64,000 nucleotides of DNA from Opitutales bacterium (GTDB lineage: Bacteria > Verrucomicrobiota > Verrucomicrobiia > Opitutales > PNEW01). The stretch is from contig CBDANS010000006.1 of the NCBI GenBank assembly GCA_965197745.1, positions 1,024,001-1,088,000 on the forward strand, given 5' to 3'. Positions 1-64,000 of this stretch are shown here, one piece after another. A program made the translations under genes and the position numbers. The notes beneath the pieces are model-generated. The model made no database searches. It saw only the letters and a list, made by a program, of their open reading frames with translations, and had not been told where the DNA came from. Each line of letters begins with the position of its first letter. Position 1 is the first letter of the stretch.

Positions 1-635
1 TCAAACACCGGCCAGTACCCTCCTTCGTCGGCCAGTCCAGCCAGCTTTCCTTTTTCTTTCATCAGACGTCCCGTATGATGATAGACATTAAAGGTCATCT
101 CCATACATTCCTCATAGGATTCTGCCCCCACACAAATTATCATAAAATCCTGCACATCGATTCTCCCGGAACTGTGCGCACCTCCACCGAATATTTGAAT
201 TTCTGGAATGGGAAGAAGGTTTCCCTTACCCTTGCCGAGGTAATAATAGAGCGGTTCATTCAAAGTCCTGGCGGCGGCACAAGTTGCAGCCATAGAAACT
301 CCCAGTATGGCGTTCGCTCCCAGACGGCTTTTATTATCTGTGCCATCTAGATCGATCATTGTTTCATCAATCGTCCTCTGTTCGACGATATCTACTCCTT
401 TTAAAACATGGTCAATTTCCGTATTCACATTTTCAACAGCTTTGAAAACCGATCGCCCAAGAAACAGTTCAGGGTTCATATCACGCAACTCAAGCGCTTC
501 AAAGGATCCCGTCGAGGCCCCCGAGGGGACAATGGCCGACCCTCGAACTCCATTATTCAGGACCACGTCCACCTCCACCGTAGGATTTCCACGGGAGTCA
601 TAAACCTGAAATGCTGAAATTTTATCTATTTGCAT
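1..635 (-). CDS. eno: Enolase, divergent paralog (3' end runs off the window)
   Basis: Not in the ORF track. Manual translation from ATG at 635 gives MQIDKISAFQVYDSRGNPTVEVDV...VPSGASTG...PIPEIQIFGGGAH...DVQDF...ADEGGYWP, which are enolase signature motifs. Confidence 0.9.
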   Translation of the reverse strand, partial: MQIDKISAFQVYDSRGNPTVEVDVVLNNGVRGSAIVPSGASTGSFEALELRDMNPELFLGRSVFKAVENVNTEIDHVLKGVDIVEQRTIDETMIDLDGTDNKSRLGANAILGVSMAATCAAARTLNEPLYYYLGKGKGNLLPIPEIQIFGGGAHSSGRIDVQDFMIICVGAESYEECMEMTFNVYHHTGRLMKEKGKLAGLADEGGYWPVF

Positions 636-1626
636 AGTCTGCTAACCGCGTCACCCACCCTTGATGTATTGATACCATCTGATAATCATTACCCGGTAAC
701 AGGTCATGGACAAAGGCACGAACATATTCTTTTTTCTCTTCATTTCCCGCGAAATACTCTACCGGTGATTTGCCATCAATGCGCGCCAGCATGAGCATAA
801 GAAGCAGCCGCCCGGTGCGCAGCTCTAACGCTTCCCGGTTGTCTCCACTAAAATCGTTGAAATAACAGGTTAATACTTCGAGGCAAAGGGGAAGGCATTC
901 ATCATACCGTTCTGCCCATAAGAGCGACTTCAGGTAAAGGTGGTTTAAAAGAAAAGCTAAATCAAATGCGGGATCACCATACCAGGCAACCTCCTGATCG
1001 AGAATGATAAATCTATCCTGCCCGGCCATCATATTTTTAGGACTGTAATCTCCATGGACTAAAGCTTCACGCCATCCCTTGAGTCGCTTCGCCTCCTCTT
1101 GAAAAAAAGCGCGGAGATCTGGATTTCGGTCTCCCGCGGTTACCAGATAGGGATCAATTCTTGTTGCGTTAAAACTGTCGGACGTCTGAAAAATTCTGGC
1201 GGCCTCCTTGTCATGATGAGAATGTTTATGAATCGCCGCCAGTATTTGCGCGGCCCGTTGCGCAGCTTTGACGCTGAAAATACCCTGGAGTAATTCTGAT
1301 TTCCAATTGTGGTAGCTCGCATCCAAATATTCCATAGCGAAAAATCCCAGTTCATGATTGGTGGCCAGTATTTTCGGCATGCAATCGGGGAGTATTTTTC
1401 TCACATAGTAAATGTACTCCTGTTCCACCTTATTGCGCGAAGTATCCGCATACCACTCATCCTTAACCCTTAGTTTGGCCAGCGCCTGCTTGATAACAAC
1501 TTTATGGGTGCCGTCATCAATGAGAAAAATATCGCTGGATACGCCTCCGGTCATTAGCGTAATGACATGTTCCCCCCCGGTAATAATCTTCTTATCTACC
1601 AGATAATGGATAATATCATCAGTCAT
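622..1626 (-). CDS. Phosphotransferase (APH / methylthioribose-kinase-like)
   Basis: GGVSS glycine loop, VIKQAL, HGDYSPKN catalytic loop, D-x-E and GDPAFD motifs. Confidence 0.8.
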   Translation of the reverse strand: MTDDIIHYLVDKKIITGGEHVITLMTGGVSSDIFLIDDGTHKVVIKQALAKLRVKDEWYADTSRNKVEQEYIYYVRKILPDCMPKILATNHELGFFAMEYLDASYHNWKSELLQGIFSVKAAQRAAQILAAIHKHSHHDKEAARIFQTSDSFNATRIDPYLVTAGDRNPDLRAFFQEEAKRLKGWREALVHGDYSPKNMMAGQDRFIILDQEVAWYGDPAFDLAFLLNHLYLKSLLWAERYDECLPLCLEVLTCYFNDFSGDNREALELRTGRLLLMLMLARIDGKSPVEYFAGNEEKKEYVRAFVHDLLPGNDYQMVSIHQGWVTRLADYANR

Positions 1627-1728
1627 TGCTTGGTGCTTCTCATGATCGGCGCCATTATTATACTTTTAACGGCTTGTCTTAAGACGCTAACCCTGAAAAA
1701 TAAACGCCCTTAGTCAAAATTAATAATA

Positions 1729-2304
1729 GTGAAACGTTCTGAAATCAACCTGGCTTACCTTCAGGCCAAATCATGTTTTGAAAAGAATGGATGGGCTTTG
1801 CCCCCCCAGCCTAAATGGGATATCACCGACTGCGGCCTGAGGGATTTCGAGCACTGCGGCTTGGTTCTTATAAACCTGGCGGAAGAGCCGGAGTATTGTG
1901 AAAAACTTATGTATCAGCATCATCGCCAAAAATGCCCTGCGCATTGTCATAAAAAGAAGAAAGAGGACATCATCTGCCGTCAAGGCGAGCTTGCCCTTGT
2001 CTTATGGCCGCGACACCCCAAGGACAGCGCCGAGGGCGAATCTTTTACCGCTAAAATTAATGGAGAATCGCGTGAAATAGTTGCGGGGGAAGAGGTCGTA
2101 TTAAACCCGGGTGAAAGGATCACTCTCTTCCCCGGTATTTATCACGAATTTTTCCCGTTGAGCGATGAATGTATAATGGGGGAAGTCTCTACCGCTAACG
2201 ATGATTTACATGATAATTTTTATGTGAATCCTGATATTGGCCGCTTCCCCGCGGTTGAAGAAGATGAAACGCCCCTGATCCATCTTCTTTCCGATTCCTC
2301 ATAA
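1729..2304 (+). CDS. D-lyxose/D-mannose-family sugar isomerase (cupin)
   Basis: YCEKL, P-x-H-x-H-KKKKEDII, GERITL and GEVSTANDD motifs. Confidence 0.85.
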   Translation: MKRSEINLAYLQAKSCFEKNGWALPPQPKWDITDCGLRDFEHCGLVLINLAEEPEYCEKLMYQHHRQKCPAHCHKKKKEDIICRQGELALVLWPRHPKDSAEGESFTAKINGESREIVAGEEVVLNPGERITLFPGIYHEFFPLSDECIMGEVSTANDDLHDNFYVNPDIGRFPAVEEDETPLIHLLSDSS

Positions 2305-2369
2305 ATAATATATCGCGGTTGTGAGAAAGCGCGGGACTCGCGCAATGGGTGTTGAGGATATATATAAGA

Positions 2370-5300
2370 TTAACTGCCGTTGGCGTTAACTGCTTGTAAC
2401 GATTCAACACTTAATTGTTTTTCCCTTAAGGACTCAATTCCGAGAAGCGCCGCCTTTGCCCCCGTCATGGTTGTCATAATACATAGACCCTGTTTAACGG
2501 CGGCGGTCCGTATGATATTTTCGTCACGCCTTGGAATTCCCCCTGATGGGGTGTTGATTACCATTTGAATCTGCCCGTTTTTAATCAGATCGACGACATT
2601 CGGCCGCCCTTCTGCAATCCTGTGAATCGTTTTTACTTTTACTCCCTCGTTCTTAAAGTAGCGGGCGGTTCCCTGAGTAGAATATATTTTGAATCCGAGT
2701 TCCAGTAACTTTCGCGCCAGCCCTACAGCAGTTTTTTTATCGCTGTCTTTAACACTGAGAAAAACAGTCCCACTGGGGGGAAGCGGCGCACCTGCGGCCA
2801 TTTGTGTTTTAGCAAAAGCGAGCCCTAAATCATCATCAAGCCCCATCACTTCACCGGTGCTGCGCATTTCCGGGGTAAGTGTTATGGGCGACCCGGGAAA
2901 ACGAACAAATGGAAAAACCGATTCCTTTACAGCCCAAATATTACATTTTGCTTCATGATTGAATTCCAGATCTTTGAGTTTAGCGCCTGCCATAACCTGG
3001 GCTGCCAGTTTAGCCAGAGGAACGCCTATTGCCTTGCTTACAAATGGCACGGTCCGCGAAGCCCGTGGGTTGACTTCAAGCACGTATAATTCCTCGTTTT
3101 TTATGGCATATTGCACGTTCATAAGACCGACAACTTCGAGCTCTTTTGCCAGGGCGTGCGTGGCCTCTTTTACCTCTCGAATCATTTCCTCTTTGAGGGT
3201 GTGGGGTGGGAGCACCATCGCGGCGTCACCACTATGCACCCCCGCTTCCTCAATATGTTCAAGCATGCCGCCAATGATCGTTTCGTCACCGTCACTTATG
3301 GCGTCTACATCAAGTTCAATTGCATCTTCAAGGAACTTATCGAGAAGGACCGGCTTACCGGGCGCGGCATCGAACGCCTCTTTTGCCACCCTTCTCATTT
3401 CTTCCATCTCATAGACAATAAACATTCCACGTCCTCCCAAAACGAAAGAGGGTCTGAGAAGCACAGGAAGCCCAATGTCCTCAGCGGCAACGTACGCCTC
3501 CTCCAGGGTCAGGGCGATCGCGTTAACAGGTTGTTTCAAGCCAATTTTATCAAGTATGGCCTTGAATCGTTCTCTGTCTTCAGCCATCTCAATATTTTCA
3601 GGCGAAGTGCCAATGATGTTTACCCCATTCGCTTTAAGATCGGTCGCAAGGTTGAGGGGTGTCTGACCACCAAGCTGCACGATGACACCGAAACAATTTT
3701 CCTGTCGGTAAATCGCCAATACATCTTCAAGCGTGAGCGGTTCAAAATAGAGACGGTCAGAAGTATCATAATCCGTGCTCACGGTCTCGGGATTAGAATT
3801 GACCATGATTGTCTCATACCCTGCTTCGCGAAGGGCAAAAGAGGCATGGACACAACAGTAGTCAAATTCAATTCCCTGTCCGATACGATTCGGGCCCCCA
3901 CCCAAGATCATAATCTTGCGCCGATCAGACGGGATGATTTCGTTTTCATCACCGTATGATGAGTAATAGTACGGGGTGAATGCATCAAACTCAGCGGCAC
4001 AGGTGTCAACGAGACGGTAGACCGTATCGACAAAATGTTTCTTGCGTAAAGCGCTTAAGTCATTGAACGCGATTCCGGTAAGGTGGGCTATCTGCGTATC
4101 GGAAAAGCCATATTCTTTTGCCTGACGCAGCAAGCCCGGATTTAATCCGCTTGGCCCTTTTTCGACAAGCGTGTTTTCCATGGTAACAATTTCACTGAGC
4201 TGAAATAGAAACCAGCGGTCGATAGCTGTATATTCGAATATTTCATCAATATTCATGCCGGCTTTTAACGCGAACCGTATAAATTGAACCCGTTCGGGTG
4301 TGGGTCGGGCCAGCCCTGCGCGTACCTTCACTAAATCTGTGACTTCATCTCCCCCCAGTGTTCCTCCACCGCCTAACCCTCGCGTGCCTATCTCAAGCGA
4401 GCGCAGTGCTTTTTGAAATGACTCTTTGAATGTGCGCCCGATTGCCATCGCTTCACCCACCGATTTCATCGATGAGGTGAGGGTATCATCCGCCTCCTGA
4501 AACTTCTCAAAGGTGAATCGAGGCATTTTGGTTACAACATAATCGATGGTGGGTTCGAAGCAGGCAGGCGTCTCCTTGGTTATATCATTGCGAATTTCAT
4601 CGAGGGTGTACCCTACGGCAAGCTTGGCCGCGATCTTGGCAATGGGGAAGCCCGTCGCTTTGGACGCAAGCGCTGAGGAGCGTGAAACGCGCGGGTTCAT
4701 TTCAATAATCACCATGCGGCCATTCTCAGGATTGACCGCAAACTGAATATTGCTGCCCCCGGTCTCCACCCCGATTTCCCGTATACAGGCAAAGGAGGCA
4801 TCACGCATCAGTTGATATTCTTTGTCCGTCAGAGTCATCGCTGGCGCTACCGTAATGGAATCACCCGTGTGTACTCCCATCGGATCAAAATTTTCAATCG
4901 AACAGATGACCACGCATTGATCCTGCTTGTCGCGCATGACTTCCATCTCATATTCTTTCCAGCCCACGAGGCATTCCTCGACGAGGATCTGGTGGACGGG
5001 TGATCTATCCAACCCTTGTTGAACGATATCTTCATATTCTTCGTGGTTGTACGCAATCCCGCTTCCTGATCCACCCAAAGTAAAACTGGGGCGAATAATT
5101 ATGGGGTATTGTCCTATATCATTTACGGCTGCGCGCGCTTCTTCTAAGGAGCGGGCGTAGGCAGAACGGGCGACATCAAGACCGATTCGGGACATGGCGA
5201 CTTTAAACAGCTCTCGGTCTTCACCTTTTAATATCGCTTCGATCTGGGCACCGATAACACTGACACCATATTTGTTAAGAATTCCCTGCTTATCGAGGTC

Positions 5301-5600
5301 GATCGTTAGATTAAGGGCTGTTTGCCCGCCCAGGGTTGGAAGCAGCGCGTCGGGCTTTTCCTTTTTTATAATCAACTCCAGCATTTCGGTCGTCAGGGGC
5401 TCGATGTATGTAACATCGGCAAATTCAGGATCCGTCATGATGGTGGCCGGATTACTATTAACGAGAATTACCTTGAAGCCTTCTTCACGCAGCGCTTTGC
5501 AGGCCTGCGTGCCGCTGTAATCGAACTCGCACGCCTGTCCGATGATTATCGGCCCGGATCCAATGATAAGAATGGAATTTATGTCCGACCTTTTAGGCAT
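2370..5600 (-). CDS. carB: Carbamoyl-phosphate synthase large subunit
   Basis: MPKR start, [18 protein letters not shown], two ATP-grasp domains and a C-terminal MGS domain; 1076 aa. Confidence 0.98.
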
Positions 5601-5797
5601 ATTAATTTATGGACACAGTAATGATCTACACTCCTCAAGGGGCAAGCGAAATTCGGTTGATTCAAAAAAATCGGCGTTATGCTATTCCACAGAATACGAA
5701 TTGCATTTTTCTGAATCACAACCCCTGGAACAATTGTGCTAAAAATCCCCTGTGTATTTCTTGTTATTTTCTAACGATTGCATAAGCTGGTAGCACT

Positions 5798-6154
5798 ATG
5801 TCAGAAATTATACTTTATCACAACCCGCAATGCAGCAAGAGCAGGCAGACCCTTGAACTCCTTCTCGAACGTGGGACAAATCCAAGGGTAATACACTACC
5901 TGGATACACCCCCGGACATAAAAACGCTCAGCCGCTTACTTCAATTGCTGGAAGGCGACCCAAATTCCTTCATTCGAAAAAAAGAACACCGCTATGAGGA
6001 GCTTGGGATTGAAAAAATGAACCCGGACCGAGCGCAATTGCTTCAATTAATGGTGGAAAATCCAATCCTTATTGAAAGACCGATCGCGGTTAAAGGAGAT
6101 GTTGCTGTAATCGGACGTCCCCCCGAAAATGTATTAGCGCTCCTGGACCGTTAA
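5798..6154 (+). CDS. arsC: Arsenate reductase (glutaredoxin-dependent ArsC family)
   Basis: YHNPQCSKSR, LIERPI and IGRPPE motifs. Confidence 0.9.
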   Translation: MSEIILYHNPQCSKSRQTLELLLERGTNPRVIHYLDTPPDIKTLSRLLQLLEGDPNSFIRKKEHRYEELGIEKMNPDRAQLLQLMVENPILIERPIAVKGDVAVIGRPPENVLALLDR

Positions 6155-6966
6155 TGAATTTTTATAACAAACTGGATCGTGCATGGAGTGATAGCAATTC
6201 GCTGGTGTGTGTTGGGCTCGATACTGATTTAGACAAAATCCCGGGTCATCTTAAAGCCTTGCCCCACCCAGTTTATGAATTTAACAAGCAAATTATTGCG
6301 GCCACGGCAGATCTTGTCTGCGCTTATAAATTGCAAATTGCCTATTACAACGGGCAGGCGATAGAAGACCAGCTTAGACAAACGATAAATTATCTCGCCG
6401 GGGATTATCCCCACTTACCGATTATCCTTGATGCCAAACGTAATGATATAGGGAATACCGCGGCGATGTATGCTAAAGAGGCTTTTGATCGCTATGACGC
6501 TGATGCCGTCACGGTCAATCCATACCTCGGCGGCGACTCGCTCCAACCATTTTTAGAGCGCAAAGATAAAGGCACTATCATTCTCTGTCGTACCTCCAAT
6601 CCCGGGGGTAATGATTTGCAGAATCTGGAGATGAATGGATGCCCTCTCTATCAAATAGTAGCCGAAACCGCCGCCCGGAAATGGAACGCCAACGCAAATA
6701 TCGCGCTCGTCGTAGGCGCGACTTACCCCCATGAACTGGGAAAAGTTCGCAGTATCGTTGGATCCATGCCCTTACTGGTCCCGGGTGTTGGCGCCCAGGG
6801 TGGAGACGTGGATACCTTTGTTAAAATCGGCCTTTCTGAAAACGGGACTGGGATGATTATCAACTCATCCCGCGGCATTATTTATGCCGGGGAGGGGATG
6901 GATTTCGCCGGCGCTGCGCGCAATGCCGCGCTTGAGCTGCGCGATGCGATTAATCTGTGTCGGTAG
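6154..6966 (+). CDS. pyrF: Orotidine-5'-phosphate decarboxylase
   Basis: CVGLD, DAKRNDIGNT, RTSNPG, VVGAT, PGVGAQGG and NSSR motifs. Confidence 0.96.
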   Translation: MNFYNKLDRAWSDSNSLVCVGLDTDLDKIPGHLKALPHPVYEFNKQIIAATADLVCAYKLQIAYYNGQAIEDQLRQTINYLAGDYPHLPIILDAKRNDIGNTAAMYAKEAFDRYDADAVTVNPYLGGDSLQPFLERKDKGTIILCRTSNPGGNDLQNLEMNGCPLYQIVAETAARKWNANANIALVVGATYPHELGKVRSIVGSMPLLVPGVGAQGGDVDTFVKIGLSENGTGMIINSSRGIIYAGEGMDFAGAARNAALELRDAINLCR

Positions 6967-7366
6967 CTTCATCGCCAGCAGTCTGCCCTCGAGAGGACCT
7001 CCCCGCAGCAGGGTCGATTGCACGGTTTAGAGTTTGAATCAATTTATCAATACGAAACGGTTTTTCCACATAATCATAAGCTCCGTACTTAAAAGCTTTC
7101 ATCGCGATTTCAGACGAAGAGTATCCGGTAATCATGACAACGACGGCATGGGAGTCATAGGCTTTGATCTTCTTCAATAGCTCTATTCCGTCCATGGGTT
7201 TCATGGATACATCCGCGAGCACGACATCAAATTTGTGCTCTTTGTACCGCTTCAGGGCGTCATAGCCACTGTAAAAGCATTCATACTCAAGTCCCGCAGA
7301 TTGAACCACCTCTCCCAACATTTCGTGGACGGCCTGTAAGTCGTCAACTATCATGACTGAAGGCAT
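6950..7366 (-). CDS. Single-domain response regulator receiver
   Basis: IVDD, D-x-x-MKPMDG, ITG and KPF receiver motifs. Confidence 0.85.
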   Translation of the reverse strand: MPSVMIVDDLQAVHEMLGEVVQSAGLEYECFYSGYDALKRYKEHKFDVVLADVSMKPMDGIELLKKIKAYDSHAVVVMITGYSSSEIAMKAFKYGAYDYVEKPFRIDKLIQTLNRAIDPAAGRSSRGQTAGDEATDTD

Positions 7367-7448
7367 AGGCAGTCTCCTGTCATCTCAGTGGGCAAACCGA
7401 GATGCGATAAGTCGTAGCAATATCCGATTAGTCTTTACGGGCAATGTA

Positions 7449-8615
7449 TCAGCCGCCGACCGCTCCCGCCAGGTTGAATATAGGCAGGAACATGGCCATG
7501 ACAATACCACCGATAACGACTCCAAGGAAGCAGATCAGCAACGGTTCCATAAGCGACGTCAACGCTTCAACCAGAACTTCGATCTCCGCATCATAGAAAT
7601 CGGATATCTTGTCCATCATCCCATCCACGTTACCCGTTGATTCCCCGGCTTTGGACATATGTTTAACCATGGGTGGGAAAAAGGGATTATTGGCTACCAC
7701 TTCAGATAACTGCCCGCCCTGGCTGATATGCCTCGTTATGTCAATTACCGCCGCTTCAATGAAGGTATTTCCGCTCGCGCGACCGACAATTGCTAACGCA
7801 TTTAATATGGGAACACCGCTCCGCATTAAAATGGCGTAGGTGCGGCAGAAACGCGAGATGGCGATTTTCTGTATCAAATTCCCGAGAACGGGTAATTTAA
7901 AAAGGACACGGTCCTTCCCTATGCGCCCTTTGGGGGTGCTGATTACTTTCATAAGTACCTTATAAAATACGATTAAAGCAATAATGATATAGATAATATA
8001 AGATTTAAGAAAATCACTGAGATCAATGAGCATCTGAGTGGGCTTGGGCAGTTCCTGGCCAAAATCCGCGAACATTTCGGCAAATACAGGAATGACAAAT
8101 ACAAGGAGGACATTGACTAATCCGACGGCCAAACAAATAACGGCCACAGGATAAGTCATCGCTCCCTTTACCTGCCTGGATAGTTTAACACTTTCTTCAA
8201 AATAGACTGCCACCTTGCCGAGAATATCGGCGAGTCCTCCACTCGCTTCACCTGCCTCGACCATAGAGATAAAAAGGTTGGGGAAGGCATTCGGATATTT
8301 GCGGACCGCGTCTGAAAATGATGTTCCACTGGATACATCAGTTCTGACCTCTCGAATAATAATTTGAAAAACAGGTTCTTCCGCTTGCTCCTGAAGCGCT
8401 TCAAGAGCAGAAACGAGAGGAAGTCCCGCTTCCAGCATGGATGCCAGTTGCTGGGTAAATACAGCAAGCTGGTCGAGCTTTATTCTCTTTTTCTTGGATT
8501 GTTTCTCGTAAGCTTTTTGTTTTGCGAGCTTCTGTGACTCCATGAAGCTCATTTTCTTCCCAGGAGCCCCTCCTCCTACTTGGGATGGTGATGCACTCGA
8601 AGATATTAATGCCAT
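7449..8615 (-). CDS. pilC: Type IV pilus / T2SS inner-membrane platform protein (PilC/GspF family)
   Basis: Two T2SSF domains (AGEASGGL; AGESTGNVD), with a C-terminal EP...AMFLPIF. Confidence 0.88.
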   Translation of the reverse strand: MALISSSASPSQVGGGAPGKKMSFMESQKLAKQKAYEKQSKKKRIKLDQLAVFTQQLASMLEAGLPLVSALEALQEQAEEPVFQIIIREVRTDVSSGTSFSDAVRKYPNAFPNLFISMVEAGEASGGLADILGKVAVYFEESVKLSRQVKGAMTYPVAVICLAVGLVNVLLVFVIPVFAEMFADFGQELPKPTQMLIDLSDFLKSYIIYIIIALIVFYKVLMKVISTPKGRIGKDRVLFKLPVLGNLIQKIAISRFCRTYAILMRSGVPILNALAIVGRASGNTFIEAAVIDITRHISQGGQLSEVVANNPFFPPMVKHMSKAGESTGNVDGMMDKISDFYDAEIEVLVEALTSLMEPLLICFLGVVIGGIVMAMFLPIFNLAGAVGG

Positions 8616-8726
8616 TGTATAAATTCTGGTTGAGATTTGTTTGTTTCCCGTAATTTACACCATTGTTAAAGAGATTTAAAGTCTTTTTTTCAAGGTCATT
8701 CCCCCTTTAACCCTCGTCGTTGGGTC

Positions 8727-9368
8727 TTATTCGCTGTCTTTATTTAACCGACGTTGTGGTAAAGACTTGCGCGCGTTTTCTCTCTCCTGGTGTGAGATTT
8801 CCCCGTCACCGTCGGTATCGAACCGTTTAAGCCTGTCTTTTCTTGACTGTTCAGCATGTTCTTTTTCTCCATCTGACAAGATCCCATCGTTATCCAGGTC
8901 GAATCGCTCCATCATTTTTTTCCGGTGCTGCGATCTCTCCCCCTGCATCGTCTCCCGAGCTACAGCCCTCTCTTCATCTGACAGCTCTCCATCCCCGTCT
9001 CTGTCGAAGCGTTTAATCATCCGTTCTCTAAATTCTCTTCCCCGCTGGGGCATCTCCCGGCGGGCATGCTCTCGCTCTATGTCAGAGAGTATACCGTCCC
9101 CATCTTTATCAAATCGCTCCAGCATGCGCTCATGGTGGGCCCCATCCCGGTTCCCACGCATCTCGGTTTTTGCCCTTTCTTTTTCCGCTTCCGAGATGGT
9201 TCCATCGCTATCGGTGTCATATTTTTCCAGAAATCGGGTGTGTGCCGGCCGATTATCCCCATTTTTATCAGCGAGTTCTGCACGTAGGCTGATTCCACTT
9301 AAGATGAGAATACCCGTGAGTATCAACCCTCCCATCCAAATTTGATTATTGCTGTATTTTAACATCAC
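8727..9368 (-). CDS. Secreted EF-hand repeat protein
   Basis: N-terminal signal-like segment and five (Y/F)D-x-D-x-DG-x-(I/L)S-x-x-E repeats. Confidence 0.85.
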   Translation of the reverse strand: MMLKYSNNQIWMGGLILTGILILSGISLRAELADKNGDNRPAHTRFLEKYDTDSDGTISEAEKERAKTEMRGNRDGAHHERMLERFDKDGDGILSDIEREHARREMPQRGREFRERMIKRFDRDGDGELSDEERAVARETMQGERSQHRKKMMERFDLDNDGILSDGEKEHAEQSRKDRLKRFDTDGDGEISHQERENARKSLPQRRLNKDSE

Positions 9369-9531
9369 TTATTTATCTCCAATTTGTTATTTTAATACTT
9401 CTTCTCTAAACTGATAGCCTATAAACCCGTCTAATCTTAATTAAGTTGCAGGATCATCAGGAATTTTCGTAAATTCACCCCTTTTCATTTCAGGTGAATG
9501 TGCCCCCAAGTTTAGGTTTAAGAGTTAAACT

Positions 9532-9918
9532 ATGTTCCAAGTGACCTTCAGCGACCAGAGTATGGACGAGTTAAAGAAACTCGACATGACTGATCAACTC
9601 CATCTCGTCGAGCAGATAAGCAATGTAACGAGCGAGCAGCTTATTCATCCACGAGAACCGCTTAATAAGTTCTCGCGGGATGGCACTGATTTCTACCGTT
9701 TGCGTGTTGGCGACTACCGTTTTTATTTCGAAATCGAAAATAATACCTTATTCAGCCATTACATCCTTCACAAGAATACCCTTACTGATTTTGTCTTCAG
9801 AACGAAACTGCCTATTTCCGAGGAGCTCATCATGGAACAGAACCATTCATTCTGGAAATATCTCAGTAGTTTAAAAAAGAACAGCACCAGTCGCGACGCA
9901 TTGAGACTCGATGACTAA
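9532..9918 (+). CDS. RelE/ParE-fold protein with C-terminal extension
   Basis: MFQVTFS start and YRLRVGDYRFYF motif; no adjacent antitoxin ORF. Confidence 0.65.
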   Translation: MFQVTFSDQSMDELKKLDMTDQLHLVEQISNVTSEQLIHPREPLNKFSRDGTDFYRLRVGDYRFYFEIENNTLFSHYILHKNTLTDFVFRTKLPISEELIMEQNHSFWKYLSSLKKNSTSRDALRLDD

Positions 9919-9923
9919 CAGTT

Positions 9924-10772
9924 ATGCCAGTGGCTAAAAACAAAAGCCCTAAAGACAGTAAATACGCGGACGCCGATGAGGCGAGCCACATTTATGTCCT
10001 GCCTAATCTGATGACCGCCGGAAATCTTTTTTGCGGTTTCCTCGCGGTCATACGTTGTATCCAGGCAAAATTTGCCGAATCGGTGCAAATCGCTGATGAA
10101 ATCGTGAAGGAGGCGCGCATTCCAGAAGACCTCTATGAACAGGCTGTATGGTTTATCCTGGCTGCTGTAATCTTCGATATTCTTGACGGTCGGTTGGCTC
10201 GTTTGGGAGGCAGGGAATCGCTTTTCGGCAAGGAGTTCGACTCCATTGCTGATATCGTCTCTTTCGGTATGGCCCCGGCATTGATGGTCTTTTTCCTTAT
10301 TCTATCCCCTACTGAACACTACCCCTTTTTTCGTCATTTAGGCTGGCTCGTGGGTTTTATTTACCTCCTTTGCAGCGCTGTCCGCCTAGCGCGGCATAAT
10401 GTAATCAGCCATCCCCTTATTGAAACAAAAACTGATCTATCTACCCTTGATTTCCAGGGTTTGCCAGTACCGGCTGCGGCGGGGATGATTGCCTCACTTG
10501 TATTACTCATTAACAGCTATAATCTCAAGGCCAGTGCCATTTTTCTTCCCGTCTTACTGTTATTAATTGCTTTTCTTATGGTAAGTAATATTCGCTATCC
10601 CAGCTTTAAAGCGATCGATTGGAAAACACAGACAAAATTACGCAGCTTTATTTATCTCTTTGGCGGTGTTGCCCTCGTTTATCATTTCCGCTGGTTTGCC
10701 ATAGCCATCCTCTTTTTCGCATATATTTTTTATGGGCTGGTCCGTCATTTTAGAGTAAATCGGCTGTCGTGA
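9924..10772 (+). CDS. pssA: CDP-diacylglycerol--serine O-phosphatidyltransferase
   Basis: LPNLMT, DILDGRLAR...GKEFDSIADIVSFG and FQGLPVPAAA motifs. Confidence 0.88.
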   Translation: MPVAKNKSPKDSKYADADEASHIYVLPNLMTAGNLFCGFLAVIRCIQAKFAESVQIADEIVKEARIPEDLYEQAVWFILAAVIFDILDGRLARLGGRESLFGKEFDSIADIVSFGMAPALMVFFLILSPTEHYPFFRHLGWLVGFIYLLCSAVRLARHNVISHPLIETKTDLSTLDFQGLPVPAAAGMIASLVLLINSYNLKASAIFLPVLLLLIAFLMVSNIRYPSFKAIDWKTQTKLRSFIYLFGGVALVYHFRWFAIAILFFAYIFYGLVRHFRVNRLS

Positions 10773-11046
10773 ATGGCCCTTTCTCATAACTGCGAATAAT
10801 CGATGGAGAACCCGTTAATAAAGTACGAATTGATGCAAATAGAAACCGGCTCAAGAATCCATTCTCATCCTTTTATAAAGTTATTCGGCGCTATAACTGT
10901 AACATAAGGCTTTAAATAATAATTACTTAAAGCTACTATGCTATTTTTTCACATCCTAATAATAAGAGTAATAAAATTTAAATATATATCTATATATTAA
11001 ATATCATTGCCAATAAGTCCCTAAACTTCCTTATTTAAAGTTCTGT
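10773..11046. other. Candidate replication origin (oriC-like) upstream of dnaN
   Basis: AT-rich intergenic region with degenerate DnaA boxes (TGCGAATAA at 10791; TTTTTCACA at 10945), followed by trio-like repeats and an (AT)n tract. Confidence 0.4.
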
Positions 11047-12177
11047 ATGCATTTTAAGATTCATCGCGATCATTTCAGTAACGGTTTGCAACAAGTCCTT
11101 AATGTCGTAGGGACGCGGGTAACGATGCCCATATTAAGTAATGTTCTCATCGAAACCGAAGATGATGGTATTACCCTAACGACGACCAATCTTGATCTTG
11201 GAATCCGATGCAAAATACAAGCCTCGGTCTCGGAACCCGGAGGCATTACATTGCCGGTTCGTAAGCTCTCAACGATTGTTCGTGAGCTCCCTAACCTGGA
11301 AGTTAATTTTGAAGTCTCACCCAATCACCAGTCTAAAATTACTTCCGGGGGTTCGCTCTTTCGTATTATGGGAATCGCCAAAGACGAATTTCCTCCCCTC
11401 CCTACCTTCAGCGATAAAAGTGTATTTCTTTTTAAACAGGATGAGCTCGCTCGCATGCTTAAAAATGTGTCTTATGCTCAATCCAATGACGAAACCCGTT
11501 ACATTATGAATGGGGTCTACTTTAATTTTGAAAATGAAAAACTAACGCTAGCCGCGACCGACGGACGGAGACTGGCAGTTACCAGTATTGATATGGAAAT
11601 TGAAGACAGTAACACCGGTAACCTCATCCTGCCGGCAAAAACAGGCGCGGAGGTAGAGCGCCTCCTGGGACAAGGTGATGATGTAAAAATCGCCTTCAAT
11701 GACCGACAGGTTTCGATTGAAATAAACGCTAACTCAGATGAAGCTGATTCAGGACTCATTGGGAGTATTGAGCTTGTATCCAAGGTGGTCGAAGGCAATT
11801 ACCCCAATTATCACCAGGTAATACCGAAGGAAACGGAACAGCGCGTTAAAGTTGAGCGTGAGTTGCTTCTTGATTGTGTTCGCCGTGCCGCGCTCGTGAC
11901 CAGCGATAAAAATAACTCGGTAAAAATAAAAGCAACCGAGAACCTACTGGAAATCAGTGGATCGAGCCCGGAGTATGGGGAGTCGCACGAATCGATTGCG
12001 GTCGCGTATGAAGGCCCGGAGGTGCAGGTGGCTTTCAATCCTCAATTCCTCGTAGATCCCCTCAAAGCGATTACTAAAGACGAGGTGATATTTGAGTTTA
12101 AAGACGAACTGAGCCCGGGTGTATTGCGAACCCTGGAGAGTTTTATGTGCGTTATCATGCCTTTACGGCTTAATTAA
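11047..12177 (+). CDS. dnaN: DNA polymerase III beta clamp
   Basis: PILSNVL, ATDGRRL, GNYPNY and C-terminal IMPLRL motifs. Confidence 0.97.
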
Positions 12178-12246
12178 TTCGGTCTGTAATCGGCAAATTT
12201 AATTATACGGTTTCTTATAATCGTATTATCTTTATAATATATATTC

Positions 12247-13134
12247 ATGTCTCTCTACCTGGACATCGCTCATGGTCTTCTCGTTCTTATCCTGGTAACG
12301 TTAGCCTTTACTTATGCCAGCATTCATTATGCCTCCCCAATTCTCGCTATTTTCTCACGGTGGTCACGCTGGTTGTTATTTGCTTTTACCTTTGCTTACC
12401 TCGCTGGATACTTTGGCAGTTCCACCCGCCCATTCTGGGTCCTCACCCTTTCCGCTTTCCTTCTATGGTTCGTCTTTGAGACCGGGTATTACTGGTTGGC
12501 GATTTCCCACCTGAGCCGTAGTTACCAACCTCTTTTCCCCGACTTCCGGACCAATAGCGCCGGTGATGAATGGCCCAACCAGAGCCACTTTATAACGCTG
12601 CGGGAGTGGCTTCGCAGCCAGGGGTTTTCTCCGCTGATCGCCCTTAAAGCGGAGTTGGAACAGAACTTTTCATTGCGCGCATCGATTTATCAAAGCAGCG
12701 ATAATATTATACGCCTGCAAATTCTCTTTGTGCCCCAACGCAGCGGCAATGTTTCAGTCTGTTATATCCTGAGTTCGATTGCCGGTGATGGTTCACGCCT
12801 CATCACAGATAACTTCTTCCTCCCCTATGGCGGTTTTTATCCCGAGCAGTGGTACATCGAACGTAAGCCGTGGAACCGCTCTCCGCAGCGCTTATTAAAA
12901 CGCCATCGCAGACGGATGGTTAAGTTCGGTGGTGCTTTCAACTCATGGGATGACGATCCGCTCGATGATATAAACGCCCAACAGCGTCATCTCGAGCGTA
13001 TCAATATTGAGTTGGGTTTTCTCTTTCCCCGGGAACTCCATGAAAAACATGGTAAAATTACCTGGGAAGGTCGCTACCGTGTGTGGAAAGAACTCTGGCT
13101 TCTCAATTATTTGGGGATTGCCCAAAGTTATTGA
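12247..13134 (+). CDS. Hypothetical membrane protein
   Basis: 295-aa ORF with about three N-terminal transmembrane segments, downstream of dnaN. Confidence 0.7.
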   Translation: MSLYLDIAHGLLVLILVTLAFTYASIHYASPILAIFSRWSRWLLFAFTFAYLAGYFGSSTRPFWVLTLSAFLLWFVFETGYYWLAISHLSRSYQPLFPDFRTNSAGDEWPNQSHFITLREWLRSQGFSPLIALKAELEQNFSLRASIYQSSDNIIRLQILFVPQRSGNVSVCYILSSIAGDGSRLITDNFFLPYGGFYPEQWYIERKPWNRSPQRLLKRHRRRMVKFGGAFNSWDDDPLDDINAQQRHLERINIELGFLFPRELHEKHGKITWEGRYRVWKELWLLNYLGIAQSY

Positions 13135-13157
13135 TCCCTGGTGGGGACCAATCTTAA

Positions 13158-14174
13158 TCAGCCTCCAATATAGGACATCTCCACTTTATGAGGGGACATG
13201 TGTTTTTTGAGAAGGTCTTTGCGCAACTCTGAATAACGGTCGCTTCGCTTACTCCACGTGCCTGTCAGTAGGGTGAGTAACGCTAAGTCGCTCGCGCCTT
13301 CGCGTAGCGCTTTGCGTAAATCCTTGCCCTTGTTGGCAAATAAACAGGTGTAGAGCTGCCCGTCAGCAGTAATACGGGCGCGCGTACAATCGCGACAGAA
13401 AGGTTGTGTGACCGATGCGATGATACCAATCTCTACCTGGTTATCCGCATAACGGTAGCGTTTAGCCACCTCGCCACGATAGTCGGAGTCGACCGGTTCA
13501 ATCCGGAATTCTGACTGCAGGTCAGCAAGAATCTGTTTAGCCGGATATACGGCGCTCTTCTCCCAGCCGTTATGATTACCGACATCCATAAACTCAATAA
13601 ACCGTAACGTAAACGCGTGTCCTCTGGCATAGCGGGCCAGGGGTAGAATTTGCGTCTCATTGACCCCTTTTTCTACCACCATGTTGATCTTTACCGGTAA
13701 TCCTACACCGGCTGCCGCTTCCATTCCCTCTATCACGCGATTTACCGCTACCCCGCGACCATTCATCTTTTTGAATATCGAATCATCGATCGCGTCTAAA
13801 CTCACCGTAACCCGTTTTAATCCCGCTGCGTGGAGTGCTTCAACCGTCTGGTCTAAGAGTAAACCATTGGTTGTCAATGCGATGTCATCTATTCCGGGTA
13901 TTACCGAGAGAAATTTGACTAAATGGTCAAGTTCTTTCCTGATTAATGGTTCACCCCCTGTTAAGCGGATTTTCCGCACCCCACATTGAGAAAAAATCCT
14001 AGCCAATCGGGCAATCTCTTCGTAGGTAAGGAGTTCAGGTTTATTTAAAAATGCATAATCGCGTCCAAAAATCTCTGCCGGCATACAATAAGTGCAGCGC
14101 AAGTTACACCTGTCCGTAACGGAAATACGGAGGTCATGTAGCGGCCGGCCTAAAGTGTCAATGGGAAGGGTCAT
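13158..14174 (-). CDS. moaA: GTP 3',8-cyclase
   Basis: RISVTDRCNLRCTYC, C-terminal CxxC cluster and terminal IGG. Confidence 0.96.
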   Translation of the reverse strand: MTLPIDTLGRPLHDLRISVTDRCNLRCTYCMPAEIFGRDYAFLNKPELLTYEEIARLARIFSQCGVRKIRLTGGEPLIRKELDHLVKFLSVIPGIDDIALTTNGLLLDQTVEALHAAGLKRVTVSLDAIDDSIFKKMNGRGVAVNRVIEGMEAAAGVGLPVKINMVVEKGVNETQILPLARYARGHAFTLRFIEFMDVGNHNGWEKSAVYPAKQILADLQSEFRIEPVDSDYRGEVAKRYRYADNQVEIGIIASVTQPFCRDCTRARITADGQLYTCLFANKGKDLRKALREGASDLALLTLLTGTWSKRSDRYSELRKDLLKKHMSPHKVEMSYIGG

Positions 14175-14261
14175 AATATTATAGGAGCAGATAAAATGGA
14201 TGGGAATTGCAAAATCTTCAATTTTAAAGGGAAATTAATTTAAAGCGAATTTCAACCGAGA

Positions 14262-15476
14262 GTGGAAATGAGTATTTCCTGTGAAGAAGCCTTTAGTATT
14301 ATCGAAGAGACAACGGAGGCACTGCCATCTGAGGATTGTCCATTTGAGGGATTAGTAGGCCGTATCCTGCGCGAACCGGTAGTGGCCGATCGTGATTTAC
14401 CACCATTTAATCGTGTAATGATGGATGGGATTGCCATAGCTCAATCCGCATGGGATGATGGCATACGTGATTTCCCAATAGATGGGATGCAGGCAGCGGG
14501 TGCGTCGGTCCAGCAATTAAAGGACAAACATCACTGTCTCGAAGTTATGACCGGCGCCGTTTTGCCAACGCACTGCGAGTGTGTACTGCCCTACGAAGAA
14601 ATTACAATCGAGGCGGGTATCGCAAAAGTGGCTAATGGCACTTTAGCCAATGCGGGATTAAATATCCATCAGCAGGGGAGTGATTTTCCTGTTGGGGCGA
14701 CCCTTGTTGAGGCGGGAACACAGATTACCTCTCGAGAAATTGCGGTTGCGGCATCCTGTGGAAAAGAATCCCTCTCGGTTACCATCAGGCCGCGTATAGC
14801 GTTAATCGACTCCGGTGATGAACTGATTGAGATCAATGAATCGGTCGCGCAGCACCAGATCAGACGCTCCAATATTTATGCGCTCAATGCAGCGCTCACA
14901 GCTATCGGCATTACTGATTCCGAACAGATCCACATTAAAGATGATCGTGAGAACATTGAGATAACCTTGCGTGACATTGTTGAACGCACCGACGTAGTTA
15001 TCCTCAGTGGTGGAGTATCCAAGGGCAAACGCGATTTCATACCCGAGGTTCTCGAATCTGTGGGGGTGGAAAAAGCTTTTCACGGGGTTAAACAACGCCC
15101 CGGAAAACCCTTCTGGTATGGAAATATTTCCGGGGGCCCGGCGGTTTTTGCCCTGCCGGGTAATCCTCTTTCCACCCTGGTCTGTTTTCATCGCCATGTG
15201 AAACCCGCTATTGATATTATGCTGGCGCTGAGTCATAGAGTTTCAGGGTGGGCGGCATTAGCTCAACCCTTTACCTTTAAACCTTCATTAACTTTTTTTT
15301 TGCCAGTAATTGTTAAAACGCAGCAAGACGGCCTTCGCAGCGCAATTCCGGTTCCGGTAAGTAATTCCGGGGACTATGCCTCAATCGTGCCCACGCAGGG
15401 TTTTGTTGAGCTCCCCGCGGAAGAACGCGACGTGTTCCCTGAGGGTTATACCACGAAGTACTATACATGGCTTTGA
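14262..15476 (+). CDS. moeA: Molybdopterin molybdenumtransferase
   Basis: PPFNRVMMDG, MTGA, SGGVSKG, RPGKP and LPGNP motifs. Confidence 0.95.
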   Translation: MEMSISCEEAFSIIEETTEALPSEDCPFEGLVGRILREPVVADRDLPPFNRVMMDGIAIAQSAWDDGIRDFPIDGMQAAGASVQQLKDKHHCLEVMTGAVLPTHCECVLPYEEITIEAGIAKVANGTLANAGLNIHQQGSDFPVGATLVEAGTQITSREIAVAASCGKESLSVTIRPRIALIDSGDELIEINESVAQHQIRRSNIYALNAALTAIGITDSEQIHIKDDRENIEITLRDIVERTDVVILSGGVSKGKRDFIPEVLESVGVEKAFHGVKQRPGKPFWYGNISGGPAVFALPGNPLSTLVCFHRHVKPAIDIMLALSHRVSGWAALAQPFTFKPSLTFFLPVIVKTQQDGLRSAIPVPVSNSGDYASIVPTQGFVELPAEERDVFPEGYTTKYYTWL

Positions 15477-15506
15477 AACGGACTAAAATAACAGAACTAT
15501 TTCAAA

Positions 15507-15977
15507 ATGGCTTTTTCCCACATAAATAAAGAGAACGAACCTGAGATGGTAGACATCGGCAGCAAACCCGTGACTTCCCGTAAAGCTCACGCCCGCGCCG
15601 TGGTTGTTTTGACGGATGAGATCATGAAACATTTTAAAGGAAATGAACTCATGAGTAAAAAAGGGCCGGTATTCCAGACGGCAATTTTAGCAGGAGTGAT
15701 GGCGGCAAAAAAAACCCATGGGCTCATTCCCTTGTGTCACGCGATACCGCTGGAAGATTGTAAAATCACGATTGTCCCTGATGAAGGAGCCCGGGTCGTG
15801 GTCGACTGTGTTGCGAAAGCAACGCATAAAACGGGAGTCGAAATGGAAGCACTCACCGGTGCCAGTATTGCGGCTTTAACTATTTACGATATGTGCAAAG
15901 CCGTGTCACGTGGGATTATCATTGAGCGTATTCGGCTCATTGAAAAAACCGGCGGTAAAAGCGACTTTAAAGAATAA
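15507..15977 (+). CDS. moaC: Cyclic pyranopterin monophosphate synthase
   Basis: MVDIGSK, LIPLCH, TGVEMEAL, IYDMCKA and KTGGKS motifs. Confidence 0.96.
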   Translation: MAFSHINKENEPEMVDIGSKPVTSRKAHARAVVVLTDEIMKHFKGNELMSKKGPVFQTAILAGVMAAKKTHGLIPLCHAIPLEDCKITIVPDEGARVVVDCVAKATHKTGVEMEALTGASIAALTIYDMCKAVSRGIIIERIRLIEKTGGKSDFKE

Positions 15978-16034
15978 TGTTGTGCTGCCAGTACTTCGCG
16001 CTCGAAGGGTGCGAGGCGGGGCCTCGAGTTTTGT

Positions 16035-16667
16035 ATGAAATCAACACGGCTTTATATTATCAGGCACGGTGAAACGGAATGGAACCTTAAGAGGATTATT
16101 CAAGGCCATGCGGACAGCCCGCTAACCGATTCCGGAAGGGCTCAGGCGATGGCCATCGCCACAAGGCTACAGGGATTAGAATTTAATACCCTCTACAGCA
16201 GTGACCTCGGGAGAGCGGTGTCCACCGCGCAATACATTTCCGATAAATGCGGGCATCCCATTTTTACGGATGAACGCCTGAGAGAATTGAATTATGGTGT
16301 TTTCGAGGGTCTCAATGAGGCGGAGGCCGCCCGGCGGTTTCCAAAGGAGTTCAAATTTCTTAAAAACCGTGACCCGGAATATATCATCCCAGGCGGGGAA
16401 AGTTATAACCAGTTTTCTGCGCGAGCCATATCCTGCCTGGAGGAATTAATGGACAAGCATAAAGGGGAGCAAATTATGGTAATCACACATGGAGGCATAC
16501 TTAGCCGGTTATTCCGGCACGCCCTTAATCTTCCGGTTGTTGGACCCTATAATTTCAGAATAAGCAATGCCGCGCTTAATGCATTTTTTTTCGCAAACAG
16601 GCGCTGGCAACTGGAAATATGGGGAGACATAAGTCATCTTAGCAAGGTAAAGGTGACTTCAGCCTGA
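16035..16667 (+). CDS. Histidine phosphatase family protein
   Basis: RHGETEWN, SSDLGRA and THGG motifs. Confidence 0.88.
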   Translation: MKSTRLYIIRHGETEWNLKRIIQGHADSPLTDSGRAQAMAIATRLQGLEFNTLYSSDLGRAVSTAQYISDKCGHPIFTDERLRELNYGVFEGLNEAEAARRFPKEFKFLKNRDPEYIIPGGESYNQFSARAISCLEELMDKHKGEQIMVITHGGILSRLFRHALNLPVVGPYNFRISNAALNAFFFANRRWQLEIWGDISHLSKVKVTSA

Positions 16668-16697
16668 TCGGATTCCAGCTATAGAGGGTATTTTAAA

Positions 16698-17315
16698 ATG
16701 ACTGAGAAAAAAAACATTATGGGACTTGTGCTTGCCGGAGGAAGAAGCAGGCGAATGGGGCAGGACAAGACCCAACTCACAATTTTGGGCCAATCGCTCT
16801 TAATGCGCACTTATGAACTTGCCGTGCAGGTGTGCTCCGAGACCTACATTTCACTTCGTCAGGGACAGGATCAACCGAGGGAACCAGGGATTCAATCGGG
16901 AACGATTATTGATGACCAGTATGGTGAAATTGGACCTTTAGGAGGCATCCTCTCAGCGTTTGATAAACAGCCGGGCGGGCCATGGCTGGTCCTGGCCGTC
17001 GATTTGCCCTGTCTCGATAAAAACACACTGGATTTTCTATTGGCGCACCGAAACCCCGAAAAGCCGTTTACCGCTTACCGCGGTAGTAGCGACGGTCTGC
17101 CCGAACCCCTATGCGCCATTTATGAACCACAGAGTAAGGGTATTCTATGGGATTATTTTAAAAATCGGCGTGACCACTCTCCTAGAAGCATCCTTATCAA
17201 AGAAAACCCTCATCTTCTCAACCTTCCCAAGGCAAAGGCACTTGCCAATATTAATACCCTTGGGGATTATCAGAATATACTTGCGCAGTTAACCGTCGAA
17301 AATGAACCCAAATAA
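16698..17315 (+). CDS. mobA: Molybdenum cofactor guanylyltransferase
   Basis: LAGGRSRRMGQDK, GPLGG, EPLCAIY and NINT motifs. Confidence 0.92.
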   Translation: MTEKKNIMGLVLAGGRSRRMGQDKTQLTILGQSLLMRTYELAVQVCSETYISLRQGQDQPREPGIQSGTIIDDQYGEIGPLGGILSAFDKQPGGPWLVLAVDLPCLDKNTLDFLLAHRNPEKPFTAYRGSSDGLPEPLCAIYEPQSKGILWDYFKNRRDHSPRSILIKENPHLLNLPKAKALANINTLGDYQNILAQLTVENEPK

Positions 17316-17553
17316 AACCATTCAATTGGTCTATTATGCAATCCTTCGTGAACAGCGCGGGCTGAGCGAAGAAAAGCACGCAACATCTGCCGCTACCGCG
17401 CGCGAGCTATACGAGGAGTTAAAAAATGCGCACGGGTTTAATTTGCAGATAGAAGACCTCAAGGTGGCAATTAACGGCGATTTTACCGAATATGATAACG
17501 CCATCCGTGATGGCGATGACGTCGTCTTCATCCCCCCTGTAACGGGCGGTTAG
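17302..17553 (+). CDS. moaD: Molybdopterin synthase sulfur carrier
   Basis: 83-aa ubiquitin-like protein ending in PPVTGG. Confidence 0.93.
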   Translation: MNPNKTIQLVYYAILREQRGLSEEKHATSAATARELYEELKNAHGFNLQIEDLKVAINGDFTEYDNAIRDGDDVVFIPPVTGG

Positions 17554-17561
17554 AATTATTC

Positions 17562-18011
17562 GTGATGTTTAAAATTTCTGATAAGCCGCTGGAAGAGAGA
17601 GCTCTTAGAGACTCCATGGCCCATGCCGAAGCCGGAGGGTTTGTAAGCTTTGAGGGATGGGTTCGCGATGTCAATGAGGGCAGACAGGTAAACGCACTTG
17701 AATATGAAGCGTTTACTGAGCTTGCCGAGCGTGAGGGCAGCCGCATCCTTAGAGAGGCAGAAGAAAAGTATGATCTTCTCAATTCGCAGTGCTGGCATCG
17801 CGTAGGACATTTACAAATCGGGGAGATGGCCGTTTGGGTGGGGGTTTGTTCCGCCCATCGAGCGGACGCATTTAAAGCGTGTAAGTATATCATTGATGAA
17901 GTAAAACAGCGCGTTCCTATCTGGAAAAAAGAATATTACAAAGAGGGGGACAGCGGCTGGCTCTGCCCTGTCGAGGGCTATGCGCACGCGCGTCCTGAAA
18001 AAAAGGAATGA
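17562..18011 (+). CDS. moaE: Molybdopterin synthase catalytic subunit
   Basis: FEGWVR, LEYEA, HRVG, SAHR and PIWKKE motifs. Confidence 0.94.
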
Positions 18012-19510
18012 GCGCGAATCGATCAGATATTGGATTAATCGGATTGGCCGTCATGGGACAAAATCTTGCCCTCAATATCGCCGATCATGGCTTCCGCATC
18101 TCAGTCTATAATCGCACCGCAGCGAAGACGGAAAAATTTGTTGCCGAAAACCCTGGCACTCCGGGGGCACTGGTGGGGAAAATCGACTTGAAGGACTTTG
18201 TGCAATCGCTTTCCCAACCGCGAAAAATAATTATTCTTGTCCAGGCAGGCAGCGGAACGGATGCGGTAATCGACAGTCTATTGCCTTTGCTGGACACGGG
18301 GGACATCATAATCGACGGGGGTAACGCGCAGTGGACAGATACGATCCGGCGTGAAAAAGAGCTGAATGAGAAGGGATACCGTTTTATTGGCTCCGGTGTG
18401 TCCGGTGGCGAAGAAGGCGCACGCTTTGGGCCCTCCCTTATGCCCGGGGGCCGTGAAGACGCGTGGAGAGAACTTGAACCCATCTGGAATGCAATCGCAG
18501 CCAAGGTTGATCCGGAGACCGGAAGGCCGCTGGAGGGGATGGAACCCGGGAAACCTGTAGTGGGGGGCGTTCCCTGTACCGCCTATATAGGCGCCAATGG
18601 TGCGGGGCATTATGTCAAGATGGTTCATAATGGGATTGAATACGGAGATATGCAGATGATCTGTGAAGCCTATGATTTAATGCGTAATCTTCTCGGCATG
18701 TCTTCGGCAGAAATGGGGGGTACCTTCGAGACCTGGAATGGGGGTGTTCTTGATTCTTTTCTCATACAGATAACCGCAGACATTTTAATACAGACCGATC
18801 CGGTATCGGGGGAACCCTTTGTCGATATTGTTCTCGATGCGGCGGGGCAGAAGGGTACCGGCAAATGGACCAGCATCAATTCGATTGATATGGGGGTTCC
18901 CGCGCCGACCATTGCCGAAGCGGTTTTTGCCCGCTTCCTTAGCGCGATTAAGGATGAGCGAAGTGCGGCCAGCGCTATTCTCAAGGGCCCGGGGAAAACG
19001 TTTCAAGGAGATAAGCCCTCTTTTATCGCGGCCGTTCATGACGCGCTTTATTGCGCAAAAATCTGCTCTTATGCCCAGGGATTTCAACTTATGCGCGCGG
19101 CGCAAAATGAATACTCCTGGAATCTAAATTTTGGGGAAATTGCGCAAATCTGGCGTGGGGGTTGTATTATTCGTGCCGCTTTTCTCCAAAAAATTACCGA
19201 GGCCTATGCGCGGGACACCCAATTGGCTAATCTCCTTCTCGATCCCTATTTTAACGATGCCGTGCAGCAGGCACAGATCAACTGGCGACTTGTAATTGGT
19301 GCAGCGGCGGAATACGGAATTCCTGTTCCCACCTTTTCCTCGGCCCTCGCCTACTACGATAGTTATCGCGAGGAGCGACTGCCGCAAAACCTTCTTCAAG
19401 GACAGCGGGATTATTTCGGCGCGCATACCTATGAACGCACGGATCAGCCTCGGGGGAAATTTTTCCATATTGACTGGCCCGCCCCTTCACGACCCCAAGA
19501 GGAGGTATAA
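18008..19510 (+). CDS. gnd: 6-phosphogluconate dehydrogenase (decarboxylating)
   Basis: [27 protein letters not shown] and QRDYFGAH motifs. Confidence 0.97.
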
Positions 19511-19837
19511 TTATAATTGCAGAAATTTAAGGGGTTACTCTTCGTCTTTATCTCATACTTGGAAGATAAGATTTTATTAATCATACAATGGCGAAGAAGA
19601 AGAAGATCCTAAATAATAGGGACTAATTGTGTTGTGTGCGTCTACGATGATGTCGCAGCAATGATCAGTCAGCTCAATGCTATTCGCGCCACAAGTGCCG
19701 CAATAATAGCTAATCCTCTTAGGTTACCTGATCAAATTTCGTCGCGTTATCGATAAAATGGAGCGATCGGAAATTATCTAACTGTGTTCAGCGTAAAATC
19801 CATGCTCGGCTTTGAGGCTTTAATTAGTTAACGCCGA

Positions 19838-20332
19838 TCAATCGCGATAAGACCATAAGAGACGCGCGGATTTTCGATCAAGGGCATCGGGGTCTGCGAC
19901 ATGATAGAGATCCCCCGCGAGATCGCGAATGATCATGCCCTCATCAGGCAAGCTTCTTGGCCAATCGTCGAGCTTGGTTTGAAATCTGCGCGGTCCCTGC
20001 TTCGTTTCTACCACCCACAGGCGAAGATCGTATTCCTTTTTGATATTCTTAATCGCTGTCACTTCAAGGGTGAAAGTTGACTCTGCCAGCGTCGCTTCCA
20101 CGGCGCGCCGCGAGGCGTCATCTAGATCTTCAAGCCGGTTAATGAGATAAATTTCTTTGCTCTCATTTTCGCATAGGGATAGAAACCGGGTGGGCGCGCT
20201 CCATGGGAAACAGGGACGCAATAATACCGCGATTGATTTTCCATCGCGCATAACTTTGAGAGTCCCGTCGCTGTCGCGCTTTATCTGTGGGGGCGATTCC
20301 ATTGTTAAATCCTGGCCGTTGTAATTTTCCAT
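19838..20332 (-). CDS. DUF1854-like protein
   Basis: CFPWSAP...LSL, W-x-VET-x-x-G and D-x-x-G-x-x-Y patterns; directly downstream of an ABC transporter, the usual pairing for this family. Confidence 0.7.
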   Translation of the reverse strand: MENYNGQDLTMESPPQIKRDSDGTLKVMRDGKSIAVLLRPCFPWSAPTRFLSLCENESKEIYLINRLEDLDDASRRAVEATLAESTFTLEVTAIKNIKKEYDLRLWVVETKQGPRRFQTKLDDWPRSLPDEGMIIRDLAGDLYHVADPDALDRKSARLLWSYRD

Positions 20333-20367
20333 TTTAAATATTCTATTTCAGGAGAGCATCCGGATTA

Positions 20368-22671
20368 TTAGAGCACATACATTTCATGAAGTTCGCGCTG
20401 TAAATTGTAGAGGTTCTTATAGACCCCGTTTTCTTTTTGCAGGAGTTCATCGTGCGTCCCGCTCTCGACGAGGGATCCTTCATGCATGACAAAAAGCCGG
20501 TTCGCTTTACGCAGGGTAGAGAGGCGATGGGCAATCGCGATGACGGTACGCCCTTCAATAAGCCGTTCCAGGGCCTCCTGAATATTGCGTTCGGTTTCTG
20601 AATCTACACTGCTTGTCGCTTCATCGAGGATTAAAATACGAGGATTGTGCAGGATCGCGCGGGCGATAGACACCCGTTGACGTTCTCCACCACTCAGGGT
20701 GTGACCACGCTCTCCTACAATCGTGTCATAGCCGAGTTTTAATTTGCTGATAAAGTCATGGGCGTTGGCGGCGTTGGCCGCAGTGACTACTTGCTCCAGG
20801 GTTGCTTCCTGGTTACCGTAGCGGATATTGTCGAGAATACTCCCGTGAAAAAGAAATGGGTCCTGCATGACCATGCCGATCTGCTCACGATAGTGGCCGA
20901 TATCGAGGTCGCGAATATCGACACCATCAACCGTAACGCTGCCCGCCTGCGCATCGTAAAACCGCGCAATCAGATTTGTTATCGTTGTTTTCCCCGCGCC
21001 CGATTTGCCAACGAGCCCAATCATTTCGCCGGGGTTTATCTCAAAGGAAATGTTCTTGAGCATATGCAGTACCGGGTCGTAGCCAAATGACACATCGTCA
21101 AATTGTATATTTCCTTCTACTGGATCCAAGCGAACCGGATTGGGGCGAGATACAATTTCGGGTTCTGTATCGAGCAATTCGAATATCCGGTGGGCAGAGC
21201 TGAGCGACCGGTTGATTAACCGGGTAAGATAGCCGAAATTCTCAACCGGCATGATAAACATCCCCACGTAGAGAAGAAAGGCTATAAATTCACCCGGGGT
21301 AAGCGTAATACTATCAGGGGTGCCATCACCGAGAAGACGGGGTAGAGCAAAAAACCAAACGAGGAGAACGAGAGACTCCAGGCCGAGATAAATGAGCGGC
21401 CAGTATGTTGTCCACACCTTCTGAATTCTAATCCCCTCGTTAGTGACACTGGCATTACTTTGACCAAAGCGATTGCGCTCATATTCCTCCTGATTAAAGG
21501 CTTTAACGACGCTTACCCCCGAGAGCGTGTCCGCAAGCAGGCCCGTCATATCCGACCATTTTCGCCATACGCGCAGAAATGTCCGGTGGAGATTGCGGCC
21601 CATAATATAAATAAAATATAAGACCAGAGGCACGGGCCCAATAACCACTAAACTCAGCTGCCAGTCCATCATGAAGAGGACAGTCCCAAGCCCGATTATC
21701 ATCAGGGTGGATAAAGTCATCTCCGCAAAGCCGAAGGCTATAAAATCCCAGAGTCGATCGGTGTCTGAACTTACGCGACTGACAATGCTCCCTGTCTGGC
21801 GATGTGAAAAGTAGCTTAAACTTAATTTATGCAAATGATTGTAGAGGATATCGCGAAGGTCCCGAGCCACCCATTCGCCAATCATCGACATCATCCGCAG
21901 CTGCAGCCACATAAATACCTGGCGCAACAGATAAACAGTAACGATGACCCCCAATATCATCCATCCCGTGCGGGAAGCCTCTTCCAGCGGGACAGCCCCG
22001 TCGGTATAAGGGATAATCACATCGTCTACTAAGTACCCGGTAAAAAAAGGGGGGACCAGGCTAACCGCAGTTAATCCTGCGGCGGAAAGTAAACCCAGGA
22101 TAAAGCGACCTCGATAAGGTTTGATATAGGCTAGCAATCGCCATAATACCGCCACTTTATTTTCTGCGACTGAGGCCTGGGCATTGCTAATCGGTTTCGC
22201 AACGGCCTTGGCATAAACGGAATCTGCATCGACATTGGATTCCCCCAGGGTGTTTCCCTTTATCTTTTCCTTGAGCAGGAAAATGATGGGCCCCATCGCC
22301 TGTCGTTGCCTTTGCGTGTAACGAATGACGGCGAGTGCCGGCTTATCTGGAGCGCCGTAAAAAGAAACAATCGTACAACTTAACCCCGGCGCCTCCCTTA
22401 TTTCTTTAATTTGGGAGTGCGCAATAGTCTTAAACTCGAATTGGGTTCCGTTATCCTTCTCGTGAGCTACCGCTATTTGCTCGGGGCCAAGGGCCAACCA
22501 ACTTTGAGATAACTGGAACGTGGCATCGAGATCGATCAACGCGTAGAGTTGAACGGGTTGATTATTCCAGGCTGATTCTAACTGCGCACGCACAGCTTTC
22601 GGCATCACAGTGGGTTGATCCATGAAGCGGGTAATGAAATTTCTGTCTCTCAATAAATAAGGAGTGTTCAT
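20368..22671 (-). CDS. ABC exporter (fused TMD-NBD) with N-terminal extension
   Basis: GKSGAGKT Walker A, LSGGERQR signature, ILDEATS Walker B and a membrane domain. Confidence 0.92.
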   Translation of the reverse strand: MNTPYLLRDRNFITRFMDQPTVMPKAVRAQLESAWNNQPVQLYALIDLDATFQLSQSWLALGPEQIAVAHEKDNGTQFEFKTIAHSQIKEIREAPGLSCTIVSFYGAPDKPALAVIRYTQRQRQAMGPIIFLLKEKIKGNTLGESNVDADSVYAKAVAKPISNAQASVAENKVAVLWRLLAYIKPYRGRFILGLLSAAGLTAVSLVPPFFTGYLVDDVIIPYTDGAVPLEEASRTGWMILGVIVTVYLLRQVFMWLQLRMMSMIGEWVARDLRDILYNHLHKLSLSYFSHRQTGSIVSRVSSDTDRLWDFIAFGFAEMTLSTLMIIGLGTVLFMMDWQLSLVVIGPVPLVLYFIYIMGRNLHRTFLRVWRKWSDMTGLLADTLSGVSVVKAFNQEEYERNRFGQSNASVTNEGIRIQKVWTTYWPLIYLGLESLVLLVWFFALPRLLGDGTPDSITLTPGEFIAFLLYVGMFIMPVENFGYLTRLINRSLSSAHRIFELLDTEPEIVSRPNPVRLDPVEGNIQFDDVSFGYDPVLHMLKNISFEINPGEMIGLVGKSGAGKTTITNLIARFYDAQAGSVTVDGVDIRDLDIGHYREQIGMVMQDPFLFHGSILDNIRYGNQEATLEQVVTAANAANAHDFISKLKLGYDTIVGERGHTLSGGERQRVSIARAILHNPRILILDEATSSVDSETERNIQEALERLIEGRTVIAIAHRLSTLRKANRLFVMHEGSLVESGTHDELLQKENGVYKNLYNLQRELHEMYVL

Positions 22672-23064
22672 GGGAAAGGGAAATGGAAGTTAATAAATCT
22701 GGATTTCAGGAGAACCTGTAAGAACAGCTTGAAAGCTGGTATAGTTATGGGAGTAGTATAAATATTGTGCCGAAGCCCGGGATTTTATTGCTGCGCGTAT
22801 GTATTCCGGACGCCACCACCTCCGCATTCGGAGTGAAGGCAAGCGAAAGACTATGTGGCTAAGCAGTGAATAGCGGGCAACGCTCGGTCAAAGGGGTATG
22901 GCAGTAAGTATCATGATCTACCTCACTAATTAATCGGTCCCCATGGTTACTCCTAATAATTGCTGCTGGCAATATTTATTTTCGCATCTCTATAACTACG
23001 GAAATTTATACTATCAATTAATCTAAAACGTAACCCTCTTAAGCGCGATCTCAATGAGGGTTAA

Positions 23065-23685
23065 TCATGGCGCGCCCTCGCTGATGCGGCGTTTTTCAGC
23101 CAGGTAGAAATCGCGGAGAGCGGCGAAGTCATCCTCCTGGGTGCGGCTGGTTATACAGTAATCATAATAGCTGCTTTGCTTGAGTTCACGCGCGGCCGTT
23201 TTAAGGCGCCTGGCGATTTCGGCATCTTCGTCATCACCCCGTTTTTGAAGGCGGTCTCTCAATTGCTCTATATCTTGTGGTTGAATGAAGATGGTCACCA
23301 GGTGCGGTGCGAGTAACGCGTCCGTTTTTGCCGCTTCACGAAAAGAGGCGGCCCCTTGCACGTCGATACTGAGCAGGAGATCGATATTTTTCGCCAGCTT
23401 TCCCTGGATTTCGCTTTTTAACGATCCATAGCGGTGATTATGCACCTGGGCCCATTCATAAAACGCGCCGCTTTTCACCTCATTTTCAAACGTCGGGGGA
23501 TCAAAAAAGTAGTAATCGACACCGTCTTTTTCGCCCTCGCGTCGCGGACGCGTCGTCGAGGTAATAACCCGTTGCAAGCGCGGTTGAAAAGCCTCCAGCA
23601 TGGCTGCGCAAAGCGTTGTCTTACCGCTTCCAGCGGGACCTGATAAGATAAGGAGCAGCGCCCGGTTCACGTCTTGAGGGAGCAT
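23065..23685 (-). CDS. gmk: Guanylate kinase
   Basis: SGPAGSGKT, TTRPRREGEKDGVDY and IDVQGA motifs. Confidence 0.95.
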   Translation of the reverse strand: MLPQDVNRALLLILSGPAGSGKTTLCAAMLEAFQPRLQRVITSTTRPRREGEKDGVDYYFFDPPTFENEVKSGAFYEWAQVHNHRYGSLKSEIQGKLAKNIDLLLSIDVQGAASFREAAKTDALLAPHLVTIFIQPQDIEQLRDRLQKRGDDEDAEIARRLKTAARELKQSSYYDYCITSRTQEDDFAALRDFYLAEKRRISEGAP

Positions 23686-23688
23686 CGC

Positions 23689-24225
23689 TCAGTAGCTAAA
23701 TGCGACGACACATAAAAGCAAACCATAAAGAGTAATGAAGGAGCCAATTCCGCTGGTGCGGCTGCGGCGTGTGAAGAGCCAATTAAAAAAATCACGCACC
23801 CGGTAAGGCACCACCCCCAGGTAGAGCGCGATAATAATACAGAGGTAGACAAAACTTACCATAAAGAGACGGGCTGCAGGTTCCTGCATATACGCGGCAT
23901 CGAGAAGAACACGGGCGCACATTAAAACGAGGATGACCGCGCCCCGCACCGCCAGGTAATCCTTGACGAATATAAATGAGAGAAAAGCGATACCAAAAAA
24001 AAGGATGAATAAAATATGGCGGTAATGACCGAAATCGGCCGCGCCCAGTTGCGTTACTTCATATAAAAACCATGCTGATCCGAGTCCCATGAGTAAAAAC
24101 GTGATGGGCGACGAACGCAGAGATTTTTTTGCCAAACGCTCGAATGCCGGGTTGTTCCACAGTAATAATATTCCTGTTATCAGGAGCAATATACCGGGCA
24201 AAAGGGTAGCGATGAAAAGCGACAT
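23689..24225 (-). CDS. Hypothetical membrane protein
   Basis: Multi-TM ORF. Start moved to ATG 24225 (MSLFIATLLPG) to avoid a 98-bp overlap with miaB. Confidence 0.7.
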   Translation of the reverse strand: MSLFIATLLPGILLLITGILLLWNNPAFERLAKKSLRSSPITFLLMGLGSAWFLYEVTQLGAADFGHYRHILFILFFGIAFLSFIFVKDYLAVRGAVILVLMCARVLLDAAYMQEPAARLFMVSFVYLCIIIALYLGVVPYRVRDFFNWLFTRRSRTSGIGSFITLYGLLLCVVAFSY

Positions 24226-24235
24226 AGCTGATACT

Positions 24236-25627
24236 TTATCCGGAAGGGATTGCCAGTGGAGTATCCTCTTCCACTCCTTTGACAAGGAGAGATCCCAATA
24301 GCGTGCTGGGTGAGGCCTTTTCAATCCTGACATTCACAAGTTCTCCTATCAGTCGCGAGCGGCCGGGAAAAATGACTTTACGGTTCCCCCGGGTGCGCCC
24401 CTGGAAGAGGCCGTCACCCTTACGCGCGGGTCCTTCCACTAAAATTTCCTGTGTCGTGCCGAGCAGCGACCGATTGCGGCGCAACGAACTTTGCTCGAGA
24501 ATATCCAGAAGTATTTTATTGCGCTTTTCTTTTACCCCCTGGGCCACTTGATCAGGTAACGCGGCAGCGGGTGTTCCCGTGCGCGTACTGTATTTGAATA
24601 TGTATGCCATATCATATGCTATTTCCTGGAAGAGGATTCGCGTTTGTTCAAAGTCCGATCCTGTTTCCCCCGGAAACCCCACAATGATATCTGTCGATAT
24701 ATACATGTCGGGAACAATGGCTCTTAAATCATCAACGATCTGTCTATAACGCTTCGAACTGTAGGGGCGATTCATTGCGCGCAACAGACGGTCCGACCCG
24801 CTCTGTATGGGAAGGTGAACGTACTCGCACAGCTTTGGCAGGTCGCGGTAGGCTTCTATGAGATCCTGTTTAAAACCCCGCGGGTGCGGTGATGTAAAGC
24901 GGATGCGTTCAAGGCCTTTTACTTCGTTTATGGCCTCAAGCAATTGGACAAAGGGGCTTATCTTATTTTTAAATGGAATTTCGCGCCGCCCGTAACTGGT
25001 TACAATTTGCCCGAGCAATGTCACTTCACGCGTTCCCTGTGAGACCAGTTCCTCGACCTCTTCAACAATTGCCGCGATGGGGCGACAGCGTTCGCGCCCG
25101 CGCGTTTTAGGGACAATGCAAAACGTGCAATTCATGTTGCAGCCTTGCATGATAGAAACGAATGCGCTGACCTGTCGTTGCCCAGGGACGTGGGGGCGTA
25201 TGGTGTTTTGCGATCCCTCCTCTTCCTCAAGGTCGACGATTGTCGCGGGCCGGGGTCCCTCTCCCTGGTAGCTGCGAATAAGGTTATCGAGATGATCGGG
25301 GACGCGGTGAAATTTCTGCGTGCCCACGAGCAAATCGAGATCGGGTAGTCGATCGAGAAGCGCCGCGCCCCGGTTTTGAGCCATGCATCCCATAATCCCA
25401 ATTATAAGATCGGAATTTTTACGTTTGCGCTTTGCCAGGTAACCGGTTTTCCCAATCGCTTTTTGTTCTGCCTGGTCACGCACCGCGCAGGTATTGAGTA
25501 ATACAACGTCGGCGTCGTGTTCATTATCCACCATGGCATAGCCGCGATTGCGAAGCATCGCCGCTACCGCCTCTGAATCGCGGTCGTTCATCTGGCAGCC
25601 GTATGTCTTGATATATACCCGGTTCAT
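24236..25627 (-). CDS. miaB: tRNA-2-methylthio-N6-dimethylallyladenosine synthase
   Basis: TYGCQMN, NTCAVR, CNMNCTFC radical SAM motif and C-terminal TRAM domain. Confidence 0.95.
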   Translation of the reverse strand: MNRVYIKTYGCQMNDRDSEAVAAMLRNRGYAMVDNEHDADVVLLNTCAVRDQAEQKAIGKTGYLAKRKRKNSDLIIGIMGCMAQNRGAALLDRLPDLDLLVGTQKFHRVPDHLDNLIRSYQGEGPRPATIVDLEEEEGSQNTIRPHVPGQRQVSAFVSIMQGCNMNCTFCIVPKTRGRERCRPIAAIVEEVEELVSQGTREVTLLGQIVTSYGRREIPFKNKISPFVQLLEAINEVKGLERIRFTSPHPRGFKQDLIEAYRDLPKLCEYVHLPIQSGSDRLLRAMNRPYSSKRYRQIVDDLRAIVPDMYISTDIIVGFPGETGSDFEQTRILFQEIAYDMAYIFKYSTRTGTPAAALPDQVAQGVKEKRNKILLDILEQSSLRRNRSLLGTTQEILVEGPARKGDGLFQGRTRGNRKVIFPGRSRLIGELVNVRIEKASPSTLLGSLLVKGVEEDTPLAIPSG

Positions 25628-25738
25628 GGTGAAAAGAAATTGGTATGCGAAATTGTAAACATGAGGTCAACCGAGAACTTGGATTGCGGCAAGTGAAGAA
25701 TGCGTACAGGACATAGATTGAGGAAAGAAGGAATGAGA

Positions 25739-27235
25739 CTAGAATAACTCTTTTACTTTAGGTTTGGTAACTTTTCCCATCACATTCCGGGGGAGTGAGG
25801 GCACTAATTTTAGACGACTGGGGATTTTATATTTGGCCAGGTGTTCACTCGCCCAGGAACGGAGGTCTTCCAGGGTTAAGACACAATCTTTTTTAATGAC
25901 GAGGGCAGAGCACACGCGTTCTCCCCACTCCTCATCACTTATTCCTACTACCGCGCACTCCGTAATAACGGGATGGGCTCGCAGTACTTCTTCAATCTCC
26001 AGGGCAGAAACTTTATAGCCGCCGGTTTTTATTATATCCGTGGAACTTCGGCCCAGAATTCGATAGCAATCATTTTTTCTTATCGCGATATCTCCGGTGC
26101 AAAACCATTCCGCCTGAAAAGCATTCAGGGTCGCTTCTTTGTCTTCCCAGTATTCGAGAAAAACGGTGTCTCCTTTGATCCGGATTTCACCCTCCTTCAA
26201 TTCGTCGGTAATGACTTCACCGGACTCCTCGATCAGCTGGAGTTCGACGCCCGGTAACGGAACACCGACGAAGCCGGGTCTTCTCTCACCGCAAAGCGGG
26301 TTGGAAAGAGCCATTCCGATCTCAGTCATCCCATAGCGTTCGAGCAGCGCGTGACCGCTGATCACTTGCCATTTTTCAAAAATGGTGACGGGCAGTGCCG
26401 CTGAACCGGAAACCATAAGACGCAATTTTTTACAGGCCGCCGTCATCCTTTCTTTATCTTTATTTCCTGCAGCTTCCCATACCGCAATTAACTTTACGTA
26501 AATGGTCGGCACCGCCATAAAGAGAGTGAATTCGCTGCTGATGAAACGCTGCCAGGTTTCTTCCGCGTCAAAGCGGGGGAGCATTTCACAGCGTGCCCCC
26601 ATCCATAATGCACAGCACAAAGCGTTGATAACGCCATGAATATGATGGAGTGGCAATAGATGCAGAATATGATCATTTTCCGACCATCCCCATGCTTCAA
26701 TAAGTGAAGTAATCTGCGCACAGATGTTCCGATGTGTCGTAACAACCCCCTTGGGGTTACTCGTGGTTCCGCTCGTATACAAAATCATCGCTCTGCGCTG
26801 CTCATCGACTAGGGGAAGTGAGACGGTGTTTAATGCGGTGTCCCTGTCGGGGGAAATTAATTCGATATTATGACGCTCGATGAGCGGCGCTATTTTTTTT
26901 TCGTAAACGGGATGCGCAATAATCGTTTTTATGCCCGCATTATTAATCACGTATTCAATTTCTGATAAGGGGTGCGACAGGCAGAGGGGTACCGCGATCC
27001 CTCCGGCCTGCCAGATGCCCCATTGCGCGGCCACAAAGTCAATTCCCGGGGGTGTTATGAAAGCGACCCTGGCCTCGCGCAGGTCGCTGACAGCGCCTAG
27101 CAATTGGGCGGTAATCCCCAGGGATCGAGTTAATAATTCACGGTAGCTGTGCGATCCCCCTTCATCAATAATGGCAACGCGCTCCCCGTGAGAAACGGCT
27201 CGGTTAATCAGGGGGATATTTGAAACTTGATTCAT
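25739..27235 (-). CDS. Acyl-CoA synthetase (malonyl-CoA synthetase MatB/ACSF3-like)
   Basis: YTSGTTSNPKG, ERYGMTE, TGD and PRNVMGK motifs. Confidence 0.85.
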   Translation of the reverse strand: MNQVSNIPLINRAVSHGERVAIIDEGGSHSYRELLTRSLGITAQLLGAVSDLREARVAFITPPGIDFVAAQWGIWQAGGIAVPLCLSHPLSEIEYVINNAGIKTIIAHPVYEKKIAPLIERHNIELISPDRDTALNTVSLPLVDEQRRAMILYTSGTTSNPKGVVTTHRNICAQITSLIEAWGWSENDHILHLLPLHHIHGVINALCCALWMGARCEMLPRFDAEETWQRFISSEFTLFMAVPTIYVKLIAVWEAAGNKDKERMTAACKKLRLMVSGSAALPVTIFEKWQVISGHALLERYGMTEIGMALSNPLCGERRPGFVGVPLPGVELQLIEESGEVITDELKEGEIRIKGDTVFLEYWEDKEATLNAFQAEWFCTGDIAIRKNDCYRILGRSSTDIIKTGGYKVSALEIEEVLRAHPVITECAVVGISDEEWGERVCSALVIKKDCVLTLEDLRSWASEHLAKYKIPSRLKLVPSLPRNVMGKVTKPKVKELF

Positions 27236-27346
27236 CCAACCGGGGATTATTATTACCTTATTTTGAAATCGGGCCTTTCCTAAAAGCGCGGACTTTCCAG
27301 TTTTAGAAACTTAGAGGAGATCGCGAGTGTGAGGAATAAAATAATG

Positions 27347-27774
27347 CTAACCCCATAACTCAATGCTATTTTTGTTCACATATTTTTCGAGAAGATTTCG
27401 CATAAATGAATTCACTTCTTCCTGCTCCTCCTGCAACAGGGTCACCACCCCGCCGCGGCGTTCATAGGGAGTGTAGAGGATGTCACTATCGGAGCGCTGT
27501 TTTTTTATGCGTTTGTAATAATCCGCGTTCATGCGAAAGACGCCAATGCTGACATCCCGAATCTTTTCTGCCGGTAACCGCGCAAATGTTTTCTCCACAC
27601 ACGCACTGTAAGTATCACGCCACTGGGGGATGCGTAATATCGGGTCGAAACAGAGACGCACTTGCCATCCATCTTCGATTGCCTGTGCCGCGCCCACCAG
27701 TCGACGTTCGAACGACGCCGTCTTTTTTTCATAACGATCAACAACGGGTTCGGGGGAAAGAGACCAGGCAAGGA
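27347..27774 (-). pseudogene. 3' half of SPL-like radical SAM gene split by an IS1595 element
   Basis: Joins in frame with 30788-31376 once the element and one TSD copy are removed (...HNKI|ILAWSLSPE...GWQVRLCFDPI). Confidence 0.88.
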
Positions 27775-27828
27775 TAATTTTAGGTAACTATCCCTTGACA
27801 ACATGTAAAATGTGTGTATATTAAAGGT

Positions 27829-28213
27829 ATGAATAAGATAAAAAATAATAAATTCGCGATTTCTAAATTTAATAAACAATACCCTGATGACAATACATGT
27901 CTTCACGAAATATTTTTAACTAAACACTCTAGCGATAAAGAATGTCATCACTGCCATAGACCATTCCGGTTTTATAAAGTAGCAAAACGCAAATGCTATG
28001 AATGTAGCTATTGCGGGTATCAGGTGCATCCTTTAGCCAATACGATCTTTCATAAATCATCGACACCGCTTAAAAATTGGTTCTTTGCTATCTATCTTTT
28101 CTCCGTTTCTAAAAATGGTGTATCAGCTAAGGAATTAGAAAGACAATTAGGTGTCACCTATAAGTGTGCTTACAGGATGGGAAAACAGATAAGGAAACTC
28201 TTTAATGAAAATA
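27829..28213 (+). pseudogene. IS1595 transposase, N-terminal part only
   Basis: Zn ribbon CHHC...CSYC, TIFHKS and KNGVSAKELERQLGVTYKCA; cut by the IS3 end at 28214, with no DDE domain found afterwards. Confidence 0.88.
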
Positions 28214-28242
28214 TGATCGGACCCCGTATTTCGTATCAAATT

Positions 28243-29245
28243 TTAAGTGAGAGAACTACCGGGTGTTAATGGTTTTAGGATTGATGTATATGAGAGATCT
28301 TGGCGCAGTGAGGGCGTAGCCCGAACGCGGCCAAGAGCGGAAAGGAATGTGACAAACTCTTGTGGGCTTTTAAAGCCTAATCGACTGTGGGGATGTTCAT
28401 TGTTATAGGTCTGACGCCATTGTTCTATTAGCACTTGCGCTTCAGCCACGCTGAGCAACACTTCACGGTTCAAACACTCATCGCGTAAGCGGTTGTGAAA
28501 CGACTCGATGAAACCGTTTTGCCAGGGACTGCCCGGATCGATATATATCGCCTTGATCTTTTTGTCGGACAACCACTGCTGCACCTGATGAGCAATGAAT
28601 GGCTTCGCATGTCGTCGCTTCGCTCCTCGGAACACTGCCGTTGTCACTGCGGATATAGCTAGGAACTCCCTCTTCATCGATGGTTTCGCTGAGTACCGAG
28701 AGAACATCGGTTGAGGTGAGCTGTCGAGCTACCCGGATGCGTAAACATTTACGCGTATATGTCTTCGCTTCGCTTGAGTGTCGTCGCTTTCAGCTCCTCG
28801 GTACATCGATCAAGGTCATCATCTTTAGCATACCGCCATTGTCTGTACGATCATGGACAAAGTCCCAGGACCAGACGTGATTGCGACCGGTTGCTTTAGT
28901 AGGGAGCCCAGTAGAGATCCCCTGACGGTGTCTACGCTTTTTTGGTGGCTTTACCTGTAAGCCCGAAGAACGTCGCACTGCCTGTACAAATTTCCTGCTT
29001 GCCGCCCAACCTTCTTTCACCAGCAAGGCACGAATGCGCCGGTAACCGTAACGGGGATGTTCCCAGGACAAGGTCAAAATCCGCTCGGCCAATTGCTGAG
29101 CCTTCTTACTGGCCTGCTTGGGTCGGTAGCTGTACGTTGACCAACTGAGGCTGAGATAAGCACAAGCCCTCTAAAACGAGCACAGCCCCTTCTCAGCCGC
29201 ATCTTTTACTGCTCGCTTCTTCTGCTTTGGGCTCACCATTTTTTT
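28243..29245 (-). pseudogene. IS3 orfB integrase, disrupted
   Basis: HPRYGYRR, WSWDFVHD, RSDNG and PWQNGFIESF motifs; in-frame TAG at 29171-29173 and two micro-insertions (28601-28632, 28761-28803). Confidence 0.88.
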
Positions 29246-29499
29246 GAGAGCGTTTCCTCCAACACCCGAAGCTTGAGCATTTGATCAGCGAGCATCTTCT
29301 TCAGCTCCGTATTCTCCTTTTCCAGCTCTTTAAATCGCTTCGCATCAGCCAGCTCCAAGTTGCCATACTTTTTGCCCCAGCGATAGAAGGTCTGTTCACT
29401 TAGGTTGTTGCCGTGGCAGACTTCCTGCACGGTTTTGCCCGTATCGGGCTGCCGCAGTATTGCTATGATCTGTTCTGTTGTATATCTTTTTCTTTTCAT
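29233..29499 (-). CDS. IS3 orfA (HTH)
   Basis: MKRKRYTTEQII...SEQTFYRW...ELEKENTELKKMLA...KKW. Confidence 0.88.
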   Translation of the reverse strand: MKRKRYTTEQIIAILRQPDTGKTVQEVCHGNNLSEQTFYRWGKKYGNLELADAKRFKELEKENTELKKMLADQMLKLRVLEETLSKKW

Positions 29500-29564
29500 T
29501 GAGGTTATCTGTTTATCCCGATAACCTCTCTCTGTTAATGATACCATTTTTGGGGGTCACTCCA

Positions 29565-29706
29565 TGTCTTTATCATTTATTGTAAAGAATATGTATGCAA
29601 ACAATGTCCCGATAACAGTTACCCCAAGAATAGCAACCACTCCTCTATAAAACCATTTGTCTTTCATAAATATTGGCCCTCCTTCATCATTTTTACTATC
29701 GTTCAT
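29565..29706 (-). pseudogene. Truncated small membrane-protein passenger gene
   Basis: MNDSKNDEGGPIFMKDKWFYRGVVAILGVTVIGTLFAYIFFTINDKD runs directly into the IS3 end. Confidence 0.5.
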
Positions 29707-29905
29707 GGCGATTTACATAAAAAAAATGCAACAGTTTATTTACTTCGTTATCTTCCATTATATTTAACGGGTGACCCTACATATCAGGAAGCCCAGAAAC
29801 GATTACGGGGGAAGTATTGATTTTTGCCATCAGGTAGTCAATAGCATTATTATTAGTTACTATTATTTCCTTTTCTTTTGGTTATAATTCAGCTTTTACT
29901 ATTCA

Positions 29906-30424
29906 ATGAGTAAAACACCGGAACAAATAGATAAGTTATTAGAAAATCCAGATTACTTATTTAAATTTCAAAATATATCTTGTGCTCCATATTCTAAAAA
30001 AACAGATTCTAAATATTTTAGTTTGGATATTGAAGCTTCATGGGTAGAACCTAATATTCAAGCTCAATTACCAAAATTTATAGTTAATAAAGGGCAACTT
30101 GATGAAGCACAACAAACTTTAAAATCATTCTTTATAAGAAAGGTTCCATACATTTCTCAGAGACGTAATGTGAATCCCGTCTTTGAAGCCATATCACCAG
30201 ATCGTGGGCTAAAACTAGCTCTTCTATCGGATAAATACAATTGCTTTTGTAAGGCTTTTTCTTGTTACTTCCATCCTTGTCAAGTAGATTCCTATTTACT
30301 AATAATCCGAGTAGTATCTCGATCCTATGCTGATAAGGGTTTTCTGGATTATACTTTTCAAATTTCATATAAACAACTTTCTGAAGTTCAGAAACTGATT
30401 TCAAAGCATTTTCCAATGTATTAG
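29906..30424 (+). CDS. Hypothetical passenger protein
   Basis: 172-aa ORF in AT-rich cargo of the IS1595 element; no recognisable motif. Confidence 0.55.
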   Translation: MSKTPEQIDKLLENPDYLFKFQNISCAPYSKKTDSKYFSLDIEASWVEPNIQAQLPKFIVNKGQLDEAQQTLKSFFIRKVPYISQRRNVNPVFEAISPDRGLKLALLSDKYNCFCKAFSCYFHPCQVDSYLLIIRVVSRSYADKGFLDYTFQISYKQLSEVQKLISKHFPMY

Positions 30425-30592
30425 CAAATTTAGAATCATAAACAAAAGATTCTTGAGAAGAATTCCCTTTAGTTTTAGTCATTTTCCTTATTTTTTATAT
30501 TATTTAATTTTGTAGGGCAGCACCCTCTTTCAATGGCTCCTATTCTAACGTCTTGGGTCAGGCCGCCTAATGGCGAGAAAGGAGTTATTGAA

Positions 30593-30706
30593 ATGGCTAA
30601 AACAAAATGTTATCCTAAAAGGATAGACAAAAAGACGGGGCCGAAGACTGTGCCAGTAAAACGGCACAAACGTTCGACCCCTAAAAAGACTGGCAAAAAA
30701 TGCTAG
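30593..30706 (+). CDS. Small basic peptide (37 aa) in a structured transcript
   Basis: AAAGGAG SD followed by MAKTKCYPKRIDKKTGPKTVPVKRHKRSTPKKTGKKC; below the ORF-track cutoff. Confidence 0.6.
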   Translation: MAKTKCYPKRIDKKTGPKTVPVKRHKRSTPKKTGKKC

Positions 30707-30787
30707 TCTTTGATTGGTTGGTATTGGGTGCTGTCCTACTCTTGTAAAGTTGATTGGTGTTATACATGTTGTTAAGGGATAGTTACC

Positions 30788-31376
30788 TAATTTTATTATG
30801 CGGAGTAAGATCGGAGAAGGCGCGGTAATTCGCGCTTTTAGTGCGGATCTCTACAAGCAGATTATCTTTTTTTTCGCTGTATGAAATCCATTCATGGCAG
30901 TAAGGGACAAATGATTCAAACGCCAGTAAATCGGTGTCGTAAGAGATGGCGAGGTAGAGCGGTGTGTCGGGGTGTGCCCGTTGGTCAATGGCGTCATCAG
31001 TCGCAGAGAAAAAATCCTCAAGGTTAACAAAGACAACGATGTTGGCCGATGGATACATGCCCTGAAGGTAGCAGTAATCACAATTATAAATACAGTTTAG
31101 AATGAGCGCATTGTAATGGAAATTAGGATAGCCAAAGTCCTGCGCGTTGCTGCTGCCCGGATAAATCAAATTACTTTTTTTAACCGCGAGGATGAGTTTC
31201 ATCCCGCGCTTCTGGTTCTGAAAATGCTGACCGGGGCGGGCAAAGACATTTTTGTAGTTATTGATTGTCACCCGTTCGGCCTTAGGAAAACGCCGCAATA
31301 AGGTTTCTGTCAGGGGATATTTTTCAGCCGCCTTTTCAATGTAGAGGTGAGAAAAATTACTCAACCGTGAGTTCAT
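30788..31376 (-). pseudogene. 5' half of SPL-like radical SAM gene
   Basis: CIYNCDYCYLQGM radical SAM motif, SYDTDLLA and EIRTKS; ends at the TSD. Confidence 0.88.
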
Positions 31377-32187
31377 GCTTAATGGATTCCAGGACGCGGT
31401 TGCGTTCCGCCTTGTTCTTCACTTTGCTTTTAAGATAGGACTCCAACCCATCCAGGCCGTGTCGTTGACGGACAATATAGCCTTCAGCCCAATCTTTTAA
31501 CTGGTGCCTCTGGGTGGTGGTCAGCTTGAGTGATGCACCGAGTTGGGTTAAAAGGGAAGCGTCATCCCTGCTCATGAGTGATGGCCTCGAATTCAATATG
31601 ACCGTCAAATCCAGGATAAAGGCAAAGGGCTCCAGGCAGCCTTCAATTTTTTCTCTAATGAGGGACTTATTTATTTTTCCCCCTTCTAAATGGTCTGAGA
31701 TGAGCTTGAGGCACAAGATATTCTGGAGCGGTATCAAGGTAGAGGCCGCCATGAAAAACCCGCTCGCCTCCATGTCGACCATGTCGGAGGACGGGGACAC
31801 TGCACCTGCGATTACAGGGCTGTCAAATGTAGTCACCGAGGCTTCGCGCAGGTTATGCTTGAGAATTATTTCCGGATAGAAATCACGCTTTGTGTCAGCT
31901 TCGGTTATTTTCTTTATATAAACAAGTTCCCCTGTCGGCCGGCGGGTATCGCAGCACCCGCATAGCCCGAAATTAATGGCGATGGTATTTTCGGGGGACT
32001 CAGTTTGGGCTAAAATAAAAGTCGTTGCTATCGCCGCCTTCACTTTTCCTGTTCCGCTTACGACAAGACAGGTATCACCGATGCGATAGAGAGGAACACG
32101 ATGAGACTGCGGATCTTTTTTTAATCCAAAATATTGAATCAGCGGTCTTGCTTCCTCATGGAGCGCGGTAATGATGGCCTTGATCAT
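31357..32187 (-). CDS. Nucleoside phosphorylase / MTA-SAH nucleosidase-like protein
   Basis: [29 protein letters not shown] and KLISD motifs; overlaps the start of the radical SAM gene. Confidence 0.8.
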
Positions 32188-32222
32188 GGGTCCTGTTAGA
32201 ATTATTCTGCTTAAAAGATCCT

Positions 32223-32744
32223 ATGGTTGGCGATAAAATAGATATAATTGAAGGGGACATCACCCGGCTGAAGGTAGGGGCTATTGTCAATGCCGCAAAT
32301 AACCGGTTGCTTGGCGGGGGTGGTGTAGACGGGGCTATCCATCGGGCCGCGGGGCCGGAATTACTGGAAGAATGTCGTGCCCTCGAGGGCTGCGCGACGG
32401 GAGAGGCGAAAATAACACGCGGCTACCAGTTGCCCGCTGAACATGTCATTCATGCCGTGGGACCTGTATGGCATGGCGGCAATCGTGGGGAAGCGGAATT
32501 GCTTGCCGGTTGTTACCGGAACAGTTTGCGTCTCGCCGTGGAAAAAGGACTGCGGTCTATCGCCTTCCCCTCAATCAGTACCGGCATCTATGGCTATCCA
32601 CTGGAAGCGGCAACACGTGTCGCTCTCACTGAAACAGGAAATTTTTTGGAAAATGATTCCCCGATAGAAAAAGTTATCTTTGCCTGTTACCCGCCCGAAA
32701 ACGCGACTGTTTACCGTAAAATATGCGAAGAACTATTCGGTTGA
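32223..32744 (+). CDS. Macro-domain O-acetyl-ADP-ribose deacetylase
   Basis: [20 protein letters not shown] and [10 protein letters not shown] motifs. Confidence 0.92.
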
Positions 32745-32745
32745 G

Positions 32746-33015
32746 ATGAAGCGCCTGAAAATAACGGTTAAGGGACGTGTGCAGGGAGTGTTTTTTCGCG
32801 ATTCGACAAGGAATAAAGCTTCTGAACTCGGGATCTGCGGGTTCGTTCGCAATCAACCTGATGGCGCCGTCTATATTGAAGCGGAAGGGGATGATGAACC
32901 CTTAGAGCAATTCACACAGTGGTGTCGAGAGGGACCCCCTTGGGCGCGTGTGGAAGAAGTAGCTGTCAACGAATGCGAAGCTGAGGGGGCCTCGAAATTT
33001 ATTATAGAAAACTAA
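32746..33015 (+). CDS. acyP: Acylphosphatase
   Basis: GRVQGVFFR, GFVRN and GPPWARV; start set at ATG 32746. Confidence 0.92.
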   Translation: MKRLKITVKGRVQGVFFRDSTRNKASELGICGFVRNQPDGAVYIEAEGDDEPLEQFTQWCREGPPWARVEEVAVNECEAEGASKFIIEN

Positions 33016-33096
33016 AATGAGGGTCGTTCCGAAGCAAAGCCAACAGCCAGATGCCGCGGGAGTAACAGCTTGCCTTGACTTCCATAATAAGAATAG

Positions 33097-33861
33097 ATGA
33101 TTGAAGCCATGTTGCTTAAGGATAAAGTTGCCTTGATAACGGGTGCCAGCACCGGAATCGGCCGTGCGACGGCCAGCTTATTCTCGGAGCATGGGGCCCG
33201 CGTAATTGTCGCGGATATCAATGATGCGGATGGTATACAGACGGTCGAGGGGATTGAGAATAAAGGGGGAGAGGCCCTCTATATTCATGCCGATGTTGGT
33301 GTCATGGACCAGGTGCAATCGATGATCAAAGAGGCTATAAGCCACTATGGGCGCATTGATATTGTCCACAGTAACGCGTATGCGTCGGTCTCCGGGATTG
33401 CCCATGAGATCAGTGAAGCTGACTGGGATCGGACCCTGGAAGTCAGCTTAAAAGCAACCTGGATGATAGCGCGCAGTATCTTACCGACAATGCAGGATTC
33501 GCAGCATGGGGGGGCCTTTATTATTACCGGGTCTGTTCATTCAATTCGTGGCTATGCTCATAGCACTCCCTATCAGGCGGCCAAAGGCGGCCTCTTAGCG
33601 CTCACCCGCGCGTTAGCTGCCGACTATGCTCCGAACGTTCGAGTCAATGCCATCTTACCCGGGGCCATAGAAACGCGCCCTGCTACGGACGAGGAAAGAA
33701 AGAGGACAGCCGATATGTGTCCCTTGAAACGCAACGGCCGGCCGGAAGATATTGCCCAGGCGGCTCTCTTTTTGGCTTCTAATATGTCATCCTATATAAC
33801 GGGAACTTCCCTCATAGTGGACGGGGGCCTGGTCTCAACGATTACAATGCCACGGGAATAA
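33097..33861 (+). CDS. Short-chain dehydrogenase/reductase
   Basis: TGASTGIG, YQAAK and RVNAILPG motifs. Confidence 0.92.
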   Translation: MIEAMLLKDKVALITGASTGIGRATASLFSEHGARVIVADINDADGIQTVEGIENKGGEALYIHADVGVMDQVQSMIKEAISHYGRIDIVHSNAYASVSGIAHEISEADWDRTLEVSLKATWMIARSILPTMQDSQHGGAFIITGSVHSIRGYAHSTPYQAAKGGLLALTRALAADYAPNVRVNAILPGAIETRPATDEERKRTADMCPLKRNGRPEDIAQAALFLASNMSSYITGTSLIVDGGLVSTITMPRE

Positions 33862-33927
33862 TTTGCACCCTGACACGTGAAAAGAGCTAAGTAAAATCTG
33901 AATGTTAACCGGTATGAACTTAAAATT

Positions 33928-34884
33928 ATGACCACTGCTAAAACAAAAGTTAAATATCCCCTGTCCTGCACGATGGAAGCGGGGGTCGAAACCTTGAAGC
34001 GGTTCAATTTAAACACGGAAGGAGGGTTGCAGATGGATCTCTTAACCGGGAAATCCCCGGGGGGGCCTAATGTCGATAATATTAAAGAATTTTATGATAT
34101 AATGACCAGTGGTCATGCCCCTATGGGCAAGAGCTCTGGGACCGTTAAAGGGTGGAGTATTGAAAATATATATACGGTCGATGATCAGGCCTTACGCCTG
34201 CGATTGAATTTCGCGGCGACCGAGAAGGATTTTCGTCAGGTGTGTATCGACCGCTATATAAAATATGTCGACCAGGCAAGCCACCTGCCCTACCTTAAAA
34301 AAGTAAATATGCACGGTGCGCCCAAACGCTGGGTAACGGAGACACAAATTTACGGGCAGGAAGGTGATTACGAACTTCAAATAGAGGCAATCAAACAAAT
34401 TGCCTCTTTTGCTGGAGAACACGGGATAGAGATTACCTTGGAAAACACGAACCTTAACTGGGACGGCATTCCCGATGACATACCGGGTGAAGCGGTGAAC
34501 TGGAACAGGAGGAATCGCTATTTCGGCGAATCGCCGGAAGAGTGGATCAAGATGGGTGAAGACGTCAACATGCCGAACGTTTCCCTGTGCCTTGATTCTG
34601 GCCACGCGGCAACCTATGCGCAGATATTCTCCGACCATGATACGCGTAAGGAAACGATGATGAATTTTCTTTCTCGACCGGATTTAATCGGGCATGTCCA
34701 TTGGAACGATCAATTATTATATGATGTGCGTGGACGCCCGGATTATCACGGACTGATTGGTACCGCGTCGCTCCCGATAGAGTTTCATCGGAAAATAAAA
34801 TCCCTGGATGCGACCATCCTTCTGGAACATTTTTATTCCATCGAGGAACTCGAAGAAGAATTAGAGTTCATTGATAAATTGTAA
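33928..34884 (+). CDS. Xylose-isomerase-like TIM-barrel protein
   Basis: LEN, CLDSGH, HVHWND and LLE metal-binding pattern. Confidence 0.7.
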   Translation: MTTAKTKVKYPLSCTMEAGVETLKRFNLNTEGGLQMDLLTGKSPGGPNVDNIKEFYDIMTSGHAPMGKSSGTVKGWSIENIYTVDDQALRLRLNFAATEKDFRQVCIDRYIKYVDQASHLPYLKKVNMHGAPKRWVTETQIYGQEGDYELQIEAIKQIASFAGEHGIEITLENTNLNWDGIPDDIPGEAVNWNRRNRYFGESPEEWIKMGEDVNMPNVSLCLDSGHAATYAQIFSDHDTRKETMMNFLSRPDLIGHVHWNDQLLYDVRGRPDYHGLIGTASLPIEFHRKIKSLDATILLEHFYSIEELEEELEFIDKL

Positions 34885-34940
34885 GTTTTCAAGTTAGGGG
34901 TTTCAACGATAAGCGGGAGCTTTTTTAGGAATAGCGAAAT

Positions 34941-36782
34941 ATGGCTGATGGATTAGCATTTAAATGGCGGGTGATCCAGAGTGGCGGCAGCGGGGCATCG
35001 ATTTTTCTCGCGAGCAAAGAGGAACTGGAAAACTACGAGGTTGAAATGCAATCTGTCTCTGCGCCTTCCCGTGCCGGGCGTTTATTTACCTGGGAAGATG
35101 CGCAAAACCCACAACCCTCGTCTCCCGTCGGTCGCTTCATCGCACAATTGCTGGAATGGGGATTCAATGGATTGGCGCTGGAGGATGATCTTGAAAAGCA
35201 TCCGAACGAGATGCGTGGCTTTGCTCGCTACCTTAAAGAAAATGGTATGGGGATGATCCTCCGTCGCGAGTGGTGCGAGACTGAGATCGGCTACTCTATA
35301 CCGATTACAGAAAGTGAAGCACTTCCGCGCACTTCACGCAAGTTATGCCCATACAATGATGAAGTACGCGACTATTGGGTAAAGAGGATCGCGCGTGACT
35401 ACGAATTGGCGCCGGATTTGGAAGGTTATCGAATGAATGGGACGGAGTTTTACTTTATTAACGGTGCTCCATGGATGTGCGATTGTGCTGAATGCCGGAA
35501 ACGGTCCGGACGTGAACGAACGCGGGATGCAATTTGTCTCGTGGCAAATCTTTTTGCGCCTCATGGGGGGACATTGTTTTGGGAGACCTGTTCGGATGAT
35601 CCCTGGGGTCAACGCCATGAGACCGTTTACTTCAAGGACATGACTGGCGAGTTGCCCGATAACGCGTTTATTTTTATCAAACGGCTCTACTTTGACTACC
35701 ATCCGCATTGGCCACGCCACCCCCTCTTCGAATTTATCACCAAGGATGCAGAGGGGAATTCGCCTTATATGACAAGTATTCCCCTACCCAATGAATGGAT
35801 GGGCGTGCACAGCTACCCCTATTCACATGTCGATGAGTGGAGCGCGGCATTTCGCGATATGAAAGCGACCGGTCAACAGGGAGTGTGGCTATATGACATA
35901 GTGGAACCGGGGGGATATGATCCTCCATTAAACAAGGTGAACTGGTATGCCGTCGCTCGCTATATGCGAGATCCCAACGCCGATCCGGGCGAGGTCAAAT
36001 TATCCTGGGCCCAAGCACAGTACGGCGAGAAGGCAGCGCCGACCGTGCTTGAGGTTCTTTATAAAATGACAGAAGCGTTAGTGGGGATGTTTTATTTTGA
36101 TGGACTTATGACTGCCAATCACTGTCACTTTTCGAATATCGAATATCTGGACTCACACACGAGTGGCCCATACCATCAATCGACGCGCATGACGGGGATG
36201 ATGGGGATGGCCTGGCCCTTAGACATGTACACCCCGCAGCGTATGGCCGAGATTCGCACTAATCCCCGAACACGGTTGGTCTTTACCCAGGCGCCAATAA
36301 CACACGCTTTAAAGGATGAAGCGATGGCGCAGAAGGAGAAGGCAGTCCGATTGATTGAAGAGTCCATTATCCTATGGCGCGGGCTTAAAGGAAAGATGGG
36401 TGAGGAAGATTATAATACGACCCTGGTTGGACTGGAGGGGCATAAGCAAGTCGCCATGATTTTTTGTAAGTGTATGGATCTTTATATGGATTGGAAACTT
36501 GGCGTGTTGACGGAGGAACGTATAGATAAAGTGCTCGGGGAGGCACGTGGGCTAAATGGAATTATTGTGCCGGACCCTTTGTCAGAAGAACCGGAAGCCA
36601 GACCCATGGACGTGAATCGACCTGCTTCGCTTAAAACATTCGCGGAGCAACTGCGTCGAGACTTGCATGAACCTTGGATTGAGCAATATTGGTTAAAAAA
36701 AACTAAGGGTGTAGGGGCGGCATATGATGAAGATAATGCTGACGATCCTTGGCTGCGCATTATCAAACCCTCGGACGTATAG
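34941..36782 (+). CDS. Hypothetical 613-aa protein, possibly glycoside-hydrolase-like
   Basis: Long ORF. GFNGL, LCPY...W and NWYAVAR...W...YG patterns recall TIM-barrel glycoside hydrolases (inference); contains CDCAEC. Confidence 0.6.
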   Translation: MADGLAFKWRVIQSGGSGASIFLASKEELENYEVEMQSVSAPSRAGRLFTWEDAQNPQPSSPVGRFIAQLLEWGFNGLALEDDLEKHPNEMRGFARYLKENGMGMILRREWCETEIGYSIPITESEALPRTSRKLCPYNDEVRDYWVKRIARDYELAPDLEGYRMNGTEFYFINGAPWMCDCAECRKRSGRERTRDAICLVANLFAPHGGTLFWETCSDDPWGQRHETVYFKDMTGELPDNAFIFIKRLYFDYHPHWPRHPLFEFITKDAEGNSPYMTSIPLPNEWMGVHSYPYSHVDEWSAAFRDMKATGQQGVWLYDIVEPGGYDPPLNKVNWYAVARYMRDPNADPGEVKLSWAQAQYGEKAAPTVLEVLYKMTEALVGMFYFDGLMTANHCHFSNIEYLDSHTSGPYHQSTRMTGMMGMAWPLDMYTPQRMAEIRTNPRTRLVFTQAPITHALKDEAMAQKEKAVRLIEESIILWRGLKGKMGEEDYNTTLVGLEGHKQVAMIFCKCMDLYMDWKLGVLTEERIDKVLGEARGLNGIIVPDPLSEEPEARPMDVNRPASLKTFAEQLRRDLHEPWIEQYWLKKTKGVGAAYDEDNADDPWLRIIKPSDV

Positions 36783-36807
36783 GTAAATAAAGACAAGAAG
36801 AAATCTC

Positions 36808-37587
36808 ATGATAAATGACAGGCTGAATGAACTGCTGAACGAGCATGATCACCTCTTCGGTTTGATCTGTCGTGATGTCACAATGACCGATATCGAATTG
36901 ATAGCGCAGGCAGGTTACCAAATTGTCTGGATCGATCTCGAACACAGCCCTATTACTACCGCGGAAGCGGTTCGACTGGGACGAACTATCCACCACCTGG
37001 GGATGGTTTCCATGGTGCGCATCCCGGAACTGCGACGCACTCATGTTCAGGTATTGCTCGATGGAGGCATCGATATAATAAATTTACCGGATGTGCGAAA
37101 CGCGGCAACCGCGAAAGAATTTGTCCGCTTGGGAAAGTACCCTCCTTTGGGTGAGCGCGGGGCGGCCTCAACCACGGCGAGTACCGGATTTACGATTGGC
37201 GATGACCCGAAGAGGACCTTTGAAGAGGCGAACAACGCGACCCATCTCATGGCCATGATCGAATGTGACGAGGGCTTTGAAGCCCTCGAAGGAATACTCG
37301 CCGTTGAAGGAATCGATATCATAAATGTAGGACCCACAGACTGGTCGGTGAGTCTTGGCATCTTTGGCGAGGAGGCAGAAGCGCACCTCGCGCCAAAAAT
37401 TGAGCATGTGATCAGTGAATCGGTGAAGGCCGGTAAGCTTCTGGCGATGGGCGCATTTCAACCCGATCTGGCCGTCAAGCACCGCGACCAGGGGGTTCGC
37501 ATTACCTTGGTCGGCACCGATGTCGGCATGAAACGGAAGGTCTTCCATGATACCTTTGCTACCTATCGTAACCTCTTAAAAGGCTAA
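36808..37587 (+). CDS. HpcH/HpaI-family aldolase
   Basis: IDLEH, LLDGG, KYPPLGERG, MIE and VGPTD motifs. Confidence 0.88.
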   Translation: MINDRLNELLNEHDHLFGLICRDVTMTDIELIAQAGYQIVWIDLEHSPITTAEAVRLGRTIHHLGMVSMVRIPELRRTHVQVLLDGGIDIINLPDVRNAATAKEFVRLGKYPPLGERGAASTTASTGFTIGDDPKRTFEEANNATHLMAMIECDEGFEALEGILAVEGIDIINVGPTDWSVSLGIFGEEAEAHLAPKIEHVISESVKAGKLLAMGAFQPDLAVKHRDQGVRITLVGTDVGMKRKVFHDTFATYRNLLKG

Positions 37588-38604
37588 TTGATTATGAAAC
37601 TTGGCATCAATACCGGGTTCATTATGAAATTCGATTTCGATGAGGGATTGCGCTACGCGTCAAACCTGGGCCTTCATCTCGCTGAAGTGGGAGCGTGTGG
37701 GATCGCGTCGAAGAAATACTGCGATGTCGAAAAATTGCTGGCTGATAATGGAGAGCGACAGAGCTGGCTCGATAGCTACGCCAAATATAATATTGAAATT
37801 GTTTCATTATCCGCGCATGGAGCACCGCTCACGCCGGATAAAAAGATGGCCGATGAATACAGCCGCCAGTTTCGTCTCTGCTGTGAACTGGCAGAGAGAA
37901 TTGGGGTGAAGAAAGTAACCCTTGTTGCCGGATTGCCAGAAGGGGTTGAAGGAGGTATTTTCCCTGTCTGGATTACGCAGCAGGTGGATGTGCCGTTTTA
38001 CCGCAACGCCCTGCAGTGGCAGTGGGAGAATCGGTTGATCCCATATTGGAAGAAACATGGAAAAATCGCAGAGGATTACGGCGTCACCCTCTGCTTTGAA
38101 ATGCAAGTCGGTGACATGATAAACAACCCGGTTAAACTCAAACAGCTTCGCGATGAGGTTGGTCCCGTTGTCGCCTGCAACTTCGATATCTCTCACATGT
38201 GGGCACAAGGTATCGATCCTATCGAGGCGATTCGTTATCTCGGCGATCTGGTGCAGCATGTTCATATCAAGGATACCTGTATCCATGAACATAATCTTCG
38301 TCTTAAGGGGTTTAATGATTCCACCTCCTCTACCCTGCCTGAAAAGCGTGCCTGGACTTTTACTTTACCCGGGTGGGGTCATGACGAGAAGACCTGGCGT
38401 GAGGTAATCGCAACCTTAAGGCTCATTGGTTATGCGGATATCCTTTCCGTCGAAATGGAATGTGAGTACATTGACATCGAGGAGGGGATTGAAAAATCGG
38501 TCGCTTTTCTCAAACCCCTGATCCTCGAGAAACCAACGGGTCAGCGTTGGTGGGAAGCGGCGGCGTTTGGCCAACTGTGGAAAGTAGAAAAGGAGGATAA
38601 GTAA
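37588..38604 (+). CDS. Sugar phosphate isomerase/epimerase (TIM barrel)
   Basis: CFEM, NFDISH, HVHIKD, PGWG and SVEME motifs. Confidence 0.85.
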   Translation: MIMKLGINTGFIMKFDFDEGLRYASNLGLHLAEVGACGIASKKYCDVEKLLADNGERQSWLDSYAKYNIEIVSLSAHGAPLTPDKKMADEYSRQFRLCCELAERIGVKKVTLVAGLPEGVEGGIFPVWITQQVDVPFYRNALQWQWENRLIPYWKKHGKIAEDYGVTLCFEMQVGDMINNPVKLKQLRDEVGPVVACNFDISHMWAQGIDPIEAIRYLGDLVQHVHIKDTCIHEHNLRLKGFNDSTSSTLPEKRAWTFTLPGWGHDEKTWREVIATLRLIGYADILSVEMECEYIDIEEGIEKSVAFLKPLILEKPTGQRWWEAAAFGQLWKVEKEDK

Positions 38605-39362
38605 TGTCTGTTCAACTGGAATTCGTGGGTCATGCCTGTTTTCGTCTCTGGGAAAATGGCAAACCTGAGATTGTTATGGACCCGTTTTCTCACGAGAAAA
38701 CGGAACTGCCCGATGACGGGTTTCGCCTCGATGCAGATACGGTGATTGTCAGTTCTCTCACCGATCCAGCTCACGATAATGTAAAGCTCGTTAACGGTGA
38801 CCCGAGGGTCATAAATGCGTTGGACGTTGCCACCGGAAAGACGGTAGCCGAGATCAACGGTGAACCGCTGGTGACTATAGCAGCGGCAGAGATACCGGAT
38901 CACCCTGAGGGGACGGACGACAATGCTCTGTATGCCTTTAAGGCCGGGGGTCTCTGGTTCGCCCACATGGGAGACCTGGGGTTTGAGTTATGCCGTGAGG
39001 ATTTGGCTCCTTTTGTCGGGAAGTGTGATGTCTTAATGACCATCACCGGAGAAAAGTTCACCCCAAAATTCGACGAATTGGATCCGATGATTGAGTTTTT
39101 AAAACCTACATGGATATTCCCGATGCATTACGGATTACCGCCACTTGCGGGAACCGAGATCCCAGGCGGAGGAATGACTTTTATCGATAAGTTTCTCAAC
39201 CGGCGTCGAGGTGACCCCGTATTCCTCGCACGGCATCACACCGTTACCTTTCCACTGCCTCAATCAAATGAAGGGCGCCCGACGATCGTGGTCCTCGAAC
39301 CCTCTGCCTATCAGGCGACCGGGGGGATCCCCGCATTTTCCTGCCTCCAGGAGGGAAAATAA
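38604..39362 (+). CDS. Metallo-beta-lactamase-fold hydrolase
   Basis: GHACF, DPF, HMGDLG and PMHY motifs; the HxHxDH motif is degenerate (SLTDPAH). Confidence 0.75.
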   Translation: MSVQLEFVGHACFRLWENGKPEIVMDPFSHEKTELPDDGFRLDADTVIVSSLTDPAHDNVKLVNGDPRVINALDVATGKTVAEINGEPLVTIAAAEIPDHPEGTDDNALYAFKAGGLWFAHMGDLGFELCREDLAPFVGKCDVLMTITGEKFTPKFDELDPMIEFLKPTWIFPMHYGLPPLAGTEIPGGGMTFIDKFLNRRRGDPVFLARHHTVTFPLPQSNEGRPTIVVLEPSAYQATGGIPAFSCLQEGK

Positions 39363-39444
39363 TTGAATATTCATCTTTCGAAAAACAATAAATGTCCCGT
39401 CGGGTGAATGATCGCGCGGTGGCGAAAGGAATGGGGAATGATTT

Positions 39445-39490
39445 ATGAAAAAGTATAAGCCAATAAATAGACCAACAATATTATTTAAAT
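39445..39490 (+). pseudogene. Detached 5' end of the gluconolactonase gene
   Basis: MKKYKPINRPTILFK joins in frame to F-MGSVVIALL (42185 onward) once the IS and one TSD copy are removed. Confidence 0.7.
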
Positions 39491-39576
39491 GGGACTTATG
39501 TAGATAACTTGACAAAAATCACATATATTTAAATACGAAACTTGACAATATCATAATATTGCTTTATGGTATTACT

Positions 39577-40509
39577 ATGAAAGCAAAAAAGAAACCCACT
39601 GGATTAAGTCTATACCAAATCATGGAAAAATATAAAACCAAGGAAGATGCTCTTAGGTATTTTGAGAAAATTCGTTGGGGTAATAAACCCACATGCACAA
39701 AATGTGGCTGTGATAGTAAGATCACGCCTCAAAAGGAAAAAGGTAAATATTGGTGTGGATCGTGCCGTGGTTATTTCAATGCTTTAACTGGAACACCTAT
39801 GGAACGGAATAAAGTTGATCTACGCAAATGGATTTATGTTACTTATACCTTAATGACTTCACGCAAGGGAATTTCAAGTATTCAACTTGCTCAGGAACTA
39901 GGAGTTCAACAAAGAACAGCTTGGTATATGCTCCATCGTTTGCGTTTGGCATGTGATACTAGCTTACAGATGTTGCATGGATCGGTCGAAATAGATGAAA
40001 CTTATATCGGGGGGAAAGAGGCTAATAAACATAGCAATAAAAGATTGAAATTAGGTCGAGGTGCTGTAGGTAAACAAGCTATAATCGGTATGAGAGAACG
40101 TAAGGGAAGGGTTAAGACTATGCCGATTGAGAACTCAGACCAACGCACTCTTCATAGTGTGATTAGTAAAAATATAGATACTGAATCTACCCTTTACACG
40201 GATGATCACAGGGGGTATATCGGATTAAAGGGATTTTACCATAATCATAAAAGCGTGAAACACTCCGCCAAGGAATTTGTAAACGGTATGGCACATACTA
40301 ATGGCATTGAATCTGTATGGGCGATTTTAAAGAGGGGTTATTATGGCGTTTATCATAACTGGAGTAGGAAGCATTGTCAGAAATATGTCAATGAGTTTAC
40401 TTTTCGCCTGAATGAGGGTAACTCTTCTAGGGATACACAGGATCGTATAAACGATTTGTTCAGGGCTATGTCAGGAAAAACTATTACCTATAAGGAGTTA
40501 ATCGGATAA
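39577..40509 (+). CDS. IS1595-family transposase, apparently intact
   Basis: CTKC...CGSC Zn ribbon, EIDETYIGG, YTDD, HTNGIESVWAILKR and YVNEFTFR motifs. Confidence 0.93.
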   Translation: MKAKKKPTGLSLYQIMEKYKTKEDALRYFEKIRWGNKPTCTKCGCDSKITPQKEKGKYWCGSCRGYFNALTGTPMERNKVDLRKWIYVTYTLMTSRKGISSIQLAQELGVQQRTAWYMLHRLRLACDTSLQMLHGSVEIDETYIGGKEANKHSNKRLKLGRGAVGKQAIIGMRERKGRVKTMPIENSDQRTLHSVISKNIDTESTLYTDDHRGYIGLKGFYHNHKSVKHSAKEFVNGMAHTNGIESVWAILKRGYYGVYHNWSRKHCQKYVNEFTFRLNEGNSSRDTQDRINDLFRAMSGKTITYKELIG

Positions 40510-40592
40510 TTCCCAATTAATTGAGGCGTAGATGATAAATAAATTATTCTACAGCGATTGACACGAAGTTAATTAATGCGCATGAGGCATGT

Positions 40593-41393
40593 ATGAAACC
40601 ATTACAAGTCAGATTAGATACAAGCAACACAGATGACAGTTTAATCTTGGATAAGTTTGTAGAACGAATTTCTGCGATTTGTGATGTGCTAGTGCAGACG
40701 GATCTTATTATGTCTGAAAACAATGAGAAGAACACCGAATTTAAGATTACTAATCTTTCTCATTCTAGCCCATTCACGATAGAAATTTCGGGGTATCCTC
40801 TTACATCCACATTAGATGATTACAGTGATAACGTATTTAATGAATTTTTTTCTATTCTCAACGATTTTAGCAAACGTGTTCCTACTAAGGAATATCCTAC
40901 AAAATTAGTTGAATCTTTGCGTAGAATAGGAAAAGACATAGACCAAAAAGAATCCAGAATCTCATTTTCAATGAATGGTAAAGAAACTCAAGTGACCAAT
41001 GAATTTATAACTAACACAAAAGCATATGTCATAGAAAATAGAACATACAAGGGATCGGTTAAAGGTATGTTAGAGCAAATCAATGTTCATGGAGGGGCCA
41101 ATAATATTAGGATTTATCCGATCATAGGAGCAAAATTTGTCAAATGTAGCTTCCCGACAAAGATCAAAGATGAAGTCACTGCTAGTATAGATAAATATGT
41201 AGAGGTGTTTGGGATACTTACATATAAGCCAAACGAAAAGTTTGCTAGCGAAGTTGCAGTTGATAGCATTAAAGTTTTCCCTAATGAAGATGAACTACCA
41301 AAACTAGGCGACCTAAGAGGAATTAATCCAGATATAACAGGATCCCTAAAATCCGAGGATTTTATTAGAAAGCAAAGAAATAGTGGGTGGTAA
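40593..41393 (+). CDS. Hypothetical passenger protein, putative partner/antitoxin of the PIN gene
   Basis: 266-aa AT-rich ORF overlapping the PIN gene by 11 bp. Confidence 0.7.
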   Translation: MKPLQVRLDTSNTDDSLILDKFVERISAICDVLVQTDLIMSENNEKNTEFKITNLSHSSPFTIEISGYPLTSTLDDYSDNVFNEFFSILNDFSKRVPTKEYPTKLVESLRRIGKDIDQKESRISFSMNGKETQVTNEFITNTKAYVIENRTYKGSVKGMLEQINVHGGANNIRIYPIIGAKFVKCSFPTKIKDEVTASIDKYVEVFGILTYKPNEKFASEVAVDSIKVFPNEDELPKLGDLRGINPDITGSLKSEDFIRKQRNSGW

Positions 41394-41928
41394 AATTTAC
41401 TATTGGGATAGCTGTTGTTTTCTAGCTTTAATAAAGAATGAACTACGGGAACCCGGTCAAATGAACGGTCTTATACAAGTTCAAGAACAGTTTGACAGAA
41501 ACGAGTGTACCATCATGTCTTCAGTAATTTTAAGAATGGAAGTTCTCAAAGGAAAGTGGGATGACAAACATACTGAAATTTTTAATGGCATGCTCAAGCG
41601 AAGAAACATGCAGGAAATAGAAATCAATAGCGAAATTACTCAATTTGCTACGGAAATACGTGAGTTTTCATTCAATCAGTCAAGTGAGTCAAAAAAGCCG
41701 AAATTAAGCGTTCCAGACGTGTTACATTTAGCAACTGCAATTATTTTAGAAGCCAACGAATTTCACACATTTGACGGTTGTGGCAACAATAAGGGAATAA
41801 TTGATTATAACCATAATGTTGCGGGTCATGATCTTTTGATTAAAATGCCGTTCTTAGATCAACAGAGTCTAGATTTTGATGAAAAAACAAATAATCACGC
41901 CAAACAAGGAACTTTGGATGATGAATGA
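41383..41928 (+). CDS. PIN-domain (VapC-like) nuclease
   Basis: YYWDSCCF, ME, LSVPDVLHLATA and FHTFD acidic PIN pattern. Confidence 0.8.
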   Translation: MGGKIYYWDSCCFLALIKNELREPGQMNGLIQVQEQFDRNECTIMSSVILRMEVLKGKWDDKHTEIFNGMLKRRNMQEIEINSEITQFATEIREFSFNQSSESKKPKLSVPDVLHLATAIILEANEFHTFDGCGNNKGIIDYNHNVAGHDLLIKMPFLDQQSLDFDEKTNNHAKQGTLDDE

Positions 41929-41954
41929 TTCCATTAAAAATTCTATAAACTGAT

Positions 41955-42119
41955 ATGAGCAACACACAAAAGAAAATCGATAAAGCAGCTAAGGCACTAA
42001 TGAATATGCCTGGCCCTAAAGAACATGTAAGGCCAATCCCGACTAAGAAGGATTTTGAAAAGAAATTCGTTATGCGAGTAGATCGTAAGGGCAAGCCGTC
42101 TATGCGTGAAGTCAAATAA
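41955..42119 (+). CDS. Small basic passenger protein (54 aa)
   Basis: MSNTQKKIDKAAKALMNMPGPKEHVRPIPTKKDFEKKFVMRVDRKGKPSMREVK, found by manual translation. Confidence 0.5.
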   Translation: MSNTQKKIDKAAKALMNMPGPKEHVRPIPTKKDFEKKFVMRVDRKGKPSMREVK

Positions 42120-42186
42120 TGTGTAATGTGGGATTAGTTTGGGTTATCCGTTTGTCAAGTTAACTACATAAATCCCATTTAAATTC

Positions 42187-43191
42187 ATGGGGAGTGTCGT
42201 CATTGCCCTCTTACCGTTCATCGGCGTAATGGCTGACGGCCTGTCCAGTTATCCGGAGATCGGTGAAGTGGTTCGTCTCGAGCCCGGGATTGATAAGCTC
42301 ATTACTCCCGGAGCGAAAATCGAAGTAATCGCCTCCGGGTTCGAGTGGTCCGAAGGGACCGTTTGGGTGCGTGAAAATAATGACAGTTATCTCCTCTTTT
42401 CTGATATCCCGCGCAACACCGTTTATAAATGGGTCGAAGGCGATGGGGTCAGCCTCTATCTAAAACCATCGGGCTACACCGGGGTGTCGGACTATGGCGG
42501 GGAGCCCGTATCGAATGGGCTTCTCATTGATGAGCAAGGGATGGTGGTTTTTTTTGAGCATGGGGATCGACGCGTTTCACGCATGGAGAAAGACGGAGGG
42601 AAAAAAACACTCGCCGACAATTATGAGGGTAAACGGTTTAATAGTCCTAACGATGAGGTCTTCATGTCAAACGGGGATCTCTACTTTACCGACCCCCCTT
42701 ATGGTTTACCCAAAAGATTTGAGGATCCACGACGCGAACTCGAATTTTGTGGCGTCTACCGTTTGTCAACAAAAGGAACCCTCACCCTCCTCACTGGCGC
42801 GATGACACGCCCTAACGGTATCGGCCTTTCCCCCGATGAGAAGACCCTCTATGTCGCTCAGTCAGATTCGGACGCAGCGCTCTGGATGAAATTCCCGGTT
42901 AAAAAAAATGGAACGCTGGGGAAGGGTGAAGTTTTCTTTGATGCCACCGCATCAGTAGGCATATTGCCGGGTCACCCCGATGGTATGGTTATCGATCGCG
43001 ACGGTAATATTTTCGCCACCGGTCCGGGTGGGGTTTATATTTTTACCCCTAAAGGCACGCTGCTCGGGCGTCTCTCTACCGGTGAAAGAACGGCCAACTG
43101 TACCTTTGGCAATGATGGCTCGGTTCTTTATATCGCTTCCGATATGTATGTATGCCGCATTCAGACGATGACCAAAGGTCTGGGATGGTAG
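42187..43191 (+). CDS. SMP-30/gluconolactonase family protein (N-terminus removed by IS)
   Basis: WSEG, FSDIP, RFNSPND, FTDPPYG, PNGIGLSPD, PDG and ANCTFG motifs. Confidence 0.88.
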   Translation: MGSVVIALLPFIGVMADGLSSYPEIGEVVRLEPGIDKLITPGAKIEVIASGFEWSEGTVWVRENNDSYLLFSDIPRNTVYKWVEGDGVSLYLKPSGYTGVSDYGGEPVSNGLLIDEQGMVVFFEHGDRRVSRMEKDGGKKTLADNYEGKRFNSPNDEVFMSNGDLYFTDPPYGLPKRFEDPRRELEFCGVYRLSTKGTLTLLTGAMTRPNGIGLSPDEKTLYVAQSDSDAALWMKFPVKKNGTLGKGEVFFDATASVGILPGHPDGMVIDRDGNIFATGPGGVYIFTPKGTLLGRLSTGERTANCTFGNDGSVLYIASDMYVCRIQTMTKGLGW

Positions 43192-43224
43192 GTGGGAGGT
43201 AACAGGTTTATATCTATGGGACCC

Positions 43225-43611
43225 TCAGGACCCTGATTCGAAACGACGGTTCCAGTCATATTCACGTGCGGTAATAATCGTTTCCATCCGACGGGTGCGT
43301 TTTTCGAGGGAATCAAATTTCCTTTTCAACCGCGACACCCCCATATTGCGCGAGGTGATATAGGAATTATAAAATTCCGTTTCTTCATCTGATTCAAAAT
43401 TAAGCATCGGTTCGGGAGGTATAAAGATTGCGGCAATGAGGTAAATGAGAACGATAGGGAAAAACCCGCTGAAAATAAAAAAAGTTATAAAGATTATACG
43501 AATCCATGTGACTGAAATTGCCGTAAAGTCGGCTAACCCCCGGCAGATGCCGAATATCCAGCCGTGGCGTGAGCGATAAAGGGAACGATCTCTAAATAAT
43601 AATTTATTCAT
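43225..43611 (-). CDS. pspC: Phage shock protein C
   Basis: LYRSR...GICRGLA PspC domain plus TM segment and coiled tail. Confidence 0.9.
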   Translation of the reverse strand: MNKLLFRDRSLYRSRHGWIFGICRGLADFTAISVTWIRIIFITFFIFSGFFPIVLIYLIAAIFIPPEPMLNFESDEETEFYNSYITSRNMGVSRLKRKFDSLEKRTRRMETIITAREYDWNRRFESGS

Positions 43612-43861
43612 TTTGTGAATTGGCCGGGTTTTGTTTTTCTTCTTGTTCTAATAAAATGGTTTCCAGTGCATCGATTCTCTTTTCCATTTTATTTAACCCC
43701 TGATATATTTCCTGGATAGTTCTTGTTTCTTCCGCATCCATTTTTTTGTTTCTCCGCGGCGACCCTTCAAGGCGCATTTTTATCAACCAGGTGAAGCAGA
43801 TTACAGGAAGGCCAACGACGATTAAGAGTATCAGTAAAACAAATATATAAGCAGGTTCCAT
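43604..43861 (-). CDS. pspB: Phage shock protein B
   Basis: N-terminal TM segment and MEKRIDALETIL; lies between pspA and pspC. Confidence 0.85.
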   Translation of the reverse strand: MEPAYIFVLLILLIVVGLPVICFTWLIKMRLEGSPRRNKKMDAEETRTIQEIYQGLNKMEKRIDALETILLEQEEKQNPANSQNE

Positions 43862-43940
43862 AAATTGGAGTATGATTAGTTATAATGACCGGTGCGTAGT
43901 TTTAATTATACAGGAGCGCACGCGCTTTTTAAAGAAGGCA

Positions 43941-44615
43941 TTACTTTTTCCCGGGTTTATGAGCGATTTCACTTTTCAGTGTTTCCAGCGCTTCCTCTAT
44001 CTTGTCCCTGTTTTCCAGACTTTCCCAGGCGTCTTCTTCACTGGGCTTACGGCCGTAATTGATCAGCTCCGCTTCCACTTCCATTCTCTCTATGCGATTT
44101 TCAAACTGCTCAAAGCGAACAAAGGCATCAGTGCTTTCGGCATCACGAATTTTGGTTTGCGCCGTTTTACGCTTCACCGCCTGAACATGCCGTTGTATGA
44201 GAAGACGATGTTTCTTGCGGGCCGCATCCAGTTTTTCCTCTAACTGGTGAATGTCTTTTTGATACTGGGTAATAATATTTGTAAATTGATCGATCTCGTT
44301 CTCCAGGCACCCGGCTTCCTCTTCGAGGTGCATTTTTTCTGCTAACGCTTCGCGCGCCATGTCTTCCCTCCCTTTTTCAACAGCAAGCCTGGCTTTTGCT
44401 CCCCAGTTTTCTGTCCGGCGTTTTGCTTCCTCGTGCGCACGAGTTATCCGTTTTTGACTGGCCATCGCACCCGCACAGGAGGCTTTGATTTCTACCAGCG
44501 TGTCTTCCATCTCCTGGATCATCAGCTTGATCAGCTTCTCCGGATCTTCAGCCTTCTCCAACATCGAATTTATGTTGGAACTGATTATGTCTCTAAATCG
44601 TGAAAATATTCCCAT
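43941..44615 (-). CDS. pspA: Phage shock protein A
   Basis: MGIFSRFRDIISSNINSMLEKAEDPEK...IQEMEDTLVE. Confidence 0.96.
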   Translation of the reverse strand: MGIFSRFRDIISSNINSMLEKAEDPEKLIKLMIQEMEDTLVEIKASCAGAMASQKRITRAHEEAKRRTENWGAKARLAVEKGREDMAREALAEKMHLEEEAGCLENEIDQFTNIITQYQKDIHQLEEKLDAARKKHRLLIQRHVQAVKRKTAQTKIRDAESTDAFVRFEQFENRIERMEVEAELINYGRKPSEEDAWESLENRDKIEEALETLKSEIAHKPGKK

Positions 44616-44653
44616 TTTTTCTCCTTTGGTAAGTTAATGCTGCAGCCCTTTAT

Positions 44654-44670
44654 TGCAGTCCCTGTGCCAA
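44654..44670 (-). promoter_or_regulatory. Sigma-54 promoter of pspA
   Basis: Minus strand reads TTGGCACAGGGACTGCA (GG-N10-GC); the divergent activator gene pspF is adjacent. Confidence 0.85.
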
Positions 44671-44799
44671 TTTCCACGTCTGTCTGTAAGTGGCTAATCT
44701 CTATTAAGTTATAAATTAGGCTTGAATTTTGTTACAGGTTAAATTTACTAATAATATGTTAATATAACTAAAATTTATAATAATTAACCAATAATCGAT

Positions 44800-45819
44800 T
44801 TGTCAGAGCGCAGTAACATCACGGATGCCTTAGGGGAATCAGAGGCATTCATTCATTTTCAGGAGAGGCTGTCACGGGCTGCAGGTGTTGAAAGACCCTT
44901 GCTGATCGTCGGGGAGCGGGGCACGGGTAAGGAATTAGCAGCGTCGCGCCTGCACTTTTTATCTCCTCGCTGGGAGGGGCCGATGGGCTCGCTTAATTGT
45001 GCGGCCCTGGCGCCATCGGTGCTCGAGTCGGAGTTATTTGGCCATGAAGCGGGCGCTTTTACGGGGGCTATTCAGAAACGGATAGGGCGTTTTGAAGCGG
45101 CGGCAGGTGGGACCTTGTTTCTCGATGAGATTGGTCTCCTCCCCATGGAGGTTCAGGAAAAAATTTTACGGGTAGTTGAGTACAAATCATTTGAGCGGGT
45201 GGGAGGATCCTCTCCTGTAGAGGTTGACGTCCGTATCATAGGGGCGACGAATGTGGATCTGCCTGCGCTGGTTAAGGGGGAAAGATTCAAAAGAGACCTG
45301 CTCGATCGATTGTCATTTGAAGTGCTGTTTCTCCCTCCCCTTCGTGAGCGTCATGGTGATATCGCGCTTCTTGCTTATCATTTTTCAGCGCGCATGGCAC
45401 AGGAATTAGGACGCGAGGGGATTCCTGAATTCAGTGAAAAAGCCTTGTCAGATTTGGAGAACTACACATGGCCGGGCAATATCAGGGAATTGAAAAATGT
45501 CGTCGAGCGAGCGGTCTATCAGGCCGAAGGCGACAGCATTACGAACATAAATTTTGATCCTTTTGTCTCCCCATTTTCTTCTCTTCGCGGACAGGTGGAA
45601 GAGGACCCGCAAAGCGGAGTAACTAAGGGAGCTGATATGATAAACATACCCCTGGAAGAAGCGGTTAGAGCGGTTGAAATGAAAGCGCTTCAGCAGGCGC
45701 TCGAGCGCTCACACTATCACCAGGGCAGGGCGGCACAATATTTAGGGATGACCTATCATCAATTCCGCGGTCTTTATCGTAAATATAGACAGAAAATAGA
45801 GCTGCCATTAAATCCCTGA
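44800..45819 (+). CDS. pspF: Phage shock operon sigma-54 activator
   Basis: GERGTGKE, GAFTGA, LFLDE, WPGNIRELKN and C-terminal HTH; no receiver domain. Confidence 0.94.
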   Translation: MSERSNITDALGESEAFIHFQERLSRAAGVERPLLIVGERGTGKELAASRLHFLSPRWEGPMGSLNCAALAPSVLESELFGHEAGAFTGAIQKRIGRFEAAAGGTLFLDEIGLLPMEVQEKILRVVEYKSFERVGGSSPVEVDVRIIGATNVDLPALVKGERFKRDLLDRLSFEVLFLPPLRERHGDIALLAYHFSARMAQELGREGIPEFSEKALSDLENYTWPGNIRELKNVVERAVYQAEGDSITNINFDPFVSPFSSLRGQVEEDPQSGVTKGADMINIPLEEAVRAVEMKALQQALERSHYHQGRAAQYLGMTYHQFRGLYRKYRQKIELPLNP

Positions 45820-45881
45820 CCCCGCTGAAAAAATCTTCCCCCTTGTTACATAAACAGGGGCCCGCCCGCTTAGAGAAAGAA

Positions 45882-46526
45882 CTAAAAATCGATAGCCCCG
45901 AGTGATTCGAATACGGGTACGCCGCAGGCCTCAAGTTTCAGGTGGTGTTGGTGACCGTGGCTGTCAAGGGCACAGTCTATGCCGCATGCTGTAGCCACTT
46001 CAAAATCATGGTCCGTGTCCCCTATAAGTAATATCTCGTGGCGATCATAATCGAGCGAATGGATACATTGAAGACCAAGTTCAACTTTACCCTCGGCGTG
46101 AATGTTGGTCAGGCCCATGAGGTTTTGGAAATAGGGAGTCAGTCCATAGTGTTCTATTATTTCCACGAGGCGCTCCTGCAGCGAGGCAGAGAGAATAGAT
46201 TGGGACCGACCTGCTTGAACATTAGACCCAAGGATTTCACATACGTCGCTATGCAGATTACATTCCTCGCGGCGACGATCATATACCTCATTGAATTCGA
46301 CACTTAAGGTATCGAAGGATTCGACATCGAGATCAAATCCTAACCGCTCATAATACTCGATGATCGGAAAATCGAACTGCGCGCGGTATGACTCCCTCGA
46401 TACCGCGGGCATCTGACGGTTTTGAAGAATACTGTTAAGCACTTCAACACATAGCCAGGTATCATCAAACAATGTACCGTTCCAGTCCCAGATTATGTGT
46501 TTGTAATTCGTATTGGCCACGACCAT
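45882..46526 (-). CDS. HAD-family hydrolase
   Basis: WDWNGTLFDD and IGDTDHD motifs. Confidence 0.88.
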   Translation of the reverse strand: MVVANTNYKHIIWDWNGTLFDDTWLCVEVLNSILQNRQMPAVSRESYRAQFDFPIIEYYERLGFDLDVESFDTLSVEFNEVYDRRREECNLHSDVCEILGSNVQAGRSQSILSASLQERLVEIIEHYGLTPYFQNLMGLTNIHAEGKVELGLQCIHSLDYDRHEILLIGDTDHDFEVATACGIDCALDSHGHQHHLKLEACGVPVFESLGAIDF

Positions 46527-46648
46527 TTATTATTGAAAATAAGAGGATCGCTATTGCCTTTCAACCAAAGAGTCTCAACTTGATTACTTATTTCTTTGCC
46601 GTTACTGTATTTTGTTATTAATATTACCGCCGTTTTTAATTTGATAAA

Positions 46649-47437
46649 ATGATCACTGAAGGACAAGTAGCGCATTTCAATACCTTTGGATTTCTCCTTC
46701 TCAAGCAGGTTTATTCACCGGCGGAGATGGAGGCGATTACCCGTGAATTTGAAGGGTTGATCGAGAAAGGGGAAGCGAATCCCAAACAAGCCGAAAGAGG
46801 AGTGACAAACGTTACGTCTATTATCGAAATGAGTCCCCGCCTGACTGAACTTGCGATAGACGATCGTATTTATGGGACAATTGAGCAATTACTTGAACCG
46901 GGATTTATCTGGTCGGGGTCGGAGGGCCAGCGAGGTCGTGTCTTTGCCTCCTGGCACGCGGATCGACCGGGGATGGAAGAATTATTTTATACGCGTATCA
47001 AGGTTCATCTCTACCTTGACGCCACGACGAAAGACACCTGTGCATTGCGCGTCATTCCCGGGTCGCAGCGTTCACCTTATCACGATCTACTGCAACCGCT
47101 CATCCATTATCACTTTAATCTTAATGAGGAGAATGATAATACATCCCCCCACCCTTTCGGAATAAAGGGACCGGACATGCCCTGCCATGTCGTCGAATCT
47201 AATCCCGGGGATATCGTTTTTTTTAATCAAAGTGTCATGCATGCCGTCTATGGCGAATTGGTTAATAAACGGCGTTATATAGCTTTGAAATTCGCGGATA
47301 AACCAACCACTGAGAGGCATGTAGCATCCTTGAAGAAATGGTCTGAGTATACTTTGCACCCCGAGGAAGTATTTCTCAAAAGTGATCATCCCCGAATCCG
47401 CAATATGGTCGAAGGTTTAGTAGAGCTCGCTTCATAA
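46649..47437 (+). CDS. PhyH-family Fe(II)/2-oxoglutarate dioxygenase
   Basis: FNTFGF, WHAD, LRVIPGS and PGDIVFFN...H motifs. Confidence 0.85.
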   Translation: MITEGQVAHFNTFGFLLLKQVYSPAEMEAITREFEGLIEKGEANPKQAERGVTNVTSIIEMSPRLTELAIDDRIYGTIEQLLEPGFIWSGSEGQRGRVFASWHADRPGMEELFYTRIKVHLYLDATTKDTCALRVIPGSQRSPYHDLLQPLIHYHFNLNEENDNTSPHPFGIKGPDMPCHVVESNPGDIVFFNQSVMHAVYGELVNKRRYIALKFADKPTTERHVASLKKWSEYTLHPEEVFLKSDHPRIRNMVEGLVELAS

Positions 47438-47473
47438 CCTCACAACCCCATTCATGGACTAATCTTTTAGCTA

Positions 47474-48268
47474 ATGATCAGTGAGGGACAGTGTGCGCAT
47501 TTTAAAACTTTTGGATTTTTAATTCTCAAGCAGGCATTTTCATCGGAAGAGATGGAGGTTATCACCCGCGATTTCGATCTGATAATGGAGAAGGAAGAGG
47601 AGCAGCCATCCGATAATGAAAAAAAAGTTAAGAATGTCGTGCCATTTGTCGAAAAACTCCCTCAACTGGCGCGACTTGCCGAAGACGATCGTATTTACGG
47701 AACGATGGAAAAATTACTCGGGCCCGGATTCATCTGGGCGGGATCCGAAGGTCAAAATGGGCGCGCCAGCGCAGATTGGCACACGGACCGGCCGGGGGAG
47801 GCCGAACTTTTTTTCACGCGAATTAAAACGCACATTTACCTGGATGTCACAACTGAAGATGCCGGTGCGCTGCGTGTCATCCCCGGTTCGCATCGCATGC
47901 CACTACACGAAGTTCTTGTCACGCAACTTTTAAAATATTATTTTAAACAGAGTGCGACCGAAGATGTGCCCATTGCCTCTAATGCCCTGGGGGTCACCGG
48001 TCCCGGGATGCCGTCTTTCTCCCTTGAATCCACGCCCGGAGATATTGTATTTTTTAATCAGAGTTTGTTTCATGCGGTCTATGGGGGGAAGGGAAGGCAG
48101 CGTCGTTATATTGCCCTTAAGTTCGCGGAATATCCCGCGACCGATAAGCACATCGCGTCATTGCGGAAATGGACCGAGTACGTATTTCATCCGGATGAGG
48201 TGTTTCTCAATAGCGACCGTCCCCGCATTCGCGGCATGATCGATGGTCTCTTAGGGCTCACCTCTTAA
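47474..48268 (+). CDS. PhyH-family Fe(II)/2-oxoglutarate dioxygenase (tandem paralog)
   Basis: FKTFGF, WHTD, LRVIPGSH and PGDIVFFN...H motifs. Confidence 0.85.
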   Translation: MISEGQCAHFKTFGFLILKQAFSSEEMEVITRDFDLIMEKEEEQPSDNEKKVKNVVPFVEKLPQLARLAEDDRIYGTMEKLLGPGFIWAGSEGQNGRASADWHTDRPGEAELFFTRIKTHIYLDVTTEDAGALRVIPGSHRMPLHEVLVTQLLKYYFKQSATEDVPIASNALGVTGPGMPSFSLESTPGDIVFFNQSLFHAVYGGKGRQRRYIALKFAEYPATDKHIASLRKWTEYVFHPDEVFLNSDRPRIRGMIDGLLGLTS

Positions 48269-49177
48269 TAGCGCGAATATTTTTTTATACCCGGCTCCGG
48301 GTCGCGATGCAAAGATGACAACGATGGCGCCCATGACAAGCAGTGTGCTGGCGAGATAAAAAGCGACGCTTGGAAATTCATTGAGAATATAGACACCCAT
48401 AAAACCGGCGAAAATGAATTGACTGAGAGCAATGATGGATACGCTTTGACCGCGTAGATGTTTAAGAGAATAATTAAAAATGCTGTGCCCTATGACCGTG
48501 GGAATAAGGGCCAGTGCGAAGATTAATCCCAAATCGCGCGCGTCATAATCGTGAACACTAGCGGCGGCCGTGAATCCACTTTGCTGCGCCATAAAATAAA
48601 TGAGCAGTGTAAATAAACCGGCAATCAGGTAAAGTGGAACGACATAAAGCCAGAGTGAAGGAATGTCCCGATTCTTGCGTCCCCACACGATGTAAAACGC
48701 GTAAAACAGCATCGAGACAAAACAGATGATATCGCCAAGGGCATATTTTATATTGAGTCGGTAGTCGGCGAATCCCAAAACGGCCACGCCCGCCAGGGAG
48801 AGGAAAGTGCCATAACACTCGGCCCGATTGATAACTTCACGTATCATGAAATAGAGGAGGAAAGGGGTAATGACCGGAAGCATATTTACAATAAGCGTCG
48901 AATTTGAGACGGGGGTTAGACGCGCGCCGATGGTCCACGTGATAAAATGAATTCCCAAAAACATACCGGGCATCAGGGTTCGCCGTAATGACGATACCCT
49001 GTATTGACCCGCATGGCTTTTCAGCGCCCTGAAGAATAAGGGAAGGAGCACCACTCCTGCGATGAGGGACCGATAACTGGCAAGCAGGACAGGATCGGTG
49101 TGACTTAACTTAACGAAGAGAGCGGAAGTCGAGGCGGCAAATACGCCGATGAATAATATAAGGTAGTAAAAAAACAT
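48251..49177 (-). CDS. DMT/EamA-family transporter
   Basis: About ten TM segments in two repeats; PTVIGH motif. Confidence 0.85.
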   Translation of the reverse strand: MFFYYLILFIGVFAASTSALFVKLSHTDPVLLASYRSLIAGVVLLPLFFRALKSHAGQYRVSSLRRTLMPGMFLGIHFITWTIGARLTPVSNSTLIVNMLPVITPFLLYFMIREVINRAECYGTFLSLAGVAVLGFADYRLNIKYALGDIICFVSMLFYAFYIVWGRKNRDIPSLWLYVVPLYLIAGLFTLLIYFMAQQSGFTAAASVHDYDARDLGLIFALALIPTVIGHSIFNYSLKHLRGQSVSIIALSQFIFAGFMGVYILNEFPSVAFYLASTLLVMGAIVVIFASRPGAGYKKIFALLRGEP

Positions 49178-49400
49178 GCCTTTGTGGTTATCCTATCATT
49201 GACTCATCGGAAGCGAGCTTTCGATTTATTATTCATCTTTCACCAGGGACTTCAGCCATTGATTTTAAAGCCGTAATATTAAGAGATAAGGAGAAAATTA
49301 GTTAACTGAACATTTTTTCACGTTTAGGCTTGAACCCTTTTAAAAACTTGCGAAATTGGTAATATCATTAACCGAATTATAACTTTCACACTACAGAATT

Positions 49401-50462
49401 ATGGCAAGGGGATCAGGGAGTAAAACTCAGTCTAACGGCAGCGACAACAACAGCCTTAACCTCGCGCTGTCCGCAATTAATAAGCAATTTGGTGAGGGTG
49501 CGATTATGCGCATGGGTGATGCCACCCGCATGAATGTGTCCGTTCTTTCCACGGGATCAGTAGCTATAGATCTTGCCCTCGGGGTGGGCGGACTCCCCCG
49601 GGGTCGAATCTGCGAAATATATGGGCCCGAGAGCGGGGGTAAGACGACCATGTGCCTGAGCCTCATTGCCTACGCTCAGAGAAATGGCGGCAACGCGGTT
49701 TTTATCGATGTCGAACATGCGCTCGACCCCAAGTATGCCCGCACCGTCGGTGTCGATCTTGACAATTTGATGATTTCTCAACCGGAAAGCGGTGAAGATG
49801 CCCTCAATATCACCGAGACACTTATCCGTTCAGGGGCCATCGACGTGATCGTTGTCGATTCCGTGGCCGCGCTTGTTTCCAAGCATGAACTCGATGGGCA
49901 GATGGGTGATGCCACCGTGGGCCTGCAGGCAAGATTGATGAGCCAGGCGATGCGGCGACTAACCGCGGCGATCAGCAGGTCGCAGTGCGTCTGTCTCTTT
50001 ACCAATCAGATTCGTGAGAAAATTGGAGTCATGTTCGGTAACCCGGAAACCCAGCCCGGGGGGCGCGCCCTGAAATTTTCCGCAACCGTCCGCATGGATA
50101 TCCGGCGTATCGGCGCGATCAAAGATACTTCAGGAAAAGTTATTGGTAACCGGACGCGCTTGAAAGTGGTGAAAAATAAAGTGGCTCCACCCTTTACTGA
50201 ATGTGAATTTGACATCATGTACGATGAAGGCATTTCTCAAACCGGCTCCGTTCTCGACCTCGGAATTGAACATAAAATGCTCGAGAAAAAAGGGTCTTGG
50301 ATTTCTTATAATGGGGAGATGATCGGACAGGGCCGCGAGGCTGCGAAGCAGTATCTATCAGAGAATAAAGAGCTGATGGATAATCTGCTTCAAGAGATTT
50401 TAGGTAAAGTAACGGTCGCCGGGGGCAGCGTTTTAGCGGAAGCTAAATCTGAGGATAGCTGA
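49401..50462 (+). CDS. recA: Recombinase RecA
   Basis: [22 protein letters not shown] and KNKVAPPF motifs. Confidence 0.98.
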
Positions 50463-50502
50463 CTTCCTCCCTGCGGGGGTCCTTTTCGCAAGACCGTAGG
50501 CC

Positions 50503-51858
50503 ATGGCTTTAAATGATACTATTGTCGCGCTGTCCACTCCTGCCGGGGAATCGGCGCTCGCCCTTATTCGCCTCTCGGGTCCGCTCTGCGGCACATTGGT
50601 AACCGCGGTTTTTAATCACCCTACCCCGCTTTCGCGACAAGCCTGCTTAGCCGAATATCGCGACCTGGAGGAGCGGTCCCTCGATACCGTGATCTACGTT
50701 TTTTATGAAGAGGGAGCGTCTTTCACCGGTGACGCGACACTGGAAATATCCTGCCACGGCAATCCACTCATCATTCAGAAAATAACCGAGGATTTAATTC
50801 AACGGGAATGTCGCATGGCCGAACCCGGGGAATTTACGCGTACCGCCTTTCTCAACGGACGCATGGATTTAAGCCAGGCCGAAGCGGTTATTGATCTTAT
50901 TCGTGCCCGTAGTGACAAGGCCCTTGAGGTGGCAAAAAATCAGCTCGATGGATCGGTGCGCAATAAGATTATCAGTTTAACCGATTCATTATTGCAGGTC
51001 ATCGCGCACTTTGAAGCTTATATCGATTTTCCCGAAGAAGACCTGCCCCCTGAAGATGAAGAAGGCCCATTGCGTGAACTCAATTTGCTGCGGAATGAAA
51101 TGGAGCGGATGATAGCCACAGGTCAGTACAGCACCCTGCTCCACGATGGAGTAAAAACCGTTATCGTTGGTCAGCCTAATGTCGGGAAAAGCAGCTTGCT
51201 CAACGCTTTGATCGGTAGAGAACGCGCTATTGTCAGCGTGGAACCGGGTACGACACGCGACTATATCGAGGAGCGGGTTATCATCGATTCCCACTTTCTT
51301 CGTGTCATCGACACGGCCGGATTCCATGAATCCAGCTCTGCCGTCGAACACCTGGGAATGAAAAAAACGAGAGAACAACTCGAGAGCGCCGATTTTAAAC
51401 TGCTCGTCATAGACAGTACCGTCCCCTCACCTCAATTGCCCGACGATGTCCTCCCGCAGATTGTTAATGGAGCCACTCTCGTCATCGAAAATAAGATAGA
51501 TCTACCTGATAGTCAAAGGCATACAGATTTTATCCCCGACTTGCCCCACTGTCGCGTCTCCGCCCTCACCGGAGAGGGCATAAAAGAAGCAGAAACTGTT
51601 ATAATTCAATTACTTAAGAAAGATGTAGAAGCCCCGACCGAAGATACGGTAATCGTCAGTGTAAGGCATGCCCATGCCTTGAGGGAGGCGAAAACGCACC
51701 TCCATGCCGCGCTCCAGAAAATTGAGAAGGGTGATGCCCCTGAATTGATCGTCAGTGATCTGAGATCATCCATGGGAGAACTCAGCGAGATTACGGGCAA
51801 AATTGATAATGAAGCGATGCTCGACAAGTTGTTTCAATCCTTTTGCATTGGCAAATGA
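50503..51858 (+). CDS. mnmE: tRNA modification GTPase
   Basis: DTIVALST, PGEFT, NVGKSSL, GTTRD, DTAG and terminal FCIGK. Confidence 0.97.
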   Translation: MALNDTIVALSTPAGESALALIRLSGPLCGTLVTAVFNHPTPLSRQACLAEYRDLEERSLDTVIYVFYEEGASFTGDATLEISCHGNPLIIQKITEDLIQRECRMAEPGEFTRTAFLNGRMDLSQAEAVIDLIRARSDKALEVAKNQLDGSVRNKIISLTDSLLQVIAHFEAYIDFPEEDLPPEDEEGPLRELNLLRNEMERMIATGQYSTLLHDGVKTVIVGQPNVGKSSLLNALIGRERAIVSVEPGTTRDYIEERVIIDSHFLRVIDTAGFHESSSAVEHLGMKKTREQLESADFKLLVIDSTVPSPQLPDDVLPQIVNGATLVIENKIDLPDSQRHTDFIPDLPHCRVSALTGEGIKEAETVIIQLLKKDVEAPTEDTVIVSVRHAHALREAKTHLHAALQKIEKGDAPELIVSDLRSSMGELSEITGKIDNEAMLDKLFQSFCIGK

Positions 51859-53720
51859 GAGTAGGATCCCAGCAACCTTATGAGGTTATAATCTGTGGGG
51901 CCGGCCATGCCGGTTGTGAAGCGGCGCTGGCTTCCGCCCGCATGGGCGCGGAGTCTCTTATCCTCACCGGTAATTGTGATACCATTGCGCAGATGAGCTG
52001 CAACCCGGCGATTGGGGGTCAGGCCAAGGGACATATGGTGAGAGAAATCGACGCCCTCGGCGGAGAGATGGCCATTAATACCGATACTACAGGAATACAA
52101 TTTCGGCTCCTTAACCGGTCTCGGGGACCCGCGGTGCAGGCGCCACGTGCGCAGTGTGATAAAAAGGCCTACCAGTTTCGCATGAAACACAGCCTGGAAT
52201 TGCAAAAAAATCTGACCCTGTTTCAGGTGCTGGTCACCGGCCTCATCGCTAAAGAAGGGCGTGTCGTCGGTGTACGCACGAATCTGGGGGTCGATTTCTA
52301 TGGGAAAAATGTCGTCGTCACCACCGGCACCTTTCTCCGCGGCTTAATGCATGTTGGCGCCAATAAGAATGAAGGGGGAAGGATGGGGGACTTCAGCGCG
52401 AAAGGGCTTTCGGCCAGTTTTCTTGAAGCGGGAATCGAACTCGAGCGACTGAAAACCGGGACGCCGCCGAGAATTCTCGGGCAGAGCATCAATTTTACCG
52501 ATCTCGAGGAACAGAAAGGGGACGAGGACATCGCGCTCTTTGCCTTCTATGATCAGCGGGATAAAGATGAATTGTTCCACGTGGAACATTCCGGGCAAAA
52601 GCGGGAGGGATGGACCCCCGGAGAAGATCAGGTCTCCTGCTGGATCACCTATACCACTGAGGAGACGGAACGGATCGTCCGGGACAATCTTTCCCAGTCG
52701 GCGATGTATAGCGGTGAGGTAACCGGAGTGGGGCCACGTTATTGCCCCAGCATCGAGGACAAAATAGTGCGCTTCGCGGACAAGCCCCGGCACCGCTTAT
52801 TTTTGGAGCCCGAGGGGCGTCACACCGATGAATGGTACATCAACGGCCTCTCCACCAGTCTCCCGCTGGAGGTGCAGATTCCCATGATACAATCGATTAC
52901 CGGCCTGGAGCAGGCTGTGATTATGCGGCCCGCCTATGCCGTAGAATACGATTTTGCGCCCCCCACCCAGCTACACCCCTCCCTGGAATCAAAAAAAGTG
53001 GAGAATCTGTTTTTTGCCGGTCAGATAAATGGGACTTCCGGCTATGAGGAAGCGGCTGCCCAGGGGCTGGTCGCCGGGATCAATGCCGTTTTAAAATTAC
53101 GAAATGAAGACCCCTTGATCGTAGGACGCCACGAGGGTTATCTCGGGGTGCTCATCGATGATCTCGTGACAAAAGGAACGAGCGAACCCTACCGGATGTT
53201 CACCAGTCGGGCCGAATACCGGCTACTATTTAACCACGGCAGTGCCGATATACGTCTTATTCATCACGCCGAAAAGTACAACCTTATTAATGACAAAAGA
53301 AAAACTAAGGTAAATCTTAAGAAAATAGCCGTTCTGTCCTGGCTGGACCGCCTGGAGAGTGAAAGCGGTGAAGGGGGTAAGTTCGGCGACTGGATTCGAC
53401 GGGGAGGTGATGAAGGGGTCTTGCCCGATGAATATAAGGTTTTGAATCAACCGATCCGCGAAGAAATTCTATACCGCATCCGCTACCAGGGCTACCTCCA
53501 GAGAGAACTCAAGCTGATCGAAAGGATGAGGAATTTGGAACGGATTAAAATTCCAAAAGGTTTTGATTATCAAGAAATTAAAGGATTAAGGAAGGAGGGA
53601 GCCCAGAAACTGGAAAGGGTGCGCCCCTTCAGCCTGGGTCAAGCCAGTCGTATAAGTGGCGTGAACCCTGCCGACATCAGTATTCTTATGGTGGCAATCG
53701 GGGCCTATCGTCCTGAATAA
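51855..53720 (+). CDS. mnmG: tRNA uridine 5-carboxymethylaminomethyl modification enzyme
   Basis: GAGHAGCEAA, MSCNPAIGG, LKTGTPPR, GPRYCPSIEDK and GQINGTSGYEEAAAQG motifs; ATGA overlap with mnmE. Confidence 0.97.
   Translation: MRVGSQQPYEVIICGAGHAGCEAALASARMGAESLILTGNCDTIAQMSCNPAIGGQAKGHMVREIDALGGEMAINTDTTGIQFRLLNRSRGPAVQAPRAQCDKKAYQFRMKHSLELQKNLTLFQVLVTGLIAKEGRVVGVRTNLGVDFYGKNVVVTTGTFLRGLMHVGANKNEGGRMGDFSAKGLSASFLEAGIELERLKTGTPPRILGQSINFTDLEEQKGDEDIALFAFYDQRDKDELFHVEHSGQKREGWTPGEDQVSCWITYTTEETERIVRDNLSQSAMYSGEVTGVGPRYCPSIEDKIVRFADKPRHRLFLEPEGRHTDEWYINGLSTSLPLEVQIPMIQSITGLEQAVIMRPAYAVEYDFAPPTQLHPSLESKKVENLFFAGQINGTSGYEEAAAQGLVAGINAVLKLRNEDPLIVGRHEGYLGVLIDDLVTKGTSEPYRMFTSRAEYRLLFNHGSADIRLIHHAEKYNLINDKRKTKVNLKKIAVLSWLDRLESESGEGGKFGDWIRRGGDEGVLPDEYKVLNQPIREEILYRIRYQGYLQRELKLIERMRNLERIKIPKGFDYQEIKGLRKEGAQKLERVRPFSLGQASRISGVNPADISILMVAIGAYRPE
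52573..52588. other. parS centromere-like site
   Basis: Perfect palindrome TGTTCCACGTGGAACA matching the ParB-binding consensus. Confidence 0.85.
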
Positions 53721-53872
53721 TCTATAAAGCGTCAGTCTGTCACAGAAAGTGAGTGTATGTAATCAGCGGGTTTAGATTGGGTAAAAATGGCACTATTATT
53801 TTATAAATCGTTGAATACTATATGTTTATTAAAAAATAGCGGGAAACCCGTTTACGTGATGGGTAAGGGGAG

Positions 53873-54463
53873 ATGAAAGCGTCTTACCAGAGTGTCCTCG
53901 AACGGGAGAAAGCGAGACGGGTACGGCTGGCTGAACAATGTGGGGAGCTGATTCCGGAGAGCTCCTCGATTGTTCTCGAAATCGGATGTGGGCACGGCCA
54001 TTTTTTAGCGGCCTACGCGGAGTCACATCCCCGGGATTACTGCGTTGGGATAGACTTGATAAACAAGCGCTTGGAGAAATCAAACCGGAAACGCGAAAAG
54101 GGGAGGCTGGAAAATTTGCATTTTCTCAAAGCGGAGGGAAACGAATTTCTCGATGCCCTCCCGCCGGGGGTGCAGCTCGAGAGAATATTTATTATCTTTC
54201 CTGATCCCTGGCCAAAAAAACGCCATCACAAGCGGCGCCTGATACAAACTGAATTTTTAAATACTCTGGCTTCACACACCCCTCAAGGTGGGGAACTCTA
54301 CTTTCGCACCGATCATCAACCCTATTATGAATGGACGGTATTCATGATTGAGACCCATCCCCTTTGGTCACTAGAGACGGCAACGGCATGGCCATTTGAG
54401 AGAGATACTTTTTTTTCGGAAATTCTCGGACCGCACGCCTCTCTCATAGCCCGGCGGAGATAA
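53873..54463 (+). CDS. trmB: tRNA (guanine-N7)-methyltransferase
   Basis: LEIGCGHG, FPDPWPKKRHHKRR and RTD motifs. Confidence 0.92.
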   Translation: MKASYQSVLEREKARRVRLAEQCGELIPESSSIVLEIGCGHGHFLAAYAESHPRDYCVGIDLINKRLEKSNRKREKGRLENLHFLKAEGNEFLDALPPGVQLERIFIIFPDPWPKKRHHKRRLIQTEFLNTLASHTPQGGELYFRTDHQPYYEWTVFMIETHPLWSLETATAWPFERDTFFSEILGPHASLIARRR

Positions 54464-54692
54464 GCCGGTTATTGCCGACTTTCGAATGGCTATCATGCCT
54501 TAATGATAAATTCAAAATTCACCGCAGAGACGCAAAGCACGCAAAGTTTATGTTTCGAATTTTGGTTTAGTAATGTTCAATAGCTAAATTTCAGAGACAA
54601 TTACGCTTTGAGCTCAGCGCCTCAGCAGTTACTATTTATTTTCTAATTCCTTGAGGACTTAAATCAGTACAGGGATTGGAATTGAAAAGTGT

Positions 54693-54908
54693 TCAAACCC
54701 ATTCAATAAATAGGATAAGAGCCAACTGGCCCAGTATCGCCAGTCCCAGCACACTATAAATAATTAGGGTGAAACGATCCTTGGCAAAGGAGCGTAGGTG
54801 GGAATCCACCTCGGGACCCGCGTTTTTACCCTCCTCGTTTCGCGCGCTGCCCTGGCGGTCGCTTTTCAGTGCATAGAGGCGACTCGTTACATCTTCCGTT
54901 TTTGCCAT
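54693..54908 (-). CDS. Small hypothetical membrane protein
   Basis: 71-aa ORF with a C-terminal TM segment, filling the intergenic gap. Confidence 0.55.
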   Translation of the reverse strand: MAKTEDVTSRLYALKSDRQGSARNEEGKNAGPEVDSHLRSFAKDRFTLIIYSVLGLAILGQLALILFIEWV

Positions 54909-55099
54909 AGATAGTCCTGGAATAAATTCACGGCATTACCATGGGGAGTCAGCGGGGGTTTTAGTATTAGAAATATTAATTTAAAAAATGTGTTGTATAA
55001 TTAATAAGAATATGCTTAAAAATCGGAGATTGACGCTTATCACCTATTATACATTGGTTTTTAAGATTTTAAAATAAAACTTTCACCCTTGAAGAATAG

Positions 55100-55954
55100 A
55101 TGCCAAGAATTGCTGTTTTCTTTTTTATTCTAGCGAGCGCAATGGTTTCGCTGGAGGGAGCTGAGGGGGGGCAGAGTGTATCGCCTTCAGCTTATAAATT
55201 GACAGAAATTATTGGGTTTCCGATCACTAATGCGATACTGACGAGTTGGGTATTTTCCCTGATCATCATTTTAGTTTTTCGCAAATTTGCGGGAAAACCG
55301 AAGCTCATTCCCTCGGCCGGTCAGGCGGTCATAGAAAGCCTGGTTTTGGGAATCAGGGAAATTGTTGTCCCGATTATAGGTAAGCACATGGTTAAACCGG
55401 CATTTCCCCTGCTCATCGGTTTCTTTACCTTTATCCTGATTCAGAACTGGAGCGGATTAATTCCCGGGGTAGGGACCTTTGGATTTTATGATGAGCATGG
55501 CCACCTCAACTACTGGTTTCGTCCCGGCAATGCGGATCTTAATATGACCATAGCCCTAGCCATCGTGGCATTCACCGCATGGGTGTATTTAATATTAAAA
55601 TACGCGGGCCCCAAAGCAATCGCCTACGATCTCTTCGGGAACAAGGCGGAAAAGGGTGAAGTGCCGGCAGCGATCTATTATTTTTTATTTGTCATTTTTT
55701 TCGGCGTCGGATTAATCGAAATTATTTCCATTCTTTTACGACCCGTCTCGTTGTCATTCCGACTTTTTGGAAACATGTTCGGCGGGGAAAATCTTCTCAC
55801 GAGTATGACCGGCCTGGTGGGTTACCTTGTCCCCATACCGTTCTATTTTCTGGAGCTCCTCATCGGGGTGGTGCAGGCCCTTGTCTTCACTCTCCTCGTG
55901 GCCGTATACATTGGGCTCATCTGCAATCATGAAGGAGAGGAACATGCGCACTAA
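55100..55954 (+). CDS. atpB: ATP synthase F0 subunit a
   Basis: [12 protein letters not shown] and VQALVFTLL motifs. Confidence 0.95.
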
Positions 55955-56055
55955 GAAAAAAGAAATAGATTTCTCAATCGGGACCATGCCAGCAAAGGCA
56001 GAGCAACGCGCGTGGGCGATTGGGAATTAGTTAAGAATACAAAAAAGGAAAAAAA

Positions 56056-56262
56056 ATGATAATAGATCTAATTGCACAGATAGATGGAAATATACAGGGC
56101 GGTCTCGGCTGTCTTGCCGCTGCTATTGGCGTTGGCCTCGTCGGCGCTAAAGGAGCTGAAGCTGTGGGGCGCAATCCCGGCGCTTCGGGAAAGATTCTCG
56201 TCCAGTCAATTATTGGCATGGCCTTGGCGGAGGCAATTGCCTTTTACGCCCTGTTTCTATAA
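56056..56262 (+). CDS. atpE: ATP synthase F0 subunit c
   Basis: GRNP loop and ALAEA carboxylate; lacks the Na+-binding Q/ES(T) signature, so likely H+-coupled. Confidence 0.94.
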   Translation: MIIDLIAQIDGNIQGGLGCLAAAIGVGLVGAKGAEAVGRNPGASGKILVQSIIGMALAEAIAFYALFL

Positions 56263-56275
56263 ACCAGGATTTGAC

Positions 56276-56303
56276 GCGCGGTCGCGTTAAGGCGCGACCG
56301 CGC
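56276..56303 (+). other. GC-rich hairpin after atpE
   Basis: GCGCGGTCGCG-N6-CGCGACCGCGC, a perfect 11-bp stem with no U-tract. Confidence 0.6.
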
Positions 56304-56324
56304 CTTACCTAAACCTACATTGCT

Positions 56325-56900
56325 ATGATTGAAATGATACCAGTGATTGCCGCACAAGTGGCCGTGGAACATGCAGAGGAGGCCGGTGCCATCAGCGAAC
56401 TCGCCGGTCAATTCGGCGTCGATTGGAAGTTTCTCATCGCGCAGGTGGTTAACTTTTGTTTCGTTGCTTTTCTTCTTTATAAATTTGCCTTCAAACCTGT
56501 TCTCTTATCCATCGACGAACGTCAGAAGAAGATTGCCGACGGGCTGCAGTACGCCGAAGAGATGAAGCGAAAACTGGTCGAGTCGGAACAACAGCAAAAA
56601 GAAACCTTGAAACAAGCGCAGCAGGACGCGCAGAAGATCATCGAAGAAGCGCGTGAGAGCAGTAAAGAGGTAATGGAGAGACAGACCCAGGAGGCTGTCG
56701 CTAAAGCGGAAGATATTCTGGTTAAAGCGCAGGAGTCTATTGAATTGGAGCACACCAAAATGCTCACTGAAGTGCGCCGTGAAATTTCCCGTCTCGTCGT
56801 TCAGACCACGGCGAAAGTGCTTGGCAAGGAATTGTCGGATGAAGAGCGTACAAATTACAGCGAATCGGCGGCTAAAGAACTGACGGCCACCGATTCCTGA
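56325..56900 (+). CDS. atpF: ATP synthase F0 subunit b
   Basis: AQVVNF...KP...DERQKKI followed by a coiled coil. Confidence 0.94.
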   Translation: MIEMIPVIAAQVAVEHAEEAGAISELAGQFGVDWKFLIAQVVNFCFVAFLLYKFAFKPVLLSIDERQKKIADGLQYAEEMKRKLVESEQQQKETLKQAQQDAQKIIEEARESSKEVMERQTQEAVAKAEDILVKAQESIELEHTKMLTEVRREISRLVVQTTAKVLGKELSDEERTNYSESAAKELTATDS

Positions 56901-56912
56901 TCCTTAAATCCC

Positions 56913-57311
56913 ATGCTGAGCTCGAATAAACAACTCGTTCAATACGCTAAAAAGCTGGTGCAGATCAGCCTCGAAAACGGTCAGGTCTCCGAAGAGAAAG
57001 TGAACGCCGTATTACAAAACGTGGTTGGCAGGTCGCCCCGAATGCTGAAAACGGTTCTCAAACTCTATCTTTATTTTCTTAAAAGAGAGCTGCGCAAAAG
57101 CCAGGCCGTTATCGAGTACTCCGGTGAGATTTCTCCTGACAGCGTCGCCGCCATTGAAAAAAATTTATCCGAACGTTATGGTCGAACGGTTACCGCGACC
57201 TTATCTGAAAATCCAGAGTTAATCGCCGGCCTGCGCGTCAGTGTCGCCGATGATGTTTACGACGCTACAGTTGCAGGCAACCTCAATAATCTTTCCCAAT
57301 CAGTAAATTGA
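56913..57311 (+). CDS. atpH: ATP synthase delta subunit (short form)
   Basis: YAKKL start, NPELIAGLRVSVADDVYD C-terminus and position in the operon. Confidence 0.88.
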   Translation: MLSSNKQLVQYAKKLVQISLENGQVSEEKVNAVLQNVVGRSPRMLKTVLKLYLYFLKRELRKSQAVIEYSGEISPDSVAAIEKNLSERYGRTVTATLSENPELIAGLRVSVADDVYDATVAGNLNNLSQSVN

Positions 57312-57345
57312 TGTCTAATAGAAAGCTTTAATAAAAAAATAAGAT

Positions 57346-58878
57346 ATGAGCACAATCATTGAACAGATCGAAGAGGAAATCGCGAAGTTGGAAACAACGA
57401 CGGTAAAAGAGAATACCGGTAACATAATCTCGGTGGCCGATGGAGTGGCTAAAATAGATGGGCTCTCCGAGGTCATGTATAACGAGATGATCGAATTTCC
57501 CGGTAATATCTACGGCATTGCCTTAAACCTTGAAGAGGATGAAGTAGGCACCGTCATCCTCGGTGACCCCAGTCACCTTAAAGAGGGCGATGAAGTCAAA
57601 ACTACCGGACGACTCCTCTCTGTTCCTGTGGGCAAGGCGTTGCTCGGACGCGTCGTCGATGCCACCGGTGAACCCTTAGATGGAAAGGGTCCGATTGCCA
57701 CCGATGAGACCTATCCGGTTGAGAAAATAGCGCCCGGAATTTTACCCCGAGAGTCTGTCAATCAACCGGTACAAACGGGGATCATGCCCATTGATGTCAT
57801 GACCCCGGTGGGTCGGGGCCAACGTGAACTTATCATTGGCGACCGTTCAACGGGCAAAACCACGATCGCTATCGACACCATTATCAACCAGGCTAAGATC
57901 AACAAGCAAGGTGAAGCAAGTGGGGATGCCGACTTCAGACCGCTTTACTCCATATACGTCGCCATCGGTCAGAAAAACGCGAACATTGCGCGGACCCTTG
58001 GTGTGCTCGAAAATCATGGCGCCTTGGAATACACTATCATTGTCACCGCCCCCGCGTCAGATAATCCCGCGAACCAGTATATCGCTCCTTATTCCGGGTG
58101 TGCCATGGGCGAGTGGTTCCTCGAAAATGGTATGGATGCCCTGATAGTTTACGATGATCTTTCGAAGCACGCAGTCGCTTATCGCCATATATCACTGATT
58201 CTTAAAAGACCGTCCGGGCGCGAAGCTTTTCCCGGCGATGTGTTCTACCTCCACTCACGCCTCCTGGAGCGTTCTGCGCGTCTCAATGAAGATAATGGCA
58301 ACGGGTCGCTTACCGCCCTGCCCATTATTGAAACGCAGGCGAGCGATGTTTCGGCTTATATTCCGACAAATGTCATATCGATCACCGACGGTCAGATTTA
58401 TCTCGAGCCCGATCTCTTTAACCAGGGAATACGTCCGGCTATCTCGGTCGGGCTTTCTGTCTCCCGTGTGGGATCTGCCGCGCAGATTAAAGCGATCAAA
58501 CAGGTAGCGGGAAAAGTAAAACTCGAGCTGGCGCAATTCGGTGAGCTTCAAGCCTTCGCCCAGTTCGGATCCGATCTCGATGCCAGGACCAAGGCTCAAC
58601 TCGACCGGGGATCACGGATTGTTGAACTCTTTAAGCAACCGGCATTTTCATCGATACCCGTTGAAATACAACTGGGCTTACTCTGGACCATGCAGAACGG
58701 TTATTTCGATGATATCGAAGTGAGTAAAATCGTTGCCGCGAGTGAGAACCTGCAGGAGTTTTTCAGCTCACGTAAGGGCGATTTGATGAGCAAGGTCCTG
58801 GCTGAAAAAGAGCTGACCGATGAAATAGAAGAGGGCCTTAAAACAGCGATTGAAGAATGGAAGTTAACATTCAGCTGA
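57346..58878 (+). CDS. atpA: ATP synthase F1 alpha subunit
   Basis: [17 protein letters not shown] and [19 protein letters not shown] motifs. Confidence 0.98.
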
Positions 58879-58881
58879 TTC

Positions 58882-58920
58882 AATTCCTAATTCATCATTC
58901 CTAATTTTTAATTCTTAATC
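58882..58920 (+). repeat. Heptamer array 1 (consensus AATTCMT)
   Basis: AATTCCT AATTCAT CATTCCT AATTTTT AATTCTT, between atpA and atpG. Confidence 0.85.
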
Positions 58921-58927
58921 TAACCCA

Positions 58928-59806
58928 ATGGCCAATACCCGCGATATCAGGCGACGTATCAAGTCGGTAAAAAACACCGCTCAGATTACACGAGCGATGC
59001 AGCTTGTCGCGGCTTCTAAAATGAAACGCGCCCAGGAAAGTGCCTTAGCCGGACGACCCTATGCTGTGTTGCTGGCGGAAATATTGAGCAAGTTGGGAGG
59101 AAGGGTGAGTGATATAAAACATCCTTTTCTTGAAGAGCGTGAGGTTACCACGCGCGGTATTCTTGTCGTCAGCACCGACAAAGGACTTTGCGGCGCCCTC
59201 AACTCCAATGTTTTTCGTCGCATCACGGAAATAGAAGGTGAGGCCCGGTTTGTCGCCATTGGCCGTAAAGCTTCACAATTCCTCAGCCGGACGCGTCGGG
59301 AACTGCTCGCTGAATTTACCATTTCTGATCGTGTCCCCTTTTCTGAGGTGCGATTGCCCGTCGAGTTTTTGATTAATGCTTACCTTGAAGGTAGTGTGGA
59401 TACGGTAGAATTACTCTATCCGCGATACGTTAATCCTCTTGTTCAGGACCCGATACTTTATCCCCTTATACCGATCGAGAACTTGACCAGTGTCATAGAT
59501 AAACTGGGTCATCAATTGGGTGAAGCCCCGCTTGCTGACGATGAGCGTGAAATTCATTTCGAACCCGAAGCCGGGACCATCCTGGGAGAGCTCCTTCCCC
59601 TGTTTATCAAACAGCAGGTTTACCAGACCGTCCTCGAAGCAAAAGCTTCCGAACACAGTGCGCGAATGGTTGCCATGAAATCCGCGACAGACAATGCCAA
59701 CAGCCTCGTCGATGATCTTTCGCTGCAATATAACAAAGCACGCCAGGCTGCGATCACTCAGGAAATTCTCGAAATCTCAGCGGCGACGAGCGCCGCAGCA
59801 AATTAG
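58928..59806 (+). CDS. atpG: ATP synthase F1 gamma subunit
   Basis: ITRAMQLVAASK, DKGLCG, SEHSARMVAM and RQAAITQEI motifs. Confidence 0.97.
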   Translation: MANTRDIRRRIKSVKNTAQITRAMQLVAASKMKRAQESALAGRPYAVLLAEILSKLGGRVSDIKHPFLEEREVTTRGILVVSTDKGLCGALNSNVFRRITEIEGEARFVAIGRKASQFLSRTRRELLAEFTISDRVPFSEVRLPVEFLINAYLEGSVDTVELLYPRYVNPLVQDPILYPLIPIENLTSVIDKLGHQLGEAPLADDEREIHFEPEAGTILGELLPLFIKQQVYQTVLEAKASEHSARMVAMKSATDNANSLVDDLSLQYNKARQAAITQEILEISAATSAAAN

Positions 59807-59925
59807 GAATTATGAAGTAAGAATTATGAATGAAGAATTTAACTCGAAATAATTAAATTAGCTCCATCTAAGTAACCAAAAAAAAATCAAAAAAATACTT
59901 AATTCAACATTCATAATTCCTAATT
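59801..59925. repeat. Heptamer arrays 2 (inverted) and 3, forming a long hairpin
   Basis: 59805-59839 AGGAATT ATGAAGT AAGAATT ATGAATG AAGAATT; 59894-59925 AATACTT AATTCAA CATTCAT AATTCCT AATT; 16-bp perfect complementarity at the outer ends. Confidence 0.88.
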
Positions 59926-59933
59926 AACTATTA

Positions 59934-60281
59934 GTGAGTGACGATCTTGATTTAAAAGAGAGAACCTTAAATTTTGCGCGACAGATTATAAAATACTATA
60001 CGACACTACCAAAGACAGCAGATGCACAAGTTATTGGAAAACAAATGCTCAGTTCGGGAACTTCGATTGGAGCCAATTATCGCGAAGCCTATCGCGCACG
60101 TTCGAAGGCCGAGTTTATTGCGAAAATGGGAGACTGCCTGAAAGAACTCGATGAAACCGACTATTGGCTGGAACTAATAGAAAAACAAAACCACATCACA
60201 TCAAAAAAACCAGAATCCATTCGCGACGAAACAAATCAGTTAATAGCTATTTTCGTAACCATAATAAAAAAAACAAAATCC

Positions 60282-60290
<9 letters not shown>
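59934..60290 (+). CDS. Four-helix-bundle protein (23S rRNA intervening-sequence protein / Avd-like fold)
   Basis: LKERT..FA...QMLSSGTSIGANYREA..A.S..EFIAK....LKELDET.YWLEL family pattern. Confidence 0.9.
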
Positions 60291-61744
<1,454 letters not shown>

Positions 61745-61774
61745 AGGGTTTTATGCTTAAGGATACTTTGATCT

Positions 61775-62188
61775 ATGTCACTGCTGATTGAAATAGTTAC
61801 ACCTGAAAAAGTCGTTTTCAGTGATAAGGCCGACTCGGTTGTCTTACCGACAACCGAAGGGGAACTGGGGGTCCTCGCCGGACATATTCCCCTCCTCACT
61901 GCACTGGCTCCTGGAGAGTTGCAGGTTCTTACCGAGGGGAAAACCGAATACCTCACTGTGGACAAGGGTTTCGCGCAGGTCTTGGGGGATAAGGTGTCGG
62001 TCCTTACCGAAGGTGCGATAGATGTCGAAGCGATTGATCTATCCGCGGTGGAAGATGCGCAATTACGAGCGGAGAAAGCGCTCGCCGAAGCGGCGGATCA
62101 GAAATTGGATCCTGCGGAGGTTGAACAATTGGAAACGATAGTCCGGTTCTCCCTCGCGCAAAAGCTGGCCAAAGAAAGAAGGCCTTAG
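61775..62188 (+). CDS. atpC: ATP synthase F1 epsilon subunit
   Basis: IVTPE, GELGVLAGH and GFA motifs. Confidence 0.95.
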   Translation: MSLLIEIVTPEKVVFSDKADSVVLPTTEGELGVLAGHIPLLTALAPGELQVLTEGKTEYLTVDKGFAQVLGDKVSVLTEGAIDVEAIDLSAVEDAQLRAEKALAEAADQKLDPAEVEQLETIVRFSLAQKLAKERRP

Positions 62189-62231
62189 GTCTTTAATCCT
62201 TAAAGATTATTCTGAAACAAAAAATAATTGT

Positions 62232-62966
62232 ATGAAAAATCCTGTTCGTGAAAAACTAAGCCGGGGTAAAGTCTCGATCGGCTCATGGCTCAATCTCGGC
62301 TCGCCCCTGGCGGGCGAAGTGATGGCTGATGCTGGATTTGAATGGCTGACCGTCGATGCCGAACACACGGCTTATGACCTCTCGCTCATTGCCGATACTT
62401 TTCGCGGTATTGATGCCCGCGGTGCGGTCTCCTTTGTTCGCGCCTGGGACCACGATCCGGTAACCATGGCCCGGCTTCTCGACGCCGGAGCCTACGGTAT
62501 TGTCATTCCCCATGTCAGCACTCCCGAGCAAGCGGCAGGTATCGCGAGTGCCATGCGCTACCCACCGGTGGGTATACGCTCCAGTGGAACCGGACGGATG
62601 GCGACTTTTGGCAGTGATTATAAGGCGACGGCCAACGATGAAATCATGTGCATGCCGCAAATCGAAGACATGGAAGGGATCAATAACGCCGAGGCAATCA
62701 TGTCCCTGGAAGGGGTAGATGTCGGCTTTCTCGGACCCGGTGACCTGTCCATGTCCATGGGGCTGGAACCGGGCCATCCCGACCATGAAGCCGCCATCCA
62801 GAAATTTTTGGCCGCCTGTAAAAAAATGGGAAAGCCCGCTGGAATTCCCACCTCTTTTGAAGCAGCCCAGCAGCGGATTGATGAAGGTTTTCTCATGATT
62901 GATGTTTCCAACGAGCTCGCAATTCTCTCGGGAGCGGCCCGTAAGATGGTGGAAGCATTGCGTTAA
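62232..62966 (+). CDS. HpcH/HpaI-family aldolase
   Basis: VDAEH, LLDAGA, RYPPVG, PQIE and GPGDL motifs. Confidence 0.9.
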   Translation: MKNPVREKLSRGKVSIGSWLNLGSPLAGEVMADAGFEWLTVDAEHTAYDLSLIADTFRGIDARGAVSFVRAWDHDPVTMARLLDAGAYGIVIPHVSTPEQAAGIASAMRYPPVGIRSSGTGRMATFGSDYKATANDEIMCMPQIEDMEGINNAEAIMSLEGVDVGFLGPGDLSMSMGLEPGHPDHEAAIQKFLAACKKMGKPAGIPTSFEAAQQRIDEGFLMIDVSNELAILSGAARKMVEALR

Positions 62967-63050
62967 TCCTGTCCTGGGGGACAGGACAAAGACTGTTATT
63001 AATCTTGCCTCGATATTCGAGGGGCGTTGTTTATTATCACCTGTCTTTAA

Positions 63051-63126
63051 GGGCCCTTAGCTCAGTGGTTAGAGCAGAGGACTCATAATCCTTTGGTCGC
63101 AGGTTCGAATCCTGCAGGGCCCACCA
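63051..63126 (+). tRNA. tRNA with CAT anticodon, probably tRNA-Ile2 (lysidine type)
   Basis: 76-nt cloverleaf GGGCCCT...CTCATAA...TTCGAAT...AGGGCCC-ACCA; paired 1-72 and no triple G-C anticodon stem, so not an initiator; resembles ileX-type sequences. Confidence 0.9.
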
Positions 63127-63548
63127 CTGGTAATCAATAGGTTATATAATTATAGAAAATCTATAAAATTTTGTCTGGTGCATATTCAGTTATCTGAAGG
63201 CTTACTTTAAGGGCATTGATTACGTTTTTCAAAGTATCCATTTCACAGTTGCCCACCCTAATATCCGACAAAATACTTAAAAAATATTGTAGTCATAAGG
63301 AGGGGGCGGGGATTCAGCAAAACCACATCCTCCAATATACCTTATTCATAAACCCGTATGCAGAATATCCCCCTTCCTACCCCAAGAGTCTAACACCACC
63401 CCAGCCCCAGCTCAGTGCTGACGGGTGCTGTGAAGGCGTGAGAGCATTTTGATGTGCTGGGTATACCTGGCCCCCTTGGGTTATATATTCGTTTGTTAAT
63501 TGCTACTCTAACGGTTGCCTAAAATTGGAAACTGATAAAGTTATTAGA

Positions 63549-64000
63549 ATGAAGCGTGGGGGATCTTTTGTCTTTTTCATATTTTTGGCCAGCTTTGTAT
63601 TCGCAGTAGAGAATGGCCAATTATCAGATATTATAGCGCGAGCTGAGAAAGGTGATGCTGAAGCTCAATACGAACTTGGAGAAATGTATGAAAAAGGACA
63701 AGGCATTGAACAGAATTATGCCAAGGCACTTGAGTGGTATCGAAAAGCAGCTGAACAAGGTGTAAAAGCACAAGAATTCCGTGACATGAAGTTGGAGGCT
63801 CTCGCTCAGCATCGTGCCTTTCAGAAGGAGCTTTTGAGAATGCGAGAACACAAGGCTCGTATTGATAAGGAACGACAAATGGAAATAGAAATCCGAGAAG
63901 AGGGAGTTGATGATAAAATTGAGCTTAGTCTAATTCGTTTTGAAACATTTCTCGAAGACGCTGAAAATAAAGCGAGGCAAGGAGAATTTCAGGAAGCGAT
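63549..64000 (+). CDS. Secreted Sel1-like repeat protein (partial, runs off the window)
   Basis: Manual translation: signal-like MKRGGSFVFFIFLASFVFA, then AEKGDAEAQYELGEMYEKGQGIEQNYAKALEWYRKAAEQG; open to the window end. Confidence 0.8.
   Translation, partial: MKRGGSFVFFIFLASFVFAVENGQLSDIIARAEKGDAEAQYELGEMYEKGQGIEQNYAKALEWYRKAAEQGVKAQEFRDMKLEALAQHRAFQKELLRMREHKARIDKERQMEIEIREEGVDDKIELSLIRFETFLEDAENKARQGEFQEA

Follow-up and report, generated by a model that had tools for sequence, protein, structure and literature searches.

In a 64,000-nucleotide stretch of an Opitutales genome (the window throughout), one IS3-type transposase gene is interrupted twice, each time inside a glutamate codon of a conserved motif and each time by a short sequence built on the same core. 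What are these sequences, how did they enter such codons, and what becomes of an insertion sequence (IS) that carries them?

Two short inserts split glutamate codons of an IS3-type transposase

The host element is an IS3-family insertion sequence of a subfamily that we call A1, lying on the minus strand at 28214..29564 (1351 nt counting both inserts), with termini TGGAGTGACC... and ...GGTCCGATCA, defined by aligning 13 A1 copies; its full-length relatives in the genome, by blastn, number 34. Its family has the features of IS3 elements, namely an orfA with a helix-turn-helix, an orfB with an rve core in the -1 frame, an A7 or A8 run at the end of orfA, and TG...CA ends with imperfect inverted repeats (TGGAGTGACC...GATCA and TGGTCGTGACC...CGACCA), and perfect 4-bp flanking repeats occur at 9 of 35 inspected IS copies and are absent from the others. 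In the window orfA (29233..29547, minus strand; Pfam HTH_Tnp_1) is intact, its true start likely being the ATG of MKRKRY at about 29499. The A7 run at its end (29239..29245, minus strand), read directly from the sequence, is followed in the -1 frame by ...KKMVSPKQKK..., and it is the putative -1 slippery site into orfB, of the kind established for IS3 elements. The latter (28243..29230, minus strand; HTH_21 and an rve integrase core) is broken, and its pieces match HTH_21 and rve_3; the intact copy L204 and the window pieces together give HTH_Tnp_1, HTH_21, rve and rve_3.

Insert s1 (43 nt, 28761..28803, minus strand) takes the place of the central A in the LID-E-YTR Glu codon, begins with TACCGAGGAGC and finishes with GAAGAC (28803..28761), and makes a net change of +42 nt that keeps the frame but brings a TGA. 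Insert s2 (32 nt, 28601..28632, minus strand) stands in for a single base of the SDNGS-E-F Glu codon, runs from TTCCGAGGAGC to GAAGCC (28632..28601), and shifts the frame by a net +31 nt. Each sits between G and AT. The flanks translate as ...MMTLID before and YTRKCL...SDNGS between the inserts, followed by FIAHQ.... Natural insert-free sequences read GATG-A-ATAT (GAA) at the s1 site and AGTG-AG-TTC or AGTG-AA-TTC at the s2 site, a comparison that defines both junctions and the loss of one base at each. The shared core pattern occurs twice in the window as against 0.00 expected from 100 shuffles. The first-pass annotation had placed and read both inserts correctly to the base, and its claim that they interrupt orfB and split these two motifs is borne out by the Glu codons of natural empty copies. 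Its account of the damage holds for the inserts and had left out a third lesion, an in-frame TAG at 29171..29173 (minus strand; codon 19 of orfB in our numbering) that is common to the 14 A1 copies and several diverged lineages. Since TAG terminates 175 of the 1053 long open frames of the genome, it is a normal stop here, which rules out its reassignment as an explanation for the A1 codon.

Two further sites are empty in the window copy and filled elsewhere. Site s3, the Glu codon of RLRD-E-CLN (28477..28479, minus strand), reads GAG here, holds a 36-nt variant in 8 of the 34 family-A copies, and has 37 extra letters in an RNA-library contig. Site s4, the Gln codon of PW-Q-NG (C|A|AAAC, 28517..28521, minus strand), holds a 43-nt in-frame variant in 10 of the 34, and 43 letters replace base 28520 in contigs of runs X17, X19 and X1.

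Distribution of the inserts

Genome-wide, blastn-short finds about 140 inserts (73 at s2, 33 at s1, 16 at s3, 14 at s4 and at least 4 at s5), five positions being occupied across two IS3 subfamilies. A search of the genome and its relatives, as the first-pass annotation had suggested, returned 117 exact matches to the core pattern in this genome, compared with 0 for a reversed-pattern control, and further copies in two other genomes, both of a sister genus; in all, 3 of 31 related genomes have the module. Full-length family-A copies hold s1 in 28 of 34, s2 in 32, s4 in 10 and s3 in 8, in mosaic combinations, and GAA targets are left empty in this family at s1 (6) and s4 (23). In family B the counts are 35 of 40 for s2, 2 for s1, 1 for s4 and 6 for s5. 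A sixth site, s6, lies in orfA of the sister-genus genome G002, where it is filled in every copy examined of a 45-copy lineage. The seventh case comes from genome G123, which belongs to another family of this order, and lies in another rve-type transposase gene; like s5, it is in reverse orientation relative to the gene. Each insertion position carries its own variant, and each site's variant is fixed across the three genomes.

The module is not, as had been claimed, confined to insertion sequences, since three copies lie in the trailers of tRNA-Asn and tRNA-Gln. Most of the related elements of one family (f29) lie between genes. Among the matches listed in a wider contig scan, most are chance matches in GC-rich coding DNA and about a dozen are informative loci in Opitutales-type genomes. 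We rejected a phage origin because just 2 of 41 pattern matches in viral contigs have the extended element, the others looking like chance in GC-rich DNA.

A common hairpin module and a one-base-replacing junction

All variants share a 5' module, T[AT]CCGAG(GAG)C-loop-GCGAC(GAC)A, which forms a small hairpin containing G-A mismatches. Over 18 distinct sequences, found with a pattern that permitted all four combinations at column pair 10-19, this pair is G:C in 15, A:T in 3 and unpaired in none. The GA-extended mini-hairpin proposed at first sight is thus upheld by variable loops and by one compensatory G:C to A:T change, and this covariation suggests, at the level of sequence, a constraint acting on the element itself. 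When the inserts are folded by Watson-Crick rules, under either RNA or DNA parameters, the structures are weak and uninformative because G-A pairs lie outside the folding model. We also compared the module by eye with the hammerhead and 8-17 DNAzyme consensus sequences and dropped both readings, since core positions misfit.

The junction, too, is common to the sites. The target S|A(R)|W becomes S|T...C|A-W with one base lost, mostly at G|A|AT, and this rule holds at no fewer than nine independent sites, which include both orientations and are spread over different genomes and families of genes. The same junction is found at seven transposase-gene sites, in the T-loops of tRNA trailers and in one Pelagicoccus repeat that has an empty paralogue. 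One base is also lost at s2-s5, and a Puniceicoccaceae tRNA-trailer copy (L070) has lost none. No target duplication was seen at any site examined, and the two termini of the element (T[AT]CC... and ...NC) do not form an inverted repeat, so the inserts are not MITEs as usually defined. A tiny non-autonomous element with a defined junction and no target duplication, as first proposed, therefore fits the recurrence of the junction and its one-base loss; the strict TGAAT target proposed with it gives way to S|A(R)|W, as CG|A|AT, GG|A|AT, C|A|AA, C|AG|T and A|A|AT also occur.

The same module in tRNA-trailer repeats

Outside the transposase genes the module lies in the T-loop GAAT of repeats that resemble rtT of Escherichia coli, two units following tRNA-Asn and one tRNA-Gln, and s1 is the insert closest to it. 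Each of these units closes with the upstream tRNA's T-stem, acceptor and CCA, and its 5' arm covaries with that tRNA. They share with RtT RNA the defining arrangement of a repeat unit that lies downstream of a tRNA gene and ends in a tRNA 3' end, and score 23.7 and 18.0 bits against RF00391, under its gathering threshold of 45; the IS inserts have no match to this Rfam family. In the trailer copies and in E. coli rtT (downstream of tyrT/tyrV) alike, the T-arm is split at TTCG(A)|(A)ATCC, and in both the insert ends in GCGAAGCG, with GGATGAGAA before it, and is followed by the tRNA 3' end with CCA. They differ in that the E. coli insert is about 80 nt. By eye, no integrase was seen among the 16 open frames of at least 120 aa in the 16 kb surrounding the tRNA-Asn trailer units. 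As treated in bioRxiv 10.1101/2024.07.17.603846, the function of rtT itself is unknown.

Recent gain of inserts and recombination around them

In G002, four filled and two empty IS copies are identical over about 1345 nt save for A versus the 43-nt s1 insert and three private single-copy differences (two substitutions and one 1-nt deletion). Similarly, in the genome of the window (G000), four insert-free copies (e-type) and three examined copies of the B2 subfamily are identical except for the s2 insert and 3 adjacent bases, and except for one private base and a 3-column orfA polymorphism that each group contains. Because GAA cannot be restored simply by deleting an insert, the empty state must be the ancestral one, and near-identical copies that differ by an insert show its recent gain. 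Perfect 4-bp flanking repeats accompany 6 of 22 filled A1/A2 copies and 2 of 9 filled B2 copies, a sign that filled copies have transposed. One insert-free copy, e3, has both orfA and orfB intact, so that an intact insert-free helper is present. In family A, none of the 34 copies in this genome (assembly 92% complete) is insert-free, yet the A2 lineage has spread (9 full-length copies in which two inserts are the sole lesions, with target duplications seen); the helper for family A was therefore not found in this genome.

Recombination at the inserts is evident from A/B chimeras joined at s2 in G000 and in a related genome (G001), from a deletion product joining s2 and s4 (P0055), and from four-gamete patterns between insert status and the orfA polymorphism. 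If the B1 subfamily is assumed to have been the donor, neither the marker lying 14 nt upstream nor the one 8 nt downstream moved together with the insert, which implies a tract shorter than usual RecA tracts.

How the inserts may have arisen and spread

Taken together, these data lead us to favor, at somewhat better than an even chance, the reading that the inserts are a selfish micro-element: it would inactivate transposases and pass from one IS copy to another through short-patch copying and by hitch-hiking. The element would be a family of non-autonomous DNA insertions of 23-45 nt, each made of a short hairpin or a pair of them, with G-A mismatches lengthening the stems. Its entry points would be S|A(R)|W sites, in most cases G|A|AT, where it would replace one base and leave neither target duplication nor terminal inverted repeats; in this bacterial family it appears to have colonized conserved codons of IS3-type transposases. 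Each insertion would disable the transposase by a shift of frame or an added stop; across the sites the net changes are +31, +42 with a TGA, +35, +42 open, +23 and +27 with a TGA, with s1 and s6 in frame with a single TGA and s4 in frame and open. A disabled IS copy could then hitch-hike, moved in trans by the transposase of an intact copy. Sideways copying from one IS copy to the next, across IS3 subfamilies as well, would be very short-patch, homology-guided and homing-like, and DNA coding for conserved motifs would favor it. As to the primary insertion, our guess is an enzyme acting on folded single-stranded DNA. The early suggestion that the inserts parasitize or silence transposons agrees with the broken frames and with the filled and empty pairs of identical IS copies. 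Counting against our reading are the lack of any insert-free family-A copy in this genome, the GAA targets left empty in family A, the s6 insert in all examined copies of the 45-copy lineage of G002, and the purifying selection on orfB described below.

A bolder version, about which we are doubtful, is that these are the smallest mobile insertions yet seen in bacteria, with a chemistry of their own, gene-drive-like homing in IS3-type genes, a silencing effect, and rtT as kin. They may then replace one nucleotide at G|A|AT, including the T-loop GAAT of tRNA-like DNA, and may act as a hyperparasite, or as a host-recruited silencer, of insertion sequences.

The inserts could instead be passive fossils, with no mobility of the module itself: a few ancient events of illegitimate recombination or template switching would have copied the trailer hairpin into IS3 genes, and IS amplification and recombination would have done the rest. 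We consider this unlikely, although the fixation of site-specific variants in three genomes, the closeness of s1 to the tRNA-trailer module, and the chimeras and four-gamete patterns are all as it predicts, and the G...AT flanks common to the trailer source and the IS targets could be microhomologies. It accounts less readily for a single junction rule shared by at least nine independent sites of either orientation in several genomes and gene families, for identical copies that differ by an insert alone or by an insert and 3 bases, and for a tract bounded by markers 14 and 8 nt away; the hairpin covariation, moreover, suggests constraint on the element.

A quite improbable alternative is that the inserts are intervening sequences compatible with expression, passed over by bypass or recoding or removed from the RNA, so that a little transposase is still made and the inserts serve as attenuators. 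Its appeal lies in the proliferation of A2 in G000 and of the 45-copy lineage in G002, where inserts are the sole orfB lesions, and in selection on the gene: dN/dS of orfB is 0.13-0.46 in 78 pairs of lineages that all bear inserts, indicating purifying selection, and the inserts of A1 and A2 differ at 0-1 of 75 nt where dS is 0.37, a conservation far above that of synonymous sites. On such sequence comparisons the insert-bearing genes could still be expressed. In keeping with this, s1 and s6 preserve the frame and each bring just one TGA, and s4 preserves it with no stop; within s1 an AGC-TGA is followed by an in-frame AGC 21 nt on, recalling take-off and landing codons; and the module holds a Shine-Dalgarno-like AGGAG stretch and a rare AGG codon. 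However, no common bypass or frameshift rule solves the sites, the corrections needed for s1-s4 being 0 with a stop, +1, -1 and 0, and take-off/landing pairs can be found just for s1 (AGC-TGA...AGC) and s2 (GCG...GCG or CCG...CCA), s3 and s4 being without. Simple deletion of an insert does not regenerate the Glu codon, s5 and the G123 insert are reversed relative to the gene, and A1 has in addition its TAG, a normal stop here. Contigs from RNA libraries retain s1, s2, s3 and s4, and no joints at inserts appear in X17 or X19; these runs were compared as contigs, in which rare variants are dropped and DNA carry-over is possible, so that rare excised or spliced forms may escape, and portions of the stretch without RNA cover in X19 say nothing on inserts. 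A search of window positions 28100-29700 against 4227 Rfam families gave 0 matches up to E=10. The inconsistent breaks of frame, the two reversed sites and the retention in RNA-library contigs argue for insertion at the DNA level and against an intron or bypass element.

Still less probable is silencing from the host side, in which a host or domesticated system would write hairpin cassettes into conserved transposase codons against IS expansion. The seven insertion sites at conserved motifs of rve-type transposase genes, the near fixation of inserts within IS subfamilies, and surviving empty alleles whose target is mostly AG and not AA, as though this protected them, would suit such a system. 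Against it, no candidate machinery was found in our survey, the related elements of family f29 are mostly intergenic, and no targeting is needed to explain the enrichment, since survival bias would suffice: an insertion in a host gene is lost, one in an IS is amplified. An assembly or sequencing artefact, which the first-pass annotation had asked to have checked, has a negligible chance given about 140 copies, three genomes (two of them of the sister genus), inserts in the contigs of all four public runs, and 26 of the best 120 database protein clusters.

Comparison with known small elements

The selfish micro-element that we favor recalls several known systems. REP and REPIN sequences are very short, hairpin-forming, non-coding multicopy repeats between genes, arranged as inverted pairs and moved by RAYT (Y1 HUH) transposases. 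Our inserts are likewise very short, hairpin-forming, non-coding and numerous, and are presumably recognized as folded single strands, but they lie within genes and as single units. Mobilization in trans by a RAYT/HUH enzyme, as proposed in the first-pass annotation, is not supported: 25-nt inverted repeats flank the sole Y1_Tnp gene of the genome (C6:163380-163706) and bear no relation to the module, and Y1_Tnp genes, present in 16 of 31 related genomes, do not co-occur with the module, present in 3 of 31. No match to the reverse transcriptase family PF00078 was found in the genome (92% complete).

Similar to IS200/IS605 miniatures (PATEs), the inserts have no terminal inverted repeats or duplication, a short specific target and hairpins near their ends. 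PATEs insert cleanly 3' of their target and excise seamlessly; our inserts, which are 3-5 times smaller, remove one target base at most sites, as isogenic copies show (GATG-A-ATAT becoming GATG-[43 nt]-ATAT). Homing introns and inteins share with them a location at the most conserved codons, presence and absence in identical alleles, few co-converted flanking bases and spread between diverged host genes, but differ in that our inserts have no detected ribozyme or protein-splicing capacity, no known homing endonuclease, two reversed sites and retention in RNA contigs. As with the Rickettsia palindromic elements, small repeats are tolerated in open reading frames (here s4, in frame). Those elements are 100-150 bp long and kept in frame, whereas most inserts here break it. 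Bypass elements measure 27-55 nt. In size, coding location, structure and apparent mobility the inserts are akin to the gene 60 gap of T4 and the 'byps' of Magnusiomyces mitochondria, listed among the known cases of translational bypass in PMC5009743.

Implications for insertion sequences and their annotation

If our preferred reading is true, insertion sequences have parasites of their own, in the form of very small, structured cassettes able to sweep through IS families while disabling the transposases at conserved codons. Such parasites would add a new layer to the control of transposon load in bacteria and would explain why many IS copies in some genomes look uniformly broken at the same places. 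The one-base-replacing G|A|AT junction points to an insertion chemistry unlike that of known small bacterial repeats, and the link to tRNA trailers provides a testable idea on the origin of the rtT repeats of E. coli. Recognizing the inserts would also improve IS annotation, because gene callers split insert-bearing transposases into fragments: 26 of the best 120 database protein matches begin within the s2 insert, and about 24 of the best 120 database proteins contain s4 as a 15-residue peptide.

The insert sites and their junctions

We lean towards reading the two inserts in the window's IS3-family insertion sequence (28214-29564, minus strand) as a selfish micro-element, a GA-hairpin insertion in transposase genes, that would spread when short patches are copied from one IS copy to another and when copies carrying it are moved (hitch-hiking). 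On the minus strand the first, s1, reads ...ATCGATG / 43 nt / ATATACG... at 28803-28761 and the second, s2, ...GGCAGTG / 32 nt / ATTCATT... at 28632-28601, exactly as quoted in the first-pass annotation, and their translated flanks give ...MMTLID, YTRKCL...SDNGS and FIAHQVQQW.... The core pattern that they share has two occurrences in the window, where 100 shuffles predict 0.00. In this copy, of lineage A1 in IS3 subfamily A, orfA encodes an HTH_Tnp_1 domain and ends in an A7 run, and the orfB pieces give HTH_21 and rve_3, an intact relative having HTH_21, rve and rve_3. It also has an in-frame TAG at orfB codon 19 (29171-29173, minus strand), an ordinary stop codon in this genome (G000), which is found in 20/34 family-A copies whose carrier lineages are mutually diverged at dS 0.2-0.4; other lineages have TGG, CGG or CGA. 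On the plus strand, at 27814-28269, an open frame of 151 aa that contains CxxC pairs meets and overlaps the IS3 copy at its right end; it is a candidate for the zinc-ribbon N-terminus of a different transposase family, perhaps truncated when the IS3 element inserted.

Four insertion sites appear in an alignment of 34 full-length family-A copies: s1 in LID-E-YTR (43 nt, filled in 28/34), s2 in SDNGS-E-F (32 nt, 32/34), s3 in RLRD-E-CLN (36 nt, 8/34) and s4 in PW-Q-NG (43 nt, 10/34), in mosaic combinations and with no copy lacking all four (0/34). Subfamily B, ~56% identical to A over the C-terminal protein, is filled at s2 in 35 of 40 aligned full-length copies, at s1 in 2, at s4 in 1 and at s5 in 6, s5 being a reverse-oriented module of 23 nt net placed precisely at the A8 frameshift window. 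At s6, found in one sister-genus genome (G002; L173:555-1898, L260, L262), the leucine-zipper part of orfA contains a 27-nt insert, with a single CGAGC-loop-GCGAG hairpin, in all examined copies of a 45-copy lineage, also those with a fully intact orfB. All insert variants begin with T[AT]CCGAG and end in C. Drawn as a hairpin, the 5' module, CCGAGGA-[G/A]C-loop-G[C/T]-GACGACA, would have two base pairs and a variable loop of 3-6 nt, its stem putatively lengthened by G-A/A-G mismatches plus one G-C pair. Among 19 sequences, which come from six genomic contexts and were collected with a pattern that admitted all four combinations, the 18 distinct rows have G:C as their second base pair in 15 cases, A:T in 3 and an unpaired position in none. 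The 3' part has a second small hairpin, of GCGAAGC or CGAGC-loop-GCGAG type, and GCGNAGC mini-hairpins are described as unusually stable as DNA in the abstract of PMC13037366.

Empty alleles read GATG-A-ATAT (family A) and GATG-AG-TAC (family B) at s1, AGTG-AG-TTC, AGTG-AA-TTC or TCCG-AG-TTT at s2, GATG-AG-TGT at s3, TGGC-A-AAAC or TGGC-AG-AAC at s4 and, on the element strand, TTAC-AG-TTTT at s5. Filled alleles have the form S/T...C/A-W at s1-s5, with neither target duplication nor inverted termini at the sites compared. One base is therefore replaced by the insert (alternatively, AR is replaced by the insert plus a trailing A), which upholds the one-base loss without duplication first proposed from the window; the strict TGAAT target proposed with it is too narrow for empty sites such as TGGC-A-AAAC, TCCG-AG-TTT and TTAC-AG-TTTT. 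One-base replacement differs from the known behaviour of IS200/IS605, REP, MITE and integron elements. Beyond these IS families the rule recurs. In G123, a genome from another family of the order, a different rve-type transposase contains a 36-nt relative, reversed, between ...ECLDRMI and FGERSLRK..., with element-strand flanks consistent with GAAG-A-ATAT and, judging by homology, a probably missing Phe codon. Pelagicoccus mobilis has two copies of a short repeat, one with an s1-like 43-nt element and one empty, reading GG-AG-CATT; three G000 tRNA trailers have the T-loop split by the module as TTCG/.../ATCC, and in a Puniceicoccaceae genome the split is TTCG/.../AATCC, with no base lost.

Recent gain and exchange between copies

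In G002, four s1-filled and two s1-empty copies are identical over ~1345 nt except for three private single-copy differences (two substitutions, one 1-nt deletion) and s1, where the sole shared difference is a single A versus the 43-nt insert; s2 is empty, as GAG, in ~45 copies of the same lineage. In G000, four insert-free B-type copies ('e') and three examined copies of the nine in lineage B2 are identical over ~1263 nt with three exceptions, namely the s2 insert with three adjacent bases (AG..T versus CA..C), a 3-column orfA polymorphism present in both groups, and one private base. Deletion cannot recreate GAA or GAG, so the ancestral alleles are the empty ones and the filled ones are derived. 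If the abundant lineage B1 is taken as donor, neither the markers 14 nt upstream nor those 8 nt downstream came across with the insert, and the patch copied is therefore hardly longer than the insert itself. The orfA polymorphism (subfamily B, alignment columns 221-223; TTT versus -GA, a one-base frameshift, with B1 having the frameshifted form) is found in insert-free and insert-bearing copies, and since all four combinations with insert status exist we see in it a sign of frequent exchange between subfamily-B copies in G000. Moreover, the inserts vary much less in sequence than the IS that hosts them: lineages A1 and A2 stand at a dS of 0.37, yet their s1 and s2 inserts (75 nt together) differ at 0-1 positions; the s2 sequence is identical in A and B; A/B chimeric copies are joined exactly at s2 in both directions (G000 C7:1673285-1674707; L129 and L135 in the second sister-genus genome, G001); and a database protein, P0055, has lost the segment from s2 to s4. 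These uniform inserts, the chimeras and P0055 fit a history in which inserts were repeatedly copied sideways and recombined with one another, and the chimeras and P0055 mark the inserts as recombination hotspots. That they are instead passive fossils, old chance copies without mobility of their own, we regard as unlikely.

As a selfish element, an insert would enter the DNA of a transposase gene, replacing one base and disabling the transposase, would be copied sideways between IS copies in short patches, and would hitch-hike on disabled copies that get moved. Filled copies have transposed, as seen from perfect 4-bp flanking repeats (read by eye) at 3/13 A1, 3/9 A2 and 2/9 B2 copies, together with 1/4 'e' copies, the other copies lacking them. 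One 'e' copy, e3 (L204), has orfA and orfB intact and no insert, and as its ends are identical to those of B2 it could move B2 copies. Counting against such helpers and hitch-hiking are the lack of any insert-free family-A copy in G000, the A2 lineage, whose two inserts are its sole lesions, the presence of s6 throughout the examined copies of the G002 lineage, and a dN/dS of 0.13-0.46 among insert-bearing lineages (78 pairs). These observations keep alive the reading that the inserts are intervening sequences somehow tolerated during expression, which we nonetheless judge improbable on the evidence from the gene and its RNA.

Effect on the transposase gene

Within orfB, s2 (net +31 nt) shifts the frame, s1 (+42 nt) is in frame with a TGA, s3 (+35 nt) shifts the frame and brings a TAG, and s4 (+42 nt) is in frame and open; s5 (+23 nt) shifts the frame at the frameshift window, and s6 (+27 nt) is in frame with a TGA in orfA. 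A common recoding rule was considered and rejected, since none repairs all inserts and the required shifts differ. Codon pairs matching for a ribosomal hop are present at s1 and s2 only, and the Glu codon is irrecoverable by any simple deletion of the insert. Known bypass cases, as listed in PMC5009743, are T4 gene 60, Magnusiomyces mitochondria and, likely, a Streptomyces phage. Contigs of a public RNA library, X17, retain s1 (a 725-nt contig, 28686-29400) and s2 (28521-28702) and also contain inserts at s3 and s4; neither X17 nor a second RNA library, X19, showed a joint at an insert, both being represented by contigs rather than reads, with DNA carry-over possible. 'Skips' of the inserts were found only in run X1, the kind of which is not on record; as AG and A are restored, they represent empty paralogues. 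Two insertion sites are, in addition, reversed relative to the gene. Broken frames without a common repair, inserts kept in RNA contigs and reversed sites argue for DNA-level insertions that disable the transposase, not an intron or bypass element. The first-pass idea of a tiny targeted element silencing transposons is supported by the recurrent junction rule and by frames shifted or stopped at s1, s2, s3, s5 and s6, with s4 open. Host silencing, in which the cassettes would be written as a defence, we hold to be less probable still than tolerance of the inserts during expression.

Copy number and spread

G000 (4.45 Mb, 7 contigs, 92% complete) matches CCGAGGARC-N2-7-GYGACGACA exactly at 117 places, against 0 for the pattern reversed as a control, and has ~140 insert copies by blastn-short with natural inserts as queries (s2 73, s1 33, s3 16, s4 14, s5 at least 4). 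The two sister-genus genomes, which belong to the same family, have 18 and 69 matches, at identical sites and with the same inserts, and the pattern is absent from the other 28 of the 31 genomes searched in the order. Inserts are present in contigs, not reads, of all four public runs compared with the window, and of the 120 best database protein clusters matching the C-terminal open frame 26 have the s2-encoded peptide (downstream frame) and ~24 the s4 peptide. Given this copy number and these independent genomes, runs and proteins, an assembly or sequencing artefact has a negligible chance.

Enzyme and wider family

The suggested link to a RAYT/HUH-type enzyme found no footing. The sole Y1_Tnp (IS200-like) gene of G000 lies with a second open frame (L152:878-1924; G000 C6:162757-163803) between 25-nt inverted repeats (GGGTCAGACTGCGAAT...) that are unrelated to the module; with ~5 short pairs (roughly 170 bp) elsewhere in G000, they look like a small element family of their own, and Y1_Tnp is found in 16/31 relatives versus 3/31 for the module. 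No reverse transcriptase domain was found in the 92% complete G000, and a limited literature search, which is not proof of absence, found no account of such inserts in transposase genes.

Searched for with a covariance model, the 5' module turns up in 16/151 genomes of a sample across the phylum, chiefly within a single family of this order (10/15), and the named records among the collection matches listed are Opitutales-type Verrucomicrobiota. There the module opens elements of roughly 55-65 nt (as read), mostly intergenic and often inside hairpins of T-arm-like sequence, and is followed by a GACCGG...CCGGACC hairpin. Nor is it restricted to IS copies in G000, as had been thought: two repeat units lie downstream of tRNA-Asn (L001:318-411 and 420-500; C6:355517-355700) and one downstream of tRNA-Gln (L002:314-410; C5), ending in the T-stem, acceptor and CCA of their own tRNA, with the module in the T-loop and a 5' arm (GGCAGGATG versus GGCTAGGATG) that covaries with the tRNA. 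The E. coli rtT units are laid out like these, with GGATGAGAA, next a T-arm split at TTCGA/ATCC by an insert of ~80 nt that ends ...GCGAAGCG..., and finally the tRNA 3' end with CCA; the loop ATGAGAA is common to both (L153). The G000 trailer units score 23.7 and 18 bits against Rfam RtT, under the threshold of 45, and for us the connection to rtT is a lead that does not amount to membership of that family; how rtT acts is given as unknown in bioRxiv 10.1101/2024.07.17.603846. A separate G000 repeat family, with complete copies of ~110 nt and imperfect inverted ends TTGTCATTGCGAGGAGnnnnGCGACGAAGCAATCCAGG (e.g. L003, C4:3300-3800; L004, C6:591400-591900), has an end hairpin with the GA-extended core of the IS inserts (CGAGGAGC-loop-GCGACGA); its pattern matches at 59 places in the genome, including the 3 tRNA-trailer modules.
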